64,000 bases of DNA from assembly GCA_963704645.1 (NCBI GenBank), contig OY969926.1, positions 320,001-384,000 on the forward strand, in the 5' to 3' direction. The position numbers were made by a program, and so were the translations under genes. The DNA is from an uncultured bacterium (GTDB lineage: Bacteria > Patescibacteriota > JACMRA01). The notes beneath the pieces were generated by a model. The model searched no databases and was not told the DNA's origin. It saw only the letters and a program-made list of their open reading frames with translations. Numbering within the stretch: the stretch's first letter is position 1; every line of letters begins with the position of its first letter. Positions 1-64,000 of this stretch are shown here, piece after piece.

Positions 1-469
1 AGCTAGAAAGCATCAATCCAAGGCAAGTTATTTCTAAAACTAGACCCAAGAAAGACTTGAAGGTAATATGCAAGGCTAAATTAACCTTATCTTTAGTAAA
101 ATTACTGGTTGGGAAAAATAGCAGGGCAAAAAGTGTTCCAATAAAAACTCCAATTAAAGCACCTAAAAAAGGTATAGGAATAAAAATAGCTCCTAATATT
201 CCGAATACAGTTGGCATCCAGTATTTATTTTTTGGTAATTTCTGGCTAGCCTTCAAAGTTAACAAAAATCCACCAACACTGGCTATTAATGTTAAAAATA
301 TAAACAAAATAAGCCAATACCAATTAAACCAATTGTTAGCTAAATTCAAGAAAATAATTCCTATCAAGGCTAAAATGCTGGCTGAAAAAAACTGATAAAT
401 TAAACTTAGTAGGCTTAAAATAATAAAGCTAGCTCCAAGAATAAGGAATATTGTTTCGGTTGTAATCAT
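1..469 (-). CDS. DUF456/YqgC-like membrane protein (3' end outside window)
   Basis: Manual translation from ATG at 469: MITTETIFLILGAALIILSLLSLIYQFFSASILALIG...GILGAIFIPIPFLGALIGVFIGT; hydrophobic with the G-rich 'PFLGALIG' pattern. Not in the ORF track because it runs off the window. Confidence 0.6.
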   Translation of the reverse strand, partial: MITTETIFLILGASFIILSLLSLIYQFFSASILALIGIIFLNLANNWFNWYWLILFIFLTLIASVGGFLLTLKASQKLPKNKYWMPTVFGILGAIFIPIPFLGALIGVFIGTLFALLFFPTSNFTKDKVNLALHITFKSFLGLVLEITCLGLMLSS

Positions 470-493
470 AAATATAAATTCTTAATATGTTTG

Positions 494-1201
494 TTAATCT
501 GAAGAGCCTCCAACGCCACTATTGTTTGGGTAAAAATATGTACCACCAGGAAAAGCTCTTAAGGCAGCAGCTAGCATCAATTCTTCTGAAATTTTTGAGT
601 TTACGTCTAGTATTTTTACACTCATTACAATGCTTTTGGGTTTTATAATCCTTCTAAATTCTGCCACAACTTTAGAATTACTTTTAACTACATATTTTAT
701 CTGAATTAATTTTGGAAATAAAATTGAAGAAATAATTATTAATAAAAATTCTAGCAAACCAAAAGATATTAATCCTAAAAATACATTCAAATCGTATAGA
801 AAACCAGAAAAATTAATTACTTTGTGCAAGCTTCCTATTTCAGTTTTATTTTCATCTAATATTTTCCAATAGTTATTAAACGATCTAGTACCATTCTGTA
901 AAAAACCAACAAGATTTTGTGTTGAATTAAACACGCTGTAGGTATCTGGGTTTATGTTTTTATTTCTAAATTTTAAAGCAGGATAAATTGATTCTATTTT
1001 TAGAAACTGTATATTTTTTTCTTCATCTGAATAAACATCTTCATATGGGTCTTTTATTAGGCTAAATTTTTTAGCTCCTATGTGTAAATGAGACTCTTTG
1101 TTTTTAGTAACAATGAAACATTTAAAAGGCAAACCCCAGGAATAGCCAAAAAAACTGCGTTTAATAATTTTATAATCACTTTGTAATAAGTTAGACTGCA
1201 T
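494..1201 (-). CDS. Hypothetical membrane-associated protein, possibly LURP-one/scramblase-like
   Basis: 235-aa ORF; beta-rich 'WKILDENKTEIGSL' segments and one hydrophobic stretch. Confidence 0.4.
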   Translation of the reverse strand: MQSNLLQSDYKIIKRSFFGYSWGLPFKCFIVTKNKESHLHIGAKKFSLIKDPYEDVYSDEEKNIQFLKIESIYPALKFRNKNINPDTYSVFNSTQNLVGFLQNGTRSFNNYWKILDENKTEIGSLHKVINFSGFLYDLNVFLGLISFGLLEFLLIIISSILFPKLIQIKYVVKSNSKVVAEFRRIIKPKSIVMSVKILDVNSKISEELMLAAALRAFPGGTYFYPNNSGVGGSSD

Positions 1202-1408
1202 AATAAAAATTAATTTTAAAAATTTGTTTTAGTCTATTGTGCATATAGCTTAGATAATTATAAAATTGACTACCCAGTTTAGCGTCAATCAGAAATAATA
1301 AAAGCTACATTTTCAAAATCCATAAGCTAAAATATTAAGATTTCAAAGATAAACACCCACTTTACAATTCCCTGTTTAGAACTAAACATTAAAATATTAA
1401 AAACATTT

Positions 1409-2293
1409 ATGAATTCTGCTTATTCTGTCCAAAATAAAAATCAACGTAATACTTGGATTTTAATCCTTTTATTTATTGGCTTGGTCTCTGCTTTATTTTA
1501 CTTTTTTGCTTGGTATTATAATTCACCATTTATTGCTGTTCTAGGTTTAATATTTTCTTTGGGTCAGTCTCTTGTGGCTTATTATTACGGAGACTCCATT
1601 GCTTTATCTGTGGCAGGGGCAAAGCAGGTAGATGAAACTGAGGCGGCGCAGTTGCATAATTTGGTAGATAATTTAAGCAAAGTTGCGGGAATACCCAAGC
1701 CAAAAGTTTTTATTTCCCCAGATGAATCTGCTAATGCTTTTGCTTGCGGAAGAGATCCTGAACATGCCAGCGTCTGTGTTAATTTAGGGCTATTGAAAAT
1801 TTTAAATAAAGCAGAGCTGGAGGGTGTTTTAGCTCATGAAATTTCTCATATTAAAAACCGTGATATTTTAATAATGACAGTTACAATGGTACTAGCAAGT
1901 TTAATTAGCTTCTTGGTTGATATTGGCTTTAGATTGAGTTTTTTTGGGGGTAGAGACAAAGATAGAAATAGTAATCCTGTAGTTTTAATTATTTATTTGG
2001 CTTTAATAATTCTAGCTCCTTTTATCTCCATTTTAATTCAAATGGCTGTGTCTAGATCTAGAGAATATTTGGCCGATGCAAGCGCTGTTGTGCTAACTAG
2101 ATATCCAGAAGGATTGGTGTCGGCTTTAAACAAACTTTACGCTTCGCCTGTGCCAACAAATCATTATTCAACAAGTATGAATCACTTTTACATTGCTCCA
2201 CCTAAAAAAAGTTTTGGAGAGAAAGTAAGCCAATTATTTAGCACGCACCCTAAATTAGAAGACAGAATTTCAGCATTGAAAAAAATGGCCTAA
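1409..2293 (+). CDS. htpX: Zinc metalloprotease HtpX (peptidase M48)
   Basis: ANAFACG, ELEGVLAHEISH (HExxH), SRSREYLAD, LFSTHP motifs; TM helices. Confidence 0.93.
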   Translation: MNSAYSVQNKNQRNTWILILLFIGLVSALFYFFAWYYNSPFIAVLGLIFSLGQSLVAYYYGDSIALSVAGAKQVDETEAAQLHNLVDNLSKVAGIPKPKVFISPDESANAFACGRDPEHASVCVNLGLLKILNKAELEGVLAHEISHIKNRDILIMTVTMVLASLISFLVDIGFRLSFFGGRDKDRNSNPVVLIIYLALIILAPFISILIQMAVSRSREYLADASAVVLTRYPEGLVSALNKLYASPVPTNHYSTSMNHFYIAPPKKSFGEKVSQLFSTHPKLEDRISALKKMA

Positions 2294-2746
2294 AAAAGCC
2301 ATTTGGTACTTATATTTATTCAATTAAATTAATGCCTTCTAAAACCTTTTTAATGTATTGCTCAGAACAACCACACTTCTGCAAAAAATTATTCCAGAAA
2401 TTGGAAGGTAGCTTAGAAGCATATATCTCGTTCAGGTGTACTAATTTTTGCTGTACTACAAAACTAGTTAAAATTTGTTCTGCAAAGTGAGATTGCAAGA
2501 CACCTATAAACAAATTATGAACCTCAGCAATTGCATTTACTACTTCCTCAATTAATTCTTTAGAGGGAAATCTGTGAACTAATTCTACAATTATTTACTG
2601 TATAATGTACAATTGTATATTTTTCCAATGTACAAAAAATGGCAAGGCCAAAGGTTTATCTGATAGTTAAATATAATGATAATTTTATTTATACCTAATC
2701 TTATTTGCCTAAATTTAATAATCTACTAATTTATTTCTAATAAACA

Positions 2747-2965
2747 ATGAGGATAGTTATTTTGAGAATTAATACTTGTTCATTAACAGAGCTTCATAAA
2801 TTACTTGAAGATTATTTACCTAAATGTGGCTCGGACATTACTAGATTGGATGTACTAAACTTAATGTCTCAGATTGAAGTGGCAGCTATGACAGATGGAG
2901 GTGTTAGTACAAAAATAAGTATCTCCGAGAGAATTAATGATTTAAATATTCCATTTCCAATTTAG
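2747..2965 (+). CDS. Small hypothetical protein
   Basis: 72-aa ORF with ATG after an AT-rich leader, followed by hairpin CCCACTT...AGGTGGG and a T tract near 2993-3022. Confidence 0.5.
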   Translation: MRIVILRINTCSLTELHKLLEDYLPKCGSDITRLDVLNLMSQIEVAAMTDGGVSTKISISERINDLNIPFPI

Positions 2966-3033
2966 TAGAAACTGTATGTTTAACAGTTAACCCCCACTTT
3001 TATAATAGGTGGGTTTATTTTTACACAAAATTC

Positions 3034-4473
3034 CTAAAAACTTTCGTCGTTAATTTTCTTTATATTTACTTTTTTTGAAAGCATTTCTCTAAATTCCGTC
3101 ATAGCTGTGTAGGTTGCAAGAACTGTGTGCTCAGTAATATTGGTTTCTGATTTATCTTTCAAAATTATATTCTTTAATAGCTGTTCTATACTTTCAAAAT
3201 TATTTTCTAATTCTAGTTTTTGCCCTGCATAATCAAGTCTTAATAACATATCTAAACCTCGGGTTCCGCCAGTTATTAAGTTATATTTATTACTAGTTCT
3301 TAAGAAAAAATCTTCAAAATTAATATCCCAAAGCCAAGAAACATCTTTTCCATCTGCAATTTTATCATTAACTAAAAAGACTAAATTTTCCACTTCTGTT
3401 TTGGAAGCTATGGAATTTAAAACAAGGTTGAAACTAGCTGGGTTTTTCACCAAAATAATTTTGAATTTTGAATTTTCAACAACAATTTCTTCACCTCTTC
3501 CAAAAACTTCTGTTTGAAATAATAAAGAGTTTTTGATTACCTCTAAATTTATATTTCTAGCTGTAATAATGGCTGCAATGCAGTTGTATAAATTATAATT
3601 TCCTTCCAAGTTTGTGTTGAAAGTTGAATGCTCAAAAACATGAGTTTCATTGCTTTTTTTTCTGGTTATTTTGAAGTAATTTTTGCCTGCTTCAGAAGCA
3701 TTATTATTGGTTTGAATTAATTTAAAAATTGGTTCAATTTGCCACAAATTTGTGTCGTATTTTTTTGGCCACAAAGCCTCCTGTTCAAATTTAGGTTTTT
3801 GTTTTTCTGGTAAATTTAAAGCAAAACCTGAAACCTGAAACTTCAAATTATGTTCTTCTTTGTAATTAATAATTGATGTAAGTTTTCCGTCATCGGCGTT
3901 TAAAATTACTTCCAATTTTTCTGAATCTAAAATTTCTAAAGACTGCTGAAAATATTGCAAAGTTTTATCAATCTCGCCATACAAATCTAATTGATCTCTA
4001 AACAAATTAGTTAGAATCAGTTTATCAGCTTTCAAATACGGGCTCATTTTAGGTAAAGTTGCCTCTTCAATTTCCAAAATTAAGATATCCGATTTGGTTT
4101 TACCAGTCCAAGTTTTATCTAGCAGTAAAGCTGTGGTAATTCCTCTGTATATGTTCGCTCCACCTAAGTTTGTACATACTTTATGGCCGGCTTGCTTGTA
4201 TATATTGGCTAAAATAGAGCGGGTTGTAGTTTTGCCATTTGTTCCAGTTATAAGAATAACTTGTTCATAACCTGTGGATAAACCCGAAATTAAATTGGGA
4301 AAATACAGTTCAACCAATAAACCTGGCAAGCTTGTGGCATTACCTTTTTTAAGAATTTTTAAAACGAATTTTATTATTTTAGCTTGTAAAATAAATATCA
4401 AAATTAATACTGTCTTCACTTGGTAAGTGATCATAATGTTTAGTATTCTTGACAAGGCTTCCCCAATGGTCAT
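3034..4473 (-). CDS. murT: MurT-like lipid II isoglutaminyl synthase ligase subunit (Mur ligase + DUF1727)
   Basis: TSLPG, ITGTNGKTTT P-loop, TNLFRDQLDLYGE, LVKNP, ADGKDVSWLWD. Confidence 0.85.
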   Translation of the reverse strand: MTIGEALSRILNIMITYQVKTVLILIFILQAKIIKFVLKILKKGNATSLPGLLVELYFPNLISGLSTGYEQVILITGTNGKTTTRSILANIYKQAGHKVCTNLGGANIYRGITTALLLDKTWTGKTKSDILILEIEEATLPKMSPYLKADKLILTNLFRDQLDLYGEIDKTLQYFQQSLEILDSEKLEVILNADDGKLTSIINYKEEHNLKFQVSGFALNLPEKQKPKFEQEALWPKKYDTNLWQIEPIFKLIQTNNNASEAGKNYFKITRKKSNETHVFEHSTFNTNLEGNYNLYNCIAAIITARNINLEVIKNSLLFQTEVFGRGEEIVVENSKFKIILVKNPASFNLVLNSIASKTEVENLVFLVNDKIADGKDVSWLWDINFEDFFLRTSNKYNLITGGTRGLDMLLRLDYAGQKLELENNFESIEQLLKNIILKDKSETNITEHTVLATYTAMTEFREMLSKKVNIKKINDESF

Positions 4474-4523
4474 TAGTTGTACATAAAATTAATCAATAAT
4501 TAAAATCAATTTTAAAACCATAT

Positions 4524-4895
4524 ATGGCCATTACACGTCAAAAAACAGATTCATTGGTTGGGGTAAACTTGGCCGCAGCTGCTAAAGATATAGAGTCTAA
4601 CAACATTGACCCTAAGAAAAATACCGAAGGTATGGGTGGAAATACTGTTAAAAAGCCTAATTTTTTCCAAACTACACTAGAAGAGTTAAAAATGGTTAAA
4701 TGGCCAACTTGGAAATATGTATATAAATGGGCTAGCATCATTTTGTTATTTACTTTGGTAATGTCTGTTTCTTTGGGCGCTTTTGATAAGCTTTTCACTA
4801 CAGGTGTTAAATTTGTAGATTGCACTTCGGTTGTTGGTAAAAAGCAAAGTATTGGTGAGTGTGGAACAGAATTTTGGACCAACTTAATAAATTAA
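4524..4895 (+). CDS. secE: Preprotein translocase subunit SecE
   Basis: EELKMVKWPT motif followed by a TM helix; directly upstream of nusG. Confidence 0.88.
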   Translation: MAITRQKTDSLVGVNLAAAAKDIESNNIDPKKNTEGMGGNTVKKPNFFQTTLEELKMVKWPTWKYVYKWASIILLFTLVMSVSLGAFDKLFTTGVKFVDCTSVVGKKQSIGECGTEFWTNLIN

Positions 4896-4905
4896 TACAA
4901 AGTAT

Positions 4906-5490
4906 ATGGCTATAAAAAAAGAAAGTAACGAAGAATTAAAATTAGATTTAACCCCACGCTGGTATATATTGCAAACCTACGTTGGTTTTGAAGATGCAGT
5001 GCGTAGAACTATTGAAGCTAAAATTGAGAACAGTAATTTAGGAGATAAGCTTTTAGAATTATTTATTCCTTTAAAGAAAATTGTTAAATTAAATAAAAAA
5101 GGTGAAAGAACCGAGAAAACCGAGAAAATTTACCCTGGTTATATTTACCTAAAAATGATTTTAGACAAGGAAATTGCTTACCTAATTCAGAACACCCAAT
5201 ATGTTTCAAGAATTGCTGGAACAGGAGATTTTGCTGTAGCTTTAGAAGAAGGTTACGTTGAAAGACTAAAAGAAAAACTAGCTAAAGAAGACGAAAATGC
5301 TGGTGTTACAACTTCTGTTAATTACAAAATTGGCGAAACTGTACGTGTAGCAGACGGACCTTTCAAAGACATGCAAGGTAAAATTGGTTCTATAGACACA
5401 GAAAGCTCTAGGGTTAATGTTCTTCTAACTATTTTTGATAGAGAAACTAATGTAGAGTTGGATATTCTTGAAATTCAGAAGATTGTTTAG
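4906..5490 (+). CDS. nusG: Transcription termination/antitermination factor NusG
   Basis: WYILQTYVGFE, YPGYI, KOW motif VRVADGPF, IFDRET. Confidence 0.95.
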   Translation: MAIKKESNEELKLDLTPRWYILQTYVGFEDAVRRTIEAKIENSNLGDKLLELFIPLKKIVKLNKKGERTEKTEKIYPGYIYLKMILDKEIAYLIQNTQYVSRIAGTGDFAVALEEGYVERLKEKLAKEDENAGVTTSVNYKIGETVRVADGPFKDMQGKIGSIDTESSRVNVLLTIFDRETNVELDILEIQKIV

Positions 5491-5760
5491 GGTTTAAATA
5501 CTCTTTTATTTTGTTCAGAAATAACATGGGCTTAATATTTCTAGGTGTTTGTATTTTACTACCTTTTTGATTAACTTTAGGTAAATTTTAGAGTTTTAAA
5601 TTCTGTTTGCTTTAAGAATTTTCATTTTTGAAAGATTATTTTTAATGTACACATATACTCAAGTTATTGTATTGTATAAATATAACTTAACATAAGTTAA
5701 AATTCTAGCCTTGACACCTTCCATAACAATAAACATGTTCAGCTTAGTAAATATTAAGAT

Positions 5761-6675
5761 ATGAATTCAACTAAAAATGCTTCTGTGGAAGTAACTAAAA
5801 TTAAAGCAAGTGTTGGTGTAATTATTCAAGACGCTGACAACAAAATTTTATTAGGCAAAAGACAAAATGTTATTGGTGCAAATACTTGGGGTCTTCCAGG
5901 TGGCCATATTAAAATTGGGGAAAGTATTTTTGAATGTGCAAAGCGTGAAGTTTTTGATGAAGTAGGAATTGATTTGATTAATTTTGAATTGGTCGAAGTT
6001 TCTGAAATGGTGAATACAGGTGCAGATTTTCAATTGGTAGAAATTGGATATAAAAGTAAAAAATGGGAAGGAATTGTAGAGCTTAAAGAACACAAATATT
6101 GTAGCGAATGGGGATTTTTTCCATTAGATAAACTGCCAGGAGAAATTTTTGCTCCTCATAAAGCTATTGTAGAAAAAGTTGCTAAGCAACATATGAATAT
6201 AGATGAAGAAATTGAAAATAACCCAAGTTTATTCGATTTTATTCATCCTCATTTTAAAGTTGCCGTTCAAACCTTCGTAGTTAACAAAGCTGGTCAATTA
6301 CTAATGGGTCTACGTTGTGATCCTGAAAATAAGGGCTATTGGGCAGTTCCAGGAGGACATTTAGACGTAGGAGATACTTTAGAAGAATGTGCATTGCGTG
6401 AACTTCGTGAAGAAACTGGAATTAAGGCTTTCCAAGCTTTACAGTTTGCCTATGTAGAACAGCCAATTAATATTTCCAATATGCATTATTTCCATTTTGG
6501 ATATTTGGTAAATGAATTTGATGAAAGCCAAACTTTAATTAACGGTGAACCAGAAGATATTGAAAGATGGGAATGGTTTGATTTGAACCAAATTCCACCT
6601 AAAATTGCTGGCTACCAACGTGAAGTTATAATTAAGTTCTTAAAATTCAACAAAGTTAACTTTGGAAAGAAATAA
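5761..6675 (+). CDS. Tandem two-domain NUDIX hydrolase
   Basis: Two Nudix boxes: GGHIKIGESIFECAKREVFDEVG and GGHLDVGDTLEECALRELREETG. Confidence 0.88.
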   Translation: MNSTKNASVEVTKIKASVGVIIQDADNKILLGKRQNVIGANTWGLPGGHIKIGESIFECAKREVFDEVGIDLINFELVEVSEMVNTGADFQLVEIGYKSKKWEGIVELKEHKYCSEWGFFPLDKLPGEIFAPHKAIVEKVAKQHMNIDEEIENNPSLFDFIHPHFKVAVQTFVVNKAGQLLMGLRCDPENKGYWAVPGGHLDVGDTLEECALRELREETGIKAFQALQFAYVEQPINISNMHYFHFGYLVNEFDESQTLINGEPEDIERWEWFDLNQIPPKIAGYQREVIIKFLKFNKVNFGKK

Positions 6676-6727
6676 GATTGCAGACCGTGGTTTGACATCT
6701 GTGCTATGCTAAAATAGCTTTGAAATA

Positions 6728-8296
6728 ATGTTCGATAAGCACAGTCATTCAGGTACTCATAGGCATAACCATCAAGATGTTTTGGAAGAAAATGTGGAAT
6801 TTAAATCTTCTAGCACCTTAAATCATTTGTTAGAGAAGGAAGATCATTTTGTTTTACCTGGTCCAACATTGAAACCAAGATTAAACATTCAGCCAATTCA
6901 CCCTAAAACCGATCTTTTTTTAGACGAAGCTAAGAAACAAAAAAAGAGTAGTTTGTGGTTTAAAATAAGTTTGTTTGGCCTTGCTTTGGCTACAATTTTT
7001 GTAGTTTTTGCTGGACTTAATTTGTATGCTCAAACTAAAAGTGTAGATCAAAATAAAAATATTGAGAATTGTACTAATGCAGCCAGTGTTGCTAAGAATA
7101 AAGGCATTCAAATTGATGTTTCTCAGTGTAAAACTGCCACGGGCTGGAATAATTTGTTTGGCCAAGATTTATCATCTGCAGCCTATTTTAAAACCAAAGA
7201 TGAAATAGCAGTTCAGCAAAATAAGCTGGAAGATAGCATTAGTTCAGTAAACAATAGAATTGCTGTATTGAAAGTTCAATTAACCAGCCTTAAAGTATCG
7301 TTTGATGAAATTCCTGCAGCTGTAAAAGATGATAATTTGGTTGTTTATTCTACCTCTTTGCAAAGTCAAGAAACTGGGCTTCAAAACCTGCTTGATAAAA
7401 ATTTACCTAAAATACAATCTTCTCTGGAAGAGGCTAAGGGTTATTTAACTAAATTGCCAAGTGTTTCTACTGAAGATAAAAATTTTATTAATACCTTTTC
7501 TACTTTAAATGCAGATAAGCAAGTTGAAAATTATATTAAATTAGAGGAATTAACAGCTAAATTAAAGTTGGCTTTAGAAAGCATGAGCGCCAAGAGTACC
7601 TATCCTATTGTGGGAAGTATTACAGACTATAAGTTTTTTACACCCAAAAATTTCCAAGATTTATATGAATCTGTAGTCTACACTAATGTTCAAGAAGCTC
7701 AACCAATTGTTAATATTACTGGTAACGAAACGGCGGATAATTATATTCGTGGAATTGCTGAAAGAAGAGGCTATAAAAAAAGAGTGCAAGCTATTACTGC
7801 CAATTTAGTTAACGTAGACGGCTATAAACTGCAATCAAAAGCGGCTACAGATTGGAAGGCTATGAAAGCTGCAGCACTTAAAGACAAAGTATATTTGGGC
7901 TTAGTTTCTGGTTTTCGTGGTTACGACGATCAGCGAAGTATTTTTATTCCAAGTTTAAGGGACGAGGCAAATAAACAACTAAGTAGAGACTTTACTTCAT
8001 CTGACATTACATCTGGTAGTTTAGATGGAGCTATAAATGCTGTTTTAAACACTAGTTCTATTCCAGGTTATTCAAAGCACCATACTGGCTACACAGTAGA
8101 TTTTACAGACACAGCTTCGGGTAAGTTTTTTACTAAATTTGAAGAAACGGCGGGGCATGTTTGGCTTAGCGAAAACAATTTTTACAATGCTAAACGTTTT
8201 GGTTTCATTCCAAGTTACCCCAAGGGTGGAACAAATTTTGGTCCAAATTACGAAAGTTGGGAATATGTTTGGGTTGGAAGTGAGGTTTTAAAATAA
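6728..8296 (+). CDS. Membrane-anchored VanY/M15B D,D-carboxypeptidase-like protein with long coiled-coil stalk
   Basis: TM helix at about aa 77-100; C-terminal VSGFRGYDDQ, PGYSKHHTGYTVD, YESWEYVWVG. Confidence 0.8.
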   Translation: MFDKHSHSGTHRHNHQDVLEENVEFKSSSTLNHLLEKEDHFVLPGPTLKPRLNIQPIHPKTDLFLDEAKKQKKSSLWFKISLFGLALATIFVVFAGLNLYAQTKSVDQNKNIENCTNAASVAKNKGIQIDVSQCKTATGWNNLFGQDLSSAAYFKTKDEIAVQQNKLEDSISSVNNRIAVLKVQLTSLKVSFDEIPAAVKDDNLVVYSTSLQSQETGLQNLLDKNLPKIQSSLEEAKGYLTKLPSVSTEDKNFINTFSTLNADKQVENYIKLEELTAKLKLALESMSAKSTYPIVGSITDYKFFTPKNFQDLYESVVYTNVQEAQPIVNITGNETADNYIRGIAERRGYKKRVQAITANLVNVDGYKLQSKAATDWKAMKAAALKDKVYLGLVSGFRGYDDQRSIFIPSLRDEANKQLSRDFTSSDITSGSLDGAINAVLNTSSIPGYSKHHTGYTVDFTDTASGKFFTKFEETAGHVWLSENNFYNAKRFGFIPSYPKGGTNFGPNYESWEYVWVGSEVLK

Positions 8297-8314
8297 AATA
8301 ATTACACTAATATT

Positions 8315-8863
8315 ATGGAAGACGCTTATTGGGAATTACCTCCAGAATTTAAGGCTTACGAAGCTTTAGGTGCTTTGGCTGACGGGCGAATTGAGTTGGT
8401 ACAGCAACAGTCAGTATTTCCAGACAAAACTAATAATGAAATTGCCCAAGAAAATTTTACTAATCATTTGCACATTATTGAAGCAAGGCAACATTCTTCT
8501 ACCAAAAATAAGTTTTATACTATAAAATATAGTCCAGAAACATCACAAATAATGGCTAATGATAATGCCACTTGGTTTGTAGGATATTTGGGTTACCCAG
8601 CTTTAACTCTTTTATTGTTTATAGACAAAATAAAGTTTAAAAAAGAAATTGTTAGTTTTTTTAAGAATATTCCTTTTAAAGAAATAAATCAGAAGAATAA
8701 AAATAGTTTTACTAAAACACAATTAGAAATTGATAAAATTTTGCTAGAAAGAGGCTTAGATTTAGAACTTTTGAAACAAGAAATAAAACAAATCTTCCAG
8801 CAATTTGCTGCCTTAGCTTTAAAACCTCTTGGAAAAAAAGTTAGACCTCCTAAAGGTTTTTAG
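8315..8863 (+). CDS. Hypothetical protein
   Basis: 182-aa ORF in tandem with the upstream gene; PPEFKAYEALGALADGR and YLGYP look like conserved-family motifs. Confidence 0.65.
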   Translation: MEDAYWELPPEFKAYEALGALADGRIELVQQQSVFPDKTNNEIAQENFTNHLHIIEARQHSSTKNKFYTIKYSPETSQIMANDNATWFVGYLGYPALTLLLFIDKIKFKKEIVSFFKNIPFKEINQKNKNSFTKTQLEIDKILLERGLDLELLKQEIKQIFQQFAALALKPLGKKVRPPKGF

Positions 8864-8914
8864 TTTACTGCTAAGATCTTAGAATGGACGTATGTCCTAT
8901 CCAACTATAAGCTT

Positions 8915-9697
8915 TTAGCTGTTTCTTTTACCAGATTCTATAAGTTTTAAAGCGTCATCAAAATTCATGGCCGGGGTAATTTTACCGTTGTTAATGAACA
9001 AAATTTGATCTGCATCTTTAATGGTGTTTAAACGGTGAGCAATAATTACTTTGGTTGTGCTAGCAGGTAATCTGTCTATAATTTTATTCAGCCAAAGTTC
9101 GGTTACAGTATCAATATTGGCGGTAGCTTCGTCCATAATTAACAAACTAGGTCTACGTAGCAAAATTCTGGTGAAAGCTACTAGTTGTTTCTGACCTAAA
9201 CTAATATTCTCAGAGTTATTATTTACAATTGTTTCTAGTCCATCTGGAAATCGGGTTAAAATTTCGTTAAGTTCTAATTCTTCAAGTTTGTTCTTTAGGT
9301 TTTGCATGGCATTTTCTGCTGCATCTTCAAGTTCTGGGTTGCCATAAATTAAATTTTCGCCAATTGTACCTGTGAACAAAAAAGGTTCTTGCAGAATATA
9401 GCCAATTTGCTGCGATAATTCGCTTGGCTTAAAAGATCTAATATCTTGGTTTTGAAACTCTACAACGCCTTCTACGGGGTCAAATAAGCGTACCATTAGT
9501 CCAGCTGTTGTTGTTTTGCCTCCACCGGTTGGACCTACCAAAGCATAAGTTCTGCCACGCATTAATTGAAGGCAGACCTGCTTTATAATTAATTGGTCAG
9601 GGTTGTAACCAAAGCTGACGTTTTTAAACTGTAAAATTTCTGTGTCTGCATTTAGATTTATGTTGGAAGTGGAATTGATTGAATTCATATTATTCAT
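8915..9697 (-). CDS. ABC exporter ATP-binding domain (stand-alone)
   Basis: GPTGGGKTT, ISLGQKQ, LLIMDEAT, IAHRL. Confidence 0.9.
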   Translation of the reverse strand: MNNMNSINSTSNINLNADTEILQFKNVSFGYNPDQLIIKQVCLQLMRGRTYALVGPTGGGKTTTAGLMVRLFDPVEGVVEFQNQDIRSFKPSELSQQIGYILQEPFLFTGTIGENLIYGNPELEDAAENAMQNLKNKLEELELNEILTRFPDGLETIVNNNSENISLGQKQLVAFTRILLRRPSLLIMDEATANIDTVTELWLNKIIDRLPASTTKVIIAHRLNTIKDADQILFINNGKITPAMNFDDALKLIESGKRNS

Positions 9698-9709
9698 AAA
9701 ATTATATGC

Positions 9710-10762
9710 TTATTTTTCTAAAATAACTAAATTAGATTCTAGATTTAAAATTACTCTAACCCTTTCCCAGGCGCCTAAAGAGCTTTGGATACTCCCCCAA
9801 ATTGAACCTAAAATTCTTAACGGACTGTATAAACTATTTGTGTAAGCCACAAATCCAACCAGTAAACCAATTTCAATTTCACCTTTTTGGTATAAATAGA
9901 AACCAAAAGTAATTACAGCTATTAAAGCTAGGGTTCCAAAAATATCGTAAATAGGGCGGAAAATATTATTTAAAAAATCAGCTTTCTGGCCAGACTTTTG
10001 TAGCTCTTCAATTTTCTTTGTAATTTTATCTTGGAAATAATTCCTTCTATCAAAAGCCACAATAACTCTGAAATTATCTAAATCGCCTTGAATTTCTGCT
10101 GCCAAATCTCCAAGTTTAGCCTGATTTCTCTTATTGTAATTTTCTACAAAAGGAGATATTATTTGAGTTAAAATTATTATTGGAATTAGAAAAGCCAAAG
10201 TAACCAAAGCCAATTGTAAATTTAGAAATAATATAAAAATGGCCACACCAAGAACACTAGAGAAGTTTCCTAAGAATCTTAAAATACTTTCAGATAACAA
10301 TTGATTTAATTTGTCGGCGTCATTGTTAATTCTGCTGGTTAAATCTCCACTTTGATTTTGATTAAAAAAGGCTAAAGGTAGTTCTTGTATTTTGTTAAAT
10401 AAGGTTGTTCTTAAATTGTACAAAGTGTTTTGTGCAACACTTCCCATAATTCTTGTTTGAGAATAACTGGAAATAATTGATCCAATATAAATTATTGCTA
10501 ATAAACCAGTGTATTGTAGAAGCAGCGCTGTATCTCCATTTTTTATTGGCTCATCAATAGCTTTTGCAATTAGGAAAGGGCCTAAAATATTAGCTAAAGC
10601 CCCAACCCCAATTAAGAGTAAAGCTATAATTAACCCAAATCTTTCAGGTTTTAAAAATTGCCAAAACTCTTTCCAGTTTGTAAATAAGCGTTCTAAATTG
10701 GAACCATTTTTTTCTCTATCTTGATTCGTACCTTGATCTTGGTTTGATAAATTATAATTCAT
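9710..10762 (-). CDS. ABC exporter transmembrane domain (stand-alone)
   Basis: 6-TM pattern; LPLAFFNQNQSGDLTSRINND. Confidence 0.88.
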   Translation of the reverse strand: MNYNLSNQDQGTNQDREKNGSNLERLFTNWKEFWQFLKPERFGLIIALLLIGVGALANILGPFLIAKAIDEPIKNGDTALLLQYTGLLAIIYIGSIISSYSQTRIMGSVAQNTLYNLRTTLFNKIQELPLAFFNQNQSGDLTSRINNDADKLNQLLSESILRFLGNFSSVLGVAIFILFLNLQLALVTLAFLIPIIILTQIISPFVENYNKRNQAKLGDLAAEIQGDLDNFRVIVAFDRRNYFQDKITKKIEELQKSGQKADFLNNIFRPIYDIFGTLALIAVITFGFYLYQKGEIEIGLLVGFVAYTNSLYSPLRILGSIWGSIQSSLGAWERVRVILNLESNLVILEK

Positions 10763-10785
10763 ATTATTTTTTTAATGTTTTAATA

Positions 10786-12501
10786 TTATTCTTCTGTAGA
10801 TTGCTGGCTTTCCCAAATTTGTCTGTATTCCAAATTATTTTCTAACAATTGTTGGTGGTTGCCTGTGGCAATTATCTCACCTTCCATAATTAAAACTATT
10901 TGATCGTAGTTTTTTACTGGGTCAATTTTTTGAGTTATATTAATTAAAGTTAAATCTGGGTAATTGGTTGCTAATGCCTGTTGAATATTTTTTTCTGTTG
11001 CTAAATCTACTCTGGCTGTAAAATCGTCTAATAGAAGTATTGCAGGGTTTAAAGATAGTGCTCTGGCTAACATTAAGCGTTGTTTTTGTCCTCCAGATAA
11101 ATTACTCCCCCTTTCGCTAATTTCCGTTTCAAGGCCGTTTGGTAAACTAGCTACTAAATCTTCTAATTGAGCTGTGCTAATAATTTTATTCATTTCCTGT
11201 TCAGAAACGTTATGGCTTAAAGTAATATTTTCTTTTAAAGTAGCTGTAAAAATTAAACTATCTTGAAAAACCAAACCCATCTGAGAGTACAGGCTACTAC
11301 TGTTCCACAAAGAAATTTCTGTGTTATCAATTAAAATTTTGCCGCTATCACTTTTTTGCAGTGCAGTTAGTAAATACATTAATTGGGTTTTACCGCTTCC
11401 TGTAGGCCCAAGTATGGCAATTTTCTGTTTAGGTAGAAAGTTTAAATTAATATTTTTAAGAACACCTCGGTTATTAATTTCCAAGTTAATATTTTCAAAC
11501 TGAATTTTTCCTTCAATTTTACCAACGTGAGCGCCGGAACTTACATCGGGGTTAGACTCTGAAATTTCGTTAATTCTTTTTAAAGAAACTACAGCTCTAG
11601 ATGCTGTTGAGCCAATGAAAGACAGTAAGAAAATTGGGGTGATTAATAAAGAAATATAACTAATGAAGGCTGATAACTCTCCTAAACTTAAACTGTTTTG
11701 AATTACTAAATTACCACCCACCCAAACAATAGTTAATATAGCCAAATTAGATAGAAAATTTACTACAGGAATTAAGCTGGCAAAGGCGTTTACAAGTTTT
11801 AAGTTTAAGGCTTTAGAAACCAAACTTACCTGATCAAACTTTTTCATTTCACTTCTCTGAGAGTTTAAAACCCTTATCAGTCCTGCGGCTACAATACTTT
11901 CGTTTATAATCCTGTTTATTTTATCTAAATTTGCCTGTGATTGTTTGAATAATTTACCAATTTGGCTGAACACCAAGACAAAAGTAATAACAATTAAAGG
12001 TATTATGCTTAAAACCCACAAAGCCAATTGCCAGTTTAAAGTTAGCAAAGAAATTACCGAGCCAACTAAAATTAGTATTGCTGAAAAAAATGTTACAACA
12101 CCTTGTGAAACTAAATCGCTTAAAGTTGTAACGTCTGAAGTGAAGTTTGTTAAAATTTTACCTGGGGTTTGTTCTGTTATAAAATGGTTAGTTTGAACAG
12201 ACAATTTTTTGGTCATTTTTATTCTTGTATCAGCTGCAACTTTTTGTGATAAAAAGGCAGTAATTGTACTTTGAAGTATGGTGAATATAAAAATTCCTAT
12301 TGCAATTAAACCAATTTGAATTAAATAAATTTGCCCTTGATTGTAATTATTTTCCTTAAAAACATCTAAAGCCAAACCTGTAAGCCGTGGTACCAGTAAA
12401 TTACCTGCACTTGAAAACAAACTTATTATAAACAAAATTGCTATCCATTTAGAGTATGGTTTTAAAAAACTAATTATATTTTCTGGCTTCTTTTCGGGCA
12501 T
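10786..12501 (-). CDS. ABC exporter fused permease/ATPase with degenerate site
   Basis: TMD plus GPTGSGKT, LSGGQKQR, LLLDDFT (Walker B E->D), ITQK (H-loop H->Q). Confidence 0.9.
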   Translation of the reverse strand: MPEKKPENIISFLKPYSKWIAILFIISLFSSAGNLLVPRLTGLALDVFKENNYNQGQIYLIQIGLIAIGIFIFTILQSTITAFLSQKVAADTRIKMTKKLSVQTNHFITEQTPGKILTNFTSDVTTLSDLVSQGVVTFFSAILILVGSVISLLTLNWQLALWVLSIIPLIVITFVLVFSQIGKLFKQSQANLDKINRIINESIVAAGLIRVLNSQRSEMKKFDQVSLVSKALNLKLVNAFASLIPVVNFLSNLAILTIVWVGGNLVIQNSLSLGELSAFISYISLLITPIFLLSFIGSTASRAVVSLKRINEISESNPDVSSGAHVGKIEGKIQFENINLEINNRGVLKNINLNFLPKQKIAILGPTGSGKTQLMYLLTALQKSDSGKILIDNTEISLWNSSSLYSQMGLVFQDSLIFTATLKENITLSHNVSEQEMNKIISTAQLEDLVASLPNGLETEISERGSNLSGGQKQRLMLARALSLNPAILLLDDFTARVDLATEKNIQQALATNYPDLTLINITQKIDPVKNYDQIVLIMEGEIIATGNHQQLLENNLEYRQIWESQQSTEE

Positions 12502-12659
12502 CTTAATTTTTATTTTATAAATTAAGACAAATCAAACTAAGGTTAAATTGTCAAAGTGACCTGTAGGTTGCTAAGTATGTTGGCGTGCTCATTGATTAAC
12601 AAAAGATACTTTCCCTCGAAGCATCAACTTGAAAATAGATTCTACTTAAACTCTAAAGT

Positions 12660-12689
12660 TTAGACCTTGAAATAAATTCAGGGTGACAG
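12660..12689 (+). repeat. Palindromic repeat family A, short copy
   Basis: TTAGACCTTGAAATAAATTCAGGGTGACAG. Confidence 0.8.
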
Positions 12690-12842
12690 TGCAATTTAGT
12701 TTTATAATTAATTTTAGTTTTACTAAGAATCATTTTCTGGTCTTCCCATTAAAATTTTTTCTAAATATAGTACTTGATTTATTGATGTTTGATTCGAAAA
12801 AACTAAATAGATGAATCATGAAAAAAAGTATCAAAATTTTGC

Positions 12843-12928
12843 TTGACAAGTGTTTTCTAGTCTATTTGTATACACTCAGTTGTTGTATTAGGTAAAAGTT
12901 TAATACTACATTTAGTGTATATACACTA
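12843..12928 (+). promoter_or_regulatory. nrdBA promoter region with putative NrdR box
   Basis: TTGACA at 12843; ATACTACATTTAGTGT (12903-12918) fits the NrdR consensus acaCwAtATaTwGtgt; degenerate second half-box about 30 bp upstream; perfect palindrome TAGTGTATATACACTA 12913-12928. Confidence 0.55.
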
Positions 12929-13057
12929 ATATATTTTTCTAAATTAGCTAATTAGCTTTATTTAATCAACAAAATATCATATTAATAATTAATTTAAAAT
13001 AATTCTTTCTACTAAAAGTAGTTTAGAGTGAATTTTTTGTTTCCAATTCATATATTT

Positions 13058-14011
13058 ATGTCTCAATTACTCGCTCCCAATTTAAATAAATACGTAGTCT
13101 TCGCTGAAGATACTAACGCTAAAGTTTTAGAATTATGTAACATGCAGGAAGCCAATATTTGGTTGGCCTCAGATATAAATTTAACCCATGACGCTGTAGA
13201 CTGGAATAAGCTTACACCTTCAGAGCAAGAATATTTAAAACAAATTCTGTCTTTTTTTGCAGCCTCAGATGGAATGGTTGGAGAAAACCTGGCTTTAAAT
13301 TTTATTCAAGAAGTTCAAATTCCTGAAGTAAGATATTTTTATTATTTCCAGTGTATGATGGAAGCTGTACATGCTAAGGTTTATTCACAGTTAGTAAATA
13401 CATTTATTTCCTCCACCGCAGAAAGAGAAAACATGTTTAACTCAATTCATGTCCACCCTGTAATAAAAAAGAAATCGGAGTGGGCAGAAAAATGGATGGA
13501 CAAAAATAAAGCAACTTTTAGCCAAAGATTAGTAGCTTTTTTGGCAGTAGAGGGTATCTTTTTTGCAGGATCATTTGCAGCCATTTTTTGGATTAGGGAT
13601 AGAGGAATTTTAGCTAACTCACTTGGTGTTGCTAACGAATATATTTCCAGAGACGAAACTTTGCACGCCGATTTTGCAGCCACACTTTATAAAGAATATT
13701 GCAACGATTTAAGCCAACAACAAGTAGAAGACATTTTACTTTCAGCTTTGGAATTAGAAAAAGAATTTAATCATCATGCTTTACCAGACAGATTACTTGG
13801 TTTAAATGCTGAATTAATGGATCAGTATTTAGAGTCGGTTACAGACACTTGGTTGGTAACTTTAGGTTTTAGGAAAAAATTTAATGCGAATCAGCCCTTC
13901 CAATTTATGTCTACTTTTGGTCAGAAACGAAAAGATTTATTCTTTGAAAAAACTAGAACAAATTATGCCAGACAAACAGAAAATAAAGTTTTAGATTTTG
14001 ATATGATTTAG
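13058..14011 (+). CDS. nrdB: Ribonucleotide reductase class Ia beta subunit
   Basis: FFAASDG, EAVHAKVY (metal ligands + radical Tyr), VEGIFF, RDETLH; ATG 13058 preferred over GTG 13028. Confidence 0.93.
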   Translation: MSQLLAPNLNKYVVFAEDTNAKVLELCNMQEANIWLASDINLTHDAVDWNKLTPSEQEYLKQILSFFAASDGMVGENLALNFIQEVQIPEVRYFYYFQCMMEAVHAKVYSQLVNTFISSTAERENMFNSIHVHPVIKKKSEWAEKWMDKNKATFSQRLVAFLAVEGIFFAGSFAAIFWIRDRGILANSLGVANEYISRDETLHADFAATLYKEYCNDLSQQQVEDILLSALELEKEFNHHALPDRLLGLNAELMDQYLESVTDTWLVTLGFRKKFNANQPFQFMSTFGQKRKDLFFEKTRTNYARQTENKVLDFDMI

Positions 14012-14070
14012 GGTATCTTCATAACAAAATCACAAACAAAAATAAACATTTTTTCCACAATACCTTACTT

Positions 14071-14128
14071 GGCGACGCGTTGGTCGCCTCTACAATATTA
14101 ACTTGTGGCGAGACGGGCTCGCCTCTAC
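14071..14128 (-). repeat. Two tandem GTAG-tagged REP-like palindromes
   Basis: Minus strand GTAGAGGCGAGCCCGTCTCGCC and GTAGAGGCGACCAACGCGTCGCC; GC-rich in an AT-rich spacer. Confidence 0.75.
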
Positions 14129-14149
14129 ACATACATTAACAACTACTTT

Positions 14150-16873
14150 ATGCCTCTTACACTTTCTAATGGCCAGGCTTTGAACCAGGTTTATTTACTT
14201 CAAAAACTTCTTCCACATTTAGAAAATCTGGGTGATCAAATTAACCCCTCAGAGGTTGTTCGTCAAACTTTAGAAAGGGCTACAGATAGAATAAGCGAAG
14301 ATGAACTAGACAATTTAATGGCTTCCATTGCTGCTAATTTAGTTAATCATCATCCAGATTATTCGGTATTAGGAGCCAGAATTTTAATGTCTAGAATTTA
14401 TAGACAGGTTGGTCTTCCCGAAGCAACTTTTTTTGATAATGTTAAGCGAATTTATAGCAACACTGTGAACGGCAGTAAGTCTAATAGAGTTAGTCAAGAA
14501 GTGTTTGAATTTATTGAAAGAAATGCCGAAAGTTTGGAAAAAGTTATTAACTACAAACAAGATTTTCAAGATTACGATTATGCGGCGGTAATGTCTTTTA
14601 CCAAGCGTGGACTTGAAACTATTAACGGAATTATAGCCGAAACACCTTCCCAGATGTTTTTACGTGTTGCTTGCGGTTTAAATGTTTATGTACCAAGGTC
14701 TGATTTTGAATTAAATACTTTTGAAACTAGAAATGGTTTCAGACCAAATGCTACACGTTTACAAAACATGACAGACCAAGAAAGATTGTCTGAAATTGAA
14801 CAATACTATAACATTTTATCTAAACGTTTATTGTCTTTGCCAGGTCCAATTTTAATGCACGCAGGAAGTAAGAAAAACCAAATGGCTAGCTGTTTTTTGG
14901 AAGATGTAACAGATTCTTTAACCGAAGAAGAATATCCTGTAACTGGAAATGTTGGTGGAATTATGAAGGCTTTAACACAATTAGCTAAGCAATCTCAGGG
15001 CGGCGCTGGAACTGCAGTTGCCTTCCACGATATTCGGGGTGCTGGAAGCCAAATTTTGTCTAGCAATGGTAAAAGTAATGGAATTCTACCTTTCATGAAA
15101 ATGTTTGATGCTACAATTGGAGCTGTAAACCAAAGTGGAAAAAGGGCTGGTGTTTGCACCATTTATTTGGAACCATGGCACGTTGATGTTTTAGCTTTTC
15201 TTGATGCCGCTAACCATTTTACTATTGAAGAAAAACGTTGTAAAAATTTGTTTTATGCTCTTTGGATGAATGATGTTTTCTTTGAAAGAATGTTGGAACA
15301 AAAAGGTAATGCAAAATGGACTTTGTTTGACCCTGCTGAAGTTTTAAAATATATAGAAAAACCTTTGTCTAACTATTACGGACCAGAATTTAAAGAAAAA
15401 TATTTGTACTTAGAAAGCTTGGGAATAGGTAAAGAAATTCCTTTGATGGAAATTTGGAACAGGGTTTGCGAGCTATTTCAAACTGCCGGAGTACCTTACT
15501 TGGTAAATAAAGATCAGATGAATTTGAAAAGCAATCAGCAAAATATGGGTGTAATTAAAAGCAGTAATGTATGCACAGAAATTGCCCTGGTTGCTAATGA
15601 AAATGAAACTGGTGTTTGCGTGCTTTCTTCACTTTGTGTTTCAAGGTATTTAGACCCTAACCAAGTTGACGGTGTAGATTATAAAAAAATTATTCAGGTT
15701 TCACGAATTGCTACAAGGCACCTTAATAACGTTATAGATTTACAATATTATCCAACCCCGGAAACCAGAAATTCCTGTTTAAAAAGTAGGGCAATTGGTA
15801 TTAGTTTACAAGGTTTAGCCGATTTATTCCACCAACTAAAATTAGGCTATACAAGCCAAGAAGCTAAAAAAATTAATAGTAGAGTTTATGAAGCAATTTA
15901 CTTTGGTTGTATGCTAGAAAGTATGTTGTTGGCGAAGAAGGAAGGGGCTTACTCTGCATTCAAAGGTTCACCTCTATCTAAAGGTATTCTGCAGTTTGAT
16001 ATGTGGGAGGCAGGTGGTGACAATTTATTCTTAGAATCACTATCAGCTGAAGATATTGGTTTAGAAGAAACTCTAGTGGCAGAGATTAATGAGATCGACA
16101 ACTCCAATCTATGGTCTTGGTTAAGATCTGAAATAGTTAAGCATGGTGTGCGTAACTCGGAGGTAACAGCTCAGGCACCAACTGCGGCAAGTTCTATTAG
16201 AATGGGTAATAACGAAATGTATGAACCTTACACAAGAAACGTTTATGTTCGCCAGCATATTGGAGGTTCGGTTCAGGTTGTAAATCCACACTTGGTGAAA
16301 GAATTAATTGAATTAAATTTATGGACACAGGAAATTTTTGACGCCATTATTTACAAAGAAGGTAGCGTGCAAGGCATAAATAAAATTCCTGCAGAAATTC
16401 AAGAACGATACCAAACAGTATACGAAATTGATTGGAAAGCTATGTTAGACATGATGGCAGACAGAGCTATATTTTTATCTCAAACTGGAAGCTATAATCA
16501 TTACACTTCATATCAGGAAAGCGGCCCTACAGCTTTCACCCAGAAAATAATTTATGCCTGGAAGAAAAAGTTAAAAACCCTTTCCTATTACATGCACACA
16601 GAAACTGCCTCCACAGCTAAAAAGGAATTAGGTGGAAACTCTGTGGCTATTCCTACTATGGATTCTAATTCGTCTTTAAATAACAGTTTATCACAAACAT
16701 TAGAAGGTAATTCTGCGGGAATTAATGTAAGTATAAAAACTGGTTTGAACTCTGAGTTTTCTTCAAATTTAATGGACGCAGACAATCAAAATAACGGCCT
16801 TGAACCAAGCAAAATTCTAGCCGACGGAAGTGTTTGCGAAATGAAGGATGGATGTATTGAATGTTCTAGTTAA
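14150..16873 (+). CDS. nrdA: Ribonucleotide reductase class Ia alpha subunit
   Basis: QMASCFL, SSNVCTEI (thiyl radical Cys), VCVLSS, APTAASS, LSYY, C-terminal CIEC; ATG 14150 preferred because GTG 14105 overlaps the REP. Confidence 0.93.
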   Translation: MPLTLSNGQALNQVYLLQKLLPHLENLGDQINPSEVVRQTLERATDRISEDELDNLMASIAANLVNHHPDYSVLGARILMSRIYRQVGLPEATFFDNVKRIYSNTVNGSKSNRVSQEVFEFIERNAESLEKVINYKQDFQDYDYAAVMSFTKRGLETINGIIAETPSQMFLRVACGLNVYVPRSDFELNTFETRNGFRPNATRLQNMTDQERLSEIEQYYNILSKRLLSLPGPILMHAGSKKNQMASCFLEDVTDSLTEEEYPVTGNVGGIMKALTQLAKQSQGGAGTAVAFHDIRGAGSQILSSNGKSNGILPFMKMFDATIGAVNQSGKRAGVCTIYLEPWHVDVLAFLDAANHFTIEEKRCKNLFYALWMNDVFFERMLEQKGNAKWTLFDPAEVLKYIEKPLSNYYGPEFKEKYLYLESLGIGKEIPLMEIWNRVCELFQTAGVPYLVNKDQMNLKSNQQNMGVIKSSNVCTEIALVANENETGVCVLSSLCVSRYLDPNQVDGVDYKKIIQVSRIATRHLNNVIDLQYYPTPETRNSCLKSRAIGISLQGLADLFHQLKLGYTSQEAKKINSRVYEAIYFGCMLESMLLAKKEGAYSAFKGSPLSKGILQFDMWEAGGDNLFLESLSAEDIGLEETLVAEINEIDNSNLWSWLRSEIVKHGVRNSEVTAQAPTAASSIRMGNNEMYEPYTRNVYVRQHIGGSVQVVNPHLVKELIELNLWTQEIFDAIIYKEGSVQGINKIPAEIQERYQTVYEIDWKAMLDMMADRAIFLSQTGSYNHYTSYQESGPTAFTQKIIYAWKKKLKTLSYYMHTETASTAKKELGGNSVAIPTMDSNSSLNNSLSQTLEGNSAGINVSIKTGLNSEFSSNLMDADNQNNGLEPSKILADGSVCEMKDGCIECSS

Positions 16874-16939
16874 GGGTTTGACTTTGAAAGAATTGTATGT
16901 TTCAGTACACTTTGTACTAAAGTAATTGGAGAGAATAAG

Positions 16940-17272
16940 TTGAAATATCTAAAGCACACTCTAACCACGGATGAATTAATGGAATTCATCAACAAATATT
17001 TACCAGAAAACTTACGGTTGGCCGAGGTTACTGAAAGCAGTATTAATAATCTTTTTCAACAACTACAAATTGAATCTTCTACTAATTTCAAGGTTTACAG
17101 GAGAAATGGCGGATCTTTGGTTTTTGTCTACGACGATGGCAGTCTAGAAAGATTTACACTCTTTTGCACTGGTGTATTATATTTTGAATGCTACATTCCA
17201 ATAAGTGAAGCCATGCTACACTTTTCTAAAATCATTGGAAACTTGATTGAAGATCCACTAGCGTTACAATAA
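16940..17272 (+). CDS. Hypothetical protein
   Basis: 110-aa ORF with its own terminator downstream. Confidence 0.55.
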   Translation: MKYLKHTLTTDELMEFINKYLPENLRLAEVTESSINNLFQQLQIESSTNFKVYRRNGGSLVFVYDDGSLERFTLFCTGVLYFECYIPISEAMLHFSKIIGNLIEDPLALQ

Positions 17273-17283
17273 ACAACAATGCT

Positions 17284-17310
17284 AGCCCACAAGTTGGGCT
17301 GCTTTTTATT
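17284..17310 (+). terminator. Intrinsic terminator
   Basis: AGCCCA-CAAGT-TGGGCT then GCTTTTTATT. Confidence 0.65.
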
Positions 17311-17400
17311 GGTTTGCATTTTGCTGGGTTTAAAGCTTGTCTCCAAAACATCAAATTATTAGTCAGACTTTAAACTATAGAGATTAGTGTATTATCCAGC

Positions 17401-17430
17401 TTAGACCCTGGAACAAGTTCAGGGTTACAG
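17401..17430 (+). repeat. Palindromic repeat family A, short copy
   Basis: TTAGACCCTGGAACAAGTTCAGGGTTACAG. Confidence 0.8.
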
Positions 17431-17586
17431 TACACTTAGACTCTTGGCTAAGCTTACTTGGAACTCGAAAACTAGAGTTCACTTTAATTTAATTTACTTT
17501 GATCTTATGCTATCCTCATAATAATGTTTACCTCTTAGATAATTCTATTTGACTAATCTTAACCCCTTTGCCAGCTTAAGGCATAC

Positions 17587-19536
17587 ATGTTATCAGACCA
17601 AAACAATGCCAACAAAACTGGTTTCATACCTAGTACTCGTAATTTTTTACGTAAAGCTTGGCCTATTAATTGGAATAATTTTAAAAACATAAAGTTAATT
17701 CAACAAGTTTTAATTGCTGCTCCGTATCCATTCAAAGCAGCCCTGCTTATATTTGTAGCCATACTGCTTGTGTCTATGGGTTTTTTTGGTTTTGGAAGTT
17801 ACCTTGTTCTAACCAAAGAAGTTCCTGGAAACGGTGGTTTAGCTAGAGAGGCTGTAATAACCAGTGACGTGAAAGTATTTAACCCAGTCTTGGAATTAAA
17901 CAGTCCAATGGAGAAAAAAGTTGTAGAATTAATTTACCATCCTCTTTACAGCGTTACTTACCCAGATTTAGCAATAGCCTCCGCCGAGCCCGAAATTAAA
18001 CCAATTCTTTTAGATAAAAAGCCAGAATGGCAAGATTTGGCAGATATTAAAGTAGAAAACAGATATAAGAGATTGCGTTTCACTTTGAAGAACAATATTA
18101 AATGGTCTAATAATACTAAAATTTCAGCAGCAGATGTAGAATATACCTTTGAAAGATTAAAAGAAGATAGGGGAAATTCTATTTTTAGAACGGCTTTTGC
18201 AAATATCACATTTGAAAGCATTTCCGAAACTGAATTCGATTTGGTTGCGCAGGTTTCTACACCCAAATTATTATACAGTGCTAATTTTAGTCCTATTTCT
18301 AAAGCTTTTTACGAAGGAATTTCTACAGAAAAATTATTAACAGATCCAAGATCTTTTAAGCCTACAGCCACTTCTGGCTATTTCACTATTAATTCTGGCA
18401 CAGCCAAAGACCCAGACACTGGTTCTAACCGTGAAAACCCTTTCCGAGATTCCTCTACAGGTTTAATAGAAGCTGTTTTATTGGATAAAAATAAAGTTCA
18501 AAATATAAGTTCAAACGTTTTGATAGATCAATATTATATTCAAAAAGTAGCTAATTTATACGACGCAGGAGGAAATACTCAGTCTGTTGAGAGATTGGCA
18601 AAATCTGGTAAGTTAGACTTGTTCCAAAGAAATTTGGCCGCAGATTTAGGTATAACTTCTTCAGAGACAGCTGGTAAATTAAAGATGAATCAAACCACTT
18701 TACCTACCAACACCTTTTACAGTTTGTTTTTAAATATTAAGCTAGATAATAATACTGGTTATTTTATAAATCAATTTTTAAGAAAATATGTTGTCTGTAA
18801 TTTTCTAAATTACCAATTAGACCAAAGATATTCTTCTCAACTTGATAATATAGAAAAAGAGAAACGTTTAGTTCCAATTATTTTTGGGCAAAGTGTAAAT
18901 TCAGACTGTCCTGAAAATGTAGACACAGTTTTGGATAACCCAAAGTCTAGTAGCGGTGAAAAAGTATATACAATTAAATTTGACCCAGCTACAGGTATAA
19001 AAAGAGTTTTGTTGTTTGGTGAAGAGTTTAGAATTACTTTGGTAGGCCCGCCTAACACAGAGCCACTTTTAAGCGATATTCAATCTTTCTTTCTTTCCAT
19101 TGGTGTGCCAGCTAATTTGGTTAGTGACCCAGATCAGGTGGCGAATAGCTTGCAAAACAAAACCTATAATGCAGCTTTCTTACCAGTAACTTACACTAGC
19201 CAAGATCCTTACCCTTTATTTGGAACTTCAGGACAAGATATTCTTCAAGCTAGTAAAAATAACCGTATTTTGTCTTATAAACTAGAAGAGAATTTGCGTA
19301 AATATTCCGACTCAAACTTAACAGACGAGGCCTCTAAGAAGACTTTAATTGAATTTTTTAGCAAAGAATATGTAAATGTAAATTTGTTTAGGTCAAAGCA
19401 AGAAATTAACTACACTTCTAAAATTGCCAATATTAAAACTCAGCTACCTGCTTTAATTACTTTTGATGAAGAAATATATAGCCAAATTCCTAATTGGTAT
19501 GTTTCAACTAAACGCCAATTTTGGTACGAGAAGTAG
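17587..19536 (+). CDS. Family 5 (OppA-like) extracellular solute-binding protein, divergent, TM-anchored
   Basis: FTLKNNIKWSNNTKISAADVEYTF signature; EVPGNGG after the N-terminal TM helix. Confidence 0.75.
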   Translation: MLSDQNNANKTGFIPSTRNFLRKAWPINWNNFKNIKLIQQVLIAAPYPFKAALLIFVAILLVSMGFFGFGSYLVLTKEVPGNGGLAREAVITSDVKVFNPVLELNSPMEKKVVELIYHPLYSVTYPDLAIASAEPEIKPILLDKKPEWQDLADIKVENRYKRLRFTLKNNIKWSNNTKISAADVEYTFERLKEDRGNSIFRTAFANITFESISETEFDLVAQVSTPKLLYSANFSPISKAFYEGISTEKLLTDPRSFKPTATSGYFTINSGTAKDPDTGSNRENPFRDSSTGLIEAVLLDKNKVQNISSNVLIDQYYIQKVANLYDAGGNTQSVERLAKSGKLDLFQRNLAADLGITSSETAGKLKMNQTTLPTNTFYSLFLNIKLDNNTGYFINQFLRKYVVCNFLNYQLDQRYSSQLDNIEKEKRLVPIIFGQSVNSDCPENVDTVLDNPKSSSGEKVYTIKFDPATGIKRVLLFGEEFRITLVGPPNTEPLLSDIQSFFLSIGVPANLVSDPDQVANSLQNKTYNAAFLPVTYTSQDPYPLFGTSGQDILQASKNNRILSYKLEENLRKYSDSNLTDEASKKTLIEFFSKEYVNVNLFRSKQEINYTSKIANIKTQLPALITFDEEIYSQIPNWYVSTKRQFWYEK

Positions 19537-19537
19537 T

Positions 19538-20632
19538 TTACTCTAAAATAATTTTTGGCCCACTTTCATCTGATAAAACACTTCTTTCTATTCTAGGTGT
19601 TTTAGCCAGTTTTAATTTAACTTTAGGTTGATTAGGCTGAGTAGGTCTATTTTTATTTGCAGTATCGGTTTCATTCTGCTGATTTTGTTTTAAATCTTTG
19701 TTTGTTTTCGTAGAAAATTGCGACCTCGAAGTATTATTTTGCAGGGCAGGCTTCCTTTGCTCTTTATCTTTTTGCAAGTCTTGTGTCTTAGAGTTGATAT
19801 TACTAGTAACTTTTTCAACTTCTGTAATTATATCCGCAACTTTTTTTGGCTCAACTCTTCTTGGTTTGGTAGTTATTTCCTTAACTTCATTTTGGGCTTT
19901 GTCTAAAATATCTGAGCCAGTTTTTCTAGTTTTTTCTAGTTTAGCCGGAATATTATCGTGGTTTGTGTAATTTTCATGACTAGGTTTTTTGGGTTTATTT
20001 TGGGTTAAAATTAAAACACCCTCTTCTCCGCTAATATCATTTTTAGTTTCAACCTCAACCTCCACATTGTTTTTGTTGTTATACTTACGCCACACATGGC
20101 TAATTCTGTTTAAGAAGAAATACCTACCTGCTTCTTGATGTAATTCGTACGAAGTAAAACCTCCAATTCCTAAAATAATGGTTTCTTTGCCAAGGCTTTC
20201 TAAAGCAGTAATTAAATAAGTAAAATCTCCATCACCGCTTAGTAATATTAAAATATCGTAGGTGTTCAATTGCAACATGGCATCTACAGCCAGCTCAATA
20301 TCCATATTTCCTTTCTTAGAATCTTCAAAAACTTTAATGGGCTTTTTTGTTACCTTATAGCCACAACTTTGCAAACCCTCAAAGAATTCCATTTGTTTTT
20401 CATCTTCTGGGTCAAAAGCTGTGTAGAAGTTTAAATTTACGCTTTCGCAATTTTCTAAAAACCAACTAGCTACTTGGAAATAATCAATTTTAATTTTGCT
20501 AACACTAGATGCATAATACAAATTTGCAGCATCAATGGCTACGCTTACCCTTTTTCCGCTAACTAATTTAGCAAATTGAGAAGTTAAATCGTTCTTATTT
20601 TTCTGTGGAATAAAACCTGCTTTTTCTGCCAT
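19538..20632 (-). CDS. NYN (LabA/DUF88) domain protein with long low-complexity tail
   Basis: IDAANL, KGNMDIELAVD, LLSGDGDF. Confidence 0.88.
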   Translation of the reverse strand: MAEKAGFIPQKNKNDLTSQFAKLVSGKRVSVAIDAANLYYASSVSKIKIDYFQVASWFLENCESVNLNFYTAFDPEDEKQMEFFEGLQSCGYKVTKKPIKVFEDSKKGNMDIELAVDAMLQLNTYDILILLSGDGDFTYLITALESLGKETIILGIGGFTSYELHQEAGRYFFLNRISHVWRKYNNKNNVEVEVETKNDISGEEGVLILTQNKPKKPSHENYTNHDNIPAKLEKTRKTGSDILDKAQNEVKEITTKPRRVEPKKVADIITEVEKVTSNINSKTQDLQKDKEQRKPALQNNTSRSQFSTKTNKDLKQNQQNETDTANKNRPTQPNQPKVKLKLAKTPRIERSVLSDESGPKIILE

Positions 20633-20654
20633 GTAACTTTGTTATCTTTTTAAA

Positions 20655-22778
20655 TTAATTTGCTCTGCCAGCCTGGCCCTCTAATACATATTTTTCACCT
20701 GTGAAGTCATCCGTTCCAATTATTTTAGATTGGCCAAACAAGTTGTTGTCGGTTGTAGACCCAGTTTCATAATTAATATCAAAGCTGATACTGGCAATTG
20801 GGTTTGAACCGCCTGTGTAAGCTGGTAAGTCTCCTGGTGTCCATGTAATTTGACCTGTAGCAGGGTTGTAAACCAATTGGGAAGATATGCTTGCAGGTGT
20901 AATACTTGCTTGTAGCCAGCTGGTTGGCGGAAGATTGGTTGTAGTTGTAATTACAGCTCCGTTTACTTTGTTTTGCAAAGTTTTAAGTGACCAGGTTACA
21001 GTGTAAGTTCTTAAATTAGAAGGGTTAGACGGTACAACTTTTGAAGTTATTGTTTGTGAAAATTGCAAGTCTCCTTTAGCTTTATATAATTCCCCTGAAG
21101 TCTCAATTTGTTCTAAATTAGTTGCTTTAGCCTGAGCTCTTGGTCTTAAAGTATATGCTGTCTGATTTAAACCAGAGTTAATAAATCCATCTCCAGATTT
21201 AGTTCTTATAGTAAAACTTACACTGCCTTTTTGTTGAGGTACAACATTAGAGAAACTTGGATTTCCGCTACTTCTCCATTGTATAACTTTGTTGCTTAAA
21301 TTACCAGAAGCCCCGCCCACATAAGAAATAGTGCTATAATCTAAAATACCAGCAGGATCATCTAGAAAACCTAGTACTTCTAAGTTCTGTAAAGTTTTAG
21401 AACTCTTATTTTCATAGTTAACAGTAACAACTAAAGCTTCATTTTGCCTAAAAGTTTTTGTTGAATCACGACCTTCAATAACTGCGCTAATGTTTAGCGG
21501 TTGAGAAACTATAGTAATATCTCTTGCTGTATTAGCTAAAACCTGATAGTCGTTACCATTTTTAATAGCTATTTCCATTGTAAATATTTGCTTACTTTGG
21601 TCGGCGCCTGAAAGTATTCCTCTTATTACCAAATTGGCTTGCTGCTGTGACGGTAGAGAAGGTATATTCCATAAATTGTTCCCATTGTCTGGTGTGGTTT
21701 TAGGTGAAGATCCGCCGCCTAAGTTTAACTCTGAAGCTTGATATGTGAAGCTGTTTCTATCTGGATAACTAAATCTAATTTGCAGGTCTTTTAATTCTCT
21801 TCCGGAAGTGTTTTCAAAGGTGGCGTTAAGTTGGGCCGGACTACCATTTTGAACCTCTTGGTTTTGTGGAACTAATTGTAGCTTAATTTCTGGAGCTGTT
21901 ATTTTAGTTTTTGCCGCTGCAATACTTATACTTTTTCTGTTGTTAGGTTGGTTTGCTAAAGGGGAAGGGGTATAGGTAATGTCTCCTGTCATTATTGTTT
22001 CTTCGTCTATCTGGCCGGTTAAAACTCCTTCAAATTGAATTAAAACTTCACTGGTTCCAAGTCCGCTTCCTGCAATTCTAGCAAAGGAATACACTGTGCC
22101 TAATGTGTCGCTAGGTTCTGGGTTTACTGCTTTTGTAAATCTAAATGATTTATCGAATTTAAGCTTAATTTCCACATTCTCCAAGTTTATTTTTTCGTTG
22201 TTAGTAATTTTAACTCTCCAAGTATTTGGACTTCCAGCTGCAGAAGTTACAGGAGATTGTATAATTCCCACTACATTATTAAATGGCCCTGTTGGAACTG
22301 GAGGTCTGCCAAAAACTGCAAATAAACCAACTCCAAGTAAAGATATTCCTACTACCACTAACAAGATTAGCCACCATTTTTTCAACATCCAGTCTTGAAT
22401 TTTCTTAAAATCTATTTTTGAACCAAATTTAGCCTTAGCTTTTACAGGTTGAACTTCTTGCTGTCCTACTTGAAAATATTGATTCGTATTTGGCTGAGCA
22501 TATGTCTGATTAGGTGTGTTAGTTTGAACAGGTGTTAAATCTATAAATTCAGGCTGGGGCTGTCCTGCGCTTTGGGCGTATTGGTTTTGATAAGGGTTTT
22601 GTTGGTTAATTTGTTGATAGTTTGGAGCTACATTTTGAAAGGCATTCTGCTGACCGTTTTGAATTGGACTCTGAGCATTATTAGGAAAGCCATTCTGAGG
22701 TGAATTTGGCTGGTAGTTTTGATTGCCGTTTTGTGGTGCAGCTTGTGGGTTGTTTAAATTATCTGCCATATGTAACAA
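20655..22778 (-). CDS. Membrane-anchored surface protein with repeated Ig-like (DUF11-like) domains
   Basis: Q/N/P-rich N-terminus, one TM helix, repeated 'Y/F-EN-xS-xx-L-x-NL-x-I' and 'W-x-I-x-x-L' beta-sandwich patterns. Confidence 0.6.
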   Translation of the reverse strand: MLHMADNLNNPQAAPQNGNQNYQPNSPQNGFPNNAQSPIQNGQQNAFQNVAPNYQQINQQNPYQNQYAQSAGQPQPEFIDLTPVQTNTPNQTYAQPNTNQYFQVGQQEVQPVKAKAKFGSKIDFKKIQDWMLKKWWLILLVVVGISLLGVGLFAVFGRPPVPTGPFNNVVGIIQSPVTSAAGSPNTWRVKITNNEKINLENVEIKLKFDKSFRFTKAVNPEPSDTLGTVYSFARIAGSGLGTSEVLIQFEGVLTGQIDEETIMTGDITYTPSPLANQPNNRKSISIAAAKTKITAPEIKLQLVPQNQEVQNGSPAQLNATFENTSGRELKDLQIRFSYPDRNSFTYQASELNLGGGSSPKTTPDNGNNLWNIPSLPSQQQANLVIRGILSGADQSKQIFTMEIAIKNGNDYQVLANTARDITIVSQPLNISAVIEGRDSTKTFRQNEALVVTVNYENKSSKTLQNLEVLGFLDDPAGILDYSTISYVGGASGNLSNKVIQWRSSGNPSFSNVVPQQKGSVSFTIRTKSGDGFINSGLNQTAYTLRPRAQAKATNLEQIETSGELYKAKGDLQFSQTITSKVVPSNPSNLRTYTVTWSLKTLQNKVNGAVITTTTNLPPTSWLQASITPASISSQLVYNPATGQITWTPGDLPAYTGGSNPIASISFDINYETGSTTDNNLFGQSKIIGTDDFTGEKYVLEGQAGRAN

Positions 22779-22915
22779 ACTATAAATATCTTATGTATAA
22801 CAATAAAGGTTAGTGTTCTTGTAAAGGTTACTTGGTTTTCATAGCTTTGACAAAAAGTGGTGTTCTGTGGGATGTTTTTATTATAAACATCAACTTTTCT
22901 TGAAAATTATTTATT

Positions 22916-24838
22916 ATGAACATTTCTACTTTAGCTAAAATATTAGGTGTTTCTGTGGCCGGACTACGTGAGACAGGAACTTCAAAAAGCATTCCCGGTT
23001 TTGCTGGAAGAAATACACGTATTCCATATAATTCAGCTTTAGAAATTACCAAACTTCTTCGCCCAGACAAGGCAGCCAAGCTACAAAACGATGACAAAAT
23101 TTACTTGCCAGGCACAATGTCTGTAGCAAACTTCGCAGAAACTATTGGAAAAGCATCTGGGGTTGTAGTTAAAACCTTGGTAATGAATGGAGTAATGGTT
23201 ACTTTGAATGAAAAAATTGACTACGATACTGCTTCTCTAATTGCTAGTGAGCTTGGTGTAGAAGTTTTTCCAGATAATTTAGAAATTGAAAAAAATAACG
23301 TTTCCAGTGCAGACTTAAATAACCTGGCAATGTTTGAAACAGAAGGGATTGGGGGGGAAATTGTTTCGCGCCCAGCTGTAGTTACAGTAATGGGGCATGT
23401 TGACCATGGTAAAACTACACTGCTAGACACTATTAGAAAAACTAATGTTGTAGCGGGTGAGGCAGGGGCAATTACTCAGCATATTAGTAGCTATCAAATT
23501 GAATATAAGGGAAACAAAATTACTTTCATCGACACTCCTGGACACGAAGCTTTTACAGCTATGAGAGCCAGAGGAACACAGTTAGCGGATTTAATTATTT
23601 TAATGGTTTCAGCAACAGAAGGGCCTAAACCCCAAACTGTAGAGGTAATTGAAAGAGCTAAACTTTCTAAAACAAACGTAATTGTAGCCATAAATAAAGT
23701 AGATTTACCAGAATCCGATGTGGAAAGAGTAAAGCAAGAAATTGCAGCCTTCGGTTTGGTTCCAGAAGAATGGGGGGGTAACACACCTTTCATACCTATT
23801 TCAGCTAAATTGGGGACAAATTTAGACACTCTACTTGATACAATTTTGTTACATGCAGAAATCGCCGACTTAAAAGGACAAATTGGTGTGCTTGGGCAAG
23901 CTATTGTAGTAGAAAGTCATCTAGATTCTAAACAAGGTGTTGAAACTACAGTTTTGGTTTCTCGTGGAGAATTAAAAGTTGGTGATAATATTAGGTGTGG
24001 AGAAAGTGCAGCTAAAATTAAAAAGATTTTAAGCACAGAAGGTAAAGTTATTGCAGAAGGCAAGCTTGGAATGCCTGTGGTAATTTATGGTTTTTCTGAA
24101 CTTAGTTCCATTGGTCAAATCATTCAGTGTTATCCAACGGCTAAAGAAGCTGTAAATGCTGCCTCAATGGAAACAGCTAAGAAGATTGCTAAAAAGGGTA
24201 ATATTGTTCAAGCAGGAGCAATTACTGAAGGCCAAATTAACTTGGTATTAAAAGCCGACGTGTCTGGTTCTTTAGAAGCTTTAAAGGAAACAATTTTAAA
24301 AATTCCTCAAGAAAGTACAACAATTACAATTAAAAGTGCGGGTGTTGGCCCAGTTACTGAAAGCGATGTAGATTTTGCTAAAACAAGCCAGTCTACAATT
24401 TTGGCTTTCCACACTACTTTGCTTGCTGGTATTAACAAACAAATAGAAGCTGCTAAAGTAAATTTAATTCAAAGCGATATTATTTATGAAATTTTGAACT
24501 GGATTGAAGAACAAATTTTAGCCAATACAAAACATGAGGTAAAAATTACTGTGCTTGGTAAGTTTAAAGTTTTAGCTTTGTTTAAATCAGATAAAACTAG
24601 CGTGCAAGTTGTTGGTGGTGAAGTAAGTGATGGCAAAATATTTTCTAATAAAAACTTGCGCCTTGCTAGTTTAGAAGATGCTCCAACTTTGGAAATTGTA
24701 GAATTACAAAGAAACAAAGAGAAAGTTAAGGAAGTTAATGCTCCTCAGCAATTTGGTGTTTCTATTACAGGTAAATCTAAAATTAAAGTAGGAGATATTT
24801 TGGAATGCATAGATGAAATTGTAGTTGTAAATAAGTAA
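22916..24838 (+). CDS. infB: Translation initiation factor IF-2
   Basis: GHVDHGKTT, GAITQHI, DTPGHEAF, NKVD, LKADVSGSLEA. Confidence 0.97.
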   Translation: MNISTLAKILGVSVAGLRETGTSKSIPGFAGRNTRIPYNSALEITKLLRPDKAAKLQNDDKIYLPGTMSVANFAETIGKASGVVVKTLVMNGVMVTLNEKIDYDTASLIASELGVEVFPDNLEIEKNNVSSADLNNLAMFETEGIGGEIVSRPAVVTVMGHVDHGKTTLLDTIRKTNVVAGEAGAITQHISSYQIEYKGNKITFIDTPGHEAFTAMRARGTQLADLIILMVSATEGPKPQTVEVIERAKLSKTNVIVAINKVDLPESDVERVKQEIAAFGLVPEEWGGNTPFIPISAKLGTNLDTLLDTILLHAEIADLKGQIGVLGQAIVVESHLDSKQGVETTVLVSRGELKVGDNIRCGESAAKIKKILSTEGKVIAEGKLGMPVVIYGFSELSSIGQIIQCYPTAKEAVNAASMETAKKIAKKGNIVQAGAITEGQINLVLKADVSGSLEALKETILKIPQESTTITIKSAGVGPVTESDVDFAKTSQSTILAFHTTLLAGINKQIEAAKVNLIQSDIIYEILNWIEEQILANTKHEVKITVLGKFKVLALFKSDKTSVQVVGGEVSDGKIFSNKNLRLASLEDAPTLEIVELQRNKEKVKEVNAPQQFGVSITGKSKIKVGDILECIDEIVVVNK

Positions 24839-24880
24839 ATTAAAGTCTTAAAATAATTGGGTTACTAATACTTTTGGTTT

Positions 24881-25300
24881 ATGGAAATTAGACAAGTTCA
24901 CGGCCTTCCGCTGAAAATCTATACCGATTCTGCAGCCGGCTTTAGCTATCTTACTTTTTTAAGTTCTCAAAAAATAGAAAAAATTAGATTACCAAGAGAG
25001 TTTAGCCAATTTAAACAAAATTATTTACTTTCTCCAAACTATATTTTAGATTTAGAAATTATTAAGACTAAGAAAAATTGGGTTTTGAAAGATGTAATAA
25101 ATTCTTCTCAGGTGGTTAGTTTAAAATGTTGGGATGATTACTTAAAACACAGTGAACAAACTTCCATCTTACTAGAATTTTTAAGAGAAGAGCAAGAAGT
25201 GGATATTTTAGTTTGGCTAAAAAGCATTTGGTCAGATAAATTCGGTGGCTCTAATATAGATTTCAGGAAAGAGTTGGAAGTTAAGCTAGGTTTTGCTTAA
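24881..25300 (+). CDS. Short divergent RecO N-terminal-like protein
   Basis: OB-fold-like beta pattern (GLPLK...LTFLS..KIEKI...LEIIK...W-L); lacks the C-terminal/zinc domain. Confidence 0.35.
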   Translation: MEIRQVHGLPLKIYTDSAAGFSYLTFLSSQKIEKIRLPREFSQFKQNYLLSPNYILDLEIIKTKKNWVLKDVINSSQVVSLKCWDDYLKHSEQTSILLEFLREEQEVDILVWLKSIWSDKFGGSNIDFRKELEVKLGFA

Positions 25301-25552
25301 AGGGCGACTGGTAAAAGTGGTGTAGCAATGAATACTCACCTTTAAAGAATAAATAACATCCAATCAGCTAGAAACATCCATTAAATATATGTTTAGGCTT
25401 GGTGACTTTACTCATCACATATGCCTGAGATTATTCTATAAAAACAAAATCACACTCTATTGCAAGTGTGAAGTTTGAATTTATATTCTAACTATTTAAT
25501 CTTAAGATTTGTCCTGGACTGAGTTTCTGTAACTAACTAAAATCAGCATCAA

Positions 25553-26137
25553 CTACCAAACTATAACTAAACTTCCATCGGCTTTTTGATAAACTTTATA
25601 ATTGCCATTGTTAAATTCAGCTGTCTGATTTGCTGAAGTTGTAGGTTTAGATTTTGTTGTGCTTGTAGGTGCTGTATTAGAACCCATCATTTTAGTTTCA
25701 TTGTTAGTAGTAGTATTAGTGGCTGGGTACATTCTTGTTGGTACACCTGGCTTAACATCTCCACTGGAAATTAAATCTTGGGTATAAGATGAGTAGGCTG
25801 TTGTTCTGTAAAAACTAGTTTTAATTTGGTGGAGGGACATTACTGTTCCAATAACAATTCCAAAAAGTAAAATTCCAAAAAACACTAAGTATTCACTAAA
25901 ACCAAATTTACCGTTTCTGTGATGAATTGGTAATTTCTGAACTTCTTTTTCAATTTCGTGTTGTTTTATTTCAGCTTCTTCAGCTTCTTCAGCTTTATTC
26001 ATTTTTTCTGTAGTAATTTGGAAGCTGTTGTCACCATAAGTTTCGCCAAGGTTTAACTTTCTCTTTCCTTTTGTTTCAACTTTTGCAGTAACTTTGTTAG
26101 TAGGCTCTGCTTCAATTAATTTTTTTGTTTTAGGCAT
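25553..26137 (-). CDS. Hypothetical single-pass membrane protein
   Basis: 194 aa, one TM helix, Thr-rich C-terminal part. Confidence 0.6.
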   Translation of the reverse strand: MPKTKKLIEAEPTNKVTAKVETKGKRKLNLGETYGDNSFQITTEKMNKAEEAEEAEIKQHEIEKEVQKLPIHHRNGKFGFSEYLVFFGILLFGIVIGTVMSLHQIKTSFYRTTAYSSYTQDLISSGDVKPGVPTRMYPATNTTTNNETKMMGSNTAPTSTTKSKPTTSANQTAEFNNGNYKVYQKADGSLVIVW

Positions 26138-26437
26138 ATTTGAAGATATTTATTTTTGTTTAACTTTATTATAATTCAAACTTTTTGTATTGTAAAATTA
26201 GTATTGAATCAAGGATTAATTTCCCTAATGATTAAATTAAAAGAATATATTTTTTAGTAAAAGAGTATAACAAACAGAACGTTTTAAGTATGTATGTAAC
26301 TATATACATTTGCTATTAATATCTAGGATGCACCTGATAAACAATCAACTCCTTTTAATTAGAAATTATCGCAATTATAGAAATAAGCAACAGCACACGC
26401 AATTAAACATGTGGATTTAGCGATGTAAATAAAACTC

Positions 26438-27577
26438 TTACTCTTCCCCAGCTTCACTGGCTTCAAGCTTTTCATCATCTTCATTGCCAGTTGGTGCAGG
26501 GTGGCTCATTCTTCCTTCGTGTAGACGTTTTTTGAACTCTGTAAGAATAGCAACTTTAGCTTCTTGAATTAGTTCTGGTTGAGAGTATAATGCTGTTTTA
26601 GCACTTTCTCTACCAACACCAAGCTTAACAGTTTCTTTGCCGTTTAACTTAATGCTATAAGTGTTTCCTGTTTTTTCTACTACATCGTAACCCATTCCGA
26701 TATCTAAAATTTCACCTGCTAAAGAGAAAATTCCTGGCTCATCAAACATCATGTCTACTTCAACAGTCTTGAAAGGTGCGGCTAACTTATTCTTAACAAT
26801 TTTAACTCTTACTCTTTGTCCTACTGTGTCTGTTCCCGATTTTAATTGACCAATTTTTCTAATATCAAAACGTAAGCTTGCAAAGAATTTTAAAGCTTCT
26901 CCACCAGTTGTAGTTTCTGGATTACCAAACATTACACCAATCTTTAATCTAATTTGGTTAATAAACACAACAACAGTTTTAGATTTAGAAATTGCTCCTG
27001 TTAATTTTCTTAAAGCCTGAGACATTAATCTGGCCTGAACACCCATTTGGGAATCTCCCATATTTCCTTCAATTTCAGACTTAGGAACTAAAGCAGCAAC
27101 GGAATCAATTACAATAATATCAAAAGCATTAGATCTAACAAGATTGTCTACAATTTCTAAAGCTTCTTCCCCGTTGGATGGTTGTGAAACGTATAAATCG
27201 TCAATGTTTACCCCAAATTTAGAAGCCCATTCTGGGTTAAAAGCGTGCTCAGCGTCAATAAAAGCAGCAATTCCTCCAGATTTCTGAGCTTGAGCAATAG
27301 CAGATAAAGCCAAAGAAGTTTTTCCAGAAGACTCTGGTCCGTAAATTTCCACAATTCTTCCTCTGGCTAAGCCACCAACGCCAATGGCTAAATCTACAGA
27401 AAGTGAACCTGTAGAAATTACTTCAACATCTGCATCTAAAACTTCATTCATTTTCATAATGGCACCTTGTCCGAAAGATGTTCTAATTTGGGATACAATT
27501 AAGTCTGCCATCATCTTCTTATCTGCCATATCGGCTGGCATTGGATTTGCTGGTGTTGTGGTTGTTTTCTTAGCCAT
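26438..27577 (-). CDS. recA: Recombinase RecA
   Basis: [42 protein letters not shown]. Confidence 0.98.
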
Positions 27578-27676
27578 ATAATTTTTACTTTATTAGTTAA
27601 ATATAAATGGTATTTGTTTTTCTCGTCAAAGAAAATTGTGGTCAAAGTCCAAAGTGCATTGCGAGAGCACAGTTAA

Positions 27677-27706
27677 CTGCCAACCTGAACTTGTTTCAGG
27701 GTCTAA
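27677..27706 (-). repeat. Palindromic repeat family A, short copy (inverted)
   Basis: Reverse complement TTAGACCCTGAAACAAGTTCAGGTTGGCAG. Confidence 0.8.
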
Positions 27707-27807
27707 GCGAATGGAATAAGGTAAAACAGATAGTATTTCTGCGTAAATATAAACAGCAATTGTCTGAAATGTAATATAACAATTATGATGCTACATTTTT
27801 CTTAAAT

Positions 27808-28617
27808 TTATGCCTCAACTTTTACCGTACTTTCTTTTAAATTAGGCTCTAGAACTTCTAAAAAAGTTTGGTTATATTCCGGGTGTTGGGTTCCCAATAA
27901 TCTGTCCCAAAAGTTAAAATATAAACTGTAGTTGTGGTTAAACTTTGAATGGTGCATATTATGGTGAGTGGGAGTATTAAAATACTTAGTAAATGGTTTA
28001 GTTACCCACCATTTTGGCATTACTTCATATCCTAAATGTGCATACATTGTGAACAATAAAATTCCACCAAATTGCCAAGTTAAAAACACTATTGGGTGAA
28101 GTGGAATAATGAAAACTATTAGGGGTAAAAATGCAAACTCAATTATAGTTTCCCATGGGTGAAAAGCGTAGCCTGTAAAAGGTGTTGGATCTTTAGAATT
28201 GTGATGCAGGCTATGAACTTTAGGCATTAATAGCTTGCTGTGCATCATACGGTGGAAGAAGTAAAAGTAGGTATCGTGAATAAAAAATACCAGAATAAAA
28301 GAAAATATTAAATACCAAATTCCTCCAAATTTGTTTATATCCGTATAAATTAAAGAATAATCTTTAGCTATAGCCCAAGCAATGGCCACAGTTACAAAAG
28401 CTAATAAAAATCTGTTAATGGCGCTCCAAATAATATCATGTTTAATTTTTTTATCTTCAAAAGGTTTGTTCTGAATTTTTCTTGCTGCAAAGTAATTTTT
28501 CATCCATTTGTTTGTTAGAAAATATAATAAGGCGGCAGGAACAAAAAAGATAATAAATCTTACAATAATTTCTAAAACAATTTCACTGGAAAGATAATTA
28601 AGAAAATCGGAAAGCAT
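27808..28617 (-). CDS. Sterol desaturase / fatty acid hydroxylase family protein
   Basis: His boxes HRMMH, HSLHH, HNMHH; FHPWE; YFNFWDRLLGT. Confidence 0.9.
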   Translation of the reverse strand: MLSDFLNYLSSEIVLEIIVRFIIFFVPAALLYFLTNKWMKNYFAARKIQNKPFEDKKIKHDIIWSAINRFLLAFVTVAIAWAIAKDYSLIYTDINKFGGIWYLIFSFILVFFIHDTYFYFFHRMMHSKLLMPKVHSLHHNSKDPTPFTGYAFHPWETIIEFAFLPLIVFIIPLHPIVFLTWQFGGILLFTMYAHLGYEVMPKWWVTKPFTKYFNTPTHHNMHHSKFNHNYSLYFNFWDRLLGTQHPEYNQTFLEVLEPNLKESTVKVEA

Positions 28618-28888
28618 AGCGGTTTGTTAGTAATGGACAGATTGATTGTACCAAATTTGGTTAATGTCAAGATGAGTTTTTTAATAATTATTAGTTATAG
28701 TTTCTTAATATTTTTCTTAGAATCTTGCTTAAATATCCATCCGACAATTATTGTGTTTATCTGCCAAGAGTAAAGCAAGATCAAACCCTCCCATTTTGCA
28801 TTATTCAATAAGAAATTAGGTAAGTGTACCCTCACACCATATACCAAAAATGCAATAAAAAGCTCTTTGTTCTATCGTATTAATCCAC

Positions 28889-28964
28889 TTAGACCCTTAG
28901 GCCGACACTGACGCTGAGCCAAGCTCGGCTCGCACCAGCTTTTGAAACAAATTCAGGGTGACAG
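28889..28964 (+). repeat. Palindromic repeat family A, long copy with ~46-bp insert
   Basis: TTAGACCCT-[TAGGCCGACACTGACGCTGAGCCAAGCTCGGCTCGCACCAGCTTTT]-GAAACAAATTCAGGGTGACAG. Confidence 0.85.
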
Positions 28965-29047
28965 TTTACTATGACATTAGGTTATAATTGCCAGAAATGC
29001 GATGAATTTTGGACTTGACAAACTTGGCCAATTTTATCAGTGCTAAA

Positions 29048-29074
29048 TTAGCACTCTAGTTTATTGGTTGCTAA
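29048..29074 (+). promoter_or_regulatory. CIRCE element (HrcA operator)
   Basis: TTAGCACTC-N9-GGTTGCTAA versus consensus TTAGCACTC-N9-GAGTGCTAA, upstream of groES; TTGACA at 29015. Confidence 0.85.
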
Positions 29075-29166
29075 AATAGAAATTTAAGGGTACAATTGCA
29101 AAAGCCTTTGTTTCAACATTTTAGTTAATTAAAAACAGGGGCAAAAATAAAACTTATTTAAATTAT

Positions 29167-29463
29167 ATGACTATTAAACCCATAGGAAACAGACTTGTAG
29201 TAGAGCTGGTAAAGCAAAAAACTACATCTACTTCTGGAATTATTCTTTCTGCTGAAGAAAAAAACGAACAAGCTGTTGGTAGAATTATTGCCATTGGTAA
29301 CGGCTTGGGCTCCGATGAAAATATTACCAATTTAGGTTTAAACATTGGTGATAAAGTTCTATTCGGTAAATATGCAGGCGAAGAAATTCAAGATTCAACC
29401 GATGAAAACAAAATATATAAAATTTTAAAAGCTACTGATGTTTTAGCTACAATTCAAGTATAA
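29167..29463 (+). CDS. groES: Co-chaperonin GroES
   Basis: IKPIGNRLVV, TSTSGIIL, GDKVLFGKYAG. Confidence 0.95.
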   Translation: MTIKPIGNRLVVELVKQKTTSTSGIILSAEEKNEQAVGRIIAIGNGLGSDENITNLGLNIGDKVLFGKYAGEEIQDSTDENKIYKILKATDVLATIQV

Positions 29464-29511
29464 AATACTAACACTTAATCACAAAAATCAATCTTAAAAA
29501 AATTTAAAACT

Positions 29512-31143
29512 ATGTCTAAAAAAATTGTAAAATTCGGCTCTGAAGCTAGAAAAGCTATTCAAAGCGGTGTAAATACTGTTGTTAAAGCAGTTCAAAGTTC
29601 CTATGGCCCACAAGGAAGAACCAGTATTATTGGTCAAAGCTATGGCGCTCCAAATATTTCTAACGATGGAGTAACTATTGCTAAAGCTATTGAGTTAGAT
29701 GGTTTAGAGCAGTTGGGTGTTAGTGTAATTCAACAAGCAGCCTCCAAAACCAACGATGTTGCTGGAGATGGAACAACTTCTACCACAATTATTGCTGGTT
29801 CAATTATTAACGAAGGAATAAAAGTTGTTGAAGCAGGCTCTGACCCTGTGAAAGTAAGAATTGGTATTCAAAAAGCTGCCAGCTTTACTTTAGAGAAGCT
29901 AAATTCTATGGCTAAAACCATTCAGACTGAAGAAGAAATGGCCGATGTTGCTACAATTTCAAGTCGTAACCGTGATATTGGTTCTATGATTGCTAGAATG
30001 TTACAAACCGTTGGTAAAGACGGGGTTGTTACAATTCAAAATGGAGAAGGAAATACTATTGAAGAAGAGGTAACCAAGGGAATGCAATTTGATAAAGGTT
30101 ACAAGTCTCCATATTTTGTTACCGATACTTCCCGTATGGAAGCTGTCTACGAAAAGCCTCTAATTTTAATTACAGATAAAAAAGTAGTTTCTATTCAAGA
30201 AGTTATTCCAGTAATTGAGCAAATGGCCCAAGCAGGTAAAAAGGACTTGGTTATTATAGCCGAAGATGTTGAAGGTGAAGCCATGGCAACATTTATTCTG
30301 AATAAAATTAAGGGAATTTTTAATGTTCTAGCTATTCAAGCACCTGCTTTTGGAGAACGAAGAAAAGCCATGTTGGAAGACATTGCTGTGCTAACTGGTG
30401 CAACATTTATTTCATCAGATTTAGGAATGAATTTAAAGGCTGTTACTATAGAAGATCTTGGTTCGGCTGATAAAATAATTACTACAAAAGACACAACAAC
30501 AATTGTTGGTGGAAAAGGTGACAAGGTTGTTTTAGAAGAAAGAATTAATATTCTAAGACAGGGTGTAGCAGAAACAACCAGTGAATATGATAAAGAAAAA
30601 CTAGCTGAAAGACTTGCTAAACTTGCAGGTGGAGTTGGGGTTATTAAGGTAGGTGCAGCCACAGAAATGGAAATGAAAGAACTAAAATATTTGGTAGAAG
30701 ATGCATTAAATGCAACTAAAGCAGCTATTGCAGAAGGTGTTGTGCCAGGTGGAGCTTCCACTTTTGTAAGAATTGCTAAAGAGCTTGAAGCTTTAAATAG
30801 CACTAATGAAGACGAACAGGTTGGAATTAATATTTTCAAAAAGGCTTTGCTTGCACCATTTAGAGCTATTGCCCAGAACAATGGAATTTACGACATTTCT
30901 ATTTTGGTTAATCAAATTGAAAATTCTGGTAAATCTGGTTACGATTTCAACCAAATGAGAATGGTAGAAGATATGATTAAAGCTGGAATTATTGACCCAG
31001 TCTTGGTTCTAAAACAAGCTATATTAAACGGTTCAAGCGTAGCAGGCTCAGTAATTACAACAGAAGTAGCAGTAGCCGACGAACCAAAAGAAGAAGCTGG
31101 AAACGGAGGAGGAATGGGTGGTATGGGAGGAATGGATTACTAG
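29512..31143 (+). CDS. groEL: Chaperonin GroEL
   Basis: NDGVTIAK, AGDGTT, GMQFDKGY, C-terminal GGM repeats. Confidence 0.98.
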   Translation: MSKKIVKFGSEARKAIQSGVNTVVKAVQSSYGPQGRTSIIGQSYGAPNISNDGVTIAKAIELDGLEQLGVSVIQQAASKTNDVAGDGTTSTTIIAGSIINEGIKVVEAGSDPVKVRIGIQKAASFTLEKLNSMAKTIQTEEEMADVATISSRNRDIGSMIARMLQTVGKDGVVTIQNGEGNTIEEEVTKGMQFDKGYKSPYFVTDTSRMEAVYEKPLILITDKKVVSIQEVIPVIEQMAQAGKKDLVIIAEDVEGEAMATFILNKIKGIFNVLAIQAPAFGERRKAMLEDIAVLTGATFISSDLGMNLKAVTIEDLGSADKIITTKDTTTIVGGKGDKVVLEERINILRQGVAETTSEYDKEKLAERLAKLAGGVGVIKVGAATEMEMKELKYLVEDALNATKAAIAEGVVPGGASTFVRIAKELEALNSTNEDEQVGINIFKKALLAPFRAIAQNNGIYDISILVNQIENSGKSGYDFNQMRMVEDMIKAGIIDPVLVLKQAILNGSSVAGSVITTEVAVADEPKEEAGNGGGMGGMGGMDY

Positions 31144-31166
31144 TAGCGGAACCCCCTGCGGTTCCG
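31143..31166 (+). repeat. GTAG-tagged REP-like palindrome directly after the groEL stop
   Basis: GTAG-CGGAACC-CCCTGC-GGTTCCG. Confidence 0.65.
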
Positions 31167-31225
31167 AAATCTGGAAATTATAAAACAAAAAGTGTTTAAT
31201 AAAAACAAAACAAAGACAAAGAAAT

Positions 31226-31254
31226 AGAGGGCTTCGACCCTCTTAAAGTTTTTT
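31226..31254. terminator. Probable bidirectional terminator
   Basis: AGAGGG-CTTCGA-CCCTCT between convergent genes, with a T tract downstream and an A-rich tract upstream. Confidence 0.6.
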
Positions 31255-31821
31255 TCAATTTTTAATTTCTTCAAGCGCTTCTCGAAGCTTATTAAAATGG
31301 TTTCCATTGAAACTTATAAGTGCTTGAAAGGTGCCTTGTGCTGTGCCCTCCCTATAAACAACATAGAAACTCTCTTCAACGTTTGGTCTAATCTCTAGTT
31401 GCATTAGTCCATGAGCTGATTCATAGCACACCCATATCGTACAGGTATTGTTATTTTGAATACAAATAATATCTGTGCCATTATAGACTCCATTTTTGAA
31501 TTTAATGTCGTAGCCTGAAAAATTTACCGTAGGCACTATTTTTCTGCTTGGAATGTTTACAATAGCGATGTGATAGTCTAAGGATGTAAAAGAAAAGCTG
31601 TTGAACCAGGAGTACAGTGGATCAAAATCGGAAAATTTTAGAATCCAACTATTAATTACTTCACTTACCAAAATTTTGCACCAAAAAACTACAATTACAA
31701 ATATAAGCATAAACTTTTGGTTTTTGCAAGAGTTTTTTATAGCTGATTGATAATCTTGTTTATATTGTATAGTGCTTTTCAGTTGGTTGGGTAATTTTTT
31801 TGTATAATCGACATTCCACAC
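31255..31821 (-). CDS. Hypothetical protein (true start uncertain, probably downstream)
   Basis: 188-aa ORF with no recognisable motif. Confidence 0.45.
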   Translation of the reverse strand: MWNVDYTKKLPNQLKSTIQYKQDYQSAIKNSCKNQKFMLIFVIVVFWCKILVSEVINSWILKFSDFDPLYSWFNSFSFTSLDYHIAIVNIPSRKIVPTVNFSGYDIKFKNGVYNGTDIICIQNNNTCTIWVCYESAHGLMQLEIRPNVEESFYVVYREGTAQGTFQALISFNGNHFNKLREALEEIKN

Positions 31822-31898
31822 TTAGACCCTCAGGCCGAAACTGACGCTGAGCCAAGCTCAGCTCGCACCAGCTCATCTAAACAAGTTCAGGGCGACAG
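31822..31898 (+). repeat. Palindromic repeat family A, long copy with insert
   Basis: TTAGACCCT-[CAGGCCGAAACTGACGCTGAGCCAAGCTCAGCTCGCACCAGCTCATC]-TAAACAAGTTCAGGGCGACAG. Confidence 0.85.
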
Positions 31899-32064
31899 GC
31901 TCTCTGCAGTTTTATGAAACGGGTAGGTAAAAGTTCACCGTGGTATGGATAAGCTCCAAAGTTCTTAATGTGAGTGGTGAGGCTCAAAGTTTATGTTTGT
32001 TTGTCTCCTTGGCTACCTTGTTTGACAAATATGGTGTACGCGTGGTTTTGTTAGCAATAAACTC

Positions 32065-32799
32065 ATGTCTAAATTAAGTATTGTCATTCCGGCTTATAAT
32101 GAAGAAAAAACTTTAGAGAGCATTGTTAACCAAGTTTTAGAAATAAAACTTCCTAATAATTTTGAAAAAGAAATTATAATTGTAAACGATGCTTCTAAAG
32201 ATTCCACTTTGGAAATTGCACAGAAATTGTCTTCTCAAAGTGCTGAAATAAAAGTTTTAGATAACTCCTTAAATTTAGGTAAAAGCCAGACTGTAAAGAA
32301 AGGAATTTTGGCTTCTACAGGAGACTATGTAGTTATTCAAGACGCCGATTTAGAATATAACCCTCAAGAAATTGCCTTTTTATTGGAACAACTATTAAAA
32401 CATAATTGCAATGTTGCTTATGGGAATAGGTTTGGTTTGCACAACGGGGTAATTTATACTCAAAACTTTGTTGGAAATTTACTACTTTCTTTTGTTTCTA
32501 CAATATTCACTACAATTCGTTTACGTGTAGTTATTCCAGATATGGAAGTTTGTTATAAAATGATTCAAGGTAGTGTAGCTAGAGAAATAGCAACAGGCTT
32601 AAAAGCTACTTCTAACTTTGGCTTTGAGCCAGAAATTACAGCTAAACTGTCTCGGTTTATGTTGAAGGGGGAGCATTTAAAATTTATAGTTTTACCAATT
32701 TCCTACAACCCTAGAAGTGTTGCTGAAGGTAAAAAGATGTCTGCTTTTAAAGACGGTTTTAAGGCCTTAATTGAAATATTAAAGTACAACATTTTCTAA
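32065..32799 (+). CDS. GT2 polyprenol-phosphate glycosyltransferase (DPM1/GtrB-like)
   Basis: LSIVIPAYNEE, VNDASKD, IQDADLEY, DMEVCYK, FGFEPEIT. Confidence 0.9.
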   Translation: MSKLSIVIPAYNEEKTLESIVNQVLEIKLPNNFEKEIIIVNDASKDSTLEIAQKLSSQSAEIKVLDNSLNLGKSQTVKKGILASTGDYVVIQDADLEYNPQEIAFLLEQLLKHNCNVAYGNRFGLHNGVIYTQNFVGNLLLSFVSTIFTTIRLRVVIPDMEVCYKMIQGSVAREIATGLKATSNFGFEPEITAKLSRFMLKGEHLKFIVLPISYNPRSVAEGKKMSAFKDGFKALIEILKYNIF

Positions 32800-32826
32800 G
32801 TATTTTCAAACTTAAAATTCAAACTC

Positions 32827-34416
32827 ATGACTTATCTCAACGATTTTAAATCTACACTAAAAAATATCCAAAATTGGTTTACTTCAACCAGCAATAAGAA
32901 TGAAATTATTTGGATTTGTGGCCTGGTTTTTACCTTCTCTTATTGGTTAATTTCAAGGAATAATGGCTATTTTAGCGGAGACATGAGTATTGTTGGAACA
33001 ATTACTAAAGACTTTGCGCAGGGAAATTTTTATTCATGGTATTTTTATGGACAAGATTATTTTGGTAATTTAGAGCCAATTTTCCTTGCTATTTTAACAA
33101 AAGTAACAGGAAATACTATTCAAACTTTATATTTTTGGGAGCATTTTTGGTATTTTCTTACCTCGCTTTTTGTTTTCCTAACAATTCCTAAACTAAAAAA
33201 CTGGCAGACAATTCTTTCTGTCTTAGCTTTCTTTTTTAGCGTTAGGTATTACAATTACACATACTATCCACAAGGTTTTGCTTTTACTTTATTGCTGCTT
33301 ATTATGTTTTGGGCATTGTTTGAAAAAGTTTACTCCTCAACAAAGGTTAAAAATTGGCATTTTTTGGCAGTCGGTTTTTTTACTACTTTGGGTATTTGGT
33401 TCAACCCGACCATTTCAATTATTTTTCCAATATTTTTATTAATTTACGCTTATTTGTGGAAAACAAAAAAATTAGAGTTTAAGCTAATGCCTTTCGTTTA
33501 TGGAATTGTTGGTTTAACTTTTGGAATTATACCTTTTGTATTAGCTTATTTTCACACAGATGGATGGAATTTACTTTGGTTTAGTACTAATAAAAGCAGC
33601 AATATTATAGAAAATATTAGATATTTTGGAACAGATTTTGCTTACTACTTTGTGAATGAAGCTAGTTTAAATTTAGCAAACACAAGTACTATTCTAAGCA
33701 GCACATTTTTAAATGTTAGAAATTTGTTTGGGTTAATTTTAAGCTTTCTAATTTTTGTAATTACAGTAATTAGTTTTAAGTTCTGGAAGCAGAATTTGGT
33801 AACTTTATTATTCCTATCTTTTTCACTTCTTCTTCTAGTAAATAAAGATTTGGGCGATTCTAATTACCTGTTTGAGTACATTAGATATTCTATTCCTGCC
33901 CTAACATTTATTTTAATTTTAATTTTTAAAATTCCAACTTTAAGTTTAGATTTTCCTACAATAAACAAGTTTAATTTCAATGCAGTTTATAAAAATGTAG
34001 CTTTAATTTTAATAATAACACTTTCTTTATTTGGAATTTCACGAGCCTGGAATTTGTTTAAATATCCAAATCGTGATCCACAACTTTATGAAACTGTAGC
34101 TAATAAATTAGTGTATAAATATAATACGAAGAATTTATTTTGTGATAATTTTTATGATATGTGCATGGCAATAAGTTACGTAAATAAAGATAAAAATTTT
34201 AACGTGGAAATTATAAATAACAATGAAGAAATGGCTCCGCGTAGAAATCCTGGAACTATTGGCAAAGTTCAGAAAGCATATGAAAACGGTGAGGTTGTAT
34301 ATTCTTTAATTAGGGCAAATATTTTAAAACCAACTTGCAAAGTGGAAGAAACATTCTCTTTTACTGAAAGCTCTACAAAGTACTTTTTAGTTAAGGGAAA
34401 ATATTCAGATTGTTAG
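32827..34416 (+). CDS. Polytopic GT-C fold (ArnT/PMT-like) glycosyltransferase
   Basis: About 11-13 TM helices; first-loop SGD and YFYGQDYFGNLE; lies between GT2 and GtrA. Confidence 0.65.
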   Translation: MTYLNDFKSTLKNIQNWFTSTSNKNEIIWICGLVFTFSYWLISRNNGYFSGDMSIVGTITKDFAQGNFYSWYFYGQDYFGNLEPIFLAILTKVTGNTIQTLYFWEHFWYFLTSLFVFLTIPKLKNWQTILSVLAFFFSVRYYNYTYYPQGFAFTLLLLIMFWALFEKVYSSTKVKNWHFLAVGFFTTLGIWFNPTISIIFPIFLLIYAYLWKTKKLEFKLMPFVYGIVGLTFGIIPFVLAYFHTDGWNLLWFSTNKSSNIIENIRYFGTDFAYYFVNEASLNLANTSTILSSTFLNVRNLFGLILSFLIFVITVISFKFWKQNLVTLLFLSFSLLLLVNKDLGDSNYLFEYIRYSIPALTFILILIFKIPTLSLDFPTINKFNFNAVYKNVALILIITLSLFGISRAWNLFKYPNRDPQLYETVANKLVYKYNTKNLFCDNFYDMCMAISYVNKDKNFNVEIINNNEEMAPRRNPGTIGKVQKAYENGEVVYSLIRANILKPTCKVEETFSFTESSTKYFLVKGKYSDC

Positions 34417-34433
34417 AATTAATTTAAAATGAC

Positions 34434-34871
34434 ATGCCAGAAATTAATTTAAAATCCCCAGAAATACAAAGAATTGTTAAATACATTTGCATTGGTTTAT
34501 TTACCACTTTCATTACTTATATTATTTGGACTGCTTTAATTGAGCTTACCAAAAATGTTAATTTAGACAAAGAAATTAGGTTCTCTGGTTCACAGTTCGT
34601 TGCATCATCTAGTACTATTTTATTAAGTTTTTATTTAAACCGAAGAATTACATTTAAAGATAAAGCTAGAAGGCACAATAAAAAAAGAATTACTTTAATA
34701 AACGTTGTAGGTCTTTATTTAGCTTCTCCGGCCTTAGCTTCTTTACTTACATATTTAATTCAAATTATTTTACCAGGTGTTTTTATAGACGAGCTTTTAA
34801 AAATAATTGGTCTTGGGGCTGGCATGGTTATTAATTACACAGGTCAGCGTTTCTGGGTATATAGAAACTAG
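34434..34871 (+). CDS. GtrA family flippase
   Basis: KYICIG, SFYLNRRITF, INYTGQRFWVY. Confidence 0.85.
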   Translation: MPEINLKSPEIQRIVKYICIGLFTTFITYIIWTALIELTKNVNLDKEIRFSGSQFVASSSTILLSFYLNRRITFKDKARRHNKKRITLINVVGLYLASPALASLLTYLIQIILPGVFIDELLKIIGLGAGMVINYTGQRFWVYRN

Positions 34872-34929
34872 ATATTTCAGCGGTTTGTTTTATCTTGACA
34901 AAGACTTTATCAGAAAGCACACCTAAAGT

Positions 34930-36297
34930 ATGATTCAATGCCAATATTTGATAATAGGAAGTGGACAAACTGGCCTTAATGTTGCTATGAAGTTAGCTTC
35001 GCTTGGGAAAAAAGTAATTCTTGCAGAGCAGACTATTCTAGGTGGAACATATATTCACAACTACGAAACCCCAAAGCAGCTTATTCAAAAAGAGTCTGCA
35101 GATTTTGCAATTAGTTTGAAAGCTTTTAAAGATAATCCAACCACCTTTTCTGTTTTAATAAAAAATAGGCAAAAAATAACCTCTAAAATTTCATCTGTAA
35201 TTCAGTCTAAATTCATTAATCTCAGAGAAACTTTAAAGACCACAAAAAACCTAACAATTATTAAAGGGCAAGCTAATTTTGTTTCTAAAAGTTTAATTGA
35301 AATTAACTCTGAAGCCGAAAGACACTTAGTTAATTTTGAACAGTGCATTATTGCAGTTGGTAAAACTCAGTTGGTTAAGCCAAACATTGCAGGATTAGAC
35401 GATATTCCTTTTTTATACCAACATTCTTGTTATTTGTTTCAAGAGATTCCTTCTAAACTAAGTATTATTGGTATTTCTAAAGAAAGCTTAGAAGTTGCAG
35501 ATGTATATTCAAATTTAGGTGTAAAGGTTTGTCTTTTTGAAGAAACAGATGGTTACAAACAATTACCTAAGCTAGATAGAAGCTGTTTAAACTATTTAAT
35601 AAAAAAGCTTGCTTCCAAACAAGTAGAATTTTATTTTAATACCAAAATAATAAAAGCCAAGAATAGTAAAACTGGCATTGAACTATTTGATAACTTAGAA
35701 AATAGCTACGAAACTAGCCACATTTACATAGACTTAGCCGAAAACTTTAGCGAAGAAACTTTAGGTTTAAGTAAAATTGGGGTTACAGTTAGTAAGAAAG
35801 GTATAGTAACAGATTTAAGTGGTAGAACAACTAAGAAAAATATTTTAGCCTTAGGTGAGTGTAATTCTCAATCTTCTGAAAATACCAAAGTGGCCATGAT
35901 TCACAATTTTTTGAATAAAGAAATGAAGCTGCAAAATGATAAAAAACTTAATTCAGAATACTTAAACTTTATTAACGAAAATGAAAGCAAAATTATCAAA
36001 ATTAACTTTGAATCTATAGACTGCGGTAGTCCTGTTGCCACATTAGCTTTAACCGAAAATGAAGCTGTTGGAAGATACGGTCCGTCTGTGAAAACAAAAA
36101 CCCTTACTTTAAATGAAATGGAAGGCTTTGCTAAAATAGTCTATAAAGATTTAACTGGAGAAATATTAGGTGTAAGTTTATGTGGAGAATTTTGCATAAA
36201 GTATCAAACTTATTTTGCTAGCCAATTTACAAAAGGTTTTAACATGAGACAATTCCTAGATTTCTTCTCTGGTTTTAGTTTATACAACTTGGTTTAA
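34930..36297 (+). CDS. Dihydrolipoamide dehydrogenase/mercuric reductase-like flavoprotein lacking the redox cysteines
   Basis: IIGSGQTG FAD motif; LGGTYIHNYETP in place of GGTCxxxGCxP; NILALGE. Confidence 0.75.
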   Translation: MIQCQYLIIGSGQTGLNVAMKLASLGKKVILAEQTILGGTYIHNYETPKQLIQKESADFAISLKAFKDNPTTFSVLIKNRQKITSKISSVIQSKFINLRETLKTTKNLTIIKGQANFVSKSLIEINSEAERHLVNFEQCIIAVGKTQLVKPNIAGLDDIPFLYQHSCYLFQEIPSKLSIIGISKESLEVADVYSNLGVKVCLFEETDGYKQLPKLDRSCLNYLIKKLASKQVEFYFNTKIIKAKNSKTGIELFDNLENSYETSHIYIDLAENFSEETLGLSKIGVTVSKKGIVTDLSGRTTKKNILALGECNSQSSENTKVAMIHNFLNKEMKLQNDKKLNSEYLNFINENESKIIKINFESIDCGSPVATLALTENEAVGRYGPSVKTKTLTLNEMEGFAKIVYKDLTGEILGVSLCGEFCIKYQTYFASQFTKGFNMRQFLDFFSGFSLYNLV

Positions 36298-37319
36298 ATA
36301 TCATCTCTTAAGGCTAAGCCCAATGCTGTAGCTAGTTGACTTACTATTGGGTAAATATAGGGCTTATAGTCTTCTGTAACCACTATTCTTCTTAAACAGT
36401 TACCAATGTAAACAGGGGTGTTAAACTCCTTAAAAAATTCAATGAAGCCTGGTGTATAAACTCCGCCTCCAGAAATTACTATTTTTTGTGGATCCTGTGA
36501 AACTTTTTTGTTCAAATCTACAAAAATTGCAAGCTCAGATTTTAATATAGTTAAATTGTCAGTAATTTGTTTAGGTAAACTGAAAAGATTAACAAGATTT
36601 ATGTCCATTTTAAAGAATTCTGCAATAGGCATTTCAAGCCCTAAAGCCTTGCTTAAATCTTCAGTTATTTTGTCTGTACCAAGTGGTACATGAGAGCTAG
36701 ACCTTAAAACTCCGTCTACAATAATACTGAAAGTGGTATTCTTGCCACCAATATCAACTAAAATAGTGTTGCCTTGATCGGGGGTTAAACAAGCCCTTAT
36801 TTGTGAAATAGTTTGATTTTCTAAGGCTGCACCGTCTAAATTAACATGTTCAAGTAAATTTTTACTATTTTCAATTACGAAATCTGGTAGGGCATTTATA
36901 ATAACTCTTTGCTTTCCAGTGTAGGCTACAATTCTAGGATCGTTTTTTATTAAACTCCAGGAAAGACGCATTTCATCTGGTGGATATGGTAAAAAGTATG
37001 GAGCTTGTTTATCTATTTCTTCTTGAATTTGCTTCTTGTTCCAAGTTGCTTCAAAGTCCATAGTGGTAACATAAACATCTTTACTTTGAACACTCATGAC
37101 AGTTTTAACTCCAGCAAAGTTTCCTGCTTTCATAATTTCTGTGATGATACTTCCAATCTGTCTCAGTCTTGCACTATCCCAATAACCGTCTAGTGCTAAG
37201 CCGTGTTTTGCAATGCCATAAGTTTCTAATTGCTTACCATTTTTGTTATGCGAAACTTCCACCATCTTAATGGAATCAGAGCCAATATCTAGGCCTATTA
37301 TGGTTTTATCAGAAAACAT
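36294..37319 (-). CDS. pilM: Type IV pilus assembly protein PilM
   Basis: IGLDIGSDSIKMVE, LETYG, LVDIGGKNT, ISGGG, ALGLALR. Confidence 0.88.
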   Translation of the reverse strand: MFSDKTIIGLDIGSDSIKMVEVSHNKNGKQLETYGIAKHGLALDGYWDSARLRQIGSIITEIMKAGNFAGVKTVMSVQSKDVYVTTMDFEATWNKKQIQEEIDKQAPYFLPYPPDEMRLSWSLIKNDPRIVAYTGKQRVIINALPDFVIENSKNLLEHVNLDGAALENQTISQIRACLTPDQGNTILVDIGGKNTTFSIIVDGVLRSSSHVPLGTDKITEDLSKALGLEMPIAEFFKMDINLVNLFSLPKQITDNLTILKSELAIFVDLNKKVSQDPQKIVISGGGVYTPGFIEFFKEFNTPVYIGNCLRRIVVTEDYKPYIYPIVSQLATALGLALRDDI

Positions 37320-37454
37320 TTGAACTTCAAGAAGATATAATTATGGCGTCTAACCAATTATACTCTTAATCTTCCTTTTTGGCAAAAAATAATTAGTTTT
37401 GTTGTAAGCACTTTCTTGACATAATCTAGGTGTAAAGTTGTTATTATAAGGCTT

Positions 37455-37529
37455 GCGCAGTTAGCTCAGTGGTAGAGCATTTCCTTGACGTGGAAAGGGT
37501 CGGGGGTTCGAACCCCTCACTGCGCACCA
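37455..37529 (+). tRNA. tRNA-Val(GAC)
   Basis: Acceptor GCGCAGT/ACTGCGC, anticodon arm TTTCC-TTGACGT-GGAAA, T loop TTCGAAC, encoded CCA. Confidence 0.95.
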
Positions 37530-37623
37530 GTTTAAAGCACTCAAAACTAGACAAAGTAAATAAATTTACTCTAATTTAAAACATAGCTTTGTAGTTAGAT
37601 ATAAAAAAGTTTTTTACATTTAT

Positions 37624-37700
37624 GGCGGTTGTAGCTCAGTTGGTAGAGCGCTGGGTTGTGGTTCCAGTGGCCGCGGGTTCGAATCCCGTCGATCGCCCCA
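37624..37700 (+). tRNA. tRNA-His(GTG)
   Basis: G-1 and C73, anticodon loop TTGTGGT, T loop TTCGAAT, encoded CCA. Confidence 0.95.
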
Positions 37701-37731
37701 TGACTTTAAACAAATATAACAAATAACATCT

Positions 37732-37805
37732 GGGCCTTTAGTTTAGCGGTAAAACATATCCTTTGCAAGGATAGGTGGAGGGTTCAATTCCCTCAAGGTC
37801 CACCA
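37732..37805 (+). tRNA. tRNA-Ala(TGC)
   Basis: Acceptor GGGCCTT/AAGGTCC with G3:U70, anticodon arm TATCC-TTTGCAA-GGATA, encoded CCA. Confidence 0.93.
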
Positions 37806-37816
37806 ATCATAATTCT

Positions 37817-37838
37817 CTCCCTAAAGGGGAGTTTTTTT
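37817..37838 (+). terminator. Intrinsic terminator of the tRNA cluster
   Basis: CTCCCT-AAA-GGGGAG followed by T7. Confidence 0.8.
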
Positions 37839-37911
37839 GTTATATAAATTTTAATTTTTTCCTAGTAAAATAAGGCCTAATTAATAATCTTTCAATAAAG
37901 ACTTTAGAAGA

Positions 37912-38382
37912 CTATAGAACTATACAAAATAAGCTTTTCTGGCTATCACTGGAAATTAGCGAAAAGCCAGATTTGGTTAATATATTTTTTAAAATATAGT
38001 TTTCTATCTTGCAGTAAGTATATACTTTTTTTATTTTTTTCTTAAAATTAATATAGTTTAAAACAAGATCAAGAACTTCAGTAAATATTTCTTTGCCATC
38101 TAAATTATCATTATTAATGAAAATATCCAGCACAAACTTGTCGCTAATTTTAATTATAGTAACAAATCCAGAACACTCCTTAGTATTTACATTCTCTACA
38201 GACCATATAATTGAATTTTTATTATTTCTATTTTCCTCGTAAAAATCAATATTACCTTGAGCAGATGAGCTTATTTTGCTATCTGTTAGCGACAAATATT
38301 GATCTGTATTTAAATTATCAAAATCAGATAAAAGTGGCTTTCTTAACTTAATCAATTGGCCTAATAAACTTTCTACAAACAT
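37912..38382 (-). CDS. GNAT (RimJ/RimL-like) N-acetyltransferase, divergent
   Basis: IKLRK, IIWSV...SGFV, N-x-x-x-KNILTKSGF. Confidence 0.65.
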   Translation of the reverse strand: MFVESLLGQLIKLRKPLLSDFDNLNTDQYLSLTDSKISSSAQGNIDFYEENRNNKNSIIWSVENVNTKECSGFVTIIKISDKFVLDIFINNDNLDGKEIFTEVLDLVLNYINFKKKIKKVYTYCKIENYILKNILTKSGFSLISSDSQKSLFCIVL

Positions 38383-38507
38383 AAAAAAATAGCTACATTA
38401 ATACCTAGCTATAAGTTAAATTTTAAGCAAACATTAAATCAAATGATACTTTTTTGAGTATACCTATGTTATAATCTAATTAGTTTTAAAATTAAGGATT
38501 TTTTTTA

Positions 38508-38960
38508 ATGCCAAATATTTCAGAAGAAAGCCAGCAACCAAGCTTGCAGATTACACCAATTAATCCAGAGCTTTGAGAAAAAGAGGAGTAAGTTATTTTG
38601 CTTGGTTTGTTCAGGCTTTTACTTGAAATAGATAGCAAAAAGAATTCTGAAAATAATAAACTACATTTTTCTATGTCTAAAAACGACCTTTCAATTATTA
38701 TTACTATTTTTACAAAAATTCTAGGACTTTTATTCGTCTTTGGTGGCTTTATTTTACAAATTGTTGAGGTTATGAGGTAGGTATTTGTATGTCAGGATTT
38801 ATTTTAGAATTTTACAGTCAACTTAACAACAGGGAATTAGCGTTGATTTTTTGGTCTTTAGCTTTTTATTTTCTTTGTTGTTGATTTTGATGTTTTATCC
38901 AGTTCTATATTTTTTAGAATTATTTAAAACTTACCGATGGCATTTTGTGAGTTGGTAACA
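38508..38960 (+). pseudogene. Decayed ORF fragments
   Basis: ATG 38508 frame interrupted by TGA and TAA; 60-aa remnant 38598-38780; second fragment MSGFILEFYSQLNNRELALIFW stops early. Confidence 0.4.
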
Positions 38961-39098
38961 ATTTAATTAAAAACAATTTTTATTTTTATTAATTCCAAAC
39001 ACCCAAAATCATATTATTTACCTAAAATAACTGGAGCTGTATTATTCCGTTAGAGTGGGTTAAATGACAAAACGCCCTAATGTATTTATAATGGCAGA

Positions 39099-39524
39099 GT
39101 GAATACCGAAACCAATTGCCCATTTTGCAACAGAAATAATATTGTAAATCAAATTGTTTGGGAAACTGATGAAACCCTTATTTTAGTTCCTCACTGGCCA
39201 AGGTGTAAAGGTCATTTGTTGTTTATTCCTAAATTTCATACACCAAACATTGTAAAGCTGCCAGATGCCAATCTAATAGATATTTTTAACCAAATTAGAA
39301 AAGGGGAAAAACTTTTAAATTTAGCCTATAATGCCAATGATTTTAATATTTTAACAAATCAAGGAGAGCTGGCCATGCAAACTGTTTTTCATCTACATTT
39401 TCATCTTTTGCCAAGAATAAAGAAAGAAAAAATTGATCCGCTTAGGTTAATTGGAGAAGACGAAAACTTAAAAAGAACCAGAACAATAATTTCGGTTAGA
39501 GATAAATTAAAGGGTTTGCTTTAG
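39099..39524 (+). CDS. HIT family hydrolase
   Basis: CPFC, GHLLFIPK, QTVFHLHFHLLPR. Confidence 0.92.
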   Translation: MNTETNCPFCNRNNIVNQIVWETDETLILVPHWPRCKGHLLFIPKFHTPNIVKLPDANLIDIFNQIRKGEKLLNLAYNANDFNILTNQGELAMQTVFHLHFHLLPRIKKEKIDPLRLIGEDENLKRTRTIISVRDKLKGLL

Positions 39525-39590
39525 TGAGTATTTCTTCATAAAGTTTAAACAAAAAAACTACGGTCTATTTATTTTTGCGTATTAGTTAGT

Positions 39591-39666
39591 TTAGACCTCG
39601 AGCCGAAACTGATACTGAGTTAAGCTCAGCTCGCACCTGCTTTTTGAAACAAGTTCAGGGTCACAG
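39591..39666 (+). repeat. Palindromic repeat family A, long copy with insert
   Basis: TTAGACCT-[CGAGCCGAAACTGATACTGAGTTAAGCTCAGCTCGCACCTGCTTTTT]-GAAACAAGTTCAGGGTCACAG. Confidence 0.85.
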
Positions 39667-39718
39667 TTGCGCTCGCAATATCATCTGAAATTAGTTCCAA
39701 GCGACAGCTCACTAAATT

Positions 39719-40600
39719 TTACCTTAAAGTGCCGCCCCACACAAACCAGGCAAGAAAAGATTTTGCAACCAAGCTTAAAATGATATAGCTTTTTTCGCCG
39801 AACAAATAGCTTTTCCAAGGCCCAACTTTTTTGTACTGCAAAATCATGTTAATAGCGAATAAGTTAAAGAAAATAAATAAGGCTGGGAAAATAAATCTTA
39901 CGTTGTTCAAAACATCTTTTACTTGTTGTGGAAGTTGTTCTACATTTCCAAGCCTGTCTAAGGATACAAAGAAATATATTCCCATTACAATCCAAGGTAA
40001 AATCCCAGCAAAACAACCGTAAACGAAGCTAGACCAATTTGGTTTAAAATTAGCATCATCGTCCAATTCTACAACGTTTGTATCTACATCATTTCCACCA
40101 TTTTGCTTAATGTAAGAAAGTTTTCTTAAGGCAGAATTGTGCATTTCCATTGCTCCGCCAAACAAGTTCATACAAGCGTTAATTCCCACTAATAAAAGTA
40201 AGGTTGTTGCATCTCTAATTCCACACTGAATAGCAATTACATAAACCATTACTGAACTAGAAATTGCATACTCATACCATCTAATTAAATTAACTTTTTC
40301 TTTTAGTTTGCTAATATACCATTCATAAACACCAGGCAGAATAGTTATGAAATGTGCAGCTGCAGATAAAAATAAGAAGCTGGAAATTGTATAGCCTAAA
40401 TTAACAGAATACCAATTTTCTGGAAATAAACTAAAAGACCTACTTTTTACATCAACTTGGGGCAACCAAAGGCTTATTTGAATTAGAGTTTGCTTCGATA
40501 AAAACGCCATTATCAAACCTTGAACAAGGTGCAAAATACCCATAATCAAATTCCATTTGCGTAAATTTTGGTAGGAATTATTAATTTTGCTGTTAGACAT
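39719..40600 (-). CDS. Heliorhodopsin
   Basis: LRKWNLIMGILHLVQ, SAAAH, RWYEYAISSSVM (counterion Glu), GEKSYIILSLVAKSFLAW (Schiff-base Lys). Confidence 0.93.
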   Translation of the reverse strand: MSNSKINNSYQNLRKWNLIMGILHLVQGLIMAFLSKQTLIQISLWLPQVDVKSRSFSLFPENWYSVNLGYTISSFLFLSAAAHFITILPGVYEWYISKLKEKVNLIRWYEYAISSSVMVYVIAIQCGIRDATTLLLLVGINACMNLFGGAMEMHNSALRKLSYIKQNGGNDVDTNVVELDDDANFKPNWSSFVYGCFAGILPWIVMGIYFFVSLDRLGNVEQLPQQVKDVLNNVRFIFPALFIFFNLFAINMILQYKKVGPWKSYLFGEKSYIILSLVAKSFLAWFVWGGTLR

Positions 40601-41120
40601 ATGGTTTAGTAATATAGGTGTAATTAATTTTAAATTAAGTGGAAGAAATTAATGTATGAATTATTTGTCAATTTCTAATATTTGCCCATAAAAAAGTAGG
40701 TCGTTTTAAAAACAAAACCTACTTAAATTTTAACTACAGCAATTGGTTTACTAGAAAAAATATTTGAAACAACTAATCTGCCTCCTATGCAAATATATAC
40801 TAAAGAACATGATATTAAATCATTGTTTCTAGCATTTGATCGTTTGGTAATTCTACAAGATGTCAAATTATTCTTTCTGCTTTGATGTCTAGACTTTGCC
40901 AAGCTCATAATTTTTACCACTCAACTCCGCAACTAATTTATGGGTACTAAAACATTTGTATTTGTTCGTCAATGTTTTCTACCTTCTTGTTTTCCCAAAG
41001 CTCAATAAAACCAAGATTTTAGCCTATCTTAAAAAAGTTAAAACTGGTAAATATGCTTGACAACTCAGTTTTCCTGTCAAACATTTAAGTATCACCCAGA
41101 TTGGGTTTTTTATAATATCT

Positions 41121-43232
41121 ATGCCTCGTCAGACCCCTATAAATAAAACAAGAAATTTTGGAATTATTGCTCATATTGATGCAGGAAAAACTACTTTTAC
41201 AGAACGTGTTCTTTTATACACTGGAAGAACCCATAAAATTGGAGAAGTTCATGAAGGTGCAGCTACTATGGATTGGATGGAACAAGAAAAAGAACGTGGA
41301 ATTACAATTACTTCTGCGGCTACAACTTGTTTCTGGGAAGCCCCAGAATGGGTATACGGAGCAGATAAGAACAGAAAGACAAGATTTAACATCATCGATA
41401 CGCCTGGTCACGTAGATTTTACTGTAGAAGTTGAACGCTCTCTTCGTGTACTTGATGGTGCTATTGCTGTATTCGACGGTGTTGCTGGTGTAGAAAGTCA
41501 AACTGAAACTGTGTGGAGACAGGCTGAAAAATACAATGTTCCAAGAATGTGTTTTATTAACAAATTAGACAGAACCGGAGCAGATTTTTACTACGATATT
41601 CAAACTATTAAGGATAGATTAACAGATAACGCTGTAGTAATGCAACTTCCAATTGGAGCTGAAGACGGTTTTAAAGGAATGATCAATTTGTTAGAAATGA
41701 CAGCCAGCGTTTATTATGACGATATTGGAAATGATATTCGTGAAGAAGAAATTCCTGCAGACATGCTTGAAAAGGCTAAGCAATACCGTGAATTATTGGT
41801 TGAAAAAGTAGCAGAAACAGACGATACATTAAGTAACAAATTTTTAGAAGGTCAAGAAATTAGCATTTTAGAATTAAAGCAAGCTATTCGTGCTGCTACT
41901 ATTAAAAATAACTTACATCCAGTTTTTTGTGGTTCAGCTTTAAAGAACAAAGGTGTTCAGTTAATTTTAGATGCTGTTTGTGAATATCTTCCTTCCCCAT
42001 TAGATATTCCAGAAATTGAAGCTCATGATGTAGACGACGAAGATACAAAAATTTTAATTAAACCTCAGGATGAAGGCCACATGGCCGCTTTAGCTTTCAA
42101 AATTGCTAATGACCAATTTGGAGCTTTAACTTTCTTCCGTGTTTACTCTGGAGTTGTTAAAAAAGGTGACGAACTTTTCAACCCTAGAACAAGAAAAACT
42201 GAAAGAGCTGGTAGAATTGTATTAATGCACTCTAACAACCGTGAAGACGTTGAAGAAGTTTATGCTGGTGAAATTGCCGCCTTCGTAGGTTTGAAAGAAG
42301 CTAGAACAGGAGACACTTTGTGTTCTAAATCCAATCAACTTTTATTAGAAAGTATTAACTTCCCACAACCAGTTATCTCTTTGGCTATTGAGCCAAAAAC
42401 TAAGGCTGACCAAGAAAAAATGGGTACTGCTTTAAGCAAATTAACAGGAGAAGATCCTTCCTTGAGAGTTGAAACCAACGAAGAAACAGGACAGGTTGTA
42501 TTATCTGGAATGGGTGAACTTCATTTAGATATTATTGTTGACCGTTTGAAGCGTGAACATAAAGTTGAAACCAATGTTGGAGCTCCTCAAGTTGCTTACA
42601 AGGAATCTATTAGAAAAGAAATTGAAATTGAAGGTAAGTATGTTCGTCAAAGTGGAGGTAGAGGTCAATTTGGTCACTGCTGGTTAAGAATTAGACCAAA
42701 CGAAAAAGGACTTGGCTTCCAATTCGAAAATAAAGTTGTGGGTGGTGTTATTCCTAAAGAATTTATTCCAGCTATTGGAAAAGGTTGTGAAGAAGTATGC
42801 CAAAACGGTGCTTTGGCTGGTTACCCAGTTTTAGATGTTCATGTTGAAGTTTACGATGGATCATACCATGACGTTGACTCTTCTGAAATGTCATTCAAAA
42901 TGGCCGGTTCTATTGCAATGAAAGAAGGTATTTTGAAGGCCGACCCAGTTCTTCTTGAACCTATTATGAAACTAGAAGTAACAGTTCCAGATGAATACAT
43001 GGGAGACATTATTGGAGATTTAAACGGAAGACGCGGACAAATTAATGGAACCGACAAACGTGGAAAAGCTACAGTAATTAAAGCCGATGTACCTTTAGAA
43101 AACTTGTTTGGTTATATTTCCTCTTTACGTGGAAACACCAAAGGACAAGGAACAGCTTCTATGGTTTTCGGACATTACAGTGAAGTACCAAGAAATATCC
43201 AAGAAAAAATTATTGCAGCTAGAGCTAAGTAG
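41121..43232 (+). CDS. fusA: Elongation factor G
   Basis: [38 protein letters not shown]. Confidence 0.98.
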
Positions 43233-43263
43233 TAATTACTTACCCTGTAGTTAGTAACAGTTT

Positions 43264-43289
43264 CCCTCCTCACGGAGGGTTTTTGTTTT
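43264..43289 (+). terminator. Intrinsic terminator after fusA
   Basis: CCCTCC-TCAC-GGAGGG-TTTTTGTTTT. Confidence 0.85.
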
Positions 43290-43392
43290 GGGGAAATAAT
43301 GTAAATATTTTTTTGTTTTTAGTAGAGTATTTTTGACTAATTAAATAATATATGCCTATGTTAAGTGGTATTGAGTATAAATTTTCGTACAA

Positions 43393-44091
43393 TTGGAGAT
43401 AATAATGAGTTACATTAGAAGATTAAATGTTGGTTTTGCACTAATTATGGCAGTAATTTCTATGTGTCTTACTATAGCCTGCACGCCAACAAATTCTGTA
43501 CAACAGCAATCAACACCTACTCCGCAAGTTCAAACTCAGCAGATGTTGTTTGATGGAAAAAGCTATTTTCCACTGGTAGAAAACTTTGTTCAAAATATCG
43601 GCAAAGGTGATAGTTGGGAACAGTCAGCAAAAAAGACGGAGACTAAGAAAGGAGCTACACTATCTGTTGATGTAGAAAATACTTCTACTTCTTATACCAC
43701 TAAACTTGTCGGGGAAAATAATCCTAAAATGATTTATTTCTTTTTGGTTCACCCAGACGGCAAAATTGGCGGAGAGAATAATGTGACTGGAGCAATTCAG
43801 CTTGATCTTGCAAATGCTACTACTGTAGATGGTAAGATTAGAGTTCCTTGTGCTTTTAGCAATTTGGATAGGAATACCTGGGAGTTTAACTTAAACTTAA
43901 AACTTCAAGGCTACAGTGGTAAAAACACAAGTCCAATAGCTGCTCAAAACGATGAGTTTACTCCATCGGAACTGTCTTTAAAATCTTTCCGGGGCAATCA
44001 AACTTATATTGAGTTACTTGTTGTGAATGGCGACGTAACACCCTCTGATATAACTAGATTGGAAATGGTAACTTCTCCTGCCATTTGGTAA
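43393..44091 (+). CDS. Hypothetical exported protein, possible lipoprotein
   Basis: Signal peptide with TIAC lipobox-like site and Q/T/P linker; start probably ATG 43405. Confidence 0.55.
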   Translation: MEIIMSYIRRLNVGFALIMAVISMCLTIACTPTNSVQQQSTPTPQVQTQQMLFDGKSYFPLVENFVQNIGKGDSWEQSAKKTETKKGATLSVDVENTSTSYTTKLVGENNPKMIYFFLVHPDGKIGGENNVTGAIQLDLANATTVDGKIRVPCAFSNLDRNTWEFNLNLKLQGYSGKNTSPIAAQNDEFTPSELSLKSFRGNQTYIELLVVNGDVTPSDITRLEMVTSPAIW

Positions 44092-44142
44092 ATTTTTTAA
44101 CCAATATTACTTTCCCAATAACAAAATTTTGGGAGATTTTTT

Positions 44143-45501
44143 TTATGCCAAATATTTTAAAATTAACTTATTAACTAATTTGGTTTCTTTGGCTGGACCT
44201 ACTGTGGTTAAAGACATTCGGCTTGGCACAAATAAGTCTAGAGCTAATGATCTTAAGCTTGCTGCGTCTACTTTATCTATTTTATTTAACAAATCTTGCA
44301 ATTCAAAAGTTAAACCTGAACCCACTAAATAGTTAATTTGCCAAATGGTTGAAGCTAATAAGTCTTCTTGTTCCAAAATTAATCTTCCTTTCAGATATTC
44401 CTTAGCTTTGGAAAGTTCGTTAATTGAAACTGTTGTTTTCTTAAGGGCTTCTAAGGCGCTGAAAACGCTTTCTAAGGCAAAAGTGAATTGGTTATTTTCG
44501 CATAAACCAGCAATTTGTAAGAAGCCCGTAGTTCTAAATAATTTAACACTACTTTCTATGGTTTGAAAGAAAAATTCTTCTTCTACAGTTTTAGTCCATA
44601 ATCTGGAAGATTGACCTTGTCCTAGAATGGCACTTAAAACTAATAACTTAGACCAATCAGTAAGAACTTCTTCTTGCATTTGTTTTGGGTCAATGTTGTC
44701 ATCATCGGTAGAGTTTCTTAAAGCCTCTGGTTGTAAACCGCCTTCTAAAATAAAAGCTAAGCTAACTTCGGTGTGACCAATTCCGCGCTGTCTGTATGTA
44801 ATTCTTGGAAAAGTGCTGGTGTCTACTTGGCTTAAATCTTCGGTTTCAATATATTTCCTAGTTTTTGGGTTCCAAAAATTCCATTCCTGTTCGGTTAATT
44901 CTAAACTAGTTTTAGAGTCGAAATTCCCGGCTAGTACTAAAAAGCATTTATTAGGCGAATATTGATGAGCTAAATAGTTTTGTATAGTTTCTTGGCTAAT
45001 AGATAAAACGGTGTCTACAGTTCCTTCTATGGCTTCACCAAGGCCAGTGTTGTTGTATAAACTTCCAAGTGAAAGTCTTTCTGGGTCTGGCTGGCTATTT
45101 TCTTCTAGGTTTTTTACAGTATCAACCTGCTTTCGTTTATAATTTTCTAAGTCGTAAGTATCAAAATATGAATTCTGCATTACTTCTGCTAGCATTGAAA
45201 TAGCTTTATGTTGATGATAGCTTGGAACTGTTAAATAGAATTGAGTTAATTCAAAAGAAGTTAAGCTTTGAAATTGTCCGCCCATGCCTTCTAAAGCCAA
45301 ATTCAAACTTTTGGTGGAAGGGTGTTTATCGGTGCCAGACCAAAACATTTTTTCTACAATTAAACTGGTTCCTTGTGGAAAGTGATTGAATTCAGATAAA
45401 CTGCCTGTTAAGGCCACAAAACCAACTAAAAATGCGCTGCTACTTGGCCGAGGTAAACGCAAAACTGTTATTCCATTTTTTAATATTATAGGTTTTAGCA
45501 T
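44143..45501 (-). CDS. M16 (pitrilysin/insulinase) family protein lacking the HxxEH motif
   Basis: QGTSLIVEKMFWSGTDK aligns to G-x-AHFLEHM-FKGT; ILGQGQSSRLW; ELSKAKEYLKG. Confidence 0.82.
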   Translation of the reverse strand: MLKPIILKNGITVLRLPRPSSSAFLVGFVALTGSLSEFNHFPQGTSLIVEKMFWSGTDKHPSTKSLNLALEGMGGQFQSLTSFELTQFYLTVPSYHQHKAISMLAEVMQNSYFDTYDLENYKRKQVDTVKNLEENSQPDPERLSLGSLYNNTGLGEAIEGTVDTVLSISQETIQNYLAHQYSPNKCFLVLAGNFDSKTSLELTEQEWNFWNPKTRKYIETEDLSQVDTSTFPRITYRQRGIGHTEVSLAFILEGGLQPEALRNSTDDDNIDPKQMQEEVLTDWSKLLVLSAILGQGQSSRLWTKTVEEEFFFQTIESSVKLFRTTGFLQIAGLCENNQFTFALESVFSALEALKKTTVSINELSKAKEYLKGRLILEQEDLLASTIWQINYLVGSGLTFELQDLLNKIDKVDAASLRSLALDLFVPSRMSLTTVGPAKETKLVNKLILKYLA

Positions 45502-45601
45502 TTTAATGTCTTTACAAAGCTAAATTTTGCCTTTACGGTAAGCTTTGTCAACCAGCTATGAAAAGCCCAGTAAACATTTATAGATAATTAAAACCAACAC
45601 C

Positions 45602-46279
45602 GTGTCCACAGATAACTTAGAACATAACCTTCAGCTAGAAGATGCTATAATTCCAATATATAAGCCTGTTGGTTTAAGCTCATTTAAAGCTTTGTCTTTG
45701 TTTAAAAGAACATATAAATTAAAAAAGGTTGGGCACGCCGGAACCTTAGATCCGCTGGCTGAAGGTTTGTTAATTTTAGCTACAGGTAAAGCTACAAAGC
45801 AAATTAGCCAAATACAAGATCTAACTAAAAATTATATTGCAAAAATTAGGCTAGGGGCTGTTACAGCTTCTTTTGACCGTGAATTTGAAGAGGAAAATGT
45901 CACTTCAGTCGACCATTTGTCGGAATTCCAAATTAATACCGCTTTACAGACTTTTGTAGGGAAAATTCAGCAAACACCACCCGCTTTTTCCGCTGTAAAA
46001 ATTAATGGCAAACGGGCTTATAAATTAGCTAGGGCTGGTTTGGAAGTAGAAATAAAGCCTAGAGAAATTGAAATTTATTCTATAAGAATTATTAGTTTTG
46101 AATCTGCACAAAATTTTGATGTAGAAATTATTTGCTCTAAAGGCACTTACATCCGGTCTTTAGCCAGAGATTTGGGTTTGAAGTTGGAAGTAGGTGGATA
46201 TTTAAAAGCTTTGCAAAGGGTTAGTATTGGCAATTACCACATTAACCAGGCTATGCATCTAAACTTGAACCAGATTTAA
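45602..46279 (+). CDS. truB: tRNA pseudouridine(55) synthase TruB
   Basis: KVGHAGTLDPLAEG, QTPPAFSAVKINGKRAY, CSKGTYIRSL. Confidence 0.96.
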   Translation: MSTDNLEHNLQLEDAIIPIYKPVGLSSFKALSLFKRTYKLKKVGHAGTLDPLAEGLLILATGKATKQISQIQDLTKNYIAKIRLGAVTASFDREFEEENVTSVDHLSEFQINTALQTFVGKIQQTPPAFSAVKINGKRAYKLARAGLEVEIKPREIEIYSIRIISFESAQNFDVEIICSKGTYIRSLARDLGLKLEVGGYLKALQRVSIGNYHINQAMHLNLNQI

Positions 46280-47696
46280 ACTTTTTTAAAATTAATAAGT
46301 TTTCTAAATGTGGAGTTTGAGGGTATAAATCAAAACCCTGTTGGCTAATAATTTCGTAGTTGGTTAACAAAAGTGAAACATCTCTTGCTTGGGTGAATGG
46401 GTTGCAGCTTAAATAGACAATAATTTCGGGCAAAGTTTCCAACAACTTATCCACAACTTTTCCTTGAAGACCACTTCTCGGTGGGTCAATAATTACAACA
46501 TCTTCATCTCCAATTGCTTCTAAAGTTTTTTCTGTTGCACCTTCCCAAATTTCTAATTTAGAAACATCTAGGCCATTGTTTTTAGCATTTAATATTGTTA
46601 ATTCTTTACTTTTTAAACTAATCTCTACCATTTTTACTTTAGAAAATAAATCAATAACCGATAGGCCAATAGTTCCAACACCAGAGTACAAATCTGAAGC
46701 CACAAGAGGCATTTTTCCCTTAAAATAAGTTTCTGTAACCTGCTTAATTTCGTTTTTAAGTGTGGTCATTGTCTTCTCAAATTCAGCTATATTTATTTGG
46801 AAGAAATTATCTATGCCAAATTCAAAGTTTAAGTTTAAAAGCTTTTCAACTAAAGTAGTTTTGCCCGCACTAGCAAGCTCTTTTGTAACAATAGATGCTG
46901 GGCTTAAAGGTGAAGAGAAGGCTACTTTTAGGCCAATTAAAATTGAGTCAATTAATGGTAAAATTTCGGCTGAATTTATTTCAACTGTTTCGTCTTTAAT
47001 AAACAATGTAGCCATAACTTGGCCTTGTAAATTAGATCTTAAAAGAACAGTTTTTAGTTGAAACCCACCAAGCTTTTTGGAATTCACCCAATTTAAAATT
47101 TTAGCTGCGGCGATGTCTAAATTTTTATGAATTAAACAACAGCTTTGTACAGGAATTTTACCAAAATGGCTTCCCCTTTTGAAGAAAGATAGACTTGTTT
47201 CTTCAGTAGCCTTGTCTGTGTAAAAACTATATTCCACCTTGTTTCTGTAATTCCATCTATTTTCTTCCCCACAGGCCTCAAATTTTAAATTATTTAATTT
47301 TATATCGTAATTTTTAAAGGCTTTTTCTAGCAAATCTTTTTTGGTGTTATACTGTTCGTCGTAGTTTAAAATTTGCCATGGAGAACAAGAAGTAAAGTGA
47401 TTCTCTCTTGGTTCTAGCCTATTTTTAGACTGGTTGCTTATAGTTACGGCATTACCAAAAATATCTTTTCTTTTTATGTTGTGAATTTCAGCTTCTACAG
47501 TTTCACCTGGTAAAGCGTTTAAGATAAAATATCTATTTTTTAGGTTATTCTGCTCTGCTGTTTGTTGAGCAGGAGTTGGATTTAGTATTGGCTCTACCTT
47601 CGGGCTTATCTTGCCAATTCCATAGCCTTGTTCATCTAATTCAGTAATTGTAACGGTTTGATTTGGAAATGTTCTTTTCATAATTTGGTTGTACAA
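46251..47696 (-). CDS. RNA (uracil-C5)-methyltransferase, RlmD/TrmA family
   Basis: YRNKVE, FFQIN, DLYSGVGTIG, IDPPRSG, YLSCNP, PQTPHLE. Confidence 0.9.
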   Translation of the reverse strand: MYNQIMKRTFPNQTVTITELDEQGYGIGKISPKVEPILNPTPAQQTAEQNNLKNRYFILNALPGETVEAEIHNIKRKDIFGNAVTISNQSKNRLEPRENHFTSCSPWQILNYDEQYNTKKDLLEKAFKNYDIKLNNLKFEACGEENRWNYRNKVEYSFYTDKATEETSLSFFKRGSHFGKIPVQSCCLIHKNLDIAAAKILNWVNSKKLGGFQLKTVLLRSNLQGQVMATLFIKDETVEINSAEILPLIDSILIGLKVAFSSPLSPASIVTKELASAGKTTLVEKLLNLNFEFGIDNFFQINIAEFEKTMTTLKNEIKQVTETYFKGKMPLVASDLYSGVGTIGLSVIDLFSKVKMVEISLKSKELTILNAKNNGLDVSKLEIWEGATEKTLEAIGDEDVVIIDPPRSGLQGKVVDKLLETLPEIIVYLSCNPFTQARDVSLLLTNYEIISQQGFDLYPQTPHLENLLILKKFKSGSSLDA

Positions 47697-47887
47697 ACTA
47701 TTTTGAAAGATAGCAATAAAATTAAGTTTTTGTTCTGTGGATTATACTTTCTTAATATTTATTAAGCTGTCACTTCTGGATCGATGGGTAAAAGCTAGAT
47801 TTGCCATATAGTTTAGTCATTTTTTATTATTGCAGAGACTAACTGAATTTTGACAAAGTGGCTGAATTAGGATAATTCAAGATTATT

Positions 47888-49315
47888 ATGCCAGATGCTA
47901 TAAATTCTAAAGATAATAATAAATCTGTTAATTCTTCTAATAATTCAAGACCAAACTCATTTGATTTCCCTAACAATAAAAAGCCAAAAGAAGGTAAAAA
48001 TTTCTTCCAAAAAGTTGGCGATTTCTTTAGATTAATTGGAATTTTAATCATTTTAATTTTATTAGCAGTTAGTTCTTTGTTTGCATTTTTGGTAATTAAT
48101 CCTGATCATGAATTTAGTAAATGGATAGTAAATAACACTCCAATTAACCGTATTTTGGGTTTAAATACAAATAAATCAGACGACAAGAAAACTGAACCTG
48201 CTGCAATTAATAATTTGCTTGGGTTAAATAATGACAATCAAAAATACGCTTTCGCCCCTGAAACTTCTACTAAAAGCACAACTGCAGTTGTTAATGAAGT
48301 TCTACCTTCGGTAGTTTCAATTTTGGTAAAGTCTAAGAGTACAGCAAGTAATGGTTCTGTTTTTGCTGGAACTGGTTACATTGTAGATAACACCGGACTA
48401 GTTGTAACGAACAAACACGTTATTGCTTCAACTTGTGGCTTGTCTAATGCTTCGGCAACAATTATGGCGGTAACTTATGACCAAAAAGCTGTACCGCTAA
48501 CTTTGCAAAGCGTTGATCCAATAAACGATATCGCTATTTTAAAAATGAGTAATGCGCCAACTAATTTAACTCCGGTTAAGTTTGCAGACAGTAACCAATT
48601 ACAACTTGGAGCTGAAGTTATAGCTATTGGAAACGCACTGGGTGAATTAGACAACACTGTTACTAAAGGTATTATTTCTGGTTTAAATAGAAACTTAGAT
48701 TACCCAGATTTAGACACTTGTACAGGCAAAAAAGTTAATACAAATGGTTTAATTCAAACTGATGCAGCTATAAATAAAGGCAATTCTGGCGGTCCACTTT
48801 TCGATTCTTTTGGAAGGCTTGTAGCGATGAATACTTTTGGTGCTACAGAAGGTGAAAACATAGGGTTAGCAATTCCTTCTAACTTAATTAAATCTGGTTT
48901 AGAAAGTTTTTCTAAGAACAACAAAATTTCTAGGGCCAGACTTGGTGTAACTAGCCAAAGCATTGACCCATTTACTAAGCAAGCCTACGAACTACCTTTA
49001 GATTACGGAGAGATTATTTTAGCAAGTAGTAATATAGTGCCAGCTATAGCAAGTGGTTCAGCTGCAGAAAAAGCTGGATTAAAAGAGGGTGATATTATTT
49101 TAGAAATAAATGGAGAAAAACTAGTTTCTAGTAATTCAAACCCAGCACCACTTCGCAGAGCTTTAAGTTCTTTAGAACCGAACACAAAAATTACTTTAAC
49201 TGTTTTGAAAGTTAAAACAAGGAACGCCAATATATTTAGCTATCAGGAAAATTCTGAAAAAATAGAAATAACTTTAGGCGAAGTTAGTGTAGATTTAGCT
49301 AATCCGCAGAAGTAG
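47888..49315 (+). CDS. htrA: HtrA/DegP-like membrane-anchored serine protease with PDZ domain
   Basis: TNKHV, DIAIL, QTDAAINKGNSGGP, SAAEKAGLKEGD. Confidence 0.93.
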   Translation: MPDAINSKDNNKSVNSSNNSRPNSFDFPNNKKPKEGKNFFQKVGDFFRLIGILIILILLAVSSLFAFLVINPDHEFSKWIVNNTPINRILGLNTNKSDDKKTEPAAINNLLGLNNDNQKYAFAPETSTKSTTAVVNEVLPSVVSILVKSKSTASNGSVFAGTGYIVDNTGLVVTNKHVIASTCGLSNASATIMAVTYDQKAVPLTLQSVDPINDIAILKMSNAPTNLTPVKFADSNQLQLGAEVIAIGNALGELDNTVTKGIISGLNRNLDYPDLDTCTGKKVNTNGLIQTDAAINKGNSGGPLFDSFGRLVAMNTFGATEGENIGLAIPSNLIKSGLESFSKNNKISRARLGVTSQSIDPFTKQAYELPLDYGEIILASSNIVPAIASGSAAEKAGLKEGDIILEINGEKLVSSNSNPAPLRRALSSLEPNTKITLTVLKVKTRNANIFSYQENSEKIEITLGEVSVDLANPQK

Positions 49316-49349
49316 TAAAACAAAATATCCCCCTTTAGGGAGGATTATC

Positions 49350-49379
49350 TTGAAAATAGCCAATTGTATATGATACAAT
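49350..49379 (+). promoter_or_regulatory. Sigma70-type promoter reading into an ORF-free structured region
   Basis: TTGAAA-18 bp-TACAAT with extended -10 TG, just after the hairpin ATCCCCCT-TT-AGGGAGGAT (49327-49345) that ends htrA. Confidence 0.6.
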
Positions 49380-49860
49380 GGCAGGGTGGTAAATTTTGCT
49401 TTACTATGCTAGCTAGATATTTCTAGCAAATTCAAATTCAGTTCATCTTTAGACTAACTGACAAGTCTTGTCCAAGTTTACAACTAACACAATAAAGATT
49501 ATGTGAAAGTTTTAGGTTAATCCTAGAGCACAAGGTGAAAAAGTGCTTTTAGTAAACTTGCTCGAGAGGTCCAGTAACTCGTTAGTTACGGCAATTGCTT
49601 TATAATTAGAATGAGTAAATCGATACTAATTGCAAAGCAAACTTTTTCTAGTTTTAAATCTAAAAAATAATTACTTTGTTTAGCAAAGTAACAACCCCGA
49701 TGGTTATTGGCCATGTAGACCGATTATTGGTATGCTCCAACCAGCTTGATTCGTGTGTTGTGTAAGCCCGTGCTACACTATCAATACAACCTATAGAATC
49801 ATCTAAGTTGTATTCAATTAATAGCATCAAATTTGCTCTTCGTCAAATTACTATTTCCAA
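49380..49860 (+). ncRNA. Putative large structured ncRNA (~480 nt), family unassigned
   Basis: No ORF of 60 aa or more; more than 10 stems, a multibranch domain closed by CAAGTTTAC/GTAAACTTG, complementary 5' and 3' ends, G-U pairs favouring the + strand, upstream promoter. Confidence 0.6.
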
Positions 49861-49982
49861 TGTTTTGTGTTGAAGTGGTGCATCCCTTCCCAACAAGTAT
49901 AACATCAAACTGCTTTATCAAATATATACTTTTGGGCTGGCAAGTTTTGTCATGGTATATTTACCATGTTGAATTAAATAGC

Positions 49983-50819
49983 TTAAAGACCCACACTTTC
50001 GTTTCTTTTTAATCCTAGTTTTAGTATTAACTTAGACAAAAAGTACAACACCAAGCACCAAAATATTCCTCCTAAAAATACGTAGATTGTTTCAAGCCAG
50101 GTATATTTTCCAAGGTAAACTTGCATTGGGTGATAAACTATAAAAGACCAAGGTAAAATCTGTAAAGAAGTTCTTAGCCAGTCTAAGGTAATTAAATTAT
50201 AAGGGAAAATTACACCCAAAATTAAGGGTACCATGTTTTCATATAAATTGGCTTGTCCGTAAATTGTAACCGTCCAAAAAGATGTTAGGCCAAGTATAAA
50301 AGCTATAAAATATCTAATTAAAATTGCCACACCAACAAGTAAAATCAATAAAAATATATTTAGTGGGTTAAAATTTAAAACTAATTTATCTGGAATTAAA
50401 AAGAAAAGCGGGAAAAGAATAATTGTATAATAAATAAAAATTCTTAAGGTAAAACCTGTTGTTATGAAAAAATTGTATGTAAGTAGTGAAATTGGTAAAA
50501 TTAAACTTTTAGCAATACTTCCATGCTCAATACTACCGCCCAAAGACCAGTAAATTGTGTTGGTTGTAATAACAAAAAGAATTACTCCTAAAATTAAGTT
50601 GGTAATAATTTCAGATGAACTATTGGTATAATTCCAAATTAAAACAGCCGAATAAATACTAACTGTTTGGCCTAGAAAATGTAGCAAATTGTTTACGAAA
50701 TATTTCCCATCCACTTTATAAAAATATTTCACAACATACCACCACTTGTAATTTTTACCCAAAAGTTTTTCCAGAAAGGTAGTCGTTGTATTCATATTTA
50801 ATTCTATTTTTAACTTCAT
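49983..50819 (-). CDS. ABC-2 family (DUF990-like) transporter permease
   Basis: IEHGSIAKSLILP, LTSFW, GVIFP, LPW...YHPMQVYLG; C-terminal GLKRNESVG. Confidence 0.8.
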   Translation of the reverse strand: MKLKIELNMNTTTTFLEKLLGKNYKWWYVVKYFYKVDGKYFVNNLLHFLGQTVSIYSAVLIWNYTNSSSEIITNLILGVILFVITTNTIYWSLGGSIEHGSIAKSLILPISLLTYNFFITTGFTLRIFIYYTIILFPLFFLIPDKLVLNFNPLNIFLLILLVGVAILIRYFIAFILGLTSFWTVTIYGQANLYENMVPLILGVIFPYNLITLDWLRTSLQILPWSFIVYHPMQVYLGKYTWLETIYVFLGGIFWCLVLYFLSKLILKLGLKRNESVGL

Positions 50820-51035
50820 TTATAAAGTAAAACGTGTAAAGTTATAGGTCTCATGCTTCCTAAAATTTGCTTTGTTGCATTGAAATTCTACAAACTTTAA
50901 ATTGATTGTCGAGTATACTCTATTGTTAGAATAACAATCCGGTTTGGATATTCCTGTTGAAATTAATGGCTATCCTCTACAAGATATACACTATAAAATT
51001 CACTACTGGATATTTGTTTCAGTGTGTTAATCAGT

Positions 51036-51065
51036 CTAGACTCTGAAACGAGTTCGGAGTGGCAG
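51036..51065 (+). repeat. Palindromic repeat family A, short copy with compensatory changes
   Basis: CTAGACTCTGAAACGAGTTCGGAGTGGCAG. Confidence 0.7.
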
Positions 51066-51128
51066 GCTCACCACACTAATTTAAATGAGCAACTTGCTCA
51101 AAAAGCTAATTCTAAATATTCAATTTTC

Positions 51129-51800
51129 ATGAGCTTAAAAGTGCAAATTGAACCAGAATGGAAAGAGGTTTTACAGGAATATTTTAAGAAAGATGAGTTT
51201 GAAAATTTAACTACTTTTGTTAAAAATGAGTATCTTACTAAAACAGTTTTTCCCAGTCCTGAAAACATTTTTAAAGCTTTTTGGAACACTCCTTTTTCTA
51301 AAGTTAAAGTGGTAATTTTAGGGCAAGATCCTTACCATGGTTTTGGCCAAGCTCACGGCCTTTCTTTTTCGGTTCAAGATGGGGTAAAAGTTCCACCTTC
51401 ACTTCAAAACATATATAAAGAATTGCAAGATGAATTTGGAATAAAAAAAGATTTTAGCAATGGTAATTTAGAAGGTTGGACTAAACAAGGTGTCTTTTTA
51501 TTAAACTCGGTTTTAACAGTTGTGGCTAATTCTGCGGCTTCACATCAGGGGAAAGGCTGGGAAGAATTTACCAATTTTGTAATTTCAAAACTGTCTGATG
51601 AAAGTGAACATCTAGTGTTTTTATTGTGGGGAAATTTCGCTAAATCTAAGGCTAATTTAATTGATTCTTCAAAACATTTAATTTTAACAGCTCCACACCC
51701 TTCGCCTTTTTCTGCTCATTCTGGGTTTTTTGGCTGCAATCATTTTAAACTTTGCAATGAATACTTAAATAAGAATGGTTCACAGGCAATTGAATGGTAG
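51129..51800 (+). CDS. ung: Uracil-DNA glycosylase (family 1)
   Basis: GQDPYH, VPPSLQN, LLNSVLT, HPSPFS; ATG 51129 preferred. Confidence 0.96.
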   Translation: MSLKVQIEPEWKEVLQEYFKKDEFENLTTFVKNEYLTKTVFPSPENIFKAFWNTPFSKVKVVILGQDPYHGFGQAHGLSFSVQDGVKVPPSLQNIYKELQDEFGIKKDFSNGNLEGWTKQGVFLLNSVLTVVANSAASHQGKGWEEFTNFVISKLSDESEHLVFLLWGNFAKSKANLIDSSKHLILTAPHPSPFSAHSGFFGCNHFKLCNEYLNKNGSQAIEW

Positions 51801-51889
51801 TGTAGTGGTAATTTACCCTTAAATTGGCATTTGTGGCTGATTGACAACCTGGCCATTTAAATTCACTATTAAGTAAAGTCAAGCAAATT

Positions 51890-52273
51890 ATGGTTAACGC
51901 AAGCGCAACAACTTTCAAAAAAAGAAAAACTAATTTACACAAAAAAGACCGAGAATTTATTTTAACAGTTTCTTTATTTTTATTAAATCAAGAAGAGCTT
52001 AGAAAACTTTTTTGGAGTGTTAAATCTGTAAATTACGACACCACTTATCAAACCTTAGGTGTTGGCATCTCTACCACAAAAGGAAAATATGGAACAACGT
52101 TGGCCAAATTAAGAAAGTGCAGCCGAGATTTATCTGATCATTTATATGAAAATGGTCTTACTTTTCGTAAGGCAAAAGTTAGCTTCTTCATTAGCAAAGA
52201 AGATTTTGAGTTGGAAAGATTATATAGTTTGCTTGCAGATACCGAAAGAGCTTTAAAAGCTGAACAAGAATAG
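51890..52273 (+). CDS. rbfA: Highly divergent ribosome-binding factor A-like protein
   Basis: Length and pattern match the RbfA KH fold (SVKSVNYD...VGIS...L-x-KL...LTFRKAKVSF...ERLYSLL). Confidence 0.5.
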   Translation: MVNASATTFKKRKTNLHKKDREFILTVSLFLLNQEELRKLFWSVKSVNYDTTYQTLGVGISTTKGKYGTTLAKLRKCSRDLSDHLYENGLTFRKAKVSFFISKEDFELERLYSLLADTERALKAEQE

Positions 52274-52278
52274 ATAGT

Positions 52279-53256
52279 ATGAATTTTTTCCAGGAATTAT
52301 TTTACCAAATAGTTTACAGACCGCAATTAAATCTTCTTCAGTTATTTTATAATATTACCAACGATATAGGTGTTAGTATTGTAATTTTATCTGTTATTTT
52401 GAATTTGTGTTTGTGGCCTTTTCTAATTAAGACCTACGTTAATGGTCAAAAAGTTAGAGTATTACAACCAAAATTGAAAGAAATTCAAGCTAAATACAAA
52501 GGTAATCAGCAAGAAATGTTAACCCAAACAATGGCTTTTAATAAGAAGCATGGTGTTAGCAGTGGTTCAACTTTTTTGGTTCTATTTTTACAATTATTTT
52601 TCATTTCTGGTTTGTGGGTTTTAACCACAGATGTTTCTACGGGTAAACAGGTTGGAGGAATATATAGTTTTATTTCTAGTACAGATATAGCTACTTTTGG
52701 AACCCAGGCTTTCGGCGTTTTAAACATTGGCGACCCTGGCTCTAAAAATATTATTTTGCCTTTGGCCTATTTTGTTTTATCTACTTTGTATGGTCTTTAT
52801 TTATACAGATGGTCACCTAAATTAGAAATCCCAGAAGATTTAAAAGCGAAGGAGAAAAAGAAAGACGACAAAGAAGAAAAGCCAGTTTTTGACCCTGAAG
52901 CTTTCAACAAAAGTTTGGAATTCCAAACAATTTACGTAATGCCGTTGTTCCTGTTTTTTATTAACTATGGTTTAACAACTGGTGTTAATTTATATTCTGT
53001 TACTGCTGGTGTTCTATCACTTTTAAGACAGATGTATATTACCAAATTTTACAGATTAGATGTTGGTAAATTGCTTGAAAGCGTGGCCGACAGTGACCCT
53101 ACAAGCAAAGATAATATTACTAGTAACAATTTGAATATATTGGCAGATCCAAGCCAAATGGCAGACGCAGAAGTTGCTACACTAGTTATAAAAAAAGATA
53201 AATCCAAGCCTCAGAGTTCATCTAAAAAGGTTAAATCTGTTAAAAAGAAGAAGTAA
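52279..53256 (+). CDS. yidC: Membrane protein insertase YidC/Oxa1
   Basis: IGVSIVILS, LQPKLKEIQAKYKGN, GVNLY, Q before the C-tail. Confidence 0.85.
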   Translation: MNFFQELFYQIVYRPQLNLLQLFYNITNDIGVSIVILSVILNLCLWPFLIKTYVNGQKVRVLQPKLKEIQAKYKGNQQEMLTQTMAFNKKHGVSSGSTFLVLFLQLFFISGLWVLTTDVSTGKQVGGIYSFISSTDIATFGTQAFGVLNIGDPGSKNIILPLAYFVLSTLYGLYLYRWSPKLEIPEDLKAKEKKKDDKEEKPVFDPEAFNKSLEFQTIYVMPLFLFFINYGLTTGVNLYSVTAGVLSLLRQMYITKFYRLDVGKLLESVADSDPTSKDNITSNNLNILADPSQMADAEVATLVIKKDKSKPQSSSKKVKSVKKKK

Positions 53257-53306
53257 AGTTTGTAGCTTGGTTTTGACAGTTAAAGCCAAATTAAACTTAT
53301 TGAAGT

Positions 53307-54281
53307 ATGAAGATTTTGTTAATTGATACGGCTTATTTAACTTACCGTTCTTACTTTGGCTACCCAAAAGATTTTACAGCTAAAGTTGACGGTGGTGAAG
53401 TTCCAACTGGTGCAATTTATGGTTTTGCAAAGACAATCTTAGCTTTAATAAAAAAGTATAAGCCAGATCAATTAATTTTTACAAACGACACTCCTGCACC
53501 TACTTGGAGACATAAAGAAAAAGATGACTACAAAGCTGGTAGGGCAGAAATAGAGCCTGCCATGATCTCGCAGCTGCCTTTAATTAAAGAGTGGTGTAAG
53601 CTGGTAACACCTAACTATTTAGAATTAGATGGTTGGGAGGCAGATGATTTAATTTACACCGTTTGCAGTCAATTTTTAGGTAATTTTGGACAAACAACTA
53701 AAGCCGAGCAAATTTTAATTTTTTCTTCAGATAGAGACTTGTTGCAATTGTTGGTTTACCCTGAAGTTGTTTTTTTGCAGTCCAACCCGTTTAAGAAAAT
53801 AATTCAAGAATTAGGTGGAGAAGAGTTTAAAGAAAAATATATTTTAGAGCCAATTCAGTGGTTAGATTACAAAGCTTTGGTAGGGGATAATTCAGATAAT
53901 TTACAGGGAATACCAGGAATAGGTCCTAAAACTGCCACAGACATTTTAAATATTTTTGGAAGTTTATATAATTTGTTTAACTTGTATGGTTTAGAAACAG
54001 GTATTTTTAGTCCAACCTTGCCCTTGCCTGCAGGCTTTGATGAAACAAAAATTCCTAACAGATTATTAAAATTTATAGAGTTAATTAAACAAAGCCAAGA
54101 AAGCCTGGCTATAACTTACCGTTTATCTAGGTTGGAACTTGTACCTAACACTCAAATTTCTAGCACCAAAGCTAGCTTTACCAATTCAATACCTTTCATG
54201 CAGAAATACAGTTTGAATTCTGTAATAAACGAAGTAAAAATATTGGAAGATAAGGAAGTTAGAAGTGAAGGGTTGTTTTAG
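53307..54281 (+). CDS. Stand-alone 5'-3' exonuclease (Pol I N-terminal/FEN-like)
   Basis: LID...YRSYF, YKAGR, EADD, SSDRDLLQL, LVGDNSDNLQGIPGIGPKTA. Confidence 0.9.
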   Translation: MKILLIDTAYLTYRSYFGYPKDFTAKVDGGEVPTGAIYGFAKTILALIKKYKPDQLIFTNDTPAPTWRHKEKDDYKAGRAEIEPAMISQLPLIKEWCKLVTPNYLELDGWEADDLIYTVCSQFLGNFGQTTKAEQILIFSSDRDLLQLLVYPEVVFLQSNPFKKIIQELGGEEFKEKYILEPIQWLDYKALVGDNSDNLQGIPGIGPKTATDILNIFGSLYNLFNLYGLETGIFSPTLPLPAGFDETKIPNRLLKFIELIKQSQESLAITYRLSRLELVPNTQISSTKASFTNSIPFMQKYSLNSVINEVKILEDKEVRSEGLF

Positions 54282-54412
54282 TTGAGAAAAGTAAAATTGC
54301 TTTTTATTATTTGGTCAGACAAGTTATTGTGCAATGTTTTTTCTAAAATAAATTCTTTAAATTATGCAATTTCTATCTAACACAGCGTGTAGGGTTAGTG
54401 CTCAGTAATTAT

Positions 54413-55469
54413 GAGTTAATAACCAAAAACTATCACTTAAAAACTCCACTTCTGTTGATTAAATAGATATATTATGGCATAATAACTTAAACACTCCAAG
54501 TTTTTGTATGTCTAGACACTGTATTTTCTGTTATTCAATTGAAGTTATTAAGAAAGGAAAACAGTCTGGAAGACAGAAATATTTCTGTAGAAATTGTAAC
54601 AAATACTTTCAATCCAAACCTCAAAAATCTCGTAAGGTTGATTCTATTGTTAATGCCTTAACTTTTAAAAAAATTACTCAGATTTAGATCTAAATAATAA
54701 GACTGTTCGTAAAATTGTAGATGAATATGAAGTTAAATTTACTCAGGTAGAGCCAAGTATAATTAACCTAGTCTGTGACTGTACCTTCTTTAGAAAAAGA
54801 AAAGATAAAGATGGTTTAATAATATTCTTTGATTCAATTACAGGAAAAGTATTATGGCATAAGTTTATACAATCTGAAACTAAGTCTAATTATTTAGAAG
54901 GATTAAACTACATACTCCAGAAGGGTTTTAAAATACAATCTGTAACCTTAGATGGAAGAAAAGGTATTCCAGAGGTATTTAGAGATTATCCAGTCCAAAT
55001 ATGTCAGTTTCATATACAAAAGAGAATAAGCACTTTAATTACAAAGAATCCTAGAACAATAGCTGGAAAAGAACTTAACCAAATAAATAACTTATTCATT
55101 AAAAACAAATTAACAGAACAGAGATTAGGTAAAACTCTGGCTTTATACACAAAAAGAAACCAAGACTTTCTAAGCCAAAGAAATGAACAAGGACAATACC
55201 TACATAGTAGAATAATTACAGCTTTAAAAACATTCAAAAGAAATATGAATAGATTGTTTGCTTTTCAAGAATAGCCAACTCTTAATATCCCTAATACAAC
55301 CAATCATATTGATGGAGGAATAAATACTAAATTAAAAGATTTAAATAGAAGGCATAGAGGAATGAGACAAGATAGAAGGAATAAACTTCTCACCAATTTA
55401 TTGTATAATTTGAAGGGCGAAAAGGTTAGAAATATATAATTTCAGGTGATAGTTTTTGGTTATTAACTC
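54413..55469 (+). mobile_element. IS element, IS256-family variant (Zn-binding type), 1057 bp
   Basis: Terminal IRs GAGTTAATAACCAAAAACTATCAC / GTGATAGTTTTTGGTTATTAACTC; 8-bp direct repeat GTAATTAT at 54405-54412 and 55470-55477. Confidence 0.88.
54508..55439 (+). pseudogene. Transposase with frameshift and internal stop
   Basis: N-terminal CIFC...CRNC zinc ribbon; -1 shift at the A7 run 54667-54673; then VCDCTFF, VTLDGRKG, VQICQFH, PNTTNHIDGG; in-frame TAG 55272-55274. Confidence 0.85.
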
Positions 55470-55660
55470 GTAATTATAATTGCAAATGAATAGAGGTAAT
55501 TATACCTTAACAACAAGTATCAACTGAAAATGTCTATTTGATGAATTAGTTTGGTAGTTTAATTGTTAAGAAGGAAGACTCACCTGAATACACAACAAAC
55601 ACGTTGACATTTTGTGCATTTAACTATAGTTGTAAGTAATTCAAATTTTCAATCTATTTT

Positions 55661-55975
55661 ATGAACAATAATCAACTAGACGCCAATTCTGAACTTTATA
55701 AAAAAGCAAAATTAAGAGTAGAAGAACTTAAGGGATATTACACCCACTTAGGAATATATTTTATAGTAAATATTTTCTTATTTTTACTAGATGTTTTTAA
55801 TGACCCTTCTCAGTGGTGGTTTTACTGGACTACTTTAGGTTGGGGAATCGGTATTGCAGCTCATACATTTGCAATTTTTGGAATAGCTGGAATGTTTGGA
55901 GAGAAATGGGAAAACGAACAAATTGAAAAATATATTCAAAAGAATAATTCCGATCAGTCTAACAAAACAGAATAG
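55661..55975 (+). CDS. 2TM domain protein
   Basis: KGYYTHLGIYFIVN...WFYWTTLGWGIGIAAH. Confidence 0.85.
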   Translation: MNNNQLDANSELYKKAKLRVEELKGYYTHLGIYFIVNIFLFLLDVFNDPSQWWFYWTTLGWGIGIAAHTFAIFGIAGMFGEKWENEQIEKYIQKNNSDQSNKTE

Positions 55976-56112
55976 TTTTACAGATTATTTTATTCTATCA
56001 CTGAGACAATTTTAAAATAAATTAGACTTATTGAATTAATGGATACAGTCTTTATCTATAATCAATATAAGCATTTCTTGACTTAGGTTTTTATGTTAAA
56101 TAAAACTGTTAG

Positions 56113-56844
56113 GTGGTTAATGAAATAAAAAGAATGAAAATAGAAAGCTTTGACGCTTATTTAAATTACATATTTGGAGCCATTTTCTTTGTTAGCATTT
56201 TTTTATTTACTAACAGTATTACTTTTGAGTTTGCAAGAAACCTTAGTGAGGTATTTTTATACGTTTGTGTAATTGTATTTCTAACAGCAATTTATTTAAG
56301 TTATAAATATCAGCTTAAATTTAACTGTAGAAATTTTGTTATTTGGTTGGTAATTACTTTTATTCTTACCTTAATTTTGGAAATGGTTGGAACGGCAAGC
56401 GGTTTAATTTTTGGGGAATATAAATACGGACAAGTATTGCAGCTGCAGTTATTTAGAACACCATTAATTATTGGTTTAAATTGGGCTATAATAATTTTAA
56501 GTGCCACAGAAATAGCCAGAAATATAGTAATTTCTATTAATAAATCTAAGAATACAGACTCTAATATTTTTTACTTCATAACTGGAATTTTAGCGGCTTT
56601 ATTAACCACAGCGTTTGATTATATACTAGAGCCAGTAGCAGTGTATTTAGGCTATTGGAATTGGGGAAATTCGGATATTTACAAAGTTCCATTGCAGAAC
56701 TATATAGCCTGGTTTGTAATATCTTTAATATTTAGTTGTTTCTACTTATTTTTGAAGATCAAAATAAAATCATCTTTTGTTAGAAATATTTTCTGGATGC
56801 AGTTTATATTTTTCCTGATGTTATGGATTTATTTGGTTTTGTAA
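56113..56844 (+). CDS. Carotenoid biosynthesis protein, CruF/DUF422 hydratase family
   Basis: EMVGTASGLIFGEYKY, PLIIGLNW, DYILEPVA...GYWNW, VPLQNYIAW. Confidence 0.85.
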   Translation: MVNEIKRMKIESFDAYLNYIFGAIFFVSIFLFTNSITFEFARNLSEVFLYVCVIVFLTAIYLSYKYQLKFNCRNFVIWLVITFILTLILEMVGTASGLIFGEYKYGQVLQLQLFRTPLIIGLNWAIIILSATEIARNIVISINKSKNTDSNIFYFITGILAALLTTAFDYILEPVAVYLGYWNWGNSDIYKVPLQNYIAWFVISLIFSCFYLFLKIKIKSSFVRNIFWMQFIFFLMLWIYLVL

Positions 56845-56946
56845 AAATTTTCAAATACTATTTAAGCTTATCAACAGGTTTATTTATTCAAACGTTTTTA
56901 CTCTTTTAATTTATTAATTCCTGCCTTCCTATAAGGTACAACAATC

Positions 56947-57252
56947 TTATTTTTTAGGTGATATTTTTATAGCAATTATTGGTAAAATAGTAGATAAACT
57001 TATAAAAATAATGCCAGCAGTACCAATACCATTTTCGTATATAAATATGAAATTTAAAATCAGGTTTAGAATTGTAGCTAATAATAAACCAAGCCAATAT
57101 TTAGGTTTAGCAAGATGAACTATAGCGGCAATAATTAAAACAATATTTCCACTAATTCTTAAAGCTTCAGGTTGATTTATAGCCACATGAACAATAATAT
57201 CTATAATATTTACTAGAATTAAAGCGTAGGTAAGGGTGTTTTTTTGGTTCAT
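56947..57252 (-). CDS. Small 4-TM hypothetical membrane protein
   Basis: 101-aa hydrophobic ORF co-oriented with the SDR gene. Confidence 0.55.
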   Translation of the reverse strand: MNQKNTLTYALILVNIIDIIVHVAINQPEALRISGNIVLIIAAIVHLAKPKYWLGLLLATILNLILNFIFIYENGIGTAGIIFISLSTILPIIAIKISPKK

Positions 57253-57262
57253 GTTGGTTTTG

Positions 57263-58108
57263 TTATTTTAGTAACTTTTCTACATAATCTAAACTTACCC
57301 TCCAAAGTTTATCTGCAAGGTCTTTATTTTTAGACATTTCGCTTGATTCTGCTTCCTGGTGGCCGTGCCAATATTTTCCTGATATGCCTTCAACTTGGTT
57401 AGATAAAGCTAGGAAAATGCTAGTTTGGGCTCCTTCTTCTGGGGTTATATAATTACCTAAAAAAGATTTATCTTGTTCATTCATATTATCAAATAATGCA
57501 GTTTTAACAACTCCTGGATGAAGACTATTTATGGTTATATTTGAAATATTTGCTTCTTCAAATTGTTGTTTTAAACTAAGTGAAAACAGTAAATTGCATA
57601 GTTTTGATTGAGCATAACTGTACAGCCCATTGTAATCTGGGTTTCTAAATTCAATGTCGTTGAACTGTAAAATATTTCTACGGTGAGCGTTGGATGAAGT
57701 GTTAATAATTCTTCCCGATTCAGATTTAAGAATATTTGGTAATAACAAGTTTGTAAGTAGAAATGGAGCTAAATGATTTACAGCAAAATTCATTTCAATA
57801 CCATCGTTACTTTCTTTAAATTCCATTTCCCAAGTTCCAGCATTGTTTAGTAAAACATCAATAATCGGGAATTTATGAATAACATTTTTAGCAAAATTAC
57901 TTACAGATTCTAAAGAAGCAAAATCGCCCTGAAAACAATGTATATTTTTATTACCGCTTGCTGAAATAATTTCCTGCTTTACTTGTTCGCCCTTTTCTAG
58001 GTTTCTAGTATTGAAAATAATTTGATTATCCAAGGAATTCTTGGCAATTTCAATAGCTGTTATTTTACCAATGCCAGAAGTTGCGCCTGTAATTACAAAA
58101 GTTTTCAT
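57263..58108 (-). CDS. Short-chain dehydrogenase/reductase, retinol-DH/WWOX-like subfamily
   Basis: TGATSGIG, NNAG, FAVNHLAPFLLT, YAQSK, HPGVVKT. Confidence 0.9.
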   Translation of the reverse strand: MKTFVITGATSGIGKITAIEIAKNSLDNQIIFNTRNLEKGEQVKQEIISASGNKNIHCFQGDFASLESVSNFAKNVIHKFPIIDVLLNNAGTWEMEFKESNDGIEMNFAVNHLAPFLLTNLLLPNILKSESGRIINTSSNAHRRNILQFNDIEFRNPDYNGLYSYAQSKLCNLLFSLSLKQQFEEANISNITINSLHPGVVKTALFDNMNEQDKSFLGNYITPEEGAQTSIFLALSNQVEGISGKYWHGHQEAESSEMSKNKDLADKLWRVSLDYVEKLLK

Positions 58109-58275
58109 AAGAATAAGTGTTAACCAAATCTGTAAAAATTAATTGTTTGGGTCAAGCTATATATCTTTTCTTAATTACTATTAGTAACTATTCCACAACA
58201 ACATGTATCAACTTAAAAGTATTCATTTAAAGATAAAATTTAGGCTATACTTTTTAAGAAGTTATACTAACCTTA

Positions 58276-59088
58276 CTATTTATAAATACTTTCAATAATA
58301 TATTCCGAGTCTACTTTTGATAGTTTAAACTTTACAACTAGATCGGTGGATGTACCATCAACTGTTGTAAAAGTTCGATTGTCTGTTCTAATGAATATTC
58401 TAACATTAAGATCTGCATTTTTTTCCATGTCGAATGGATTAAAGCTTACAAAACTAGATTTCAATAAGTTATTTTCATTTAGAAAAGCTTTAAAAGCCGA
58501 TACATTTTCAGATCTTCTTAAGTCTAATTTCCCCCATTCAGAATTAGTATAAATAAATATTGCTGAGGATGTATTTAGAACTGTTAAACCTTCTCCAAAG
58601 TTCACAAAAGTACCGGTTTGTGACTTTAAAAATGCACCGTTTTCAAACTCTGTAAAATCCCAATTATTATTCTTGTTTAAGAGTTGTTCAAAAACATTAT
58701 CATAATCAATTTTTTGTTGGTTGTAGCTTGAAAATAGTTCGCCTTGGTAATATACTTTCAAATTCGGATATTTATTAAATTTTAAGTTATAGTAAAAATC
58801 TTTTGTGGTTGTAACACTGCAACCATATTTTATTCCTGGGTAAAAAAATAATCCAGAAGTGCTTTCATAAGTACTTGATATTTTAGGATTATATAAACCA
58901 TCAACCTGCATTTCAATCTCAGGATTGCTTTTAAGCGTATAAGTTTTTGAAGAATATTCTTTGTTTAAATTTGCGCAATTAGCAGTATGAATTTGTGACC
59001 AACTAAACTGCCATCCAAAATACACAAATATAATAATTACAGGAATTAAGATTACAGCAAATATAATTTTAAGAGTAGGTTTTTTCAT
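58276..59088 (-). CDS. Hypothetical exported protein
   Basis: 270 aa with an N-terminal TM/signal segment. Confidence 0.55.
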   Translation of the reverse strand: MKKPTLKIIFAVILIPVIIIFVYFGWQFSWSQIHTANCANLNKEYSSKTYTLKSNPEIEMQVDGLYNPKISSTYESTSGLFFYPGIKYGCSVTTTKDFYYNLKFNKYPNLKVYYQGELFSSYNQQKIDYDNVFEQLLNKNNNWDFTEFENGAFLKSQTGTFVNFGEGLTVLNTSSAIFIYTNSEWGKLDLRRSENVSAFKAFLNENNLLKSSFVSFNPFDMEKNADLNVRIFIRTDNRTFTTVDGTSTDLVVKFKLSKVDSEYIIESIYK

Positions 59089-59223
59089 ATATGCTTGAAG
59101 TTAATTTCATCATCATAAAAGGTAAATATACTAATGAAGTCAACTTATTATCTATATTACAATTAAAGCTAAAAAATGTTTAATTATGTTGCACTAAATT
59201 GCCAAGCTTGGGAAACTTAAAAT

Positions 59224-59634
59224 TTACATTTTTCCTATAAACTGTTCAATTGCATTTTTAATTTTATCATCCCAAAAATCACCAATGGGAATTCCAAAAA
59301 CAATCGATTTTGTTTCAAAAACATATTCTTGGGAAATTGGTAAAACAGCCCTTCTTAGATAAGCATTGGTTATATCTTCTCTTTTGATTTCAAATCCGTA
59401 CATACCCAAAGATTCAGCCCATTTTACATTAAAAATTTTCACAAATTTCCCAACACTATAGACAATCCTTTCCGAAGTAATAATCAGGCGAGCACCTACT
59501 GTTCCTGAACTACCAATTCCATTTAAAAAATCTGCAGATTGATTCTTGTAGAAGGTTATTTCTCTAGAATTAAAAAAGGAGGTGGAATATAAAATTTCTT
59601 CAGTTTCATTTTGGATAAATTTGGACATATTCAA
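59224..59634 (-). CDS. Hypothetical protein, possible PH/GRAM-like fold
   Basis: RLIITSERIVY and EIKREDI patterns. Confidence 0.45.
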   Translation of the reverse strand: MNMSKFIQNETEEILYSTSFFNSREITFYKNQSADFLNGIGSSGTVGARLIITSERIVYSVGKFVKIFNVKWAESLGMYGFEIKREDITNAYLRRAVLPISQEYVFETKSIVFGIPIGDFWDDKIKNAIEQFIGKM

Positions 59635-59661
59635 GTAATTTTAAATTTTTTACAAGTTATT

Positions 59662-60021
59662 TTATTTCCTCAATATTTTATCCATACTTTTACCCTTGGC
59701 TAGTTCATCAATTAGCTTATCTAAATACCTAATTTCTTTCATTAACGGTTCTTGAATATCTTCTATTCTTACCCCGCAAATAACGCCTTTCACTAAAGTT
59801 CGAAGCGGATTAAGTTTAGCCTCTGCAAAAAATGTTTCGAAATTTACCATGTTTTCTAGTTGCTTTTCAAATTCTTTTTGAGTGTAACCAGTAAGCCATA
59901 AAATAATTTCATCAACCTCGTTTTTGGTGCGACCTTTTCTTTCTGCTTTTTGAATGTACAATTTATACACACTGGCAAAAGACATGTTGTAAATTCTTGG
60001 TTTGATTAGGGTTTCAGACAT
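59662..60021 (-). CDS. DUF2200 family protein
   Basis: [46 protein letters not shown]. Confidence 0.9.
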
Positions 60022-60034
60022 ATACTAATTGAAT

Positions 60035-61522
60035 TTATATAATTTGATTTAACAGAATTGCACTCTCAACAGCCAGGGGCATACCCCCTCCAGGATGAAC
60101 GCTGCCGCCTGTATAAAAAAGGTTATCAATTTTTTTGTCTTTGCTTTTTGGTCTATAAAAAGCATTTAACATAACGTTGCTATTTAGGCCGTACAAGCTG
60201 CCAAGATAACTGCCAGTTTCAGATTCTATTTCGTTGGGATTCATAGTTTTTTCGCAAGTGATATATTTCTGGAAGTTTTTGATGTTTAAAACTGTTTCAA
60301 CTTTACTAATTACTTTAAATTTAATTGCTTCAATTTTATTTTCATCAAGCTTAATTCCTGCGGGTAAATTAACCATTACAAACCAATTTTGATGTCCACT
60401 TGGTGCATCGTTTTTGGTAATTAAACTAGAAATTGCAATATACACAGTTGGGTCTTCTGGAATTTTTCCTGCAAAAATTTGGTCAAACTCTAATTCATAA
60501 TTTTGACTGCATAATAAATTGTGGCTTACTAATTCTGTAAAATTGTGGCTTATTCCCCAATAGAAAATTAGACTAGACATTGAAAGCTTGTCTTTGCTTG
60601 GTGGTCTAAAATTAGTATTATTAAGAATTTTTTGGGTAGTGTAATAATCTATATTCGACACAAATAAATCAGCTTCTACTATAGAATTTTTACCTTCACT
60701 ATTTTGAACAACAATATTTTGAATTTTATTTTGGCTATAGTTAATTGATAAAAGTTTAGAGTTATAATTAATTTTTACTCCTAGTTGCCCACAAATTTTG
60801 GTTAATTGTTTTGGAAGTTCATAGATCCCATTAATTGGTGTGTATTGTTTCTCACCTCCATATTCAATTTGATTAATTAAATTAAACAAAGCTGAAGTTT
60901 GATATGGGTTGGAACCATTGTAGGTAGCCATTCTTGCAAAGATTTGCTTAGTTTTAAAGTCATTAAAATATTTATCTAATGAATTACTCATGGTTTGAAA
61001 CAGTTTGGCCTGAGGTAACAAGATTAGAGATTTCCAAAATTGTTTTTTTAATACAAGAGCTAATGAAAAATGTGAAAACAAAAATAAACTAGAGCAAATA
61101 TCCCACTGTTTTTTAGTATCTTTTATAAATTTTAAAAGTTTTACAGAATTATCGGAGGTCTTTTTTTCAAGCTCAATACCAAACTTTTTAATGTCAGGAT
61201 AGGTCTGAATAAATTGGTTGTAACTCCAAAAATATTTTGCCCCAACTGTAACTTCTACAAGAGGGTTTAGTTCTTCAAAATTATAGCCAAGCTGTTGGTA
61301 CAAGTCTTGCCAGATTGGCAACAAACTAAAAAGCGAAGGGCCAGTGTCAAAACGGTATTGGTGGTTTTGATTAAATTTAGATTGTAAAAATAATTCTCTA
61401 GCCTTGCCACCACTGTTTGAATTTTGTTCAAATAATTCAACTTCAAAACCACGCTTGGCTAGTAATGCGCTTATTGCAAGACCGCCCAAACCAGCCCCAA
61501 TTACTATTACTTTTTTAGGCAT
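60035..61522 (-). CDS. Phytoene desaturase family enzyme, CrtD/CrtI-like
   Basis: VIGAGLGGL, RFDTGPSL, ATYNGSNPY, NWFVMVN, GSLYGLNSN, GGSVHPGGGMPL. Confidence 0.85.
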   Translation of the reverse strand: MPKKVIVIGAGLGGLAISALLAKRGFEVELFEQNSNSGGKARELFLQSKFNQNHQYRFDTGPSLFSLLPIWQDLYQQLGYNFEELNPLVEVTVGAKYFWSYNQFIQTYPDIKKFGIELEKKTSDNSVKLLKFIKDTKKQWDICSSLFLFSHFSLALVLKKQFWKSLILLPQAKLFQTMSNSLDKYFNDFKTKQIFARMATYNGSNPYQTSALFNLINQIEYGGEKQYTPINGIYELPKQLTKICGQLGVKINYNSKLLSINYSQNKIQNIVVQNSEGKNSIVEADLFVSNIDYYTTQKILNNTNFRPPSKDKLSMSSLIFYWGISHNFTELVSHNLLCSQNYELEFDQIFAGKIPEDPTVYIAISSLITKNDAPSGHQNWFVMVNLPAGIKLDENKIEAIKFKVISKVETVLNIKNFQKYITCEKTMNPNEIESETGSYLGSLYGLNSNVMLNAFYRPKSKDKKIDNLFYTGGSVHPGGGMPLAVESAILLNQII

Positions 61523-61626
61523 TTTGTTCTAAACAAAGGTTACCTATAAAGCTAACATTTTGGCAATTTTTCTGCCTATGGTTAATGGAATGGTTGTCGG
61601 AGTTGTTTTTGGTGTAGAAAATAGTA

Positions 61627-62010
61627 CTAGCTAACCTTTAAAACGTAGTCGCTTAATAGTTGATACACAACGTCTATATTGCCACTTTTTCCAAATTTTA
61701 AAGAAACTGGAGATGGATAACCTTTTAGGTAAAGTTGAATTTCACTGTCTAAATCGAAGGTGCCAGCACTTTCTTTTGTAAACACAGATATTTGAGAGTA
61801 GGGAAGTGATTTAAAGCTTTTCTTTCTTCCAGTAAGACCTTGAGCATCAACCAGTATTAATCTTTCGTTAGTAAAAATTATATAGTCTCTAATGGTTTTG
61901 AAAGCAGTAAAAACAGATTCATTTTCTATTAATAAATTTGAAACTAAAGGGTTGTATTCTTCAGGTGTTGCAGTAGTTGCATTACCTAACATGTTTTGTA
62001 AAAATGACAT
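61627..62010 (-). CDS. Bacterial PH domain protein (bPH_1)
   Basis: RDYIIFTNERLILVDAQGLTGRK, SLPY, ESAGTFDLDSE. Confidence 0.88.
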   Translation of the reverse strand: MSFLQNMLGNATTATPEEYNPLVSNLLIENESVFTAFKTIRDYIIFTNERLILVDAQGLTGRKKSFKSLPYSQISVFTKESAGTFDLDSEIQLYLKGYPSPVSLKFGKSGNIDVVYQLLSDYVLKVS

Positions 62011-62087
62011 AGATTATTGTTTGAATTGTGTAATTTTAGGCTGAATAGATACTTTGGTTTTGTAAAGAAGTACACTACGTCAAACTA

Positions 62088-62188
62088 ACCCGAAACGTGC
62101 GGTTTCATCCCTAGATAGGGGTACTTTGAGTGAAGCTAAGCAAAAGTACCCCTGCTGGTAAGGGGTCAGAGCGAAGCTCTGGGGGTAG
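62088..62188. repeat. GC-rich CCCCT/AGGGG multi-hairpin intergenic element
   Basis: AGGGGTACTTT...AAAGTACCCCT (62117-62153), CCCCT...AGGGG, CAGAGC-GAA-GCTCTG (62167-62181). Confidence 0.55.
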
Positions 62189-62206
62189 CTCTGCTAAGCT
62201 AAATCT

Positions 62207-62605
62207 TTAAGCTGCTTTAGCCCAAACTTTATTCATTTTTTCATCAAAAGTGTGAAGATTGGATATTTTGTTAAATCTACACCAACTTAAATGAAAATTA
62301 TCTTCTAAGCCTAAATTATTGTTTGAATCTTTTTCTAGGGCTAAAGAAATAATTTGTTTATCTTCAAATTCAATAATGTCTAGTTGCAAAAATTTATAAA
62401 TTAATGTGTTAGTTTCTTCTTTTCCAAGTTTCAGTGTTTTAAACAAAACCCAATAAACTTCAAATAAAACTACATTATTTGAAACAAGCTTTATGTTTGA
62501 AGTAACGCATTCTATAAAGAATTTTGAAACTAAATTATACTGTTCTAAATTGTCTTTTAATAAATACCTTAAAATGTAATTTGTATCTACAAACTGTTTA
62601 TTCAT
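62207..62605 (-). CDS. PIN domain toxin (VapC-like)
   Basis: FVDTNYILRYL, VLFEVYWVL, LED, TFD acidic tetrad; ATG 62605 preferred. Confidence 0.85.
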   Translation of the reverse strand: MNKQFVDTNYILRYLLKDNLEQYNLVSKFFIECVTSNIKLVSNNVVLFEVYWVLFKTLKLGKEETNTLIYKFLQLDIIEFEDKQIISLALEKDSNNNLGLEDNFHLSWCRFNKISNLHTFDEKMNKVWAKAA

Positions 62606-62870
62606 AATCTTTATATTTTTCTTCTTTTGCTTGCTCAATTAACTTTTCCAAATCTTCATTTGTTTCAGCTCTTAAATTTTTTGGAATAGGCAGTGATCCA
62701 GCCATTTTTTTAATTTCTTCTAATTGGTTTACAAGTCTGTAGCCTCCACGAATATCTTTAACCAGAATTAAATAATTATTTTCAACGTTTTTTTGAAAAC
62801 CCAAGTCTTCTAAAACATCAACAGGAATAGTACCCTGATTTTTCTTACTAAGTTTTACTTTATAAGCCAT
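62598..62870 (-). CDS. AbrB/MazE-like antitoxin
   Basis: VKLSKKNQGTIPVDVLEDLG; overlaps the start of the PIN gene. Confidence 0.78.
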   Translation of the reverse strand: MAYKVKLSKKNQGTIPVDVLEDLGFQKNVENNYLILVKDIRGGYRLVNQLEEIKKMAGSLPIPKNLRAETNEDLEKLIEQAKEEKYKDYE

Positions 62871-62968
62871 AGTAGGTTTATTGTATGTTAAGTAGGGGAA
62901 AATGTCAAGACTAAAGTTTTGTTAATTTAACAAATTTGAAAATTCATTAATATTTTTATTATTTATAT

Positions 62969-63583
62969 CTAAGGACTTAAATTAGGGTAAGAGTTTAGTA
63001 TTTCAATATCAATCTTTTCACAAATAGATACTAAAGTTGGAAGATATTTATAACGAATATCTTGAATTGTCGTTAAAACATTGAAATCATGAGCGTACTT
63101 GTGTCTTTTATCTTTAATTTCGTCTACCATGACGAGAATTTCATTTTCAACAAGATTTTTTATTTTAATTCCGAATAGTTTGTATACTTTTTCTAATCTA
63201 TCTATATTAATGGATATACTATCCTGGAAACCATCAATTTTAAAATTGCCTGTTTTACCAATTTCGTCATCAGGCAAATCTATCAAGCTTTTTTTGGCGT
63301 AAAAATTTAGTAACGCATGAGTCGCTTTTACTTGCACAAGGCTTGAATTAACTTGTTCCAATATTGCTTCCACAATTGATTTGTTATATGATTCATACAT
63401 AGCACAAAGTGTAATTACGAAGCTACCAACTAAAATATTATTATTAGCTATGAAGAATCCGTCTTGATTTTTTTGCTCTTCAAGTTGTCCTAATGCAACT
63501 TGTTCAAGTGCAGATTCAATAGTAGCAATGTTACTCTTAAAATCCTTAAGATATTTTGTCATTAGCCAAGAGTTTGATATCAC
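62969..63583 (-). CDS. HEPN domain protein (MAE_28990/RiboL-PSP-HEPN-like)
   Basis: LCAMYESY helix and KRHKYAH (Rx4H) motif. Confidence 0.7.
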   Translation of the reverse strand: MISNSWLMTKYLKDFKSNIATIESALEQVALGQLEEQKNQDGFFIANNNILVGSFVITLCAMYESYNKSIVEAILEQVNSSLVQVKATHALLNFYAKKSLIDLPDDEIGKTGNFKIDGFQDSISINIDRLEKVYKLFGIKIKNLVENEILVMVDEIKDKRHKYAHDFNVLTTIQDIRYKYLPTLVSICEKIDIEILNSYPNLSP

Positions 63584-64000
63584 TGATAATAAATTTATTC
63601 CAAAGCTCTCTTCTGCTCAATATACTTTTCTTTTGAGCAGTACCACCTTGTAATGTTTGAATGAAGTTGGGATCTTTGCACATTTTTTCATAATTAAGTA
63701 GAATGTTTGCTTTTTTATTATCAATAACATCCCAACCAATGTCTCTAAGGCCTGACATTTGTATGTCGTAGTATGAAATGCCAGTACGCTTATTAGTTTT
63801 ACTTGCACCTTTAAAAGTTAACTCTCCAAATACAGCCTTACATTTACTAAAAGTATCCAAAAAGTCATTTTCCATTTCTAATATTTTTGAACTTGTTTCA
63901 TACTCATACTTTTTCATAATTTTATCTAAAAATAATGTTAGCTTGGTCTCTTTATAATCCTCTATGTTATTGTCATAGGAGAGAGCAAAATATCTTAAAA
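63546..64000 (-). CDS. C-terminal part of a probable DUF262 (ParB-like) protein, 5' end outside window
   Basis: Frame stays open past ATG 63917 to the window edge (LRYFALSYD...LFLDKIM); C-terminal GT-x-x-K-x-x-I-x-x-R pattern; upstream of the HEPN gene. Confidence 0.5.
   Translation of the reverse strand, partial: LRYFALSYDNNIEDYKETKLTLFLDKIMKKYEYETSSKILEMENDFLDTFSKCKAVFGELTFKGASKTNKRTGISYYDIQMSGLRDIGWDVIDNKKANILLNYEKMCKDPNFIQTLQGGTAQKKSILSRRELWNKFIISDIKLLANDKIS

What the first reader, a model, noticed from the sequence alone, without database searches (positions are those of the whole stretch)
49350..49890. Unannotated ~480-nt ornate structured RNA with its own promoter downstream of htrA
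Seen in the sequence: a 667-bp ORF-free gap in a gene-dense genome, beginning with a hairpin ending htrA and a TTGAAA-18-TACAAT promoter. Nearly continuous stems follow: GCTAGA/TCTAGC (49412-49427); a 9-bp helix CAAGTTTAC/GTAAACTTG (49473-49481/49552-49560) closing three hairpins; GTAACT/AGTTAC (49574-49589); TTGCTTTATAATTAG/CTAATTGCAAAGCAA (49595-49640); TTACTTTG/CAAAGTAA (49671-49691); ATGGTT/GGCCAT (49700-49714); AATACAAC/GTTGTATT (49783-49814). The ends are complementary: GGGTGGTAA/TTACTATTT, ATGCTA/TAGCAT, AGCAAATT/AATTTGCT (some mutually exclusive). Most imperfect pairs are G-U on the + strand, matching the promoter direction. It has no T-arm/CCA (tmRNA, tRNA), no group II domain V and no SRP loop. 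Inference: an independently transcribed large ncRNA, either a new class or a very divergent member of a known one.
Basis: partly seen in the sequence, partly recalled or inferred. Interest (0 to 1): 0.85.

Follow-up and report, generated by a model that had tools for sequence, protein, structure and literature searches.

The report
Genus-specific large structured RNA gene
The gene-free gap after htrA holds a real, strongly conserved, highly folded non-coding RNA gene of about 490 bases that matches no known RNA family, but it is most likely read from the opposite strand to the one first proposed and is found in only one genus of small-genome bacteria.

Summary
The stems and the 667-bp gap are real and fold better than shuffles on both strands (z -3.2 to -5.6). 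One congeneric genome (G001) has a homologue. The block 49318-49725 is 85.0% identical, like RNase P RNA (85.8%); htrA DNA is 65.9%. In an 85-pair consensus, all 9 changed pairs stay paired, 5 by double changes. It is a selected structured RNA.

No Rfam family matches, even at E<=10. RNase P RNA and tmRNA lie elsewhere. The genome has no SRP RNA, Ffh or FtsY.

The strand is probably minus (about 70%). A TTGACG-N14-TGC-TATTAA promoter (49846-49818) and an intrinsic terminator with U-tract (49352-49318) are both conserved in G001, whose best promoter (11 of 12) and only terminators lie on that strand. Consensus folding also favours minus (-66.2 vs -56.5 kcal/mol).

The RNA is not syntenic between the two species. 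It was not found in the other 24 family genomes, where an RNase P control finds 24 of 25.

Function is unknown and no RNA data exist.

The parts
49318..49811 (-). Proposed ncRNA gene, about 490 nt, from the inferred start near 49811 to the end of the terminator U-tract near 49318
   Evidence: The ends are set by the conserved promoter and terminator. The start site is inferred from the -10 position and was not measured.
49841..49846 (-). -35 hexamer TTGACG
   Evidence: It aligns with TTGACA in G001. TTGAC lies within 90 nt upstream of 32 of 43 tRNA, tmRNA and RNase P RNA genes of this genome, against 5.7% of random windows.
49818..49826 (-). Extended -10: TGC + TATTAA
   Evidence: G001 has TGC + TATATT at the same spacing. 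The composite TTGACR-N13-15-TGnTAnnnW occurs 15 times in 2 x 1.27 Mb. The motif was defined after seeing the site.
49726..49811 (-). Variable 5' leader, including the hairpin 49783-49814
   Evidence: It is only 56.6% identical to G001 over aligned positions. Five of the strain differences fall here.
49318..49725 (-). Conserved structured core
   Evidence: 85.0% identity to G001, against 85.8% for RNase P RNA and 65.9% for htrA DNA. 14 of 170 paired columns differ against 67 of 238 unpaired.
49709..49721 (-). Hairpin Ha: GGUC/GGCC
   Evidence: Invariant in both species.
49672..49690 (-). Hairpin H10: UACUUUG/CAAAGUA
   Evidence: Stem invariant, loop differs between the species.
49595..49640 (-). 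Long hairpin H9, whose distal part is deleted in G001
   Evidence: Two double compensatory pairs and one G-U to A-U change. The X2/X3 strains turn the G-U into G-C.
49571..49591 (-). Hairpin H8 with conserved loop UAACGA
   Evidence: The stem is rebuilt in G001: a 7-bp perfect helix replaces 2+5 bp with a bulge, by my reading.
49473..49560 (-). Four-way junction domain: 9-bp closing helix H4 enclosing hairpins H7 (49527-47), H6 (49513-25) and H5 (49482-49511)
   Evidence: Three double compensatory pairs and one U-A to U-G change. This is the core of model R1.
49438..49461 (-). Hairpin H3 with UAAA loop
   Evidence: It lies inside a stretch that is fully invariant between the species.
49412..49427 (-). 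Variable hairpin H2
   Evidence: G001 has a different hairpin at this place. Strain X4 has one compensatory C-G to U-A change and one disruptive change.
49389..49404 (-). Hairpin H1
   Evidence: 5 bp invariant, loop variable.
49383..49387 (-). 3' strand of the long-range helix P1 (ACCCU), pairing with GGGGU at 49694-49698
   Evidence: Predicted by RNAalifold. It is invariant, so covariation cannot test it. It competes with local hairpin Hb (49692-49706).
49359..49382 (-). Hairpin H0.
   Evidence: Strain differences fall in its loop, or keep a U-G pair on the minus strand.
49318..49352 (-). Intrinsic terminator: 13-bp stem (49352-49321), inner CCUCCC/GGGGG hairpin, then UUUUGUUUU
   Evidence: Listed only on the minus strand in both species. 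It has the same C-rich-arm-first style as the terminators after this genome's tRNA genes. G001 has a U-A to U-G change that pairs only on the minus strand.
49350..49379 (+).
   Evidence: 10 of 12 in G000. It is TTGAGA-16-TACGCT in G001 and is not listed there. It overlaps the terminator base and H0 of the minus-strand model.
49898..49973 (.). 76-nt segment between the ABC-2 stop codon and the RNA promoter, with a second copy elsewhere in the genome
   Evidence: 82% identical to C1:524937-525012. It is not part of the conserved RNA.

Best explanation
The gap holds a stand-alone gene for a non-coding RNA of about 490 nt, most likely on the minus strand.

In this model a sigma-70-type promoter (TTGACG at 49846-49841, TGC-TATTAA at 49826-49818) starts transcription near 49811. 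A poorly conserved leader of about 85 nt follows. Then comes a 400-nt core folded into at least 13 helices, including a four-way junction domain and a possible long-range closing helix. A canonical intrinsic terminator (49352-49318) ends the transcript head-to-head with htrA.

The core is held by selection as tightly as RNase P RNA. Both its stems and many of its unpaired stretches are conserved. I therefore infer that it acts in trans through a defined three-dimensional fold, as the RNA part of a ribonucleoprotein or as a self-contained structural or catalytic RNA, and not as a simple antisense regulator or a cis leader.

What is shown: the structure, the conservation, the absence from known families, and the narrow distribution. 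What is inferred: the strand, the transcript ends, transcription itself, and the mode of action.
For: Conservation: the block 49318-49725 is 85.0% identical to G001. RNase P RNA is 85.8%, htrA DNA 65.9% (64% at protein level) and the leader 56.6%.

Structure: in an 85-pair consensus, 170 of 170 cells pair. There are 5 pairs with changes on both sides, 4 with wobble-kept single changes, and 0 broken. Partners slid by 1-3 columns pair in only 31-44% of cells. 14 of 170 paired columns differ against 67 of 238 unpaired. Random placement of 14 changes left no broken pair in 1 of 200,000 trials. The structure was fitted to these same sequences.

Folding: z-scores are -4.24 and -2.61 on +, and -5.61 and -5.65 on - with the terminator.

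Minus strand: the promoter composite is conserved at the homologous place in G001. In G001 the top promoter-like site of the region (TTGACA-17-TATATT, 11 of 12, with TG) and all 3 terminator-like sites lie on that strand. TTGAC is the hallmark of stable-RNA promoters here (32 of 43 genes). The left edge of the conserved block coincides with the terminator U-tract. Consensus energy over the same region is -66.15 on minus against -56.52 on plus. For the same block of G001 the MFE is -112.3 against -96.4 to -99.8.

Not coding: indels of 1, 2 and 11 nt separate the two species, and no ORF is conserved.

Independent unit: the neighbours differ between the species.
Against: There is no transcript evidence of any kind: no RNA run holds the stretch.

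Only two species and two or three close strains are available, so the covariation rests on few events.

An unbiased test is much weaker than the fitted consensus and does not separate the strands. With the MFE of one species scored on the other, 10-12 changed pairs are kept and 12-13 are broken, on either strand.

The + strand has a good promoter-like site in G000. It also has its own wobble-only pairs: the H1 extension reads G-U, A-U and G-C across G000, the strains and G001, and there are G-U pairs at helix ends. For the G000 core alone the + strand folds slightly better (-84.2 vs -81.6). Base skews lean marginally to +.

The promoter composite was defined after I had seen it, so its rarity is overstated.

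Nothing links the RNA to a protein, a target or a process.
Confidence: 0.55

Rival explanations
1. One reading: the same structured RNA is transcribed from the + strand. It would start at about 49386 from TTGAAA-18-TACAAT and run about 340-480 nt towards the ABC-2 gene.
For: The site scores 10 of 12 with a TG extension in G000, and its hexamers are unchanged in strains X2-X4. Several pairs are wobble only on +. The G000 core folds slightly better on +. There is a slight G>C and A>T skew on +. Compensatory changes are strand-neutral.
Against: No + strand terminator is listed in the gap in either species. In G001 the site is TTGAGA-16-TACGCT and is not listed. TTGARA is a common hexamer (1.23 per kb per strand), while the stable-RNA genes here use TTGAC. 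A + transcript would leave unexplained why a perfect minus-strand terminator with its U-tract is conserved as the edge of the block in two different genomic contexts. Consensus energy is worse on +.
Confidence: 0.22
2. It is a trans-acting base-pairing regulator or a protein sponge, whose function lies in a few exposed loops and not in a global fold.
For: It has an sRNA-like gene layout: own promoter, terminal hairpins and a terminator. It is lineage-specific, as most sRNAs are.
Against: It is three to five times longer than typical base-pairing sRNAs. Conservation is spread over about 400 nt, including a four-way junction, and is not focused on one seed. No motif recurs in the loops, by my reading. 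The genome shows no Shine-Dalgarno use that the CACCU-containing loop could mimic or mask: AGGAG lies upstream of 1 of 608 long ORFs.
Confidence: 0.12
3. It is a cis-acting or passive element: the long 3' UTR of the ABC-2 gene, a leader, or the decaying remnant of a mobile element or a gene.
For: No terminator lies between the ABC-2 stop codon and the RNA, so read-through is possible. The location differs between the species, and in G001 it sits beside a MazF-like ORF and repeated units, as in a variable region.
Against: In G001 no co-directional gene lies upstream on the minus strand, and the ABC-2 gene was not found with this query. In G000 no gene follows it on either strand. It is single-copy. 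There are no phage, plasmid or viral-contig matches. A decaying remnant would not be kept at RNase P level with paired columns protected.
Confidence: 0.06
4. It is a very divergent member of a known family (SRP RNA, 6S RNA, RNase P RNA, tmRNA, OLE, GOLLD, ROOL, raiA, HEARO).
For: The genome has no detectable SRP RNA or 6S RNA, so those roles are formally vacant.
Against: No family reaches even E<=10 consistently in the two species. G000 gives mir-1422, U4 and RAGATH-22 at 14.6-18.3 bits. G001 gives only snoZ196 at 19.3 bits. RNase P RNA and tmRNA are found elsewhere. Ffh and FtsY are absent, so an SRP RNA would have no partner. The multi-branch fold is unlike the 6S rod. It was not found in the other 24 family genomes, which would be odd for a housekeeping RNA.
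Confidence: 0.03

Closest known systems
OLE, ROOL and GOLLD RNAs (large 'ornate' bacterial ncRNAs; PMC12286853, PMC12054373, PMC9723947 and PMC12265935, seen as search listings and abstract starts only)
   Same: It is several hundred nucleotides long and densely structured with multi-helix junctions. It is non-coding, its biochemical function is unknown, and both stems and unpaired stretches are conserved.
   Different: There is no covariance-model match. It is restricted to one genus of a small-genome lineage. It has no conserved neighbour gene, whereas OLE sits with oap genes (recalled). It has no phage link, whereas ROOL and GOLLD are often prophage-borne (recalled). Whether it oligomerises or binds proteins is unknown.
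RNase P RNA of the same genome (C1:315718-316057)
   Same: Similar size class (340 nt) and the same level of between-species conservation (85.8% vs 85.0%). Both have a stable-RNA-type TTGAC promoter.
   Different: RNase P RNA is found in 24 of 25 other family genomes by the same BLAST search; this RNA is found in 1 of 25. There is no sequence or model similarity.
raiA motif RNA and other orphan structured ncRNAs found by intergenic-region surveys (PMC10861870 and PMC11109978, seen as search listings and abstract starts only)
   Same: It was found as a long, conserved, structured, gene-free intergenic region with no assigned function.
   Different: There is no model match. The distribution is far narrower and the RNA is longer.

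Membership tests
Bacterial RNase P RNA (Rfam RF00010) | Match to the covariance model at or above 100 bits | tested here: not met
   No hit in 49250-50050 even at E<=10. The genome's RNase P RNA is at C1:315718-316057 with 151.9 bits.
tmRNA (RF00023) | tRNA-like domain and tag reading frame, detected by ARAGORN or the covariance model | tested here: not met
   ARAGORN finds no tmRNA in the window. The tmRNA is at C1:286415-286889 with tag VPDKVAVYA.
SRP RNA (RF00169, RF01854) | Model match that includes the domain IV loops | tested here: not met
   No hit at the locus or anywhere in the genome. 0 of 61 relatives match RF00169.
SRP RNA (RF00169, RF01854) | Presence of its protein partner Ffh | tested here: not met
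   PF02978, PF00448 and TIGR00959 give nothing. phmmer with E. coli Ffh and FtsY finds nothing, while SmpB, L19, TrmD, GrpE, S16, SecY, SecA and YidC are found.
6S RNA (RF00013) | Model match | tested here: not met
   No hit at the locus or in the genome.
6S RNA (RF00013) | Rod-like helix with a central bubble, about 180 nt | tested here: not met
   The consensus fold has many branches, with a four-way junction and at least 13 helices over about 400 nt.
OLE / GOLLD / ROOL / raiA / HEARO large ncRNAs (their presence in Rfam 15 is recalled; I did not look up the accessions) | Match to the family's covariance model | tested here: not met
   cmscan against all 4227 Rfam 15 families gives only unrelated noise below 20 bits, and the noise differs between the two species.
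OLE / GOLLD / ROOL / raiA / HEARO large ncRNAs | Characteristic gene neighbourhood (oap genes, prophage or tRNA, raiA, IscB; recalled) | tested here: not met
   The neighbours are htrA and ABC-2 in G000, and SBP_bac_5, repeats and a MazF-like ORF in G001. No phage match. Only the immediate neighbours were scanned.
Riboswitch or cis-regulatory leader | A co-directional gene directly downstream, conserved across species | tested here: not met
   In G000 both flanking genes point into the gap. The neighbours differ in G001.
Stand-alone bacterial ncRNA gene (generic kind) | Own promoter and own intrinsic terminator on one strand, conserved across species | tested here: met
   The minus-strand promoter and terminator are present in both species. 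Use of either has not been measured.
Stand-alone bacterial ncRNA gene (generic kind) | A discrete transcript | not testable with these tools
   No RNA run holds the stretch.

The most novel reading that the evidence does not exclude
This is the founding member of a new class of large (about 490 nt) structured RNA that arose or was acquired in one genus of ultra-small, SRP-less bacteria. It is held by selection as tightly as RNase P RNA. It works through a complex tertiary fold, as a ribonucleoprotein core, a self-assembling RNA or a ribozyme, and so ranks with OLE, ROOL and GOLLD and not with ordinary small regulatory RNAs.
Probability: 0.35. Interest if true: 0.7.

Novelty: new variant of a known kind. 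Interest (0 to 1): 0.55.

Why it matters
Bacterial non-coding RNAs longer than about 300 nt with intricate conserved folds are few. Nearly every one studied has turned out to be a ribozyme, a ribonucleoprotein core or a self-assembling particle.

A new one in a 1.27-Mb genome that has little room for idle DNA, kept as tightly as RNase P RNA yet confined to one genus, would be a compact test case for how such RNAs arise and what they do. Its value is limited for now by the narrow distribution, the few sequences and the lack of any transcript or functional data.

For the scan, the practical lesson is that the strand call made from G-U pairs and one promoter-like site was probably wrong. The genome's own promoter and terminator grammar, read together with a second species, gave a different answer.

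Tried and rejected
**Known RNA families.** Rfam at gathering and at E<=10 on both species gave only noise. I first suspected RNase P RNA because of a GGTGAAA-like loop. I rejected that because the real gene is elsewhere.

**SRP RNA.** I considered it because none is detectable. I rejected it because Ffh and FtsY are absent.

**Homologue searches.**
- BLAST of the gap against 61 relatives: only G001 gives a real match. The other 11 genomes counted at E<=0.01 give 21-34-nt AT-rich matches.
- Covariance model R1 (49436-49592): hits in 2 of 26 family genomes, which are G000 and G001. In a phylum sample of 151, which did not list G001, only G000 hit. At E<=10 there was only noise of 16.8 bits or less.
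- Pattern scans of metagenome contigs (2 loci) and genome contigs (3 loci): 1 of the 5 loci matched R1, and that one is the G001 record itself.
- Phages, plasmids and viral contigs: nothing.

**Expression.** No RNA holder is listed. The four DNA runs gave contigs of close strains only.

**Strand tests that did not decide.** These were base skews, single-species MFE, the cross-species test of MFE pairs and counts of wobble pairs by hand.

**Other ideas dropped.**
- The anti-Shine-Dalgarno idea for the CACCU loop, because the genome shows no SD signal.
- Small ORFs, because none is conserved.
- A 16S 3'-end motif search, which found nothing; I did not pursue it.

**Literature.** Searches on SRP loss in CPR/Patescibacteria found no statement of it. 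The passages read in PMC10768705 concern host genes. I saw no paper describing this RNA; the only literature search aimed at it was the general one. Supplementary files were not consulted.

Full report
**The observation.** The window has a 667-bp gap (49316-49982). It lies between htrA (47888-49315, + strand; Trypsin_2 and PDZ domains) and a convergent ABC-2 membrane gene (49983-50819, - strand). The region folds better than dinucleotide shuffles on both strands. For 49380-49900 the z-scores are -3.15 (+) and -4.06 (-). For the core on + it is -4.24. For the minus strand with the terminator it is -5.61. The mechanical ORFs of 31-59 aa in the gap are not conserved.

**It is not a known RNA.** Rfam 15 (4227 families) gives only three tRNAs in the window at gathering thresholds. 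At E<=10 on 49250-50050 it gives three noise hits of 14.6-18.3 bits. The homologue in the second species gives a single, different noise hit. RNase P RNA (151.9 bits) and tmRNA (49.4 bits, confirmed by ARAGORN with a tag peptide) lie elsewhere on the single 1.27-Mb contig. No SRP RNA or 6S RNA is detectable anywhere in the genome. The SRP proteins are missing too (see the last section), which removes the SRP RNA reading.

**It is conserved and structured.**
- BLAST of the gap against 61 relatives gives one real homologue, in the only other genome of the genus (G001; 81% over 407 nt).
- Identity is high from 49318 to about 49725 and then collapses.
- Measured the same way, the block is 85.0% identical, RNase P RNA 85.8%, htrA DNA 65.9% (64% at protein level) and the stretch between block and promoter 56.6%.
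- Indels of 1, 2 and 11 nt rule out a reading frame.
- On a minus-strand consensus of 85 pairs in 13 helices, both sequences pair at every position. Five pairs changed on both sides and stayed paired. Four changed on one side through wobble. None broke. Partners slid by 1-3 columns pair in 31-44% of cells with 0-1 double changes.
- Paired columns differ at 14 of 170 positions, unpaired ones at 67 of 238.
- When 14 changes were placed at random, no broken pair resulted in 1 of 200,000 trials.

Two cautions apply. The consensus was chosen from these same two sequences. A stricter test, the MFE of one species scored on the other, keeps 10-12 changed pairs and breaks 12-13, mostly in variable hairpins. 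Contigs of close strains from four public DNA runs add a few events: a compensatory C-G to U-A in H2, a G-U to G-C in H9, loop changes in H0 and H1, and also two disruptive changes.

**Which strand.** I think minus is more likely, at about 70%, for five reasons.
1. In this genome 32 of 43 tRNA, tmRNA and RNase P RNA genes have TTGAC within 90 nt upstream, mostly 36-43 nt from the mature end. Only 5.7% of random windows do. The minus strand has TTGACG (49846-49841), 14 nt, then TGC-TATTAA (49826-49818). G001 has TTGACA, 14 nt, then TGC-TATATT at the homologous place, inside otherwise diverged sequence. That composite occurs 15 times on both strands of the whole genome. It was defined after the fact, and looser versions are more common.
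2. The terminator-like sites found in the gap are all on the minus strand, in both species: 3 of the 4 found in the 1.3-kb scan of G000 (the fourth, also minus, lies outside the gap at 50231-50212) and 3 of 3 in G001. The hairpin plus UUUUGUUU is identical in style to the terminators after this genome's tRNA genes. It forms the exact left edge of the conserved block although the upstream context differs between the species.
3. In G001 the scan's best promoter (11 of 12, with TG) is on this strand. The + site there reads TTGAGA-16-TACGCT and is not listed.
4. RNAalifold on the same region gives -66.15 kcal/mol on minus against -56.52 on plus. The G001 block folds 12-16 kcal/mol better on minus.
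5. Four single-sided substitutions keep pairing only on minus.

Against this, the + site is a good match in G000. A few pairs are wobble only on +. The G000 core alone folds 2.6 kcal/mol better on +. Base skews lean slightly to +. There is no RNA evidence at all.

**Anatomy on the minus strand.** Coordinates are.
- Start near 49811, then a variable leader to 49726.
- Hairpin Ha (49721-49709).
- GGGGU (49698-49694), which may pair with ACCCU (49387-49383) to close the core.
- H10, then an A/U-rich linker.
- The long hairpin H9, whose tip is deleted in G001.
- H8, with a conserved UAACGA loop and a rebuilt stem.
- A conserved junction strand containing CUCGAG.
- A four-way junction (H4 enclosing H7, H6 and H5), then H3.
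- A variable hairpin H2, then H1 and H0.
- The terminator.

**Distribution and context.** The htrA orthologue of G001 is on another contig, followed by a tRNA gene. In G001 the RNA lies between a divergent SBP_bac_5 gene on one side, and two repeat units and a MazF-like ORF on the other. So the RNA is a self-contained unit that is not tied to htrA.

It is single-copy. It was not found in the other 24 genomes of the family by BLAST or by the covariance model, nor in a phylum sample of 151. The same BLAST procedure finds RNase P RNA in 24 of 25 family genomes, so this is unlikely to be mere divergence. It was also not found in phage, plasmid, viral-contig, metagenome or species-representative collections, apart from the G001 record itself.

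**How it probably works.** The evidence supports a functional RNA whose stems and many unpaired stretches are under selection over about 400 nt. Unpaired core columns are 72% identical (171 of 238), against 57% in the leader. That pattern, the length and the multi-junction fold fit an RNA that acts through a defined 3D structure, in trans. It could be a ribonucleoprotein core or a structural or catalytic RNA, as with the large ornate RNAs OLE, ROOL and GOLLD. I saw the papers on those only as listings and abstract starts.

This is inference; no partner or activity is known. A base-pairing regulator is less likely, because conservation is not focused on a seed and the genome shows no Shine-Dalgarno use. 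A cis element is unlikely, because no conserved neighbour exists.

**Novelty and score.** It fails every membership test for known families and is best filed as a new class within the known kind 'large structured bacterial ncRNA'. Interest is moderate (0.55). A new large RNA class is uncommon. But it rests on two species, has no transcript data and no function, and is narrowly distributed.

**Seen in passing: the genome appears to lack SRP altogether.** Pfam SRP54 and SRP_SPB and NCBIfam ffh find nothing. phmmer with E. coli Ffh and FtsY finds nothing, while SecY, SecA, YidC, FtsE/X, DnaA, RpoA, SmpB, L19, TrmD, GrpE and S16 are found. Among 41 genomes searched (G000 and 40 sampled relatives) only short P-loop-like matches to PF00448 appear, and 0 of 61 have RF00169. 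My literature searches found no report of this.

Noticed in passing
whole genome G000 (C1, 1,272,640 bp) and sampled relatives: No SRP components were detected. SRP RNA (RF00169, RF01854), Ffh and FtsY are all missing (PF00448, PF02978, TIGR00959; phmmer with the E. coli proteins), while SecY, SecA, YidC and other controls are found. 0 of 61 relatives match RF00169. Among 41 relatives only short P-loop-like PF00448 matches appear. My searches found no report of this.
   Followed up: partly
whole genome G000; record title of L035 (G001): The only named relative is filed as 'Bdellovibrionales bacterium'. However, phmmer with the E. coli proteins finds no L30 and no LpxC, the genome is 1.27 Mb at 33% GC with the standard code and 41 tRNAs, and family completeness estimates are 64-93%. 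This looks more like a CPR/Patescibacteria-type lineage, so the label may be wrong.
   Followed up: partly
whole genome G000: There is no Shine-Dalgarno signal. AGGAG occurs in the 22 nt before the first ATG of 1 of 608 ORFs of at least 200 aa, and the enriched 5-mers are all A/T-rich. Start sites were taken mechanically.
   Followed up: no
upstream of tRNA, tmRNA and RNase P RNA genes, genome-wide: A very uniform cTTGACAa -35 box lies 36-43 nt before the mature 5' end of most stable-RNA genes (32 of 43 have TTGAC within 90 nt). The -10 boxes are weak and variable. Terminators are short, with the C-rich arm first, and are followed by a U run.
   Followed up: partly
L011 1895-2240 (G001), with copies in G000 at C1:1114923-1116177, 512511-512599 and 465206-465236: This is a multi-copy unit of about 90 nt made of a TTGACA-17-TAGTAT promoter, about 35 nt, and a GUACCUCUGGAAACAGAGGU hairpin. 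Two tandem copies follow the RNA's terminator in G001 on the same strand, pointing at a MazF/PemK-like ORF. G000 has about five copies at 76-88% identity. It may be a family of very small RNA genes or promoter-attenuator cassettes.
   Followed up: partly
window 49898-49973 and G000 C1:524937-525012: A 76-nt segment between the ABC-2 stop codon and the RNA promoter has an 82% identical second copy elsewhere in the genome. It contains a CATGGTA...TACCATG hairpin. Its role is unknown.
   Followed up: no
L011 1885-1915 (G001), just past the RNA's terminator: A short stretch there resembles the RNA's own 3' part (the H1 3' arm and the ACCCU strand). This suggests a partial duplication or a recombination scar beside the gene (my reading).
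   Followed up: no
G000 C1:597965-597993: A promoter-like site here has a spacer nearly identical to that of the G001 RNA promoter (shared GTAATTTTTAGTG). It lies 155 nt upstream of a 472-aa ORF.
   Followed up: no
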